This document shows positions 1-46,354 of a stretch of 46,354 nt of DNA, one piece after another. The DNA comes from Thraustochytrium aureum. Taxonomy: Eukaryota. The notes under the pieces were generated by a model. The model was not told the origin of the DNA. It made no database searches and saw nothing but the letters and a program-made list of their open reading frames with translations. Every line of letters starts with the position of its first letter. The stretch's first letter is position 1. The stretch is taken from the NCBI GenBank assembly GCA_012862495.1, contig BLSG01000100.1, forward strand, positions 1 to 46,354, given 5' to 3'. The position numbers and the translations under genes were made by a program.

Positions 1-742
1 TTCTGTACGTTCGTTCGCCGAGCCGTCATCTCCAGCGTCTCTGCGTGAGTAGGCGCGCGCGAGGTCGACGCGGAGAGCATGTTGTCTTGCAAACGCTGGC
101 GGCGACGGCAAGGCACCGGGAGGAAGCGATCAGTGGTAGTAGACAGGATGAAGGCTCCAGAAGAAAGAAAGCCATGTTGTTTTCCAAACCAGTCGTCACG
201 TTGTGGTTGCCATATGTCCGCGAGCCGGCCCATGGCTATGACAGAGCCCGCTACTCGAGTTCTGTGGAGTACTTGCGAGTTCTTTTTGTTGACGCGGAAA
301 ACCTGTCCTCGGACATTGTGGCTTGCGAGCACTGGCAATGTTGGAACAGCAGTCTAACTGATCGCTCGAATATCTGTGGCACGGAGCCTACCTTTGGCGC
401 TCGCTGCGAGCCAGAACTGGACGTCAGACTGTGGCCCAGGGGCTACCTCTGGCGCTCGCTGCGAGCCTGGACAGGACGTCAGCTCGCGCTCGAGACGACT
501 CAACGTTCCTGGCCTTCTCTACTTAGCTCTAGTAGAGAGCTACTGGCGAAAACACGGATGTATCCGTTAGGCGCGGCGATTGGAGGTGCAGGCCTTTTTA
601 TCGGTGCGGACGGCAGCGCGACGAACAGACACCGCTGGTGCCGGTTGCTGCGAGCGACTGCACAGCACAGGCGACAGCGCAGGGCCTAGCTTTGGCTGAG
701 CAGGGTTTGTAGGGGGCCGAAGCCGCGCGAGCTACAGGCACA

Positions 743-2263
743 ATGACACTTCACTGCTTTACGGTGATATTCTTGGCACAGCTCCCTTCGGCGGCCCTGA
801 CGCTGGCGTACGTGGTACGGCGGAATCAGCCGCTGGTTCAAGCTCGAGGCGTTACGCGGGCGTCGGTTATGATGGGCGTGGGGCTGATGCTTGTCGAGCA
901 GGCGTGCATGGAGATGGGCCTGTGCGAGTTGAAAGTTTACACGTTTGTACTTGCCTCGTTCGCTTTGAGCGGCGTCTACTTGACCCTCTGTGGCGCCACG
1001 TGGATGGCGGTGAGGATCTTCCTGCGATACCACAAGGTCCAGCACGGAAAACTCATTGCTGCAGCGATGTTTACGGGGAGCAAATTTGGCGACAGTTTGA
1101 TGACGGATGGCCAAAGCTCCATCGCAGATTGCGAATCCGGGGAGTTTGGAGATTTGACTGACGGCCCTAGCAGAGCTCATCCATTCCTCGCTAAGATCGA
1201 GCGCATCGCTGCGGTCCTGCGGAACCGCAAGCTTCAGGTACTGTGCTTGGTGAGCTATTTCCTCGCGCTGGCAGGGAACGGGTATGCGGCGTTGCAGTCA
1301 AACTCAAATGGGCTTCAAACGGTCTGCATCGGCACCGACTGCATGAAAGAGAAAGTACTTCTGATGTTTCTCGTCGGTTTTGCGGTCTCCAGTATAATCC
1401 CGCTCGTGCCCTTGATGCTTGCAATCGTGGGCCTTCGTCTTTGCTACAAGCACATCGGATCGGACTCGCTTGGCATCAGGGAGCACTTTCGTCTGTTGGT
1501 GTGGCTCTTGGGGCTTTCGCAGAGCGTCATATTTGGTGCTCTGGTCTTGAATTTGCTCGAAGTCATCACGCCGGAGGAGACGGTCCGGGCCGCTCTTGCG
1601 GGAACGATCGCGTTCCACTTTGGTGTGCTGGGCGAACCGCTCGTGCGTGACTATATCTTCACGAGGAAACACAAGCTTGACGTGGACACGTTACGGGACA
1701 AGTCGCAGGCCGCTTTGCTGCATCACTTCCTGCAGGACCCCAAGCACCTTGCACTTTTCCAGGAGCACCTTGAAAGCGAGTTTGCAGCAGAGTCGATCCT
1801 GTTTTACAAGAACGTGATGAACTACAAGCGCGTCGCTGGACGTCCAACGACGGCAGAGAAGCGAATCAAGTCGGTATACGACAGTATCGTTGACTCGTTT
1901 TTGCGCGTCGGCGCGCCGCAAGAGATAAACGTCCCAGAGGCGCTCGTTCGCCCATTTCGGGAATTTGAAGGCGAAAAAAAAGCCGGAAAACGTGCGAAGA
2001 TTGCTCCAAAAGACGCGGTTCCGGTCGAATCGACGCTAAGCGCTTCCTCGTCGTCTTCGAGAATCGTGTTGTGGCGGACGACGCCAGACCACTTTGACAA
2101 GCTGCTTGAAGAGGTAACGAACATCATGGCAATGGAGCCGCTGTCTCGGTTTGTCGCCACGCCAAAGTACCTGCCAACATGGGAAGCTTTCGAGGCACAG
2201 GTGCGCGAGTCAGAGGTCGTCAAGCAGGAGATCCGCGAGCTCCAGGCAGCTGCGGTCACATAG
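743..2263 (+). CDS. 7TM-RGS protein (seven-transmembrane domain fused to a C-terminal RGS domain)
   Basis: 506-aa ORF with about 7 hydrophobic segments and the loop motifs RRNQPLVQARG and DSLGIREHF typical of 7TM-RGS proteins. The RGS box follows: LLHHFLQDP..LFQEHLESEFAAESILFYKNV...IVDSFLRVGAPQEINVP...MEPLSRF. Confidence 0.85.
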   Translation: MTLHCFTVIFLAQLPSAALTLAYVVRRNQPLVQARGVTRASVMMGVGLMLVEQACMEMGLCELKVYTFVLASFALSGVYLTLCGATWMAVRIFLRYHKVQHGKLIAAAMFTGSKFGDSLMTDGQSSIADCESGEFGDLTDGPSRAHPFLAKIERIAAVLRNRKLQVLCLVSYFLALAGNGYAALQSNSNGLQTVCIGTDCMKEKVLLMFLVGFAVSSIIPLVPLMLAIVGLRLCYKHIGSDSLGIREHFRLLVWLLGLSQSVIFGALVLNLLEVITPEETVRAALAGTIAFHFGVLGEPLVRDYIFTRKHKLDVDTLRDKSQAALLHHFLQDPKHLALFQEHLESEFAAESILFYKNVMNYKRVAGRPTTAEKRIKSVYDSIVDSFLRVGAPQEINVPEALVRPFREFEGEKKAGKRAKIAPKDAVPVESTLSASSSSSRIVLWRTTPDHFDKLLEEVTNIMAMEPLSRFVATPKYLPTWEAFEAQVRESEVVKQEIRELQAAAVT

Positions 2264-2787
2264 GTAGGCAACCGGGAAAAAAAAGGTGCCACCTGGTCAG
2301 CACCTGGTGGTGGAAAAGTTGAAAGTTTGCAAATCGATGTGATGGAAAAAGTTGTACAGGCCAGCCGTCCTTGGGGGCGACTGGAGCCCTGCGCAGGGAA
2401 TGGCGCAGGTTGCGGTGGGCACCCGAGTAATCTTCATTCGGCCACCGCTGTTCGGCCGCGTCGTGCAAGGCGCAGAGCGCTGGCCCGAAACGCGGTTCCG
2501 GTCGGGTGGTGTAGTTATATCCTGCTCGCTCAAAAAGCAGGGCGCGGGCGTTCGTCAAGCGCCAGCAAGCAAAACCGCGTCGTCCGGGGCTTTGAGGCCA
2601 TCCGTGTCCAATTCGCACTTGTCACAGCCATACACGGGCCGCGACAACGGGCGAACAAGCAACAACAATGGCCGGAAAGCCAAGCCCCGCCGGCGAGTCG
2701 CAGTAACGCACTCTAGAGCCGCGCCAACACCACGGGCTTTGCCGACTTGACAAAGTCGGACATGCGAACCGTGGCGTTGGCTAGTTC

Positions 2788-3861
2788 CTAGTAGTCCTGG
2801 TCGAGCAGGGCCTCCTCCTCGACGAGGCCCTCGACGATCTTGGCCGGGTTGGCGCCCTGAAAGGCAATCTCGTAAATGTTCTTGAAAAGTGGAAAGGTCT
2901 TTTCGAGGTCGGCGCCACTCGCAGTGAGCACCTTGTGCAGCTCCTGGCACGTGAGCGTGCCCTGGAGCCGCTGGCCATTGAGCAGCTCTGCTTCGATTGT
3001 GTCCCAGTCCTTGCCTGGGTTGCGCACAAAGGCCTCGGCGCACTTGCGGTTGCGGCCGCCGTAGCACGTGGTAATGAGGTCTGCCACACCACACGACTCG
3101 ACCAGGATCTCCAGCGGAAAGGTCCCCGTTGTAAGTTCAATCACCCGCGCCATCTCGATGAGGCCGATGCGGATGATGGCTGCCTTGGTGTTGTTCCCGT
3201 ACCCGAGGGCGTCGGAAAACCCGGCGCCAAGAGCGACCACGTTTTTCAGCGCGCCGCAGAGCTCAACTGCGTTGGCATTGTTGACGGTGGAGACTCGAAA
3301 GTATGGGGTTTGGAACAGTTGCTTCAGGACACGGGCGTTCTTCTCGGTGCCGCCGATGGTGGCCTCCGCAAAGTCTTCGCGGGCGATTTCGTCGGCCACG
3401 TTGGCGCCCATGAGGACGCTCACGTCGATCTCGAGCTCGCTGCGGATGATGTCGGAGAGCAAGATGATGCCCTTGTCGTCAAAGTCGATGCCTTTGATGA
3501 GCGAGATCCCGAAGGCGTTGGACGCCATGGCGCCCTTGATCACGGGCAGCAGCTTGGGGAGGAATTGGTGCGGCACCACGAACACGAGCACGTTGGCGTC
3601 CTTGCAGGCGGTGGCCAGGTCTGGCTCGGCCACGACATTGTCGGGGAGCCGGACGCCGGGTAGGTACTTGACGTTCTCGTGGCGGCTGTTGATGATGTCG
3701 GTGAGCTTGTCTCCCTCCACGGTCTCCTCGAAGACCCACATCTTTACTTCGGTCACGAAACGGTCGCTCTTGGCGGTGTTCTCGGCCACGAGTTTGGCGG
3801 CTGTGCTGCCCCAGTTGCCGCTGCCGACGATGGTGACCTTGAGCGGACTGGTCAGCACGCT
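2788..3861 (-). CDS. GPD1: NAD-dependent glycerol-3-phosphate dehydrogenase (5' end runs into an N gap)
   Basis: Motifs KVTIVGSGNWGS, HENVKYLPG, VVPHQFL, SLIKG, MGANVA, ELCGALKNVVA, ESCGVADLITTCYGGRNRK and LLNGQRLQG. Confidence 0.96.
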   Translation of the reverse strand, partial: SVLTSPLKVTIVGSGNWGSTAAKLVAENTAKSDRFVTEVKMWVFEETVEGDKLTDIINSRHENVKYLPGVRLPDNVVAEPDLATACKDANVLVFVVPHQFLPKLLPVIKGAMASNAFGISLIKGIDFDDKGIILLSDIIRSELEIDVSVLMGANVADEIAREDFAEATIGGTEKNARVLKQLFQTPYFRVSTVNNANAVELCGALKNVVALGAGFSDALGYGNNTKAAIIRIGLIEMARVIELTTGTFPLEILVESCGVADLITTCYGGRNRKCAEAFVRNPGKDWDTIEAELLNGQRLQGTLTCQELHKVLTASGADLEKTFPLFKNIYEIAFQGANPAKIVEGLVEEEALLDQDY

Positions 3862-4297
3862 NNNNNNNNNNNNNNNNNNNNNNNNNNNNNNNNNNNNNNN
3901 NNNNNNNNNNNNNNNNNNNNNNNNNNNNNNNNNNNNNNNNNNNNNNNNNNNNNNNNNNNNNNNNNNNNNNNNNNNNNNNNNNNNNNNNNNNNNNNNNNNN
4001 NNNNNNNNNNNNNNNNNNNNNNNNNNNNNNNNNNNNNNNNNNNNNNNNNNNNNNNNNNNNNNNNNNNNNNNNNNNNNNNNNNNNNNNNNNNNNNNNNNNN
4101 NNNNNNNNNNNNNNNNNNNNNNNNNNNNNNNNNNNNNNNNNNNNNNNNNNNNNGTGACTTTGCGCGACCGCGACTCGCGAGGGAGTCTGTGGGAGCCTGG
4201 GGGTGTTTGGGGACTGCCTGTTCTCGTGAGCTGGGTCTCAGCCTTGGGCTTGCTGCGCTCAGCTTGCCTGGTCGGCTGGCTGGTCTGGTCTCAGAAG

Positions 4298-4325
4298 CGG
4301 CTGGCTGGCTGGCTGGCTGGCTGGC
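4298..4325. repeat. (GGCT)n microsatellite
   Basis: Run of ggct repeats visible in the sequence. Confidence 0.85.
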
Positions 4326-4647
4326 GGCCTGAACTGCGTTGGGTGATCCGGAATCGGGAATTGCATTTCACGAGCAGCTAGCTCACACAGTGTGTCTGAA
4401 CTGATGTTGTCTGCCAGTGGTCAGCGAAGGCGGAATTCTTTCAGCCTCCTTGCTTTCATCAGTGACGTGCGAGCGAGCGAGTCCATGCAACTTGAAGATC
4501 ATGCTCCTGCCTCCCTCCCTGCATTGAAAACACGCACAAGTGCAGCAGCTGAGGAAAAGAAACCAGCTCATCTGCCATCGCCACAGAGGAGACCGCTCGC
4601 GCGCGCGCGACACCCACTTGCGCGCGCAGCAGCAGCGCGCAAGTGGT

Positions 4648-4701
4648 GAAGGAAGGAAGGAAGGAAGGAAGGAAGGCAAGAAGGAAGGCAAGAAGGAAGG
4701 C
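4648..4701. repeat. (GGAA)n / GA-rich microsatellite
   Basis: gaaggaaggaagg...gcaagaaggaagg tract. Confidence 0.85.
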
Positions 4702-7700
4702 ATGCGACCTCACTCTGGAAGCGATTCGAGCCTCGTTCTGCTTGGAGTTGGTTCGGCAGCAGGGCTGCGGTTGCAAGGCTGCTCGATGTGCATTACGCAT
4801 TGCTCATTTCTCCACTTCTTCTCCGATTACCTTCTCTGTTGTTTTTCTACCTACTCTCGCTTGTGAGCTCGCGCGCAGAAACCGGCGTATTTTTATTTAT
4901 TTTTTGCATTCAGCAGTCAAGGATCACGTCAGCTTGAGCGACGCAGAGAGGCGACTACGTCACGTTGCTCCGCTCTTCACAAAGCGCGTAGAGGGCGGGA
5001 TCCAATTTTGCGCTTGGATCCAGCGATCGTCCAAGGCGCCCTCTCATCGCCGAGAGAGAGGGACCAATTGCACCTCCGTTCTCGTCCTCTTTCCTGCCAC
5101 GCGCGAGGTCCTCATGCAACGACTGTTTGTGCCGCGTGAACGAGGAGAGGTGGGATTTCGTCTGGTTGCGACTGCACCGCGACCCTAACCTCGAATCCGC
5201 CGCAGTGGGCGCAAGGAAGGCCGGGAGTCCGCCTCGTGCCGGCGGCCGCTGGATCGGCCACGTCCTGGGCCAGCGCATGATTACGTCGCTGGGAACCAGG
5301 CGCGAAGAGCGAGTTTTCACGGCGTGGATCTGGCTTGGGAACCTCGCCGAGGCTCGCGAGGTCTGCTAACTGCCGCACGCCGGGGAACCCGCGGCGTAAG
5401 TGTTGGAGTGCGCCGGAGCTGCTGTTAGCGGAACACGTCCGCGCGCGTTTGGGCCGCCTGGGATCGTCCTCCGCGGCGCCGGGTCGCGTGCGCGGCAGTG
5501 CGGCGGCTGCGAGGGGCGGCGCGAGTTGTGGACCTGATAAAAGCGCGGCGCAGTGCGCCTGTCTCTTGCCTGAGTGAGCAGCGAGCAACCGCAAACCCAT
5601 CGATCGNNNNNNNNNNNNNNNNNNNNNNNNNNNNNNNNNNNNNNNNNNNNNNNNNNNNNNNNNNNNNNNNNNNNNNNNNNNNNNNNNNNNNNNNNNNNNN
5701 NNNNNNNNNNNNNNNNNNNNNNNNNNNNNNNNNNNNNNNNNNNNNNNNNNNNNNNNNNNNNNNNNNNNNNNNNNNNNNNNNNNNNNNNNNNNNNNNNNNN
5801 NNNNNNNNNNNNNNNNNNNNNNNNNNNNNNNNNNNNNNNNNNNNNNNNNNNNNNNNNNNNNNNNNNNNNNNNNNNNNNNNNNNNNNNNNNNNNNNNNNNN
5901 NNNNNNNNNNNNNNNNNNNNNNNNNNNNNNNNNNNNNNNNNNNNNNNNNNNNNNNNNNNNNNNNNNNNNNNNNNNNNNNNNNNNNNNNNNNNNNNNNNNN
6001 NNNNNNNNNNNNNNNNNNNNNNNNNNNNNNNNNNNNNNNNNNNNNNNNNNNNNNNNNNNNNNNNNNNNNNNNNNNNNNNNNNNNNNNNNNNNNNNNNNNN
6101 NNNNNNNNNNNNNNNNNNNNNNNNNNNNNNNNNNNNNNNNNNNNNNNNNNNNNNNNNNNNNNNNNNNNNNNNNNNNNNNNNNNNNNNNNNNNNNNNNNNN
6201 NNNNNNNNNNNNNNNNNNNNNNNNNNNNNNNNNNNNNNNNNNNNNNNNNNNNNNNNNNNNNNNNNNNNNNNNNNNNNNNNNNNNNNNNNNNNNNNNNNNN
6301 NNNNNNNNNNNNNNNNNNNNNNNNNNNNNNNNNNNNNNNNNNNNNNNNNNNNNNNNNNNNNNNNNNNNNNNNNNNNNNNNNNNNNNNNNNNNNNNNNNNN
6401 NNNNNNNNNNNNNNNNNNNNNNNNNNNNNNNNNNNNNNNNNNNNNNNNNNNAAAGCAATCGGCTCGTCAACTTATAAAAAAGTCAAGCTGAACCGTCTGC
6501 TTGTCTGGTGTTTGTTTGCAAATAGCAAAGGCCAGGCCCACTGCCCTGCTAGGCTGCTCGCTGGGTGCGATGTGGAACCCACTCGTGGACATGCCGGGCT
6601 CGGAGACGACAACGCCCCCGAAGACAAAAGGGTAGCAAGGCAGTGGATGGCAGGTTTAGGTGGTTGCTGTCCGGCCATGGCCACACGTGCCAAAGCAAGC
6701 CCCTTGCGCAGAATAGCCTCACGCGCCAATTGGTCCCAACCCAAGCTTTTCGTTCTGGCATAGCGCCGCCGGCAAGCCCTGCGCTCGCTGTGCTGGCCGA
6801 GTATCGAGCGGGCGGGAGCCCAAGCCGTGGTTGACGTAGTCGCAGTCAAAAGCCGAATTCGAGTCCCAAACGTGCTTGTCCCAGTTGTCCGCCACTGCCG
6901 CCGCTGAGCAGGGAAGGAGGGGGAAATCGTCGTTGATCCCGCACCAACGTCCGGATGCGGGCAACGAGGCAAAGCATGGGTGGGCCAGCATAAGCCGCTC
7001 GCTGCCCACAGGCGTGGAGCGCCGTGCTGCGCCCCGCGCAACATCGAATCAAATTCGCCCTGCTTCCTGGCCAGGCCGCGCAAGCCTCTAGAGCACGTTC
7101 GCCTAACGGCACGGCCTGGCCACCATCCCTGAGGGCCTGAAGCCCGCTGGGGATGATGAGAAGCTTCATGGTTTCCGCGTGTTCTCGCCCGCCGGGACGC
7201 CGAAGCCGACGAGCTGCCTCCGCAGCGTGACAACATCAGCCGGTCGGCATCGAGACAGGGGTTGCGGGAGCGCTCACCTTGCGCCTCAGCTTCGACTGAC
7301 TGCTATCGCGCTTCACGCGCAAGTGTAAAAGGTACCGAGCACTCGACTCCACCCGCCGCCCTGGCGGTCAACTACCATCCGCGTCTGTCCAATTTCTGCT
7401 GGCGTTGGTGATCAATGACGGAGAGCGCAAGCGCACACTCGTGCGTCTGCTCCCGCGGCGTTACATTCACGCCAGCGACTCGGTGGATATCACCGCCCAA
7501 ACCTCGCTAGTCGCTCCCTAAACCCAAGGGAGAATGTGGCCCTTTGCCGTGATGCTGGGCGGCAAAACAGGCAAGAGGCTCGGGCCGTACGTACCCTCGG
7601 GAGCTCCCGGATACTCCCGCCGGGTCAGGAATCTCACCAGGCGAATTGTCCGTCCATGGAGCCCAACCCAACCTTCAACCTCGACAAAACGATGGCTTCC

Positions 7701-8390
7701 AGCGGGCTTCCTGCCGGCTTCCAGCTGGGCCTGCCTNNNNNNNNNNNNNNNNNNNNNNNNNNNNNNNNNNNNNNNNNNNNNNNNNNNNNNNNNNNNNNNN
7801 NNNNNNNNNNNNNNNNNNNNNNNNNNNNNNNNNNNNNNNNNNNNNNNNNNNNNNNNNNNNNNNNNNNNNNNNNNNNNNNNNNNNNNNNNNNNNNNNNNNN
7901 NNNNNNNNNNNNNNNNNNNNNNNNNNNNNNNNNNNNNNNNNNNNNNNNNNNNNNNNNNNNNNNNNNNNNNNNNNNNNNNNNNNNNNNNNNNNNNNNNNNN
8001 NNNNNNNNNNNNNNNNNNNNNNGCCTGCCTGTGCCTGGGCTTCCTCCCGGTGGTGTGATCGGGAGAGCAAGGAGACCGCCGATCAACTGCTGCGGTTTGT
8101 TTCTCGACGGCAGGCCACACGCTCCGCCTGCCATCGGCGACAAGTCGTGCAGCACGAGTAGGTACCTCTCAAAACTGCACTTACCTCCCGAGAACTGTGT
8201 ACCTGCCGTACCAGCAGGCTCAATACTCCAGGAAGTACTTGGCTCGCGACCTCGCCTGCCCCGGCGGGTTCGAGCAGTCCCGATCAGTGGCAGGCCCACG
8301 CTGAAAGGCAACGAGGAGCGGCGCCCCGCGCACCTCTGGCTGACGACGCAGGCGGAGCAAGGACGATGAATCCCTCGCGCAACGAAGAAG

Positions 8391-11300
8391 ATGAAGGGCC
8401 GCGCGTCCGCTACGTGCCCTGGGTCCGTTGTGGTGGCCCTGCAAGCGCCCGTTCTGATCCTGGTCGCGTTCATTGGTTTTGGCGGGATGGCGACGCTCTT
8501 CGCGCTGCCGTTCTTCGACCTCAGCGAGCCGCTGGCAGGCCTCCGACTCGTGCACGACTCCGTCGCAGAAAAGGCCGACGCTTTCGTGATGGGCGTAATA
8601 AACTCGAGCGCCGTCTGGGACGAGCTGAACGGCAACAGCGGCGACGTCAAGGAGATCACGCAATCCAACCAGCACCACTGCCTGACCACGCTCTACGTCG
8701 CGCACGGCAACGACGAAAAGATGAAGCTCAAAGAGGAAGAGCGTGTCTACGGCAACGTCTACACCCCAGAAGGGATCCAGCGCATGCGCAAACTCGAGGA
8801 GGACATCCTTTCTCTGCCCGGCCTGAGCGGCGTGTGCCATGTCAACCCCAACACCGGCTTTTGCAACGGGTGGGACTCTATCCTCAACTTTCTCGACCTG
8901 GACCGCGTCGCGACGCAAGGAGATATCGACCAGCAACTTGCACAGCTCTGGCCGCCCGGAAAATCTACGCCGCTTCTTCCACCAGTCCTTTGACGGCGTC
9001 ACCCAGCTGGCGTCAAACATGACGCGCAGTGACCTGTGCTTTGGCCTTCCCCTCCCGGGTTTCTTCAACGGGAACGACCGGCGGAGCGAGCAAGAGGAGC
9101 TCGTTGACGCATGGATCGAGAGCAGCGGGCTGGCGGACTTTCTGTTGAACGCGTACGAAAACGCGGAAAGCGGCGTCACAGTGTACTTCAACCAGCGGTA
9201 CTTGGAAGACAAGATCACCAAGGCGATCCTCGGCGAGGACGTCATGCGCTGCGTCTTCGCCGTTGTAGTTGTGCTGCTGATCATGGTTGGGCACATGCGC
9301 AGCTTTTTCTTGGGCTCGCTCGCGCTACTGCAGGTCCTGCTCAGCTTTCCGATCGCGTTTTTTGCCTACCGCATTCTCATCGGAATCGAGCTGTTCGGCG
9401 GCTTGCAGAGTGTGGCCATCTTTGTCGTGCTCGGAGTCGGCGCCGACGACTGCTTCATTTACGTTGACGCCTTCAAGCAGTCGCTGCAGTTCGCTTGCTT
9501 GCAGGAGTGGGACCTGGAGCGCCGCCTCAGCTTCGCCTACAAACGGGCTCGCTTCACCATGTTTGTCACGACCATGACTACGGGCTTTGCTTTCCTCATG
9601 CTGGCCATCTCAAGCATCCCTACAGTGCGCTATTTTGGCGTCTTTGCCTCGATCCTCATCGTGCTCAACTTTTGCTTGGTCCTTACCATGTACACGTGCG
9701 TCCTCGTCGTTTGGGACCGCTACATCCGCAGGCTGCACCTGAAGCGGGGCGTCTCTCTCTGCGGCGCATGGAGGCGGCCAGCAGCCGTTGAGGGCAAAGA
9801 CGACCAAGCCAGCAGCCCCAAGCTCGCTGCACTAAAGGAAGACCAAGCGCAAGATGCCGACGATCAGAGCAGCCAGGTCGACGACGAACCCGCCCCAACC
9901 TCCAAGAGTGTCAACGAGGGCGAGGAGGCGGACGCAGACNNNNNNNNNNNNNNNNNNNNNNNNNNNNNNNNNNNNNNNNNNNNNNNNNNNNNNNNNNNNN
10001 NNNNNNNNNNNNNNNNNNNNNNNNNNNNNNNNNNNNNNNNNNNNNNNNNNNNNNNNNNNNNNNNNNNNNNNNNNNNNNNNNNNNNNNNNNNNNNNNNNNN
10101 NNNNNNNNNNNNNNNNNNNNNCTCTTGGGGCACAGCGTTGCGCGAGGCGTTTGCCAACGCGATGGCCATGTTCTTTGTTTACGAGGAGGACGAGATCGAC
10201 CCCGATGCCGTCGACGCCCTCTCCGTTGCGTCTGGGGGCCGCCTGAGCCTTGGCCGCCCGGCGCCCGACCTGGAAGCGACGGCCTCCTCGGCCGTTTTGG
10301 CCGCCAACAGCTCGAAAGAGACCGCCCGACCGCGATCACGCGACGCAGTGGCGTTGGCAAGCCCCGCTCCCTTTCTCGCAGAGGTCACCAAGCGCTCCCC
10401 GGCGCCGGCGCAAGAGTTTAACCGCGTCGTTCGAGTCCTCACAGAGAGGAACTCGCGACGAGCCATCATGGCCGTTTTTGGCGTCATTGCCATCGTCACG
10501 CTCGGGTTTGCGACCAAGCTGGAGGTCGCCAGCGAAGAAAACCCGTTCTGGCCCGAGCGCCACTTCTTCTGGTGGTACCGGCGCCTTGTCCCAGACCAGT
10601 TCCACGACGCCTCCGACCGACCGCGCAAGACGTTCCATATCGTGCATGGGCTCGCCGACCCCTTCTCGAACCGAACAGGGACCAAAGAGACCGTCAAGGA
10701 GGACTTTGGCGCTCCGATCTACGATCCGAATTTCTCGCTCGCCGACCCGAACGCCCAGCAGTTCCTTGTTGACGTCTGCCGCAGCGCGTACGAGGCAGAC
10801 TTCAACCTGCACCTTTCTGGCAACGGCGAGTCCTCAGCGCGCTGCTTCATGGTCGCACTCGAGCTATGGCGCCAGGCTAGGAACGAGTCCTTCCCAATCC
10901 CGCCGAGCGAGTATGTTGCCCCAGTTCTCAATGTGGCCGCCCCGCGCGAGGCGGCGCGCTCGCACGACTCCTTCGAGGACGTCCTCGTCGATTTTGCCTC
11001 CCGCGCGCAGTTTCAGCCAGCGCGCTACCAGGTTGGCTTGAACTACAACCGCGGGGCCAACCTGTCTCGCCTCGCCGTCAACTTCGCCTTCCAGTCGTTC
11101 AGTACCGACCTCGACTGGGAGGACGCTTTCAAGACGCGGATCCTCGTCGCTGAGCAATGGGACGCTTTCGAGGCCTCGCTGCGCGCGGCTGTACCCGAGC
11201 CCACGGAGGACGAGGTCAGTCGCGGCGGTCTTGGCGACCCCAACAATATGTTCTATACCGAGTGGGACTACTTTGTGCTGATGAAGACGCAACTGCTCTT

Positions 11301-13707
11301 CCTGCAAAACAGCTTTAGCAGCCTTGGTCTCTCCACCGTGCTAACGCTCATCTTCCTGTTCGTGGCAACGCGGAACTGGCGCGTCACCCTGCTCGCCGGG
11401 GTCTGCATCGGCGGCATCTCGGCCACCGTGCTCGGCTTTGTGGTCATCGTCGGCTGGAAGCTGGACACGATCATCAGCGTCAGCATTACGCTCCTCGTCG
11501 GCTTTGTCGCAGACTACACCGTCCACCTCGCTGTCGCGTACGACGAGGCTTTCCGCGAAAAGGCCCTCTTTGACCGCGCCTCCAAAGTCGACCACGTCGT
11601 AAACACCATGTCGATTTCGATTGCGGCTGGTGCTGCTTCCACGTTTGGGGCCTCGGTTATGCTCTTCCCCACCACGATCCGTTTCTTCCAGCAGTTTGGC
11701 GGCTTCCTCAGCCTCGCTGTTGCGACCGCGTTTACTTGGTCGCTCGTTTTCTTCCCAGCGCTTCTTGCCGCCTTTGGGCCAGACGGGTCAGACGGCCGCA
11801 TCCTCGCGCGTTGCGAGACCGACCGATCGATCGGCCTGTACGACCTGCGATACCACGAGCCGCGTACGCGCCGCGGCAAGCGACTCGCTCTGCTCGTCGC
11901 TGGGTTCGTCATCGTTGCCGCGTACATTGCATCCATTTTCGGCTTTGCATACCGCACGGGGGCGCTGTTCTTCGAGCAAGAAGTGGCCGCGCCGCCGCCG
12001 GTTGTCTCCGTCTGGCCAGATGTCGGCGTCCCAAGTGTGAGCCAGCTCGACCCTGGCCGCTGGTACAGGATCACCCCGGGTGGTGGCGCGGTTTGCGCGC
12101 GGGGCGAGCCCTTCTCGTTCTTCGTCAAGCGGGCCACCGTGCCAGACGCGGAGCTCGTGCTTCAGTTCGACAGCGGCAACGTGTGCTGGAACTTTGCCAC
12201 CTGCCGAGCCGAGCGACGGCTGATCAGGGACACCGTTGGCTTCGCAGAGGCTTCGTTCCGCAAGTCTTTCCTCGGGGAGGGTCAGAGGCAGGGTCTTGCA
12301 GACCCGGAGGGCCCTCACAGCGCCTCGCACGTTGTGTTCGTGCCCCTCTGCACAGCGGACTACCACTGGGGCAACAACACGAAAGACTATGGCAGCGATG
12401 TCGTCATTCATCACAAAGGCGCGGTGAACAGTCTCAGTGCGCTACGCTGGACGCTGGCCGAGCTCGATGATATGGACGTGTCCAGTGTGTTGATGACGGG
12501 ATTAGACTCGGGGTCCTACGCATCGCTCCTGTACTCTACCGTTGTCGCCTCGTGGCTCGAGTTTACTGGCCGCGATGACATTCGTTTTGTCCACCACGGG
12601 GACTCGGGGATGGGTCTTTTTGCGCCAGACTTTCTCCAAGCAGCCGTAGACTCGTGGGGGGTGCGCGTCGACAAGACCATGATCCCAATCGCTATCAATG
12701 GGACGGTGGTTGAGGTGCCAATCTGGCTCCTCAACCCCGACGGCATGGCCGATTTCTTCAACCTGACGCGCCAGTTCAACTTTACCCAGCTCAACGAGTG
12801 TCTGGAAGGCCAGGCTAACACCACACTGTCTCGGGAGGAAATCGTTGATCTCTTTTTCGGCGGAGAGCGGTCCGCGCTGATTGAGTCCTGTACAAACGCG
12901 ACGTTCGGCTCAGATGGATTTTGGGACATTTTCGACGGTGCACCAATTGTAATCGGCGCGGACGACCTGGGCCTTGGAGGCTCCAACGGCGGCTCTGGTG
13001 GAGCTGGGGGCTCCGGCGGCGGTGGTGGTGGCGGCGGCGGCGGAACGAACGGCACGAGCGGGACTGGCCCAGTCGACTGGCCCGAGATTCCGTGGGAGGA
13101 GTGGGTCAAACAGACTTGCGGAAACCTGTCGTTAACCGAGTTCAACCTCACGGGAACACCGGAGGACAATGCAGGCCTGATTGACGTCGGCGACTTGGCC
13201 GCTTGCTTGAACTTTACTTTGCCCAACAACTTTACAGGTTTCCAGCCGGGAGACTTTTTATTCGACGGAACCAACCCTCTGCAGCTCATCCCGTCACTGT
13301 ATCTGCTGTCGGCGCTGCGTTTCCGCAGGCACGCCTTTTCGCAGTTTTCGTCCGCTTACGACTACGAGGCAACGCGCAATCTTGCCGTTCAATATCTCGG
13401 GGACGTGGTGCCAGGGGTGACAATTAACGAGCAGCGGCTGTACCACGACGTGCTCACCCTACTGTACGACATCTACTTGCCGCTCATGCCACGCAACTAT
13501 CACCACTTTCTCTGGCACGGCGACACACACGGCCATCTGGACTGGGACCGGCACTATCGCGTTGTCAACAACTCGCTGTATCAGAGCATCGTTGGATGGT
13601 CTACCGGTCTCTCCACGGAGCGCTTACCACACTCCTGGGACTGCCGCATCGAAGGGGAGCGCTGTTTGGTTGGCGTGGACGAGCGCGTGCAGCCAGAGTA
13701 CTTTTGA
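8391..13707 (+). CDS. Dispatched/Patched-family RND (sterol-sensing) transporter fused to a C-terminal pectinacetylesterase/Notum-like domain; apparent frameshift at ~8950 and an internal N gap
   Basis: ORF 8391-8993 (TM1 plus loop) joins ORF 8839-13707. TM4 motif IFVVLGVGADDCFIYVDAFKQ, motif TMFVTTMTT, TM10 motif GFVADYTVHLAVAY, and a second TM bundle. An extra TM is followed by WYRITP..AVCARGEPFSFFVK..QFDSGNVCW..TC, VFVPLCTADYHWG, HHKGAVN and HGDSG. The start codon is uncertain. Confidence 0.85.
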
Positions 13708-14223
13708 AGGGGTGGTTGTTGATGCAGGGTACGCCTGGGTCGCGTTCCCACACGCACGACTGCCAAGACGCGGAATGAAGCGATCTTGCTGGCCCTGAGG
13801 GCGTGAGCTTGGGTAGTGCCAGGCTGGAGAGCGTAGCGTGGTCGTTCGCAAGCACGCAAGAGGATCTGTCTCTAGCTCCAGTAGAGAGAGCGGAGTCGCA
13901 AGAGCGACTTGGTCTTTCCTTGGTTTGAAATTGCAAGAGCAAACAGACGCCATGACGATCATCGAGATAGGTATCCGGATGGCTTGTGCTGCTCTGGCGC
14001 GATGAGATCAAAAGGAAAAGAAAATAGATCCCTCTCTATNNNNNNNNNNNNNNNNNNNNNNNNNNNNNNNNNNNNNNNNNNNNNNNNNNNNNNNNNNNNN
14101 NNNNNNNNNNNNNNNNNNNNNNNNNNNNNNNNNNNNNNNNNNNNNNNNNNNNNNNTGGCGCGATGAGATCAAAAGGAAAAGAAAATAGATCCCTCTCTAT
14201 ATACTCTGGTACCCCTGGGGTTC

Positions 14224-14305
14224 GTTTCGGCGGGGGCGAAACCTCAGCAGCGTGCCTCGAGCGCGGTAGAGCTCGTTTCGGCAGGCTGTGTCATTGGCCG
14301 GAAAC
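14224..14305 (-). promoter_or_regulatory. Eukaryotic type II SECIS element in the 3'UTR of the RGS-TM gene
   Basis: The minus strand reads GTTTCCGGCCA-ATGAC-ACAGCCTGCCG-AAA-CGAGC-TCTACCGC-GCTCG-AGGCACGCTGC-TGAG-GTTTCGCCCCC-GCCGAAAC. AUGA is at 14294-14291, followed after 12 nt by AAA (14278-14276). There is a 5-bp apical mini-stem, helix II pairs CAGC/GCTG and TGCC/GGCA, the 3' UGAG is at 14246-14243, and helix I pairs GTTT(C)CGGC/GCCGAAAC. Folded by eye. Confidence 0.8.
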
Positions 14306-14345
14306 CACGCGAGCGACACCCAAAGGACTTTCAGCATCTGGCTTG

Positions 14346-15318
14346 CTACGGAATGAGCAAGATGAAAACCATGACCACAATGTCAAACATGCACGCGAAC
14401 GCCATCATCTTCCGGGCGCGTTTCCGGAGGAGAATCCGAAGCGCTGGGTTCAGCTCTGCGTGCTCCTCAGATTTTCCAGGAACCCGACAGTGCTTTCCAA
14501 CGCTCAAGCAAGGTCGTCAAACGCTGTGGCGCGTCTCGCAGGACAGTCAGAAAGTGTGCGCATGCGGTACAAATCCATATCAACCACGCCTGCAAAGCAA
14601 AAGAGCAAACCCTACTCACCGGTCGACTGACGCGGATATTCTTCGCGGCAGCCGCGTATCAGACGCGAAAAAGCGCAGAGAACAAGTACGAACTGCCAGT
14701 GTGAAGCGGCAGCAGAAGCACGAGACGCAACGCGAACGGTGCCCCGAAATGCTTCATTGCTGCAAAGAGTGCCCCCGCCAGAAGAAACCAGATCAAGGAG
14801 AACGGAATCCTCGCGCAGGCCACAGACTTGGGGATATTGTAGCTGCCTAGGTCCTCAATAAATCGCGGGAACGCGTCGATTTCAATGCTCTCTTCCACCT
14901 CGCTCTGCGCCGCTTCGAAAAGGAGCGGGTCGGTGTGTTGCTTGGCCTTGCCCAAGACCTGCGCCCGCGTAGCGGAGTTTATGTTGACCTCGTGCTCGGC
15001 CCCGGGCTCGACAAACTCTTTCACAATGATGTCGCGCATCGTCGTGGCGTCCGTGGGAGTGCTAACGCTTGCTGCGCACAGCTGGCCGCGGAGCCCACAC
15101 ACATAGTTGGGGTCGGCCGCCATGCGAAACGACTCAGCGGCGTCCCAGAACAAAATACCCTCTTCCGCTTGCTCGTCCTCCAAGAACCTCTGCAGCTCCT
15201 GTTTGAGTCCGGGCGGCGAGTCTCGCAGCACTTCCTTGAGGCGGAGGTCGAGGGCCCAGGCATTTGGTGCGTGCTGCTTCCGCGCACTGGCATCCGCAGG
15301 GTGTACTTGCCAGCCCAT
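14346..15318 (-). CDS. RGS domain plus three C-terminal TM helices (Rax1-like architecture); candidate selenoprotein with in-frame UGA at 14661-14659
   Basis: RGS box LKEVLRD..ELQRFLEDEQAEEGILFWDAAESF...EFVEPGAEHEVNINSATR...LFEAAQSEVE..DAFPRF, then two TMs, then FRV-TGA-YAAAAKNIRVSRP. A probable 96-nt intron lies at 14619-14524, followed by RLTTLLERWKALSGSWK. After a +1 indel at the A-run (14475-14472) the frame reads SEEHAELNPALRILLRKRARKMMAFACMFDIVVMVFILLIP-TAG. The first in-frame ATG is at 15318. Confidence 0.8.
14524..14619 (-). other. Probable spliceosomal intron (96 nt)
   Basis: Donor CCG|GTGAGT, CTGAC branch-site motif about 25 nt before the acceptor, and acceptor CACAG|CGT. It is phase 0, a multiple of 3, and contains no stops. 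Confidence 0.65.
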
Positions 15319-15698
15319 CTCGTCCACCAGCGGGGCGAGCGCCGCCCCGCGCCGATCGTCCACGAGGATGGAACGGGTACTGCGCTGCCATGCGCGACTT
15401 TACTGAGTTGGGGAAACCGATGGAACACCTGCCCGACCGAGTTCCTGTCCGTTGAAGAGCGGCAGCAGCTCACGAGTCTCTCGCTGCTTCGCTTTAGTGA
15501 GCAGCGCTGACGTCGTCAAACTCCAGGAACTCGACAACGGATACCGCACAGTTGCCACACTGCAGAGAAAACGGGATGTTCGCAACACTCAACGGCTCGC
15601 AAGCCGAACTGTTTCGCGCCTTTTCTAAAGGAATCTAGCGTAGTAGTGGCTCTGAGCTCAGCTCAAGAGCTCGAGCGGTGCGGGGTTCGTTGACTCGG

Positions 15699-16571
15699 TC
15701 AGCCCAGCGCCGGCTTCATGTACATTTTGAAGAACGATGCGCTGCGCGACGTCGTCACGTTGCGCTCGATGAAAATCGGCGGCGTGCTCATGCTCTGCTT
15801 TGCCGACGTACTGTTGATCTGCTTGTACAAGAAGGCGAGCTTGTCCATCCGCTCCCGAGAGTCAAACGAGTCGTATTGGCTCCGTAGCTTGTCAAGGCGC
15901 TTCATGCGCGCTGTAACAAGCGGGAAGTCTTGAGCGCGCTCCTCGTCGTCCAGGATACGGGCGAGCGGCCGAGACGGAGCGACGACAAGCGTCTGGCTCC
16001 AAGGCTCCTTTGTCGCTGGGGTGCTCCGTGGGAGCATGGAGAACTCGACCTTGCGCTCGGCAGAGTCGGTGTCTTGGAATTGCGGGGAGTACCCGTACCC
16101 GTACGCCCCGTACGTAAAGTATATCTCGAGAGAGACGTTGCCGACGGGGCGGTGGCACTTGAGCACAGAGAAGGACCCCGCCGACGGCGCGCCCTTGACG
16201 AGATCATGCACGTGAAAGGGCACGGATCCTAATACATACTCGGAGTTGTGAATTGCCACATTGAAGGGGACGTGATGTGGCGCAGCAATAATGTCGACTT
16301 GGAATAGATTGAACGGGTGGCGCGGGTCGCGGATCACACGAAGTGGAAAGTATGCCATCTCGCCCCACGCGAGTCGCGACCCCCAGCGCTTGGCGTTCTC
16401 CGTGTACTTTGTGATGTTGCGAACGCGCAAGCGCGCGAATACAAAGGCGTCCTTCTCTGTCGCCTCGCGCACGTCGGCCGAGACAACCTTGACGGCAAGA
16501 ACGCCGCTCACGAGCGGAAAGGCGTTCTCGCCGTCCAGGAGCTCGGCGACCTGCTTTGCGGCCTCGGCCTC
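15699..16571 (-). CDS. C2-domain protein resembling C2CD6/ALS2CR11 (CatSper-tau); 5' end in N gap
   Basis: C2-like strands GVLAVKVVSA..FVFARLRV..KYT..LAWGEMAYFPL..VLGSVPFHVHDLV..VGNVSLEIYF, followed by TYGAYGYGYSPQ, which resembles the post-C2 motif I recall for the C2CD6 family. Confidence 0.6.
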   Translation of the reverse strand, partial: EAEAAKQVAELLDGENAFPLVSGVLAVKVVSADVREATEKDAFVFARLRVRNITKYTENAKRWGSRLAWGEMAYFPLRVIRDPRHPFNLFQVDIIAAPHHVPFNVAIHNSEYVLGSVPFHVHDLVKGAPSAGSFSVLKCHRPVGNVSLEIYFTYGAYGYGYSPQFQDTDSAERKVEFSMLPRSTPATKEPWSQTLVVAPSRPLARILDDEERAQDFPLVTARMKRLDKLRSQYDSFDSRERMDKLAFLYKQINSTSAKQSMSTPPIFIERNVTTSRSASFFKMYMKPALG

Positions 16572-17502
16572 NNNNNNNNNNNNNNNNNNNNNNNNNNNNN
16601 NNNNNNNNNNNNNNNNNNNNNNNNNNNNNNNNNNNNNNNNNNNNNNNNNNNNNNNNNNNNNNNNNNNNNNNNNNNNNNNNNNNNNNNNNNNNNNNNNNNN
16701 NNNNNNNNNNNNNNNNNNNNNNNNNNNNNNNNNNNNNNNNNNNNNNNNNNNNNNNNNNNNNNNNNNNNNNNNNNNNNNNNNNNNNNNNNNNNNNNNNNNN
16801 NNNNNNNNNNNNNNNNNNNNNNNNNNNNNNNNNNNNNNNNNNNNNNNNNNNNNNNNNNNNNNNNNNNNNNNNNNNNNNNNNNNNNNNNNNNNNNNNNNNN
16901 NNNNNNNNNNNNNNNNNNNNNNNNNNNNNNNNNNNNNNNNNNNNNNNNNNNNNNNNNNNNNNNNNNNNNNNNNNNNNNNNNNNNNNNNNNNNNNNNNNNN
17001 NNNNNNNNNNNNNNNNNNNNNNNNNNNNNNNNNNNNNNNNNNNNNNNNNNNNNNNNNNNNNNNNNNNNNNNNNNNNNNNNNNNNNNNNNNNNNNNNNNNN
17101 NNNNNNNNNNNNNNNNNNNNNNNNNNNNNNNNNNNNNNNNNNNNNNNNNNNNNNNNNNNNNNNNNNNNNNNNNNNNNNNNNNNNNNNNNNNNNNNNNNNN
17201 NNNNNNNNNNNNNNNNNNNNNNNNNNNNNNNNNNNNNNNNNNNNNNNNNNNNNNNNNNNNNNNNNNNNNNNNNNNNNNNNNNNNNNNNNNNNNNNNNNNN
17301 NNNNNNNNNNNNNNNNNNNNNNNNNNNNNNNNNNNNNNNNNNNNNNNNNNNNNNNNNNNNNNNNNNNNNNNNNNNNNNNNNNNNNNNNNNNNNNNNNNNN
17401 NNNNNNNNNNNNNNNNNNNNNNNNNNNNNNNNNNNNNNNNNNNNNNNNNNNNNNNNNNNNNNNNNNNNNNNNNNNNNNNNNNNNNNCGAGCGACCAGCAA
17501 GG

Positions 17503-19015
17503 ATGCAGGCCATCCATGTGTTTGAAAGTTACCAGAAGGCGCGGCAGACGTTTGCTCAGTCCGTGGCCGACATGGCTTCTCGGCCGCAGAACATAGAGTT
17601 TCTGCAGAACGCGGGCGTGATGCAGCTGCTGAGGCCGCTGCTCCTCGACAACGTGCCGAGCATCCAGCAGACCGCGGTCGCTTGCGCTGGGGCGGCTGGC
17701 CAACTATTCGGACGACCTCGCGGAGGCGGTCGTGTCGAACGACATCCTGTCGCAGCTGGTCACGTCGTTGTCGGAGCAAAACCGGTTCTACAAAAAGGCG
17801 GCTGCCTTTGTGCTCCGGTCGGTGGCCAAGCACTCGCCCGAGCTGGCGCATGCCGTGGTGGACGCCAGCGCGCTTGGCTCGCTGTGCAACTGCCTCGAGG
17901 AGTTTGACCCGAGCGTCAAGGAGGCTGCGGCATGGGCGATTGGGTACATTGCCGGGCACACGTCTGAGCTGGCCACCGCGATCGTCGACTCGGGCGCAGT
18001 CCCGCTGCTGATCCTGTGTATCCAGGAGCCCGAGCTGTCGCTCAAGCGCATCTGCGCTTCGGCGCTGTCGGACATTTGCAAGCACTCGCCGGAGCTCGCG
18101 CAGGCCGTCGTGGACTGCGGCGCAGTGCCGTACCTGGCGCCGCTAATCTCGCACAACGACGCCAAACTGAAACGGCAGGCGTGTGGTGCTCTGGCGCAGA
18201 TCGCCAAGCACTCGGTTGACCTTGCCGAGATGGTGGTGGAGGCAGAGATCTTCCCGAACATCCTAACCTGCCTGCAGGACGACGACACGTATGTCCAGAA
18301 GAACGCGGCGACCTGCATCCGCGAGGTGGCCAAGCACACCCCAGAGCTTGCCAAGTTGATCGTCAACGCGGGCGGCGCGGCGGCGCTCGTCGACTACGTT
18401 GCCAACTCGAAGGGCAACATCCGGCTGCCGGGCATCATGGCGCTGGGGTACATTTCGGCCTTTTCCGAGACGCTGGCCCTCGCCGTGGTCGTCTCCAAGG
18501 GCATCGAGCCGCTCAAGGACGCGCTCATCCACGAACCGGAGGACCACATCAAGGCCGCGGCGGCTTGGTCGCTTGGCCAGGTGGGTCGCCACACGCCAGA
18601 CCACGCCCAGGCCGTGGCCGAGGCGGACGTGCTCCGGCGCCTGCTCGCTGTGTACATGTCGGTGGACAGCTCGGAGGACCTCAAGGTCAAGGCGAAGCGG
18701 GCGCTCAAGGCGATTCTGAAAAAGTGCACCGCGCTCGGCGCTCTGGAGCCGCTTATGCGCGAGGCGCCGACCAACATTGTCAAGTACATTCTGGCGCAGT
18801 TTGCCAAGGTGCTCCCGAACGACCGCGTGGCCAAGCGGTCGTTCGTTCAGTCGGGAGGCCTCCAGATGGTGCAGGAGCTCAACGAGACGGTCGGCGCGGA
18901 GCTCGCCGAGTCGATCCAGGCCATAAACGCGTGCTACCCGCCCGAGATTGTCGAGTACTACTCGCCCAAATATGCGGACAAACTGATGCAGATGATCGAC
19001 GACCCGTCCGAGTGA
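17503..19015 (+). CDS. SPAG6: Sperm-associated antigen 6 / PF16 axonemal central-apparatus armadillo-repeat protein; one extra base at ~17678
   Basis: VFESYQKARQTFAQSVADMASRPQNIE..LLRPLLLDNVPSIQQTA in one frame, continuing LALGRLANYSDDLAEAVV..SLSEQNRFYKKAAAFVLRSVAKHSPELA..CLEEFDPSVKEAAAWA...CYPPEIVEYYSP in the next frame. Confidence 0.95.
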
Positions 19016-19512
19016 GCGGCGGCTGGGCGCGCGGACCGGGCGTGCTAGAGGCGCCAGGACCGCTGCTTCTAGCGGCCTCTCTGTGCGTGTGCTGTGCGGG
19101 TCGGGTCGGGTTGGGTCGAGGCTTTCCAAGAAACATCAACACAAATAAGAAACAACTTTTTGATCGCCAGCGGCTCGTGCCTTCCTTCGCGTGCTTCGCG
19201 AGGAAGTTGCCTGGGCCAACTAGTTTGATCCGCAAGCGATCATCATCGCGACGTGTGCCGCGAACTAGTCGTGTCCGCAACGCAAGGTCATCCATCATAT
19301 GGGAACCTTTGACGCGCACTAGGCTCCCAACCTCCCTCTGGGTTGCGTTGGTCGGGCGTGCAGCCTCAGTGGCTGGCGAAGCGAGACGCCCCATTGGGTT
19401 CATTTTCTGCCTTGCCCTTTCGTTCTGGATCAAGTTTGGGAGGTCGCGCCTTCCGTCGCTTCCGCGCAGCGTAGCAACACTCAACCACATGGACGTTTGA
19501 GAAGTTGGAGCT

Positions 19513-20078
19513 TCACGTTGGGCCCCGAGCAAGTTGATTTCGCAGGGCGTCGAGGCGCGCCAGGAGCCTTGCCCGCTCCTCATCGCCAGCGCGTTCGTTG
19601 CGCTGCGCGATCTGGGCTTCGAGCCGCTCCAGCTGGGCTGCAAGATCAACGAGGCTAATTTCAACCGGCTGAACTGCGGCACGACTCTGGGTCTCTGCGC
19701 GGCGCTGCTCCCTGAATGCATGTCGCGCCTCGCCCTCGAGCGCGGTAGCCCGGCACAGCTTGGCTACCTCGGCGGCGCTCTTCGCAGCACTGTGCGTCTC
19801 GCCAGCGCAAGCTCTCGCGGCCTCTGCGTCCGGGAGTGCCACGGGCTTGGCCAGCGCCTCTCGCAGTCGCGTTTCAGAGCGCACCGCGCTCGGGCCCTGC
19901 GTGAGGCGTCAGTGGCCTCGAACAGCAGCCCGGCAAGCCAAGTCAAGCCAGCCAGCCCCGGCTCGGCGCGCGGTCGACTCACGTCAAATGCCTCGGCGAC
20001 CGACTCTTGCGCGGCGCCGAGGTCGAAGGCCGCGGCAGCCCCTGTCGCGAGCTTCGCGAGCGCGAGGGCAGCCTCCAT
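19513..20078 (-). CDS. Hypothetical alpha-helical/coiled-coil protein, probably frameshifted at ~19890
   Basis: ORFs 19764-20078 and 19513-19884 join into a helical protein ending in heptad-like LVDLAAQLERLEAQIAQRNE..LLARLDALRNQL. No family recognised. Confidence 0.35.
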
Positions 20079-21399
20079 CTCGTGGGTGGGCAGACCTCGC
20101 GCGCGCAGGCGACCTACCTCTCTCGAGCGAGCTAGCGAGCCTCAAGGAGCGAGCTCCAATCTGGCAGCGGGTGGGTAACGGCGATCATTCGCTCTGGGAG
20201 TCCCATCGATGTGCGGGAAGCCAGCCGCCAATGGATGTGTCTGGCGACTCCGACTCTGGCCGAACAACGCACGCACGTACCNNNNNNNNNNNNNNNNNNN
20301 NNNNNNNNNNNNNNNNNNNNNNNNNNNNNNNNNNNNNNNNNNNNNNNNNNNNNNNNNNNNNNNNNNNNNNNNNNNNNNNNNNNNNNNNNNNNNNNNNNNN
20401 NNNNNNNNNNNNNNNNNNNNNNNNNNNNNNNNNNNNNNNNNNNNNNNNNNNNNNNNNNNNNNNNNNNNNNNNNNNNNNNNNNNNNNNNNNNNNNNNNNNN
20501 NNNNNNNNNNNNNNNNNNNNNNNNNNNNNNNNNNNNNNNNNNNNNNNNNNNNNNNNNNNNNNNNNNNNNNNNNNNNNNNNNNNNNNNNNNNNNNNNNNNN
20601 NNNNNNNNNNNNNNNNNNNNNNNNNNNNNNNNNNNNNNNNNNNNNNNNNNNNNNNNNNNNNNNNNNNNNNNNNNNNNNNNNNNNNNNNNNNNNNNNNNNN
20701 NNNNNNNNNNNNNNNNNNNNNNNNNNNNNNNNNNNNNNNNNNNNNNNNNNNNNNNNNNNNNNNNNNNNNNNNNNNNNNNNNNNNNNNNNNNNNNNNNNNN
20801 NNNNNNNNNNNNNNNNNNNNNNNNNNNNNNNNNNNNNNNNNNNNNNNNNNNNNNNNNNNNNNNNNNNNNNNNNNNNNNNNNNNNNNNNNNNNNNNNNNNN
20901 NNNNNNNNNNNNNNNNNNNNNNNNNNNNNNNNNNNNNNNNNNNNNNNNNNNNNNNNNNNNNNNNNNNNNNNNNNNNNNNNNNNNNNNNNNNNNNNNNNNN
21001 NNNNNNNNNNNNNNNNNNNNNNNNNNNNNNNNNNNNNNNNNNNNNNNNNNNNNNNNNNNNNNNNNNNNNNNNNNNNNNNNNNNNNNNNNNNNNNNNNNNN
21101 NNNNNNNNNNNNNNNNNNNNNNNNNNNNNNNNNNNNNNNNNNNNNNNNNNNNNNNNNNNNNNNNNNNNNNNNNNNNNNGCACGTACGCACACCACTGGCG
21201 CGCGCCAGAGCCGACGAGCACGCGCGGCCCACACACCGGCCGGGCAGGCAGGCAGGCAGGCAGCAACGATCAACGGCAACGGCCTGGGGCGCGGAGCAGG
21301 ATCCTCCTCGTTGGCCTGTGGACAAGATCCATTCGTCGCCGCTCATCGCTCGCAGGTCCATCGCTGGCGCGCGCGCGCCGAGTGTGCGTGCAGGCGTGC

Positions 21400-21533
21400 G
21401 TGCGAGCGAGCGAGCGAGCGAGCGCGTCCGGAACAGAATCCTTGATTGATTGATTGAATGATTGATTGAAGGGGCAGGGCAGCTCGATTGATTGATCCGC
21501 CGTGCGTTGACGTTGACGTTGACGTTGACGTTC
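21400..21533. repeat. Compound microsatellite (GCGA)n, (GATT)n, (GTTGAC)n
   Basis: Visible simple-repeat tracts. Confidence 0.8.
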
Positions 21534-22833
21534 ACACTTACTTACTCTTGATGACGCCACGGGCCACCAAGTGCCGGCCGAACGCAGTCGTTGGCCGGCA
21601 CAACCGGAGCTCGGCGCGACGAGGCCAGACCCAACAGACCTGCCTGCTGCTTGCCACAAATTCCCCCCGTTTGGCCGTCGGTCGATGCGCCGGAAGCCGT
21701 GCGCTTGGTCGCGCTGGCTGGCGGTTAGCGGTCTTGCAAGCAAGGAGGATCCTGCGTGCGTGCAGAGAGAGAGTTCTAGGTGCCTTGCCTGGCTGGAAGG
21801 AAGAAAGCCCGTCGACGCCGCGTGAAATCAGCAGTCCTGGAGCCGTCTGCTCGCTTGGAAGGCCTCGGCCGAGCACGGGACGCCCTCGAGTTTGGTACTC
21901 TCTCTGCCACCGACCGATCGTCCTTCACCTGTAAGCCAAGCCAGGCGCCCCACACCGGTGTGCCCCTCGAGCGGAGCCGCTCCCGCTCGACGCGAATCGA
22001 GCGTTTCGCGCCCAGGCAAGGCCCATTTCACGCCGCGTTGCGTACCAGCTCGGCCACGCCTTGCGCACGGATACGTCCGTAGTTGACGGAAGCAAGCCCC
22101 AGCAAGTACCGTGAACCACGGATAGTGTTCCGTTAATCACGGATCGCGTGTGCCCTCCTCCCTGGTAAGGCAGCAGCGCACGTGCCGGCACAGCAGGACC
22201 GCCTCTTCCTGCCTTCGCGTGGGGAGGTCGCCCTTCTCCGCCTTCTTCTGCGCCAAGCGAGTCCTCTCCAGATCAAGGAGGTTGCCAGAATCACGAGTTC
22301 ATTCATCGGAAAGAAAACACCAGGACAGACANNNNNNNNNNNNNNNNNNNNNNNNNNNNNNNNNNNNNNNNNNNNNNNNNNNNNNNNNNNNNNNNNNNNN
22401 NNNNNNNNNNNNNNNNNNNNNNNNNNNNNNNNNNNNNNNNNNNNNNNNNGGACTCCGAGTCGGAACGGCATGGGAATGAGAAGCTCAAGCTTGGTCTGCG
22501 CCTGCGCAGCCTGCGGTGCGGCAACCAACTTGAAGCGAAACCTGAAGGCGCTGATGAGAAAGTCCGTTTCTTTCACGCGTTTTTCACGCGGTTCATTCAT
22601 TGCCAGCCTGAGTGGTGGTTTGTCAACACGCGGCGTCGCTCAAGAGTTTGGCAGAGCGCTCTGGCCTTTTCGCTCCGCTTTTCCAGGTTTTTGTTCGTTG
22701 TGGAGCCTCGAGGTGAGTTGGCAACGGAGCGGCACAAGCCGGTCAACCTCCACCCGACTGCATCCATCCACCCACGCATCCGACTCGCTGCACAATTCCC
22801 GAATCCGCCTCGAGCACGAACGCCCGAGCCAAC

Positions 22834-22886
22834 ATCAGCAGCAGCAGCAGCAGCAGCATCCGAAGCAGCATCAGCAGCAGCAGCAG
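22834..22886. repeat. (CAG)n trinucleotide repeat upstream of the AB-hydrolase gene
   Basis: Interrupted cagcagcag run. Confidence 0.85.
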
Positions 22887-23001
22887 TCAAGCAGTCAGTG
22901 GCCTGGTACCTCTAGAGGCGCCGCGCAACAACACGTTGGTGTCGCCGCCGGCCTGCCTGTGTTGGACGTGGAGCTCGCTCGCTCGCACCTAGAGCCGAAA
23001 G

Positions 23002-24324
23002 ATGGGGGTTGACGCAGCAAGGCGGCTCAATAACCTGCTGCGGGCCGTGGCGCTCCAGCGGCGGGGCCTGGTGTGGGTGGCCGTGGCCGTGTATGTGATG
23101 AGGTGGTACAGGGCCCTGCGAGAGAGCCTGAGGGTGGCCCACCGGGTGGACGACAAGGTGCACCCCGTGCTCCAGAGCTGGAAGTCGTCGAGCACTGCGC
23201 TCAAGCAAGGGTACTGCGCACCGGCATGGCTGTCGGTGGGAAGCCAGTTCCTGGCCGGGTCGCTGCACACCGTCCTGCACAACATACTGCGCCGCTCAAA
23301 GCCCGTCCCCGAGGTGCTGTACGACCGCGAGCTGTTCGTACTCGAGTGCGGCGCCACGGTCGGCATCGATTGGGCCGTCGAGTGCGGCGCGCACAGCGCG
23401 CCCGCCAAGGAGGACGACTCAAAGCCCATCGTTCTGTTCCACCACGGCCTCGCCGGGTGCAGCAGATCGCACTACATCATGAGCATGATTGAGCGGCTCT
23501 TGGCGAGCAAGCGCTTTCGTGTTTGCGTCATGGTGGCGCGCGGGTGCGGCGGCGTGCCGATGACCACGCCGCTCGGGTTCACGGCGGCCGGGTACAACGA
23601 CCTCGGCCAGGTCGTGCAGCACATCAAGGAGCGCAACCCGGACTCGCACATCTACGGCGTGGGCTACAGCCTCGGCGCCGGCCTGATGGCCAACTACGTT
23701 GGCCGTTCCGGTCGCGACTGCAAGCTCTCGGGCGCCGTCGTGGTGAGCCCTTGCTGGGACTTCCACAAGACCACACCCTATTTCGAGGTCTGGTCGCGCA
23801 AGTTTCTCGCCGCGAGCCTCAAGGGCTACACCGAGGAGAACAAGGACGTGATTGGCACGCACGAGAACATTGACCTGGACCGCGCGCTCAACGCGGTCAA
23901 CACGCGCGAGTTCGACGAGCACCTCACCGTTCGCGCATGGGGCTTCGACTCGGTCGACGACTACTACGCCAAGGCCTCGCCGATCTCCCACGCGCACGAG
24001 ATCCACATCCCGACCTTGTCGCTCAGCGCGGACGACGACCCGGTATGTTCAGTGGAGGGGGCGGAGACTATCGAGGAGAAGCACCTTTTTGGCCCCGGAC
24101 TCATGATCGCGCGCACCCAGCGCGGGGGGCACGTGTCGTGGGCGGAAGGCGCCGTCGGGTACGAGAGCTACATGGATCGCGTCATCCAAGAGTGGATCGA
24201 CGCCTGCGAGGAGCACTACAACGAGGGGGGCGACGCTGTCCTGCCAGTTGCAAAGGTTGCTTTCAGCGCCAACGCGGTGGTGCAGGAGATGATCCCGACG
24301 GCGCGCATGGCCTCGAGTTTCTGA
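23002..24324 (+). CDS. Alpha/beta hydrolase, ABHD1/2/3 - YheT - Eht1/Eeb1 family (esterase/acyltransferase)
   Basis: HGLAGCS, ARGCGG, nucleophile elbow GYSLGAG, REFDEHLT..GFDSVDDYY, acid motif SADDDPV, and catalytic His in GGHVSW. Confidence 0.92.
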   Translation: MGVDAARRLNNLLRAVALQRRGLVWVAVAVYVMRWYRALRESLRVAHRVDDKVHPVLQSWKSSSTALKQGYCAPAWLSVGSQFLAGSLHTVLHNILRRSKPVPEVLYDRELFVLECGATVGIDWAVECGAHSAPAKEDDSKPIVLFHHGLAGCSRSHYIMSMIERLLASKRFRVCVMVARGCGGVPMTTPLGFTAAGYNDLGQVVQHIKERNPDSHIYGVGYSLGAGLMANYVGRSGRDCKLSGAVVVSPCWDFHKTTPYFEVWSRKFLAASLKGYTEENKDVIGTHENIDLDRALNAVNTREFDEHLTVRAWGFDSVDDYYAKASPISHAHEIHIPTLSLSADDDPVCSVEGAETIEEKHLFGPGLMIARTQRGGHVSWAEGAVGYESYMDRVIQEWIDACEEHYNEGGDAVLPVAKVAFSANAVVQEMIPTARMASSF

Positions 24325-24685
24325 GCGGCGCGAACAGATTATATTTTTTTGAGAGCCCGACCGGATGAGCGGCCCGGCCCGTCTGAACATACCAGCAACA
24401 GCTTACGAGGAGGTTGCAACCTCCTTTGGCGCACGCACTAAACGATTGATTTGTATTCTGCTAGCCTTGTCCTTCTCTTCAATTTGGGCGCAAGCCTCCG
24501 GGGCGTTGTCCGCCGGCCAGATTGCGACATTTAAAACAAAACAAGTAGTACAGCAGCGCGGGCTTGTTGGGCGGGCTATCGAAACGCAGCGAAGAAGCTA
24601 CGCAACGAAGGTCGATCTTCTCGAGGACGCTCTCGCGAGCTCGAGCCCGCCTGGCTGCCGCGAACTCCGCACACTGCAACACCGA

Positions 24686-26044
24686 CTACGCTTCCTTCCT
24701 GCGCTTGTTGAAGCCTTGCTTGTCAGCCGGCGGGCCGCGCTTCTTAAAGGCCCTCTTGTCTGCCGCTGGACTTGGGCCCCTCGCCTCGCCGCCGCCGCCG
24801 CCTGCGCCGCCTGGAGCCGCGCTCTGACGGGCGCTTGGCCTGCCGCGACTAGGGCCCTTGGGCTTGCCCTTGCCTTTGGGCTTGCCCTTTCCCGCCACTC
24901 CAGCGCCGCTCTCCAGCAGTGCCGCAAAGGCAACCGAACGGTCCTCGTCGCTGGCGTCTCCCGAGAGCTTTGGCAGGTACGACTTGTAAAACTCGGACAG
25001 CTTGCGCTTGAGCTCCGCCTCCGGTCGCGCGCGCATCTGCTGGATGCACGGCTGGGTGAAGGCCGACCAGCTTGCCTCGGTACTGACCGGGGCTCGTCCT
25101 TGCCCCTCGACCTTTTTCGTGCGGCGAGGGCGCGCTGCGGCTTCGACTATCTGTAGCACCTCCTGCTCGCTCAGGATCGCCTCTGGCGCACCGACGTCCT
25201 TCTCCTTAGGCTCGGCCTTGCCGCGTCCAGCCGGGTTCGTGCTTTTCGCACTGGGCTTGGCTCCGCCTGTCTTGTCCTCCTCGGTGTGTTTGTGCAGCAG
25301 CGACAGCAGGTAAGAGTTCTTGTTCTTGACCGTCGGCCCAGCCTTGAACAGCTCCCGCAGTGCCAGATCGACCACGCGCACCTTGGACCGGCGCATCAGC
25401 GTCGTCGTCCCATGATCAAAGTCCCCGAGTGTTAGAGGCGGCTTGCGCTTGGCAGCACGGCTCGCGTTCGCCAGCAATTCCTCAATCCGCTTGTCTGGGA
25501 GGAGGTCGCCCATTTTGGCGCGCTCGGCGCGCTCTGCAACGACCGAGTCGCGCGACGCACAGAGCTTGACGTTGACCTTGCGCCCGCGAAGCTTGCTCTT
25601 GTCCAGCGTGAGCGCGACGTCACGCAGGGCCTCCGTGCTCAGTTCAACGAGCGCAACGCCCTTGAACTTGTTGGCCTTGTCGCGAACCATGCGGATTTGG
25701 ACGATGTTTTCGGGTTCGAGTCCAGGCGCGAGGCAGAAGAATTCAAGGACCTCCTTTTCGCTCGCGGCGTAAGGGATTTGGTTCACGAAGACTGTGCGCT
25801 TTTCGCGTTCGCTCCACTTGGCCTTTTTCAGGGGTCTCGCCTTGTCGCCTTCCTGGTCGGCTCCGGTTGCCTTCTTGCGGCCCGCGCCCTTGGGCTTCTC
25901 GCTCTTCTTGCCTGCAACCTTCTTCTTCCGTGCAAACACGTCCACGGCCGGCGACGAGCCTTCTTGGCCGGAAGGGACTTGCTCGGCGTTTACCTGGTCG
26001 GGGGCTCCCGCGTCCGCCTCGCCTCGCGGGCGCTTGAGTCCCAT
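24686..26044 (-). CDS. RRM-containing, Lys-rich (likely nucleolar) RNA-binding protein with an hnRNP-Q acidic-domain-like segment
   Basis: RNP2 TVFVNQIPY, RNP1 KGVALVEL and LRGRKVNVK; segment DLALRELF..VKNKNSYLLSLL; basic low-complexity termini. Confidence 0.8.
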   Translation of the reverse strand: MGLKRPRGEADAGAPDQVNAEQVPSGQEGSSPAVDVFARKKKVAGKKSEKPKGAGRKKATGADQEGDKARPLKKAKWSEREKRTVFVNQIPYAASEKEVLEFFCLAPGLEPENIVQIRMVRDKANKFKGVALVELSTEALRDVALTLDKSKLRGRKVNVKLCASRDSVVAERAERAKMGDLLPDKRIEELLANASRAAKRKPPLTLGDFDHGTTTLMRRSKVRVVDLALRELFKAGPTVKNKNSYLLSLLHKHTEEDKTGGAKPSAKSTNPAGRGKAEPKEKDVGAPEAILSEQEVLQIVEAAARPRRTKKVEGQGRAPVSTEASWSAFTQPCIQQMRARPEAELKRKLSEFYKSYLPKLSGDASDEDRSVAFAALLESGAGVAGKGKPKGKGKPKGPSRGRPSARQSAAPGGAGGGGGEARGPSPAADKRAFKKRGPPADKQGFNKRRKEA

Positions 26045-27232
26045 CCTCGCCGCGCTGACCGCGTCTATTCAAGCCCACGCCGACTGGACTGGTTGGAGAC
26101 CGGCGAGCGCGCCGGAGGCCGGCGAGGGAGAGCTCGAGAGGTCGCGGCGAGGGAGGTTGGCGAGCGAGCGCGGGGTTCAGGTGAGCCGACAAGTTGGGCC
26201 GCAAGACGGCGAAGGCGCCCGGCGCTCGTCGTCAAAGCCACCGCGTACGTAGCGCTCGCTCCGGGCTCGGCCCTGCCGTGCGAAGCGGGCTCGGATGACG
26301 AGGCCACAGGCAAAGGGGCGTGCAGGCGTCTGGAGGCCGACCAACCAACCAAACCAAAACGAAACGAGACGAGAAGGTCCCTGAGCGAAACGCGCGCACA
26401 CATCCGTTCCGTTTCAGCAGTCCGTCTTCCAGCAATACAGGAGTAACTTGGAACTCGACGCTCGCCGAGCCGACGAGATCCTCTGTGCCGGCATCCCCGA
26501 TCACTGTCGCTGCTGGCAGCGCCCGGCCGACTCGAGCGTGGCCTTCGCTCGCAACCGGTTCATCACGCGAGGCGCTCTTGTCCCCAAAAATTGACTCGGC
26601 CGCCGAGGTCGCCAAGGCGCACGGGAGCCCAGCCGCCGAGGTCCTCCGTGCCCGGCATCCCGCATGCGCCGAGCTGCCCCCAGCCTCGTCGCTGCCGGCC
26701 GAGAACACGGCCTTCGCTCGCGGCCGGCAANNNNNNNNNNNNNNNNNNNNNNNNNNNNNNNNNNNNNNNNNNNNNNNNNNNNNNNNNNNNNNNNNNNNNN
26801 NNNNNNNNNNNNNNNNNNNNNNNNNNNNNNCAGCCAGATGGTCATCACGCGTCGGCGAGCGCATCGTCGCCCATCGGCTGGCGCGGCGCGCAAGGCAAGC
26901 GAGTGCTTCGTCAGTGAGCCAGAGCACGCCTCGCGGACCACCGATGGATGCCCGGCTGGCGGGGAAGGAGGGACTCGCCACGTCGCGTTTCGTTATGTTC
27001 TATCCACCAGCAAAACCAAACTGTTCTTGATTGAGACCAAACCCCACAGGCAGGCAGGCAGGCTGGCAGGCAGGCAGGCGGGCTGGCCAGCTGTCAAACA
27101 CGCACGGAAGAGCGGCGGCAGCGACTAGGCGCTGGGTCTATCGAAGGCAGGCGCTGCGAGCGTGGCCCGCGGTCGGGTTTCAGGGATTCGAGATTTCAGA
27201 ACAGGGGCTCGAGGCGCGAGTTTTTTGGCGCG

Positions 27233-28635
27233 ATGGCGGCCGTGGTGCGACGCGGCGCGACCGAGCTCCGGGAGGTCGTGGCGCTGTGCAAGCGGCGCGG
27301 GTTTGTGTTTCCGAGCAACGATGTGTATGGCGGGTTTGCTAACAGCTATGACTATGGGCCGCTGGGCACGCTGCTGAAACGAAACATCCAGGAGAGCTGG
27401 TGGAGGCGCTTCGTGACGGCAGAAAGCCAAGTCCTGGCCCTCGACTCGGCCGTGATGCTGCCCCCTGTGGTCTGGGAAAAGTCTGGCCACATGGCCAACT
27501 TTAGCGACCCACTCGTGGACTGTAAGGCCTGCCAGAAGCGGTTTCGCGCCGACCACCTGGTCCCCGACTCGGTCAAGGCGGAAGACGTCCAAGACATGCT
27601 CGAGGCCGGCCCGTGCCCTTGCGGCAAGCGCAGGGTCTGGAACCCGGAGGTCTCGAGCGTGCGACAGTTCAACTTGATGTTTGAGACCTCGGTGGGCCCC
27701 GTCGCGAACGACGGCGCGGCGGCCTACCTCCGCCCTGAGACCGCGCAAGGCGCCTTTCTGAATTTCGGCAACGTCTGCGCGGCGACCAACACGCGGCTGC
27801 CCTTCGGACTAGCCCAAACGGGCAAGGCGTTCAGGAACGAAGTGACGCCGGGCAACTTTGTGTTTCGCACGCGCGAGTTTGAGCAGATGGAGCTCGAGTG
27901 GTTTTGCGCGAACGCGGCGGAGGGCGAGCGCTGGTTTGAGTACTGGCTTGCCTCTGCCCAGGCGTGGCTGGTCGACACGGTGGGTCTTCGCCCAGAGAGC
28001 ATTCGGCTGGCCGAGCACGCTCAAGCCGACCTGGCGCACTACGCGCGCCGCACGGTGGACATTGAGTTCGCCTACCCGTTTGGCTGGGGCGAGCTCTGGG
28101 GCATCGCGAACCGCGGCACGTTCGACCTTGAGAACCACGGCCTGCAGTACCGCGACAAGGCCACCAATGAGCTGGTGCAGCCAGTCGTGATCGAGCCTGC
28201 ACTGGGTCTGTCACGGCTCGTCCTGGCGGTGCTCTGCGACGCGCTCTGCGAGGAGGAGCTCCCACCCGGCCAGAGCGGCAAGCCGGACCGGCGCACGGTG
28301 CTCAAGCTAGCGCCGGAGCTGGCGCCGTACTCTTGGCGGTTCTCCCGCTGATCGTGAAGAACGAGGAGCAGGCCGCCGCAAGCCGCAGCCTCTTCAGCCG
28401 CCTCGCAGCCAACCCGTGGGGCAGCCCCCACCTGGATGTGTCGCCCGGAACTGTCGGCAAGCGGTACCGGCGGCACGACGAGATTGGCACGCCGTTTTGC
28501 GCCACAGTGGACTATGACTCTGCCGCGGACGGCTGTGTGACTTTGCGGGAGCGGGATTCGATGCGGCAGGTCCGCGTCTCCACGGAGGCCTTGTCGAGCA
28601 TGACTGTCGCGCAGATGTCGGCGCTCTTCGCCTGA
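27233..28635 (+). CDS. Glycine--tRNA ligase, compact bacterial-like homodimeric (glyQS) type, probably organellar; frameshift at ~28333
   Basis: LCKRRGFVF..YGG..YDYGPLG, YLRPETAQG, GKAFRNEVTPGNFVFRTREFEQME, FGWGELWGIANRG and VIEPALG. The anticodon-binding domain continues in the next frame (AVLPL...GKRYRRHDEIGTPFCATVDYD..VTLRERDSM). Confidence 0.93.
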
Positions 28636-28806
28636 CGCCAGGGCAGCCGACGCTGCCGCAGAGCCGCCACGTTTTTTTAAAAAAGAGCTCGGAGCCATGA
28701 AGGTTGATGGAAAAGGAAAGGGTTTCTCTTGCTGTTGGAGGGGAGAGTGGTTGGCACGTTGCAGGGAGCGCTATTTCGGAGCGGGCGCGCGGTTGGGCCG
28801 GCGGGC

Positions 28807-28908
28807 GCATGCAGGAGGTTGAAGGAATAGGAAAACGATATTCCTGCTTGCGGTGGACGCATGCAGGGTTTCAAGGAATAGGAAAAGGATATTCTTGCTT
28901 GTGGTGGA
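28807..28908. repeat. Imperfect tandem duplication, about 51 bp x2
   Basis: gcatgcaggaggttgaaggaataggaaaacgatattcctgcttgcggtgga versus gcatgcagggtttcaaggaataggaaaaggatattcttgcttgtggtgga. Confidence 0.75.
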
Positions 28909-29108
28909 GAATTGGGCTGCTATGGGCGGGCGGGCGCCTCGGTTTCACAACCGTAAAAGGGAGGCGGCTACGCTTCTGCGAGCTCGCGCATGACGATGCG
29001 GCGCCGAAAAGATCAGATCAGTCCATAGGCGCGCAGCAACAGAGGACAGCGAAAGGCGGTGCGAAGACTGCTGCTGGTCTGGAATGAGGCGGTCAGCCAG
29101 CCAGCCGC

Positions 29109-30469
29109 CTACTCTTCGTCGGAATCGTCGCTGTCAGTGTCGCTCTCGCCGCCGGCCGTGGCGGGCGCAGAGGCGCCGAAAACGCTCTGCGGGTCATAAG
29201 ACTCGTCGCCCTCCTCCTCCTCCTCCTCGTCGTCGTCCTCCTCGTCGACAGTCTCGAGCCAGGTGACGATGGGGGACGCCTGCGCCTTGACGGCGGCCAC
29301 GGTAGCATCGTCCACGACGGTGCGCACGTGCTCGGGCTTGAAGCCGCCCTTGAACCAAGACGTGATGACCTCCTCCTCGACCGCGTCCGCGTCGTAGAGC
29401 GCCTTGACGATGAGCGGGACGATCTTGATCGCGGTGGCGCGCTTGAGGTCGTCCTCGGCGCGGGCGACGCTCTCCTCGAGGCACGACATGACCTCCTGCT
29501 GCAGGCTCTTTGACTGGGCCAGGAGGGCGAGGGCGCCGAGGTGCTTGGGCACCGAGGCAGGGGGCTGGTCGGCGACGGCGGCGAAGAAGAGGATTGCGAC
29601 CGCATCGACCTTGCGCAAGCCGCAGTTGACCTGGAACTTGAGGACCTCCTTGACGAGGTCCTCGTCGGAGGGGGCCGGGCTGGCCGAGACCAGGGCGCGG
29701 ACCTTGGTGACAGCGTCCTCGATGGCGGCGGCGTCGTCGAGGTGAGAGTCTCCAGCGTGGCGGCGGCCTCGCCAAGATCGTCCTCGATCTCGGCGTCGCT
29801 CTCCTCGGCCGGGGCGGCCTTGTCCTTGGACTTTTCCTTCTTGGCCTTCTTCTCCTTTTTCTCTTTCTTCTCCTTTTTCTCCTTCTTCTCCTTCTTGGAC
29901 TTTTTCTTCTTCTCCTTGGTGCCCGTGGAGGCCGAGCCCACGCTGGCCTCCTCGCCGTCCTCGAGCGGCTTGCGCTCCTTGTCCTTCTTGCGGTCCTTGC
30001 GCGTGGTGGGGGCCGGCTGGGCCACCATCTCCTTGAGGATGGCCGTGCAGAGCTTGTGCGCGTTGTCGGCCTCGGTTAGCTCACCGCAGGCCTTGCAGTT
30101 GAGCCAGATGGTGGCAGACTTTTTCTTGCCCTTGATCTCCATCACGGTCTCTGGGTTGCCGCAGCTGCCGCACTGGACAAACTTTTCGATGTACTTGAAG
30201 ATCATTTCCTGAAGGACGGAGGTCTCGAAGGCGCCGTTCACGACGGCGCGGTCGGTCTTCGGGTCGTAGCGGGACATGGCGCCGAGTTCGCACCCGAAGA
30301 ACTTTGTCACCTGGGAGGTCGGCCGGTGGAGCGCCTGGGCGACGTCGGAGGCGTTGACAACCACGGTCTTGATGCCGTTGCCGCGGCCTTCGATCTTGCC
30401 GATGACCTTGGGCATCTTGTACCGGTAGTTGGGGTCATCCGACCCGTTCACGTTGAGCATGTTCGACAT
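29109..30469 (-). CDS. EIF5: Eukaryotic translation initiation factor 5; one base missing at ~29741
   Basis: DPNYRYKMP..KIEGRGNGIKT, KFFGCELGA, zinc motif CGSCGNPET..CKACG and a Lys-rich linker. The W2 domain is in the second frame (VPLIVKALYDADAVEEEVITSWF..ASPIVTWLETVDEEDD). Confidence 0.96.
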
Positions 30470-30787
30470 GGTGCCCGCTTGGTTCCTTCCGCTGCTTCAG
30501 CTTCCGCGCTTCCGAGCTGCTTGCTTGCGCCAGTTCTTTTCAGCCCGTCTCCTCGCTCACACTGCCAACCAGGGACTATCCCGCTTACACCTCTGCAACA
30601 ACCTCGACGCCCCCCTCTCCCTGCTGCAATACATGCCACGCGTTCTGCGCGTCGCCAGCGTCCTCCGCGCCGCCGCCGTCGTCCTGGCCGTCCGAAGCCG
30701 AACCTCGCGGCTTCCTTCTTCCGTCGTCGCGCGCCGGTGAACGAACGCCTGTCCGCTTGGGTGGCTGGGGGCTGCCGGACCGAGGAT

Positions 30788-30900
30788 GCCTGCCTCTACG
30801 CCTGCCTGCCTCTACGCCTGCCTGCCTCTACGCCTGCCTGCCTCTACGCCTGCCTGCCTCTACGCCTGCCTGCCTGCCTGCCTGTACGCCTGCGCCTGCC
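30788..30900. repeat. 16-bp minisatellite (CTCTACGCCTGCCTGC) x~5 merging into (GCCT)n
   Basis: Direct tandem copies visible upstream of EIF5. Confidence 0.85.
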
Positions 30901-31661
30901 TGGTGCCTGCCGCGTCAAAGGATGCGCCTCTGCTGCTCCTGCATGCATGCATGCTTGTCTGTCTGTCTGTCTGCCCAAGTGAAAAGAAAAAAAAAAACCT
31001 TAACCGACAAAACTGAAAAAAACTTTGAACGCAGAGCGACTCCGACGCGGAGCAGAGCAGAGCGCGACTAGCTCGAGGAGGAGCGGAGCGCCCCAACGCC
31101 CAGAGCCCACCGGCCCGCGACAGAGAGGGGTAGCGCGAGAGAGGAAGTACGCCGCTCACTCGCTCGCTCACTCACTCACTCAGGCAGGCAGGCAGGCCAA
31201 GGGCAGGCCAAGGGCAGGGCGCCCCATGCCTCAGTACCCGGCCGCCCGGCTCGACGCCCGCACGCCTCACAACGGGCTGCCGCGAGTGGGCCGCGAGTGG
31301 CGAGGCGGCCTGTGAGGCGCCAGAGTGGGGCAGAGAGGGCGGCGGGCTGGCGGGCGGGCGAGCTTCGTCGACTCGGCTGCTGAGCCATTCATTTCGCCGA
31401 CCGCCACGATCGAACCTAACCCAAGCCCGCCGCGCAGTCGCGCTCCTCGCGCATCATCAAGCCGTGGCATTGCAGGCCGCGACGTTGCCGCGACGCGTCC
31501 AAACCATGCGTGTGCTGACGCGGAGAGAGAGAGATCACCGACTCGGAGCTGGTCCAACTTGGGTTCAACGAGTAGGTTCACCCGCGCGTCGGTAGGAGGC
31601 TTACGGCGTTGTTGCAGACTACTTGCTTGGCAACTCGAGGCGTTTTGCTGTTGATGGGCCG

Positions 31662-32777
31662 ATGCGGTGCGCGGTGCTGGGGCCAGAGCGGCGGCTGGAG
31701 GTGGCGGCCGACCATCAAGTACCGGCGTTGATGCCCGGCTGGGCGCTGGTTTCGGTGATCCGCGCGGGTATCTGCGGCACGGACTTGGAGATGTTGAAGG
31801 AGTACAAGCCCGGGTTTCGCGGCGTGCTCGGACACGAGTTCGTGGGCCTCGTCAAGGAGGTCGCGCCGGCCGGCGACGAAGCGCACGCGGAGCGGGCCGT
31901 CAAGGTCGGAGACCGGGTCGTTGGCGAGATCAACGTGGGGTGCAGGGCGTGCGCGGTGTGCAGAGGCGAAGACCACGTCGCAGCGCGCAACCACTGCCCG
32001 GCTCGCAAGTGCCTCGGAATCTGGGACCTGGACGGCGCGTTCGCGGAGGTGCTTGCGCTGCCTGTGCGCAATCTGTACAGAGTCCCGGACTGCGTTTCGG
32101 ACGAGGTCGCCGTCTTCGCCGAGCCGCTGGCCGCGGCCTGCCGTGTGCTCGAACAGCTCTCCGGCACCTTGTGCGAGGGCGAAGGCCCGCAGCGCGTCGC
32201 GGTCGTGGGTGACGGCAAGCTCGGCCTCCTAGTCGCCGCAGTGCTCTCTGAGCGGTGCCGCGCCGGCGTGGAGGTGGTGCTCGTTGGCAAGCACCCGGAG
32301 CACTTCGAGCGCGTCTCGCGCGGGGCGCCGGGCCCGGCCGTCTTGTCGAGCGCGATGGCGACGGCTCCGGGCGACACGGCGGCGCTGGCGGAACGCGCAA
32401 ACACCTTCGACGTGGTCGTGGAGGCGACTGCCGCGTACTCGGGGCTTCTGGTGGCCACGCAGCTCGCCCGGCCGCTCGGCACAGTGGTGTTGAAGTCCAC
32501 CTGCTCGGCCAAGGCGCCCGCGGACGCCGGAATCGCTGCGCGCCAGCTCGAGGCCATCAACGAGGCGCGTAACGCGGCGGTCGTCAAGGAGCTTGTGCTA
32601 CTTGGCAGCCGCTGCGGCCCGTTCCCTGTTGCGATGGACCTCTTGCGCACGAGCGCGTACATTCGTGGCGTGCTTGCCCGGCTGGTGGACTCGACCTTTC
32701 GGCTCGAGCAGATCGAGGTCGCCCTGGCGCGGGCGCGCACCAGGGGTGCGCTCAAGGTCCAGATTGTCATGTCGTAA
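31662..32777 (+). CDS. Zinc-dependent medium-chain dehydrogenase/reductase (alcohol/threonine dehydrogenase-like)
   Basis: AGICGTD, LGHEFVG, structural Zn motif CRACAVC..HC, DGAFAE, AEPLAAA, Rossmann VGDGKLG, VVLKST and GSRCGPF. Confidence 0.93.
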   Translation: MRCAVLGPERRLEVAADHQVPALMPGWALVSVIRAGICGTDLEMLKEYKPGFRGVLGHEFVGLVKEVAPAGDEAHAERAVKVGDRVVGEINVGCRACAVCRGEDHVAARNHCPARKCLGIWDLDGAFAEVLALPVRNLYRVPDCVSDEVAVFAEPLAAACRVLEQLSGTLCEGEGPQRVAVVGDGKLGLLVAAVLSERCRAGVEVVLVGKHPEHFERVSRGAPGPAVLSSAMATAPGDTAALAERANTFDVVVEATAAYSGLLVATQLARPLGTVVLKSTCSAKAPADAGIAARQLEAINEARNAAVVKELVLLGSRCGPFPVAMDLLRTSAYIRGVLARLVDSTFRLEQIEVALARARTRGALKVQIVMS

Positions 32778-33607
32778 TTCGCCCATTTGTGCTTCTGTTA
32801 GCTAGCTAGCTCTAGAGAGAGAGAGAGATTCCTTTGGCGACGGCCCGGTTGCAGTCACCAGGGACGGGCCGATCTGCCGCAGGGCGTCCGTCGTCCGACT
32901 AGCGCGACTTGCTCGTCGCCTGTGAAGCAGATGATTGTGAGAACGCCGTTCCGCCCCTTGTGTCACGTCAGTACGACCATTCAACCACACTTCCAAGGCA
33001 GGCTGCGAGCAAGCAAGCAGGTGCGCTGGCCCAGCCTGCCTGTTNNNNNNNNNNNNNNNNNNNNNNNNNNNNNNNNNNNNNNNNNNNNNNNNNNNNNNNN
33101 NNNNNNNNNNNNNNNNNNNNNNNNNNNNNNNNNNNNNNNNNNNNNNNNNNNNNNNNNNNNNNNNNNNNNNNNNNNNNNNNNNNNNNNNNNNNNNNNNNNN
33201 NNNNNNNNNNNNNNNNNNNNNNNNNNNNNNNNNNNNNNNNNNNNNNNNNNNNNNNNNNNNNNNNNNNNGCAGCAGTAGGTAGTAGCAACATCAGAGGCCA
33301 AGGGCCGACATAATTGCAATTCCGATCCACCAGCCCGCCCGTCCACACGCCTCGCAAGACGAGAGCGGCATGCACGGGCAGGACTTGGAAGCCTTGGTTT
33401 TGGGACTCTACAACCACAACCGCCTGCTTGTTTGCTTGCGTACGGAGAGGAAGTGAGCTCGAGGCTTGGCCTCCACTCTGGCATTGTGCAGCTGCCTCTC
33501 TCGCCTTTTCTACTCTCTCTCTTTGAAACTCTGTTCACAGCAGTCCTGCAACGCCACCTGGGCGCGAAACATCGGCAAAGCGCCCGCGGCAGCCTCGCCA
33601 CTTTGGA

Positions 33608-33702
33608 GCACGCTCGCTCGCTCGCACGCACCCACGCACGCACGCTCGCTCGCTCGCTCGCTCGCTCGAACGCACGCACGCACGCAGGCACGCACGCACG
33701 AC
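33608..33702. repeat. (GCTC)n/(GCAC)n microsatellite upstream of the P450
   Basis: Visible tetranucleotide runs. Confidence 0.8.
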
Positions 33703-33746
33703 TGCGAGCCAGCGCCTCACGCTGTCAGGAGGGTAGGTGAGGAGAG

Positions 33747-35453
33747 ATGGAGCGCGTCAAACGTGTGACGCAACACCTGACGCGGGCGAACGCGCCGTCG
33801 GCGCAAGCGGAGGGACCTCAAGTGCAGTCGGCAGAGGACATGTGGGGCTCTGGCGACAGGCTGGAGGCCTTTTTCGACAAGCTCCCGAACGAGCTCCCCA
33901 AGGCGGGCGAATACGACCCGAGCCAACACCTCCCCGGACCCCTGCGCGACAGCAAGCGGTACCCGCGCGGATGGGTGGACGCCTACAAGGACCTCAACGA
34001 AAGCCAAAAGTTCGGGCGCGTCCACGTCAAGCTCGCAGAGTGGCAGCGGGACTACGGGAACGGGTCTCTCTCGACCAACATCGTCGTGCCCTACCTCATC
34101 TTCCGCCGCAGCGACGGGGACGAGGGATCGCGAGTCCCCCCTGTGGTGACCCAAGAGGTGATCATTGGCGACCCAGAGGACGCGGCGCGCATCGGCCGCG
34201 TACACGTGAAAAAGCAGCCCAACTTCAACCTCTTCTTCTACGGCAGCGTCATCTCCACCGTGGACAACGAGTACTGGCGCATGCAGCGCGAGCAACTCGT
34301 ACCCGGGTTTCTGCCCAAGGCATCGCTGGAGCAAATTTTCAAGGTGAGCGCCGACCGAGCGCAATTTTGCGCCGAGCGCCTGGCCCGCGAACATGACGCA
34401 CGCGGCGGAAGGGTCGACATGAACGAGTTCCTCTTGTTTGAGACACAGGCCCAGCTGCAGCTCGCGCTCTTTGGCGAGTCGGAGGAGTTCATGCAAGCGA
34501 CCAACGAAAAGTTTCGCCACGCAATGGGCGGCTCGGAGGAGCCCGGATTTGTGCGGCCCTTCTGCAAGGAACTCGCACGACGCATGGACGACCCCACTCG
34601 CACTGGCGCAGCCGTCCCAGAGGACGTGGCGGCAGGGAGATGCCCGATGGCGCAAGGGCCGCTCAGCGCGCAGCTGCGCACGATGGAGGGCGTCGCGCCG
34701 CGGACGCGCGAGGGAAACTCGCTCATCTTTGCCTTTGCCGGGCACGACACGACGGGCCACACCTTGACCTGGCTCCTTTTCGAGCTGGCGCGCAACCCGA
34801 GCGTGCAGCAGCGGCTTCGCGCCGAGGTGGACGCGTTCTTTGAATCTCTGGACGGGCGGCAGCCCGAGTACGGAGACCTGGTGCGCCTGCCGTTCATGAC
34901 GCGGTGCGTCATGGAGACGCTGCGGCTCTGGCCGGCGGTGGCGAACGGGACGTTTCGGGAGATCCAGTTTGAGGAAACGATTAAGGGCCCCGACGGGAAG
35001 GAGGTGCTCCTCAAGCCTGGGACCTACGTGCGCATCGTCAACTGGTCGCGCCACCGCAACCCGGAGCTCTGGGGCGCTGACGCCGACAAGTTCAACCCGG
35101 ACCGGGAATTTCACGACGCGGAGACGTGGCATGGCGACCCCTTCAAGGCTTACAATCCTGCAACGCCGCGCTTTTCCCCCTTTGCCTTTCCGCCTCGCGG
35201 CTGCATCGGCATGAACTTTGCGCAGATGGAGATTCGCCTCATCCTCTGCCACCTGTTGCGCTCGTTTGAGTTTCGGTTGCCGCAAGAGTTTCTCGCCAAG
35301 CTGGACGAATCGTATGCGGGCGTCAACTACGGCACGCTTGGTCCGGTGGACCTCCTGCAGCCGCCACTCGTCACCGGGTTTCCTGGGTGGGCGCCAAAGG
35401 TCAAGGTTCCCGGCGGCATGCCAATGGACGTCGTGCCGCTCCAACGCCGCTAG
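33747..35453 (+). CDS. Cytochrome P450 with no N-terminal TM anchor and a PTS2-like N-terminus
   Basis: C-helix WRMQR, I-helix FAGHDTT, K-helix ETLR, meander FNPDR and heme-Cys loop FAFPPRGCIG. Confidence 0.95.
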   Translation: MERVKRVTQHLTRANAPSAQAEGPQVQSAEDMWGSGDRLEAFFDKLPNELPKAGEYDPSQHLPGPLRDSKRYPRGWVDAYKDLNESQKFGRVHVKLAEWQRDYGNGSLSTNIVVPYLIFRRSDGDEGSRVPPVVTQEVIIGDPEDAARIGRVHVKKQPNFNLFFYGSVISTVDNEYWRMQREQLVPGFLPKASLEQIFKVSADRAQFCAERLAREHDARGGRVDMNEFLLFETQAQLQLALFGESEEFMQATNEKFRHAMGGSEEPGFVRPFCKELARRMDDPTRTGAAVPEDVAAGRCPMAQGPLSAQLRTMEGVAPRTREGNSLIFAFAGHDTTGHTLTWLLFELARNPSVQQRLRAEVDAFFESLDGRQPEYGDLVRLPFMTRCVMETLRLWPAVANGTFREIQFEETIKGPDGKEVLLKPGTYVRIVNWSRHRNPELWGADADKFNPDREFHDAETWHGDPFKAYNPATPRFSPFAFPPRGCIGMNFAQMEIRLILCHLLRSFEFRLPQEFLAKLDESYAGVNYGTLGPVDLLQPPLVTGFPGWAPKVKVPGGMPMDVVPLQRR

Positions 35454-35978
35454 AGCCGCAGTCCGGGCTTTCGGCAGCGCCAGCTGGAGCCGTAGTCCGG
35501 GTTTCCTGCAGCGCGAGCGGCCCGCTGGCGGGGCGATCACCGCGTTGTTGGCGCGAGGAGCGGCCCCGAGGCGTTTCCGGCGCCAGCGTTGCGAGCTCGC
35601 CCGCAAGAAGAGACTCGTCCTCGCAGCCGCCCCGGTGACAGAACAGGGCAAGCATGCACTCACCACCAACACCAACGTACTCTCTCTCTCCCTCTCCCTC
35701 CCTGCACCTNNNNNNNNNNNNNNNNNNNNNNNNNNNNNNNNNNNNNNNNNNNNNNNNNNNNNNNNNNNNNNNNNNNNNNNNNNNNNNNNNNNNNNNNNNN
35801 NNNNNNNNNNNNNNNNNNNNNNNNNNNNNNNNNNNNNNNNNNNNNNNNNNNNNNNNNNNNNNNNNNNNNNNNNNNNNNNNNNNNNNNNNNNNNNNNNNNN
35901 NNNNNNNNNNNNNNNNNNNNNNNNNNNNNNNNNNNNNNNNNNNNNNNNNNNNNNNNNNNNNNNNNNNNNNNNNNNNNN

Positions 35979-37228
35979 AAGAACGAGTACCTGGCCTGGG
36001 TCAAGGCGCACGCGCGGCTGTACCGGACGCGGCTCTGCACCGCCCACCCGCGCCGCGTTGGGTCATTCGCAGAGCACGTCCCGTTCGAGCGAGACTTTAT
36101 CGAGCGCGAGCTACTCAACTCGCTGCCCACGTTCGAAGCAGCCGTCGAGGGCGGGCTGTACGAGCCCGGCTCGCGTGGCGTTGTCTTCACAGTCCGCCAA
36201 GACCCTGAGCAGTTGGATATGGTGCTACGCACGGTCGAGCTCTTGGCGCGGCAAAACAAAGAGCAGCTCGAAGTGGAAGTTTGGTTTTCCGAGCCGGCCC
36301 CGCCAAGCGACCACCCGCTCTGCGCACGCGAGGGCGTCCAATGCAAGCTGTTCTACGGACCGCGCGGCAACCTGGACGGTATGACGCACACGGAATTGCA
36401 CAACACCGGGTATGCTTTCTGCGTGTATGCCATCGTCTTCAGCCGGTTCCAAGAGGTTCTCTTCCTCGACGTCGACGCTGCCCCGCTCGCGGACGTCAGC
36501 GCACTCTTCTCTAGCCGCGCGTTCCGCAAGGCCGGCCATCTCCTGTATGCTGACTTTTGGGGCTCCAACTCTTCCGGCGCCGGGCAGACAGCGTCTCCCG
36601 AGAGTGAGCTCTGGGCGCTGGTGAACGCAAAGCCGTACCCGACCCGCGAGCTAGAGTCGTCTGTCGTGCTCGTCGACAAGCAGAAAGTGTGGCGCGAGAT
36701 GAACCTTGTGCTGCACCTTGTGCGCCACCAGCAGCTCATGGAGGAGCGCGCACCTCGGGCTACGCCAAAGTGGCGCACGGCGACAAGGACTTGTGGCGGC
36801 TAGCTTTCCTCTACCTGCGCACGCCGATGCTGGTCGGGCAGCCAGTGATGCTGGGCTACCTCAAGTTTGGTTTGTTTTTTCGGCGCCAGTCGTTTGGCCA
36901 CATTGGGCCTTGGCACAACGACCGCGTCCTTTTCGTGCACCAGCCAAAGATCATGGACTTGCCGCGCTGGTCGGCGCTCGACAAGGCACTTACTGACGTC
37001 CACTGCCGCGACCTCTCGCGCGGCTACTACACGTGGGGTGGGTTCAACTTTTGGGACTATTTGCCGTGCGTATTTGACTATGACGCGCAGACGGGCCGTC
37101 TCGCCCCGGGCCGCGCCTCTCTCTGGCTCTTGCACCAGTGCGCCTCGACCGAGCGGGACGTCACCGTAACTTGCGCGAGCGCTCCGCCAGAAGACCTGCC
37201 AGAGCCGCTGCCGCGAGACGAGCTCTGA
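35979..37228 (+). CDS. Alpha-mannosyltransferase, GT71 (MNN2/MNN5-like); 5' end in gap, frameshift at ~36750
   Basis: SRGVVF, LEVEVW, AIVFSRFQEVLFLDVD, LYADFW and ELESSVVLVDK, with HGDKDLWRLAF in the next frame. Confidence 0.85.
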
Positions 37229-37919
37229 GCCACGAACGCGATGTCGAGCACTGTGTCGGTAGGTACTCCTGCACGCTCTCGTGCTTGGCCGGTAACCGTG
37301 GCACGTTTCGCCCCAGTTGAGTGCAAGCCTGCGATACCTCATGCTGAGCAAGGGAAAGCACTCAATTGGGAAAAAAAAACAATCATCTTTTACTCGTGCG
37401 GGCCAGGTTGGCCGTGCCGCAGAGATCCGCGATGCTTCTTGACAAACAAGACCGTGCAGCTGACACGTCGCTCGCAGGCCTTCGTGGTTGCGGCTCCTTG
37501 TGGATGGGGAGCGCAAGCGGCTTCGTGCTCTGGTCGACCAACGTCAACCAACTCGACACCGCATCAACGGAAGGCCGTCGTTCGCCAAGCCCAGCATCAT
37601 CTACTCCGGAGAGTTTGGCGGGGCCCAGCCTCAACTGGTCTGGAGCATGTAGAGTAAGTAGATAGGGTGAGTAGTACCACGTTCTGATTCATGTTGCGGC
37701 TTGTGTTAGGAGATCATCTGACCTGACTTGCGTACCGACCCTGCCTGCCAGCGCCACGTGAGCTCTGGGGCAATCGGCCAGTATTCCGAACAGGTTTTGG
37801 GGTCGGGTCGATTCGGCCAGCTCGCTTGGCTTGGCTTTTCGACTCGGGCTCATGGATTCGAGTACTACCTACTGCTTGCTGATGGCCCACAGCTGCTGCT
37901 GGGTCGGCAAGTATAGCCT

Positions 37920-40900
37920 TTACCGGCCGTTCCCATCGGAAGGTCCTCGAATGATCGGGAGGTCGCGGCCCCTGCGTCGCTGGCGCGACTGCCGAAAGCT
38001 GTCTGTGACTGCGTCGCCGTGGTTTGCGGGCGTTTGCGATGCGTCGCTCTCCGCCGTCGCCAGCTTGGCGGCAGTCGTCCCGGCTGGTCCACCCGTCGAG
38101 CGCCCACTGTCCATCTTTGTCTCCGCGCCTTGGCGCTGGTGCGTCTTGTACGACCAGACGCTCACCTTCTCCATGTCCCAAACACCATCCCAGTCCGGGT
38201 GGCTGAAACCGCCATTCTCGAGGAGATGGCAGCAACGGTCTTCGAAGAGAACCGAGGGCGCATCGCCGAGGTCTGCAGCTCGCTCGAAGATCTTGAATGC
38301 GCCGTGGATATCCTTGGCGCGATAGACGCGTAACCCGTCTTTGTACTCTCGCAAGGCGCTGATTTTCTCCGGCGACGCCACGTCGGAGAGCCTCTTGGCA
38401 AAGCCCAGTACCTCAAAAAGACGCGTGACATCGTCTTTGCCTGCGACACGCACCACATCGACCTCGCGAAGGAACAGACGCGGCTCTGCCGCCTCCGTAC
38501 ACTCCTCTGTGAAATCGCTTGCTTCCATCTGGTCGAGAACGACAACCGGAGCGCCGCAGTCGACCAAGTCTCGGTACGTGGAATCGCTGACCAAGTTGGA
38601 GAGTCCGTACTCTTTGGTGCTCGACTCAAGCCTGGAAGCCACGTTCACTGCGTCGCCGATTACGGTGTACTCGAACCGGTTTTCCGATCCAATGTTGCCA
38701 CTGTACACTTCGCCCGTGCTCACGCCCACGCCAATCTTGATTGCCGGTTTCCCCGTTGCAGCGCGCCCCTCGTTAAACCGAGCCAGCTCGTACTCCATCG
38801 CAACCGCCGCCTTGCAGGCGTTCGTCGAGTCTTGAGGAGTGGCATTGGGCACGCCAAAGACTGCCATGAGCGCATCCCCGATAAACTTGTCCACAATCCC
38901 GCCATGCTTGGTGATGACCTCGACCATGCAGGAAAAGTACTCGTTGAGCGTCTGGAAAACCTCAGAGGGCCCCACCTCCTCGCTGAACGTTGTAAATCCG
39001 CGGATGTCGGAGAACAAGATGCTCACCTTTTGCTTGGTGCCGCCGAGCTGGAGTTTTTCCGTCTTGAGTCAAAAGATGGTGCACGATGTCTGGGGCGAGG
39101 TACTTGTTGAGCGTCTGCTTGAGCTTTTGCTCTGGCGTTTTGTCGTCAATGCAGAGCACGGCGCCAAGGAGCCGCTTCTCGTCATCTTCCAGGAATACAT
39201 GCGCGTTCGACTCGACGTTGTCCGCGATGTTGAGCGCGAAGATCGACTCGTCCCTGTTGATCCCGAGCCTGCTCGCGGGCCCCTGCGGCCTGGAAGGCGC
39301 ACTGGTGGACGACGACGACGCGCTTCCGATGGCCGCCAGGCTGTTGTTTAGTCCAGGGGCAGAGGCGAAGGGCGTGCGCCCGCCTTGCCACGCGCGCTCA
39401 GTTTGGACTCTGCTCACCTCGGACGAGGAAATGTCGAACGGAAACTCGCTCGAGAGACCAGACGAGCTCCGCAACGACGCGCTCCGCACCTCCCCAAGTT
39501 GAACGCCGCCTGTCTTGCACTGGAGACGCACTAGGTCGTCAAAGCTCGTGCCCACGCCGACGAGCGGCTTGATCGTGTAGTTGACAATGTGGGCTGTGTT
39601 GCTGACAAGGTAGTCGGATCGCACGACCCCAATATCTGCCATTTTGTCCGGCGAGCAGTTGTTGGACTTGGCCAAGACCGACCGCAGCTCGTGCCCATAT
39701 TTTGATCCGGCAGCCAATCCATGACGGCCTCAGTCCTCATGCGCTCCGCAGACACGGGCGTCTCGGCGCCGAACAGCGCGTTGATAGCCCGGCTCCCGCG
39801 ATTGCTCCCCATCAGCATGCCGTTGCGGTCCACCGTGATGACGACCTCAGAAACATTGTCCAACACGCACTTGAGCCGGTTCTGCACAATGAACGCTTGC
39901 GAAAAGAGGTCCATGTTTGAGATGGTCACTCCCAGCATGGAAAACATGCCCCAAAGCAGGCGCTCGTCGTCCTCGTCAAAGCTCAAGTCCCGATTGCTCC
40001 CTCCGTCGTATGCGACGCTTCCCTTGGACGGGTCGCGCAACGAAGCTGTCATCATGGGGGTGCCTTTCATTTTCATGGACGAATTGGGCCCCCCTCTGCC
40101 CTGTGTCTCTACGTCGTCCTCTTGGTCGTTTGCATCGGCGAATGTCTCGCTGCGCTTGTTGATCAGCTGGACGACAGCCACGACTTGGCCTCGCGAGTTT
40201 TTGATTGCCCCACAGAGGACTGACCGCGTGCGGAACTTTGTGGCGGTATCAACGTCCTTGTTGAAGCGCTTGTCGAGATAGGCGTCCTCGACGTTCACCA
40301 TCTCGCCCGTGCGCGCCACATAGCCCACAATGCCTTTGTCCATCGGCAGTGTGATGATCTCGTCGTTGTGCGCCGCTCCCCACTCTTGCGAGAAACTCTT
40401 GTCCACGGTCCACAACACCTTGTCGTTGTGGTTCACGAAAAAAACCGAGCAGCGCTCGGTGTGGAACGTCTCTTGGAGCTTGCAAATAATCATGTCGATC
40501 AGGGAATGTACGTCCAGTTGGGAGCCGAGCGAGACAGCCACGTCAAGCATTGCTTCTTTGCGCAACCTCTCCTTTCGCTCTTTGTCTCGCATTTTGGTAT
40601 GTGCGACGAACCCAGATACAATCGTCGCCACAGTTTCCAGAAGCGCCGTCTCCTCCTGCGAAAAGGGCGTTCCGTCAAGCTTGTTCATTACTTGGATAAC
40701 AGCCTCCACCTCCATGTGGGCTTGCGCCTCCATGCCCGCGCTTGGGAGTGGCGTGGACAAAGCCCTGCTACAGTCGACGGTAGCTCGTGGTGTATGCGAC
40801 TCGTCCTTGTCGCCCTCCTCGGCGATTGGACGTGCCAAGGAAGGGGCACCCTGGCCCGCCATGGTGCCCGGGTTTTGAACGTCGACACTGCTTCGGGGTT

Positions 40901-41653
40901 CTCCGGGCGAGTTGGTGCTGCCGCGGTGCATCGGCCAAAACCCCACAGGGATTGTCAACAACTGTTTGGTGCGGTACCTTGTCTTCTCATCGAGGAGGGC
41001 GCAGAATCGGCCGTCTTTGTATGCGTCGGGGACACTCACCGACACGCCGTTTCTTACAACCCAGCCCGCAATGCCTTTGTCGATTGGGATCGTCAAGGAT
41101 GCGTTGCTGTCAGTCGCCCGGAGGCCAGCCTGGCGGACGATCTGGACGCGAAGCAGCCGCTGCTCCTTGTCCACCATGTAGAGCACCGCGCGCTGGGCTC
41201 CAACAAGATCGCACACTGTGCGAATGAGGAAGGTGAACTGCGATCGCGAGTCGTGCCTCAGCGACAGCTCGCGCGCCAGCGTGTTGACCTGCAGCACACG
41301 TTTGAGTTGGATGAGCGATTCGCTCAGGAGGCCCTCGCGTCGCTGGTGATTTGGCCGCTCACGATTTCGCGCGCGTAAGCGGCGACTTCGGTGTTGGAGC
41401 TGTGCTCGACAAACTCGTGGAGTTTCTTGGCCTTCTCCGCGATGCGCGGGGAGCTGCGCGGCTCTGCCGGGGGGCTACCTATGTGCTGCGCATTGCGTTC
41501 GGCCTCAGTGCCACCCTCGCTGGCTGCCAAAGGGGAGGTTGGTTGCGTGCCATCGTCAGCGCCTGGTTGAAGCTTGCTCTTGCCGGAGAAGGTGCTGCTC
41601 GTCCATTTGCTGCTCGCGCCGTGTCCACCAGGCGCCGAAACAGCTCCACCCAT
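37920..41653 (-). CDS. GAF-GAF-PAS class III adenylate cyclase (CyaB-like) with a C-terminal TPR-like tail; three apparent frameshifts (~41360, ~39700, ~39056)
   Basis: Two GAF domains (DKGIAGWV..DAYKDGRF..MNK..PFSQEE; DKGIVGYVARTG..DAYLDKRFN..INK..FDEDDE) and a PAS segment (LDNVSEVVITVDRNG). Catalytic motifs ILFSDIRGFTTFSE, DKFIGDALMAVFG and EYTVIGDAVNVASRLE. Tail DRC..DWDGVW. N-terminus MGGAVS. Confidence 0.9.
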
Positions 41654-42526
41654 CGAGCGAATGCAGTGGTTTTGGACAAGAACTCGCTACGGTACTTGCC
41701 GAGTATGCTTGCCCTTTTCGTACGCTACTTACTCGACTCACTGTGCCAGTTTGGTGTCTGGTGCGTTGGCACTTTCCGCCCACCTTCCGCGGTCGCGACT
41801 GAGTCTCTCTCTCTGTCAATCCCGCCCTTCCTCTCCGTGCCATTGTGACCGCACCAGAGTTGCTCTACCCTTGCGAGCCAGCCACCAGCACTCTGCCTGT
41901 AACGCCAGCGCTTCGCCGACATGCGCGACTCGCCGACTCGTCAAATCGTCGTTGTTACAATTGCATCCAGGAACTCCAACGGCTCTGCCAGGTCCACAAC
42001 GACGGCCGACACGCCATTGGCCGATGAGTACTCACTCTGCTCTGGCTATTTGGACTGAAGGAGGGAAGGCATTCTTAGCACCGGTATCCGTATTCGCCGG
42101 AGAGCGGCGAACTGTTTCAAGCTGGGATGGTGTGATTTTGGGGGTGGGGTTCGTTCTTCCAGGAAGGCGTTTTCGAGCCGCGGTTTATTGGCACCAGAGC
42201 ACGAGTACCGGTGCACGTCCAAATGGAGCCAGAAACGCCGCTTCAGGCGCACGGTCGGCCGCGGTTCCTCGACATTGCTTCCGCGAACTGCACTTGCTGT
42301 TCTCGCGATCGAAGGCGGCGGCCACAGCTAGAGCCGGTCTATGGCCGCCCATTCGTGGGCCATGAATACCGTTTCGATACTCGGCACGAAATGAAACCGT
42401 GGACAGCAGGCGCGAGTCTGAGCCACACCGAGAAGGAGGAGGGGGGGGGGGGGGGGAGATGGATTGATCAGCGTTCTCGATGGCAACAGCGACATCCGCA
42501 CAACCCAACCTGAGACCGCATTTCTA

Positions 42527-43390
42527 CTACGATTTTGAATTCACCGTGGAGTAGGTTGCTCGAGCCACGCCCCCAGAGAGGGGCCGACTGCCCAGGACTC
42601 CTGCGGGCCAGCGAGCAGCGAGCGCGGTTCGCTCGCTGGCAACACTAGACGCCTGCTCGCAGCTTGTGAAGCGGGTTTGCAGCTTGGTGTTGGCCGGCGA
42701 CAACGCATGCCTCGGATATCGGGCGGCAGTTATTTCGCTCGTTGTTGGCCCCCGTGCGTCGCTTGGGCCTACACGGATCCCTTCGTTCAGATTGATTCTG
42801 CTCCTTGGAGAGAGCCGCAGGCCCTTGCAAACGAGCTCTAAAGTCAGCAGATTGGAGCATTCTCCGTACCTGTCGAATAGCACGAACGAGCGGCCAACGC
42901 AGAGAAACCCCAGAACGCAGTGCTTTCCGCTCATCTCGCCAAGTCGCTTGCATTGCTGCCGAAGCTTGTACCTGTTTTGCTTTGAGTCGACCTTGACCTC
43001 GATGTAGACGAGGACGGTCTCGCCGCTGCTTGGTCGCCTCCACTGAAAAACCAGATCGGGGGCAGCAAAGATGCTACCGTCCTGCCTGAGCAACTTGGTT
43101 TCATGCCCGACAAGCGCTAAGCCGTTCTTGCATAGGAAGCTGGACACCTTGACGTGCCCTGCGAAGGACCTGTGCCCATTGTCCCTGAGCTGAGCGGACG
43201 CTTTCGCCGGCTCGGGCTCTACGCATGGCTCCGGCCTCGTCGCGAAGCGCACGCTGCGCCCCCCCGCCTTGGTGACTGGGTCTGTTGCGTGAACGGCGTG
43301 CCTTGTCGGCGCGGTGGGTTTGGGCTCCAAATCCGCCTCGGCAGGGCTTGCAAGCGCTCGTTGCGACTTGCAGCTCAAGCACGACCCCAT
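42527..43390 (-). CDS. PD-(D/E)xK nuclease-like (YraN/restriction-endonuclease fold) protein, paralog 1, with an N-acylation motif
   Basis: MGSCLSCK N-terminus; core SFAGHVKV..FL.KNG..VGHE..APDLVF..LVYIEVK..LRQQCKRL. Confidence 0.65.
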   Translation of the reverse strand: MGSCLSCKSQRALASPAEADLEPKPTAPTRHAVHATDPVTKAGGRSVRFATRPEPCVEPEPAKASAQLRDNGHRSFAGHVKVSSFLCKNGLALVGHETKLLRQDGSIFAAPDLVFQWRRPSSGETVLVYIEVKVDSKQNRYKLRQQCKRLGEMSGKHCVLGFLCVGRSFVLFDRYGECSNLLTLELVCKGLRLSPRSRINLNEGIRVGPSDARGPTTSEITAARYPRHALSPANTKLQTRFTSCEQASSVASERTALAARWPAGVLGSRPLSGGVARATYSTVNSKS

Positions 43391-43757
43391 TTGAGCGCGC
43401 CGTCGCTATGCGCCTGCCCTTCAGTCGGGCAAAGCAACCGCTGGGCGACCCCTGCCTCTGGTCTGTTGCTTGGCGCGAGCGCCTGCGCCGAGTACTCCAA
43501 GAGTCAATAGGCAAAGGATACCCTCTGGAGTAGGAGTAATTAAGTACTCTACTAGGACTGTGGTACGCACAAGGGCGGGGCGGTACTCACTCGAGCTACA
43601 TCGGCCACTGACGACCACATGCCATGGACAAGGTGGTCCGTGACCCCATGCGACTCGCCGTTTTCCCTTACGGTAGGCGCGGGGCTCCCCCCCACAGCTC
43701 CACAGGCGCCACTGCCGTGGCAGGTGCGCAGAGACGTAGAAAGCATCATGCGACTTT

Positions 43758-44462
43758 TCATGAAAAAACTGCGTTTGAAGCCTGCCGCATCGATGACGGA
43801 CGCAGGCCCCCCTTGAGCAAGGCTTTTGTCAGGGGCTTGCAGTAGTAGCCACGATCGACGAGCAGCTCAACTGAGGCACCTGTGTAGAGAAATCCCAGCA
43901 CACAGGTTTTCCCGTTCATCTCGTCCAGCCGTTTGCATTGCCGCCGAAGAGCGCGCCGATTCTCTTTGGAATCCACCTTGACCTCAACATAGACAAGGAC
44001 AGTCTCGTCTTTGCCTGGGGGCTTCCACTTGAAGACCAGATCAGGGGCAGCAAGGGTGGTTCCGTCTTGCCGGGACAGCACCATTTCATGCCCAACAAAG
44101 TCCATGCCGAACTTCCACAGCAGGATAGCAACCTTCACGTGGCCCGCGAAAGACTTGTGCTTGTTGTTGGTGAGCTTGGGTTTCCGCCTGGAGGCAAGAT
44201 CATCAGCTACTATTTTAATTAAGGGCTCGGCGCACGGCTGCGTCCTTGCCGCGACGTGGATGCCATGCGCTCCTGCTGAAAATATCAAAGTCCCGGAGCC
44301 TTGTCGCAAGACAGCTGGAGTCTCCAAAGGCCTTCTTGCGCGCAAGCGCAGGGCAGCCCGACGCGCTTGGCTGTTTGGCCCGTTGCCACTTAAGAAGCAA
44401 CAGGTAGAAGGGTCACGCAGCCGGGCGGCCTGAATGCTCCGACGGAGCCTGGCGAGGGGCAT
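43758..44462 (-). CDS. PD-(D/E)xK nuclease-like protein, paralog 2
   Basis: Core SFAGHVKV..L.KFG..VGHE..APDLVF..LVYVEVK..LRRQCKRL, clearly homologous to 42527-43390. The start is uncertain. Confidence 0.65.
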   Translation of the reverse strand: MPLARLRRSIQAARLRDPSTCCFLSGNGPNSQARRAALRLRARRPLETPAVLRQGSGTLIFSAGAHGIHVAARTQPCAEPLIKIVADDLASRRKPKLTNNKHKSFAGHVKVAILLWKFGMDFVGHEMVLSRQDGTTLAAPDLVFKWKPPGKDETVLVYVEVKVDSKENRRALRRQCKRLDEMNGKTCVLGFLYTGASVELLVDRGYYCKPLTKALLKGGLRPSSMRQASNAVFS

Positions 44463-45071
44463 GACGTTTCTTACGGCTGCTGGCTCGCGACGGGCAATGA
44501 AGTGGTATTGGTCGCGCTACCCGCCTGCTCGATTCTAGCTGGACGAGCTCGATCCTTGTTTGTTGCGGGAGGCACATGTCAACGCATCGAGCGTTGGCGG
44601 TCAGCACCTCATTTTTGAGCGACGCCAAGGCAACCCAGGCCTGATTTTTGGCCTGATTGATGGCTGATGGATGGCCGATTCGCAACGCTGTCTCGCGGGA
44701 GGCGCCCGCGAACGGAAGCCCGCTGGCCTTGTGCGTTGACCAATCGTTCCAAGTTGGCCGACCGCGCCGCGACAGCCATCGAGTTCGTGGCGGTAGGTAC
44801 GCAACCAGAACAGCGCAGCCAGACAGCCAAACAGCACCAGCCGAGGCAGGTCGATAGCAAGTTGAATAGGCCTGTTCCCGGGGCGACGCGGTTGTCGCTG
44901 CCAGCCAGGCTCGTGATCACGAGGGTGCGTTCGGAGCTCTCGCATCAACGACCCGCGCAAGACATGTGAAACTCGTACCGGTACCAGCAGGCGAGAGACT
45001 CCGCCACTGCTCTCTCAGAAGTAGAGCAAGGGTGGCCAGTGGGCGTGGTTACATCGGACCAGCGCGGAGTG

Positions 45072-46082
45072 ATGAGTGGGCGAGCAAGCGAGTCGACTGC
45101 GAGGGCAGAAATCGCAACGACAGCGAAACGCTGCGCGATGGCGAGTGCGCCGGGCTGCGGCGCCGTGATGGACCTGCCCCGTTCGCCGCGCCGGCCGGGT
45201 CGCGCCAAGGCGCTACTTTGCACGGTCGGGGCACTGGCTGCACTCGGCGTGCTGTTCATGGCAAGGGTTGACCGCTGGCTGCCCGAGGGGGACGAATCTC
45301 GGCGCAACGAAGGAAGCGGCCCAAACGTTGTCATCGCTTGCATCACAAGAGACGACATGGAGGGACTGGTCGCGAACCGGGCCCAGGTGGAGCTGCTCGG
45401 CAGTCGGTTCGCGGAGTATCGAGTGCTGATCGTGGAGAACGACTCGAAACCCCCTTTCAAGCTCATGCTCCAAGACTGGGCTCGCCGCAATCCTCGCGTG
45501 ATCCTTCTCGGCAAGGACCTGGGCCTGTCTAAGCGGCCGAGTCTGAACTTTTTGGCAACGGCGCGCAACATGTACCGTGAAAGGCTATTGGAACCAGACC
45601 TTGCGCGATTTGACCGCGTCATTGTCTTCGACATGGACCTTGACACGCGCTGGCCCATTGAGGCCATTGTAGACAGCACACGGGTCAGTGACGAGAACTT
45701 TGGCGCGCGATGTATGCACATCTACAACCCCGACGGCGGCCACCGTGACGTCCTCGCTGCGCGCAGTAAAGCCGAGTTCCCTTTTTACTCCAAGTGGAGC
45801 CCCACAAACGTGGACTCGCCGACGGAAAAGCTTGTGGCAGAAATCACTGCCCGCTGGTTCGACGAAGGCCGTGTCGTCGCCCTCGACAGCTGCTTTGGTG
45901 GGCTCGCCATATACGACCGCAGGGTCTTTGAAAGCTGCGCCTACAACGATACCATTAACGACTGTGAGCACGTATCGCTCAGCGTTTGCATTCGCGCGCA
46001 AGGCCGTTCTGTGCTTCTCGACACCACCATGGCTATGCCATTTCACGCTGTGCGCTGGCCATTTTACTACCAAGTACCATGA
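45072..46082 (+). CDS. Type II membrane glycosyltransferase, CAP59/cryptococcal mannosyltransferase-like
   Basis: Signal-anchor TM (ALLCTVGALAALGVLFM), then VVIACITRD, VLIVENDS, LATARN, DxD motif VFDMD, SCFGGLAIY and CEHVSL. Confidence 0.8.
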   Translation: MSGRASESTARAEIATTAKRCAMASAPGCGAVMDLPRSPRRPGRAKALLCTVGALAALGVLFMARVDRWLPEGDESRRNEGSGPNVVIACITRDDMEGLVANRAQVELLGSRFAEYRVLIVENDSKPPFKLMLQDWARRNPRVILLGKDLGLSKRPSLNFLATARNMYRERLLEPDLARFDRVIVFDMDLDTRWPIEAIVDSTRVSDENFGARCMHIYNPDGGHRDVLAARSKAEFPFYSKWSPTNVDSPTEKLVAEITARWFDEGRVVALDSCFGGLAIYDRRVFESCAYNDTINDCEHVSLSVCIRAQGRSVLLDTTMAMPFHAVRWPFYYQVP

Positions 46083-46354
46083 TTCCATTGAACCTCTATC
46101 TACTCCCCGTGGGCTCTAGGTAGCTAGCGAGAGTCAGGAAGTGGACCGCTGCGTCCACGTGCGCAAGTGGCGAGCGCGCTTGCACGCGCGGCAATAGTTG
46201 ACGGTGCGGCATTTATTGCCGCGCTCGAATAGTGTTGTGAGCGACTCTTTGGGTTGGCACAGAGAAGTCGGAGCAACAACAGCGGTTGACAGGATTTCCG
46301 CGTTGCAGCCACATCACATCGAATCTTCATATCGTTTGTGAGATACACCTCGAG

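Follow-up and report, generated by a model that had tools for sequence, protein, structure and literature searches.

Does the RGS-domain gene on the minus strand of a 46,354-nt stretch of Thraustochytrium aureum DNA (GCA_012862495.1, BLSG01000100.1:1-46354; hereafter the window) end at its first in-frame UGA, or is this UGA read as selenocysteine (Sec) with the help of a SECIS hairpin further downstream? A first-pass annotation had placed a type II SECIS element at 14224-14305 in the 3′UTR of the gene and had taken it as support for Sec recoding. We consider it probable, at roughly four chances in five, that the hairpin is a genuine type II SECIS and that UGA 14661-14659 is a Sec codon. The proposal is supported by the gene context and not by the motif: the Cys present in homologues at the UGA column, the predicted homologues truncated there, the two relatives for which DNA could be located and the match of the downstream sequence to the C-terminal part of the family decide the case. 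As an RNA element the hairpin is of a known type and the interest lies in the gene that it serves.

The coding part before the UGA (14662-15318, minus strand) specifies 219 amino acids, comprising an RGS domain at approximately 14851-15240 followed by two hydrophobic helices. Pfam RGS (PF00615) matches this ORF with 64.2 bits (E = 1.9e-17) against a cut-off of 23.9, and its GC content by codon position (0.63/0.43/0.74) is like that of the neighbouring genes. The UGA that closes the ORF, our predicted Sec codon, lies at 14659-14661. TGA ends 8 of the 16 other readable ORFs in the window, a SPAG6-like gene included, and is the commonest ORF end; UGA is therefore an ordinary stop in the window and not generally reassigned, which rules out global UGA reassignment. 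A domain scan of 16 other ORFs revealed genes ordinary for a eukaryote, namely those for GPDH, a class II tRNA synthetase, a sterol-sensing membrane protein, a hydrolase, a W2-domain factor, ADH, P450, a mannosyltransferase and a GAF-cyclase. No Sec-machinery domain was present among them and no tRNA genes were found in the window. The gene directly upstream of the RGS gene (15702-16571, minus strand) can be followed for 290 amino acids up to an N-run; its coding signature is strong and Pfam gave no match at E ≤ 0.01. Adjoining ORFs at 37923-41474 (minus strand) with GAF domains and an adenylate/guanylate cyclase catalytic domain probably constitute one GAF-cyclase gene, another signalling gene nearby.

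The SECISearch consensus for eukaryotic type II SECIS elements consists of AUGA, AA and GA. The element in the window extends from the 5′ arm to the 3′ arm of helix I (14224-14305, minus strand), as delimited from the sequence and from constrained and free folds, and all of the consensus SECIS features are present within it. The 5′ core AUGA (14291-14294) is preceded by A14295 and followed by C14290, giving the AAUGAC that is common to both relatives described below. A 12-nt spacer (C14290 to G14279) separates AUGA from an unpaired AAA (14276-14278), the AAR motif, which forms an invariant column in an alignment of the three hairpins (A7). The 5′ strand of helix II (14280-14289, 10 positions) pairs with its 3′ strand (14256-14247), a register supported by the constrained fold and the three-hairpin alignment; 8 of the 10 positions are Watson-Crick pairs, the two mismatches being A14289/C14247, which adjoins the core, and C14284/C14252. 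Above the AAR bulge lies the extra mini-stem that distinguishes type II elements (14258-14275), in which CGAGC (14275-14271) pairs with GCUCG (14262-14258) to form 5 bp capped by an 8-nt loop. The 3′ core UGA-G (14243-14246) is made up of U14246, G14245 and A14244 and then G14243, its UGA being opposed to AAUGA (14295-14291) across helix II. By analogy with the SECIS consensus, the tandem sheared G.A/A.G pairs would be formed by G14245 and A14244 on this side and by A14291 and G14292 on the other. Helix I is composed of 8 bp, GUUUC (14305-14301) with GAAAC (14228-14224) and GGC (14299-14297) with GCC (14231-14229). Both the length of helix II and the 12-nt spacing from AUGA to AA fall within the ranges of SECIS elements (about 9-12 bp and 10-13 nt respectively).

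The individual parts reported in the first-pass annotation for the minus strand, AUGA-N12-AAA, the CGAGC/GCTCG mini-stem, a helix II of eight pairs, UGAG and helix I, were all recovered. The constrained and free folds reproduce the hairpin, including its upper stem in free folding, though its stability is not above that of shuffled sequences (see below). The distance from AA to GA, previously put at about 31 nt and regarded as slightly longer than in the usual animal pattern, came to about 30 nt; the larger mini-stem and loop make it 5 nt longer than that of either relative. In common with eukaryotic type II (form 2) SECIS elements (Rfam RF00031, SECIS_1) the hairpin has the AAUGA 5′ core, the UGA 3′ core, a 10-position helix II, AAA 12 nt past AUGA, an apical mini-stem, helix I and, by the gene model, a 3′UTR site a few hundred nt past the UGA. 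It is unlike them in being GC-rich, in its two helix II mismatches, in its larger apical part (5-bp mini-stem, 8-nt loop), in the long 3′ side of its internal loop (about 11 nt) and in scoring under the SECIS_1 reporting level.

We utilized our own SECISearch-like scan ([AG]UGA, 10-13 nt, AA, 12-36 nt, GA, followed by a constrained fold) to compare the hairpin with other candidates in the window, where it ranked first of 187 pattern matches with an upper stem of -18.7 kcal/mol, the next best having -16.9 and -15.7. At least one equally good hairpin was present in 24 of 60 dinucleotide shuffles of the window (mean 0.57). The bare motif is real yet at chance level, at about one per two windows. 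Free folding gave no indication of stability above shuffles, with z = -0.49 in one test (56 of 200 shuffles as stable) and z = -0.94 in a second (34 of 200). It is the location, not the motif, that exceeds chance, the hairpin lying on the expected strand and its AUGA following the TAG of a homology-supported frame at a distance of 51 nt. Arithmetic from the shuffles gives an expectation of approximately 0.001 chance hairpins of equal quality in the 190 nt of the minus strand between this TAG and the next N-run. Between the TAG and the next gene no other candidate of the [AG]UGA..AA..GA form has a spanning helix.

Covariance models did not recognise the hairpin. Rfam SECIS_1 had no match in the whole window at its gathering score (35 bits), nor any at E ≤ 10 when segments of 801 nt and 106 nt were searched, an outcome which the first-pass annotation had itself named as speaking against the element. 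A second model, R1, built from the hairpins of the two relatives, found nothing in the window at E ≤ 10; its sole match in the 3′ flank (14156-14360) was unrelated, on the opposite strand and of 1.2 bits. As the covariance models are silent on the window hairpin, the decision has to rest on gene context.

Alignment shows homology between the sequence past the UGA and the C-terminal part of the family. The 13 codons directly past the UGA (14620-14658, minus strand), YAAAAKNIRVSRP, correspond in the alignment to the motif found past the Cys in the family. Next comes a predicted 96-nt intron (14524-14619), an insert with respect to all 33 aligned homologues, which starts with GUGAGU and has a CUGAC branch-like site 22-26 nt before its CAG; it equals 32 codons, in frame and stop-free, without the GC pattern of coding sequence. 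The last coding part (14349-14523), delimited by hhalign and hydropathy, ends in a C-terminal hydrophobic helix and is closed by TAG 14348-14346. In the window as given a frameshift at 14472-14475 cuts the extension after 63 codons, and these first 63 codons past the UGA are also without a coding GC pattern. Downstream homology resumes in the +1 frame with 41 amino acids from 14471-14349 (...ALRILLRKRARK, the hydrophobic helix, ...LLIP and then TAG), and comparison of this piece with family alignment A1 by hhalign returned P = 5.2e-6 and a probability of 86 %.

Contigs of the available runs bear on both the frameshift and the intron. Where the window has AAAA at 14472-14475, contigs of X1, X2 and X4 lack one base and read AGA, in agreement with the clipped end of an X3 contig (4 of the 4 covering runs). 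The extra base is taken here as an assembly error or a strain-specific lesion, although the frameshift could be decay instead of an assembly error. Read with the shorter version of the runs, the frame stays open from UGA to TAG over 103 codons, or over 71 codons without the intron; homologues have 56-90 residues past the Cys. The predicted product amounts to about 291 residues once the 96-nt intron is removed. An open frame of 103 codons has by itself P ≈ 0.15 in GC-rich DNA such as that of the window and was dropped as evidence, the argument being carried by homology. Contigs of X2 and X4, which are RNA by guess only, span 14160-14876 in one piece. The run contigs are colinear with the DNA at 14619-14524 and contain no splice joint there (X2-X4 again being RNA by guess only), so the 96-nt intron stays a prediction only. 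Run X5 covers 15810-16096 only, while X6 and X7 cover nothing.

We noted two further irregularities of the assembly. The 116-N run at 14040-14155 is preceded by 45 nt (13995-14039) identical to the 45 nt that follow it (14156-14200), and the X1 and X2 contigs run from 14160 into letters largely matching its left flank; the N-run is a false gap. No such flanking duplication was seen at the other 10 N-runs of the window. An armadillo-repeat gene resembling SPAG6/PF16 (approximately 17505-19012, plus strand) seems to change frame without an intron near 17670-17680, its ATG-started frame reaching to about 17680 and a 460-amino acid Arm-repeat ORF overlapping it in another frame. Judged from a reading of the two frames, with Pfam applied to the second ORF only, this looks like a second one-base assembly indel.

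A set of predicted proteins that all stop at an invariant Cys of their relatives is the classic sign of a misannotated Sec codon. We searched 1.84 billion representative proteins with phmmer (E ≤ 0.001) and aligned all 80 matches to the family profile with hmmalign. Cys occupies the UGA column in 27 of the 80, while 14 predicted homologues end at it (11 exactly one residue before the column and 3 within one residue of it). Phe was found in 2, one of them on a doubtful alignment, and the remaining 37 are RGS-only matches that fall short of the column. A MAFFT alignment of 33 matches plus the query gave 22 Cys, 10 ends and 1 other residue at the same position. Across 25 full-length Cys forms only 4 columns are invariant, this Cys among them; the C-terminal helix and the motif that succeeds Cys/Sec are conserved as well, as expected of a Sec/Cys family. 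At least 14 database entries of the family, including the named entry GBG29140.1 from the thraustochytrid Hondaea fermentalgiana, are probably truncated at a UGA that is a Sec codon. About 25 residues past the Cys/Sec column of alignment A1 a subfamily consisting entirely of Cys forms (for example P0015, P0019, P0020, P0028, P0029, P0031, P0045, P0047 and P0056) has a second conserved Cys within a C-P motif, where other members, the window included, have D/N-P. This second Cys could be a disulfide partner for the invariant Cys.

A maximum-likelihood tree was constructed from 42 rows, made up of the 27 Cys forms cut at the Cys, the 14 Sec-type sequences and the window. The window falls within a supported clade (95/91) of 5 rows, all of them Sec-type, and a second supported clade contains 6 Sec and 2 Cys forms. 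Within this second clade Sec and Cys forms are sisters in the pairs P0012/P0016 (100/97) and P0036/P0007 (98/92). At least 3 Sec/Cys exchanges are forced by the tree and 7 are most parsimonious, the deeper placements being unsure because several branches are long. Such a pattern is the usual one for selenoprotein families.

DNA of Sec-type relatives was sought in metagenomes, genome contigs and viral contigs. The metagenome scan with alignment A4 identified 6 loci. Two of them, L001 and L002, are family members; the other four (L003-L006) were rejected as RGS-only genes without the membrane part. A metagenome scan with alignment A3 matched 486 stretches with none confirmed, the sole find among genome contigs (L007) was rejected as a bacterial RGS-like ORF without membrane helices, and no family locus was found in viral contigs. 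L001 encodes P0026 exactly and L002 encodes a protein identical to P0011, the two having a mutual identity of 44 %. Both relatives have TGA at the UGA column (3152-3154 in L001 and 2624-2626 in L002). In each the TGA is followed by four full codons, S-G-L-A, and one base, then by a GT..AG intron of 51 nt in L001 and 48 nt in L002, after which the frame continues through the family motif and the C-terminal hydrophobic helix to the true stop, TAG 3428-3430 in L001 and TGA 2900-2902 in L002. These phase-1 introns (regions 3155-3218 of L001 and 2627-2688 of L002) share one site; the predicted intron of the window sits elsewhere, 13 codons past the UGA. Upstream of the gene in L001, positions 1313-1525 (plus strand) have weak overlapping matches to C/D-box snoRNAs with repeated UGAUGA...CUGA boxes, the best being sR17 (23.2 bits, E = 0.046), and may represent a snoRNA cluster.

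Each of the two relatives has a SECIS-like hairpin past its true stop, at 3476-3522 in L001 and 2919-2965 in L002, with AAUGAC, a 10-position helix, AAA, a mini-stem and UGAU. Full-length alignment to Rfam SECIS_1 scored 19.8 bits for L001 and 13.4 bits for L002, neither of which reaches the gathering score (35). A search of both strands of 7.3 kb gave no SECIS_1 match apart from that in L001, whose E-value of 5.3 spans 4227 families; by arithmetic this corresponds to about 0.001 for SECIS_1 alone. In our own scan the L002 hairpin was the best candidate of its locus and the L001 hairpin had the most spanning pairs. The three hairpins, including that of the window, could be aligned from AAUGAC to UGA with a single helix II register. 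In these three sequences, chosen for their fit to the pattern, 25 of the 30 helix II cells are paired (83 %) and 7 of the 10 pairs have changed on both sides, while sliding the 3′ partners by 1-3 columns leaves 30-53 % of cells paired with at most 1 pair changed on both sides. Pairing in this alignment is partly by construction, because the hairpins were picked for fitting the pattern. The hairpins of L001 and L002 are like that of the window in gene family, UGA column, register and a site just past the true stop, and unlike it in being AU-rich, in their mini-stems of 3-4 bp, in an AAA-to-GA distance shorter by 5 nt and in being recognised by SECIS_1 below its threshold.

The position of the hairpin in the gene model is closely comparable across the three loci. 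The AUGA of the window, 51 nt past TAG 14348-14346, is some 268 nt past the UGA with the 96-nt intron out, in agreement with the correct strand and the approximately 270 spliced nt claimed in the first-pass annotation. In the relatives the hairpin lies 45 nt (L001) and 16 nt (L002) past the stop and about 271 and 245 nt past the UGA. These distances bear on the possibility that the UGA is read as Sec by way of another SECIS elsewhere in the 3′UTR, or one with a non-canonical core, and that the hairpin is a chance look-alike. The failure of every covariance model to score the hairpin, its two helix II mismatches and the 0.57 equally good chance hairpins expected per window would all be consistent with a look-alike. 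However, the hairpin is the sole pattern candidate in the 3′ flank and the best in the window, its distances from stop and UGA match those of the relatives and only about 0.001 chance matches are expected in the 190-nt stretch. We consider a SECIS other than this hairpin unlikely.

A true stop at the UGA is very improbable in our estimation. In that case mutation of a Cys codon to TGA would have left a truncated or decaying copy of the gene, with relic homology downstream and a chance hairpin. TGC or TGT becomes TGA by one change, the extension in the window carries a frameshift, the stretch right past the UGA is without a coding GC pattern and TGA is the commonest ORF end of the window, as such a copy would lead one to expect. 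Decay of one copy does not, however, account for the 14 other predicted homologues from several clades which end at the same column, for the TGA followed by an intact conserved extension in both of the relatives with DNA, or for a frame that is intact in 4 of 4 runs covering the site, a C-terminal piece that keeps family-level similarity and a SECIS-like hairpin at the expected place. SECIS-independent read-through or local reassignment, for instance with Cys or Trp inserted through a suppressor or near-cognate tRNA and with the hairpin irrelevant, can be largely dismissed. In its favour, an open homologous frame past the UGA points to continued translation and not to the inserted residue. Against it, the recoded position is an invariant Cys in a classic Sec/Cys exchange, TGA otherwise ends ORFs in the window and SECIS-like hairpins occur at 3 of 3 loci, two of them sub-threshold in Rfam SECIS_1.

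On our preferred reading, in which the hairpin is a type II SECIS that serves the UGA, it would be transcribed as part of the mRNA of the RGS-membrane gene, within its 3′UTR, and would fold into a kink-turn with sheared G.A pairs. The folded element would bind SBP2 and eEFSec with Sec-tRNA, a machinery the organism would be expected to possess, and the ribosome would read UGA 14661-14659 as selenocysteine and not as a stop. The product would consist of a cytosolic RGS domain and two membrane helices with Sec at the cytosolic end of helix 2, followed by a loop of some 45 residues and, at the C-terminus, a third membrane helix.

The Cys form P0016 was modelled with AlphaFold at high confidence (mean pLDDT 89.4, pTM 0.83). 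The model comprises the RGS domain, helices at 158-187 and 194-216, a loop and a last helix at 253-283; Cys 219 falls in a break of three residues that precedes a short helix (220-225). By this model Sec would lie where membrane helix 2 ends, on the side that the RGS domain also occupies. Foldseek with the same model matched the RGS part only, to RGS1, RGS8 and RGS4, with TM-scores of 0.7-0.8 on the target. Score and modelled fold together place the family among RGS proteins, with putative GAP activity. The nearest named ESM Atlas clusters, as a lead only, are those of fungal Rax1 (RGS plus RAX1_C; score 0.84), and RAX1_C occurs in 16-29 % of members of the nearest Atlas clusters (score 0.82-0.84). 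A Pfam scan of 11 full-length homologues at E ≤ 1 found RGS alone, RAX1_C (PF27892) being seemingly absent from the model set. One long match, P0067, has the Cys and the terminal helix and looks like a Rax1-type protein.

In the small membrane selenoproteins SelK and SelS, Sec lies outside a thioredoxin fold and near the C-terminus. In common with the predicted protein of the window they have Sec in a cytosolic segment by a membrane helix and no CxxU-type motif. The window protein, unlike them, is an RGS protein with Sec between membrane helices 2 and 3, and bears no sequence relationship to either. Fungal Rax1/RgsB proteins, as described in PMC7693823, share with the window family an N-terminal RGS domain followed by membrane helices. 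They are longer and, as far as seen, carry Cys, and no Sec form of them was found to be reported. In Aspergillus fumigatus RgsB/Rax1 is reported to be needed for conidial tolerance of oxidative stress (PMC7693823). For the window gene this is suggestive and not evidence.

The eukaryotic selenoproteins known to date are, with few exceptions, oxidoreductases or small proteins without an assigned function. No report of an RGS-domain selenoprotein was found in the full-text literature, most subscription journals lying outside the search. A survey entitled 'The algal selenoproteomes' (PMC7539508) lists 42 families in 137 algae, and in the passages of its main text covered here the terms RGS, G-protein and transmembrane have no occurrences. 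A selenoprotein family of RGS proteins with three membrane helices and repeated Sec/Cys exchange is thus apparently undescribed. Where the curated Rfam model misses a GC-rich SECIS such as that of the window, screens relying on the model only would overlook the gene.

As for the function of the residue, we would guess that Sec provides a Rax1-like G-protein regulator with a switch that is sensitive to redox state or dependent on selenium. A broader reading, which we put forward tentatively and with considerable doubt, is that the window gene represents the founding selenoprotein of heterotrimeric G-protein signalling, a Rax1-like RGS protein in which an invariant membrane-edge Cys was exchanged for Sec several times in marine protists, with Sec as a redox or selenium-supply switch by which G-protein signalling would be tuned at the membrane. 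If true, an RGS membrane protein containing Sec would extend the use of selenium to G-protein signalling, and the invariant Cys would be singled out as the functionally critical residue of the Rax1-like family.

Follow-up and report, generated by a model that had tools for sequence, protein, structure and literature searches.

A minus-strand gene on Thraustochytrium aureum contig BLSG01000100.1 carries an in-frame TGA at codon 220 that, judging from sequence, is very probably read as selenocysteine (Sec), which makes its product a putative Sec protein. We refer to the whole stretch of DNA analysed, 46,354 nucleotides in length, as the window. In the predicted protein, an RGS domain is followed by a three-helix membrane module, and the TGA sits directly after the second helix (Table 1). 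Sec recoding, the RGS domain and the three-helix module are each known. We found no description of the three in combination, and the protein is probably a new type of eukaryotic selenoprotein. The original prediction, a membrane-bound G-protein regulator with a juxtamembrane Sec, is supported in its overall interpretation.

Table 1. Features of the gene, in the order in which they occur along the minus strand.
Feature	Positions	Strand	Basis and remarks
Coding region	14346..15318	-	323 aa, read through the TGA and across a one-base break, unspliced; the true start may be 15391
RGS domain, residues 27-156	14851..15240	-	Pfam PF00615, E 1.1e-17; 35 PDB RGS sequences at E<=0.01; weak Foldseek RGS matches
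Membrane helices 1 and 2, residues 161-219	14662..14838	-	Ungapped alignment to the bacterial family
In-frame TGA, codon 220, predicted selenocysteine	14659..14661	-	Falls at the invariant Cys/TGA column
In-frame segment of 96 nt bearing intron-like signals	14524..14619	-	Unspliced in both (2/2) RNA-like contigs across it; its translation would be hydrophobic
Single additional base in the window	14473..14474	-	Relative to runs X1, X2 and X4, with a loose end of X3 in agreement; either an allele or an assembly error
Third hydrophobic helix, residues 303-323	14349..14411	-	Preceded by a basic stretch; corresponds to the last helix in the bacterial and fungal modules
Type II SECIS-like element	14222..14307	-	AUGA 14294-14291; 10-bp upper helix with 2 mismatches; AAA 14278-14276; 5-bp ministem; GA 14245-14244

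Reading frame and in-frame TGA

From the ATG at 15318, the reading frame runs to the TGA and, as anticipated from a first inspection of the sequence, continues in frame beyond it. It stays open for 103 further codons, up to a third helix that has homologs. There is an alternative ATG at 15391, one base out of frame, and the contigs of run X1 break at 15363-15366; with that start, about 24 residues may be added to the protein. Codon 220 has no partner Cys motif (CxxU or UxxC) beside it.

We compared the window with sequencing runs X1-X4 over the gene and with runs X2-X5 over 18.9 kb, where X5 has no coverage of the gene. Runs X1-X4 represent two studies, X1 being possibly the source of the window itself and X2-X4 coming from a single study. 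None of the runs is recorded as RNA; we presume that X2-X4 are, since their depth changes between gene units, over a range of 0 to about 300. All four runs have a contig across codon 220, and all four retain the TGA with no alternative letter. No splice joint appears in them at or near the TGA, so the codon is not spliced out. The original prediction also placed a homopolymer indel downstream. The window does carry an extra base there, while the frameshift that it causes is absent from X1, X2 and X4, which are one base shorter and have one further letter change adjoining, and a loose end of X3 is consistent with them. With one base fewer, the frame is restored and reaches the TAG at 14348-14346, and the basic stretch, hydrophobic helix and TAG expected at the C-terminus are confirmed.

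SECIS-like element in the 3' UTR

In eukaryotes, a UGA together with a SECIS element in the 3' UTR specifies selenocysteine. In a candidate for such an element, the AUGA lies 51 nt past the TAG and 364 nt past the UGA. The candidate has, in order, the AUGA, 12 nt, the AAA, a ministem, and an upper helix closing on the GA. This is a type II layout in the terms of the accessible part of PMC13188914, where the features of a SECIS are AUGA, a GA quartet, AAR and two helices. A well-formed SECIS about 50 nt after the stop had been proposed: the distance and the AUGA, GA and AAA motifs hold, but "well-formed" slightly overstates the case, since the AA-to-GA spacing is 30-31 nt, helix I is weak, and Rfam gives no SECIS match. 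Because of that long apical part, our first pattern, with 14-29 nt from AA to GA, missed the element. The pattern was widened to 34 nt after this first miss, and it then finds two sites in the window, of which this one is the stabler (-18.7 kcal/mol). In shuffled versions of the UTR the widened pattern occurs in 2 of 5000, and in 23 when three mismatches are allowed. The folding z-score is -2.61 for the upper stem and only -0.7 to -0.9 for the element as a whole. The core motifs and the upper helix are present, in a pattern relaxed post hoc. Across the four runs there are no differences within the element, while in X2 a gap of 9 nt follows shortly after it. The second site, at +28990, was rejected: it lies on the strand opposite a 3' UTR, and in three runs an insertion overlaps it.

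A bacterial family with TGA or Cys at the same column

A degenerate pattern built on a sequence motif, in which TGA, TGC or TGT was allowed at the codon, recovers at least 120 bacterial loci. From 120 of these we left out two (L064 and L104, which are not family-like and both have Cys). The 118 loci listed form one family of about 115 aa, with TGA in 103 and Cys in 15, found in Gemmatimonadota, Chloroflexota, Myxococcota, Methylomirabilota and others. The profile of these 118 members aligns without gaps to residues 161-229 of the window protein, places codon 220 at the Cys/TGA column, and also matches the last helix. The score is 29.3 bits, whereas 2000 shuffles reach at most 8.3 and the reversed sequence gives -3.6; hhalign of the bacterial profile against the protein gives 79%, with an E-value of 1.6e-5.

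Several observations suggest how the bacterial TGA is used. Behind the codon, a hairpin of the bacterial SECIS type, with G at the start of its loop, occurs in 102 of the 103 TGA genes versus 7 of the 15 Cys genes among the loci listed. The selA gene, looked for in a test that covered 50 of the 118 loci, is present in 37 of the 39 genomes with a TGA locus and in 8 of the 11 with a Cys locus. When the codon is left unconstrained, a profile search of 151 genomes gives 15 matches, all 15 with a single internal TGA. Because TGA predominates (103/118), a hairpin stands behind the codon, and selA is present in most genomes tested, the stand-alone bacterial family is probably itself a selenoprotein family, one whose members gene callers would truncate. 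It is absent by name from the 2026 table of 119 prokaryotic selenoprotein families, which also has no YgaP-like or RGS entry (PMC13188914).

The predicted structure of the bacterial module (pLDDT 96.6) shows two helices, then a short helix that begins with the Cys, next a small hairpin, and finally a third helix. Fold searches with this model give no clear match (best Z 6.7), and neither does a sequence search of the PDB. An Atlas look-up of a Cys member returns unnamed clusters only. For the 42 bacterial members scanned, no NCBIfam model fits, with weak scattered matches only. Among 7998 candidates, the bacterial profile finds no protein of 224-2000 aa, which is weak evidence; the fungal fusions described below came to light by another route. 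One bacterial member, L021, has no stop and runs into further membrane-protein-like sequence, a possible fusion.

RGS domain and fungal relatives

The RGS domain that had been proposed is present, with a PF00615 score of 65 bits against a cut-off of 23.9. In an alignment to RGS18 and RGS10, the RGS motifs are retained except for a Gly in place of Asn in the EEN motif. Five positions, E87, N88, N128, D163 and R167 in RGS4 numbering, we take to be contacts of the G-alpha interface. Four of them are retained in the same alignment, the exception being the EEN Asn.

The layout of an RGS domain with three C-terminal helices has been described for Rax1/MoRgs3 and MoRgs6 in the accessible text of PMC3248559 and PMC9506272. 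A second motif identifies 117 loci in metagenomes, mostly of one fungal-type family, in which the codon at the column is TGC in 80, TGT in 37 and TGA in none. All four members tested have an RGS domain. For the fungal-type module profile, 41 of the 117 loci were left out as short, duplicate or chance matches. A search with the end-to-end alignment gives 181 proteins, of which 120 are listed, and among these the named ones are ascomycete except for one labelled as plant; no sequence named Rax1 is among the matches listed. All 120 listed proteins have Cys at the column. Together with the bacterial TGA, this bears out the earlier statement that homologous modules carry Cys at this position.

The expected RGS-plus-three-helix layout is common, end to end, to the window protein and the ascomycete family. 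In both, the RGS domain comes immediately before the module, nearly without a linker. In an end-to-end alignment with 12 fungal proteins, C220, R229, R232, P233, W281 and P323 are kept, at an identity of 17-21%. The bacterial profile scores a median of 22 bits on the listed fungal proteins. The fungal module profile alone gives 6.0 bits for the window protein, and the best of 2000 shuffles gives 7.4. As this is no better than shuffles, it is the bacterial profile, the layout and the global alignment that support the fungal link, and we take the window protein as a distant relative of the fungal family, not as a member. A pooled bacterial-fungal profile gives 27.3 bits, compared with 14.1 for the best of 3000 shuffles. 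In a tree of 41 rows, the window protein lies on a long branch outside both the bacterial and the fungal groups; as its placement is unsure, we claim no donor and no order of events.

In the fungal loci L121, L162, L215, L220 and L229, the open frame starts just before the conserved Cys. This suggests an intron boundary right at the conserved Cys codon in several fungal loci.

The proposed intron

An intron after the TGA was part of the original prediction. The 96-nt segment at 14619-14524 does have donor, branch-like and acceptor signals, and it is in frame and stop-free, yet the two RNA-like contigs reaching across it (X2 and X4) are both unspliced. Its third-position GC is 0.56, compared with 0.62-0.76 in the flanking coding parts, and its translation is hydrophobic, unlike the polar loops of the fungal proteins; both features favour an intron. 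The spacer from the Cys to the last helix is 70 residues unspliced and 38 spliced. In the fungal family it ranges over 56-109 and is mostly 67-73, which the unspliced length fits better, and this counts against the intron. Since runs X2-X5 have no GT..AG joint anywhere across 18.9 kb, splicing here has no positive control. We regard use of this intron as rather doubtful. The frame does not need it, and the prediction of Sec is independent of whether it is used.

Searches for other eukaryotic members

In these searches, this locus is the only TGA-bearing eukaryotic member found. A word-based single-sequence search gives no related sequence among 577 candidates. A phmmer search of 1.84 billion representatives gives no relative; its single match, a repeat protein, was rejected as unrelated. 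Searches of metagenome contigs, viral contigs and plasmids also give no relative. There is no tRNA gene within the window.

New eukaryotic selenoprotein families are rare. In the literature covered, which leaves subscription journals largely outside, we found no RGS-domain selenoprotein family. "RGS" is absent from the main text of the algal selenoprotein survey PMC7539508, and is not mentioned in the accessible part of the fungal survey 10.1101/314781. In the portions at hand, these two surveys and PMC13188914 name mostly thioredoxin-fold or other redox enzymes, and no RGS domain.

Proposed role of the Sec residue

The most probable account of codon 220 is that the UGA would be decoded as Sec by means of the SECIS-like element in the 3' UTR. 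The RGS domain would be cytoplasmic, and the two helices would return residue 220 to the same side of the membrane. In a predicted model of residues 1-281 (pLDDT 68), the helical hairpin is well predicted. Exchange between Sec and Cys is usually a sign of a working redox residue, and the single invariant Cys/Sec would then be the reactive residue of the module. Oxidation, an electrophile or a metal at the selenol would change the presentation of the RGS domain by the module. In this way the state of the Sec may tune the adjoining RGS brake on G-alpha, for which the kept RGS motifs suggest GAP activity. A shortage of selenium would lead to termination at the UGA and to a product of 219 aa that lacks the third helix. 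For a redox- or metal-tuned RGS GAP acting through a membrane-proximal Sec, we consider the chances evenly balanced. We are slightly less confident, just short of even, of a broader history in which an ancient three-helix sensor, a selenoprotein in bacteria, became fused to RGS in eukaryotes, with Sec here, inserted through a eukaryotic SECIS, and Cys in the fungal proteins, whose invariant Cys would be a redox or metal switch. Here the selenium supply would set the form of the regulator.

If true, this would place Sec within a G-protein regulator, and would give one site with Sec under two unrelated insertion systems, a bacterial hairpin and a eukaryotic UTR element. Sec/Cys exchange as a marker of redox function also singles out one residue for testing, both in a fungal RGS family that is widespread and in the bacterial family. 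The membrane part of the fungal family has no assigned chemistry in the accessible text of PMC3248559 and PMC9506272.

Alternative explanations

A different role for the same residue is possible, though we do not favour it. Here Sec is also inserted, as in the best explanation, but it serves the membrane module itself, in thiol/selenol redox, in the handling of sulfur, selenium or metal, or in a YgaP-like subunit contact, with the RGS domain acting as a scaffold or polarity tag and not as a GAP under redox control. The bacterial module stands alone and has no conserved neighbour within 500 nt, the commonest shared neighbour occurring at 5 loci. A weak YgaP-like match is present in 7 of 42 bacterial members, and the YgaP-like domain of E. 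coli is described, in the part of PMC4730233 available, as the membrane portion through which a sulfurtransferase dimerises. Rax1, of similar layout, functions in bud-site selection according to the accessible text of PMC9506272, and the Gly in the EEN motif also fits a domain used in this way. Against it, the remaining RGS motifs are kept, the RGS domain and the module are joined almost without a linker in both the window protein and the fungi, and the Cys is present in every one of the fungal fusions listed (120/120).

It is unlikely that the TGA is a true stop. A Cys codon would have mutated to a stop, leaving a decaying gene or a shortened RGS protein with two helices, and the hairpin would be due to chance or a relic of Sec use. 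TGA is one base away from TGC and TGT, Cys is found in all eukaryotic relatives detected, and Rfam does not recognise the hairpin. However, a stop would leave to chance the 103 further open codons to a homologous third helix and a SECIS-type pattern, rare in shuffles, just past the TAG. It also has to contend with a column that is TGA in most bacterial members, and with an element free of differences in four runs, in contrast to the gap just past it in X2.

Very unlikely is a selenium-free read-through, in which leaky termination or a changed code would insert Cys or Trp. With Cys the eukaryotic norm at the column, a product of Cys read-through would work. But TGA terminates 5 of the 9 other long ORFs in the window, so there is no general recoding, and no TGA interrupts the ORFs of 400-1600 codons; nor would this reading account for the SECIS-like element. 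Finally, although other one-base indels do separate the window from the runs, a sequencing or assembly error at the TGA, or its removal by splicing, is hardly credible with the codon in four of four runs and no joint at or near it.

Comparison with known systems

The putative Sec protein resembles several known systems in part. The ascomycete RGS-three-helix proteins share its layout, with an N-terminal RGS followed by the same module, and the position of the Cys column and the spacer length fit. They differ in having Cys where the window gene has TGA and a SECIS-like element, and in their low identity to it; the window protein also lacks their long RGS insert and branches outside the fungal group. 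The bacterial three-helix family shares the ungapped 69 residues, the column and the last helix. Unlike the window protein, its members are small and stand-alone, have no RGS, and have a much shorter loop, and their hairpin follows the codon immediately where the window gene has an element in the 3' UTR.

The YgaP-like domain (PF11127, formerly DUF2892) also has a helical hairpin and then a Cys. The best of its weak matches to the bacterial members has an E-value of 7e-4, and the window protein has no Pfam match to it. YgaP itself has two helices fused to rhodanese, in the available part of PMC4730233, whereas the window protein has three helices fused to RGS.

Amongst eukaryotic membrane selenoproteins, SELENOK, SELENOS, SELENOT and MSP, as covered in the main text of PMC7539508, have a UGA with a 3'-UTR SECIS, are membrane-bound, and carry Sec near the membrane. 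The window protein has no Pfam match to them, a distinction drawn from Pfam and not from the MSP or "Hypo" sequences, and it may be akin to the MSP or "Hypo" families. The 7TM-RGS proteins (AtRGS1, Naegleria; the accessible text of PMC9283941) offer a model of how such a protein could work, since their membrane part is thought to sense a cue and control the RGS GAP. They have seven helices before the RGS, in contrast to three after it, with a predicted Sec, in the window protein.

Neighbouring genes and assembly quality

The gene lies among long intron-free ORFs, next door to a PF16-like armadillo protein. The same-strand upstream gene at 15699-16570 (minus strand) has a weak Pfam hint (CTSRT, E 0.03) and close matches in X5. 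Converging on the studied gene from the other side, 8827-13707 (plus strand) is a 1626-codon intron-free Patched/sterol-sensing-domain protein with a long C-terminal part without a Pfam match. Between the two, at 13995-14200, an identical 45 nt is found on both flanks of the N gap at 14040-14155, which is therefore probably an overlap artefact. One-base indels between RNA-like contigs and the window are found at 17489-19015, 24572 and 29740, and the split PF16-like ORF is among those affected; their presence in other genes indicates an indel-prone assembly. At 37920-41474 (minus strand), a GAF-GAF plus nucleotide cyclase gene extends across two frames, and it is probably one gene with an assembly frameshift. 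A second RGS protein is encoded at 713-2263 (plus strand), whose N-terminal half is long and hydrophobic and whose RGS domain is C-terminal (PF00615, E 7e-13), a layout like that of the 7TM-RGS proteins.
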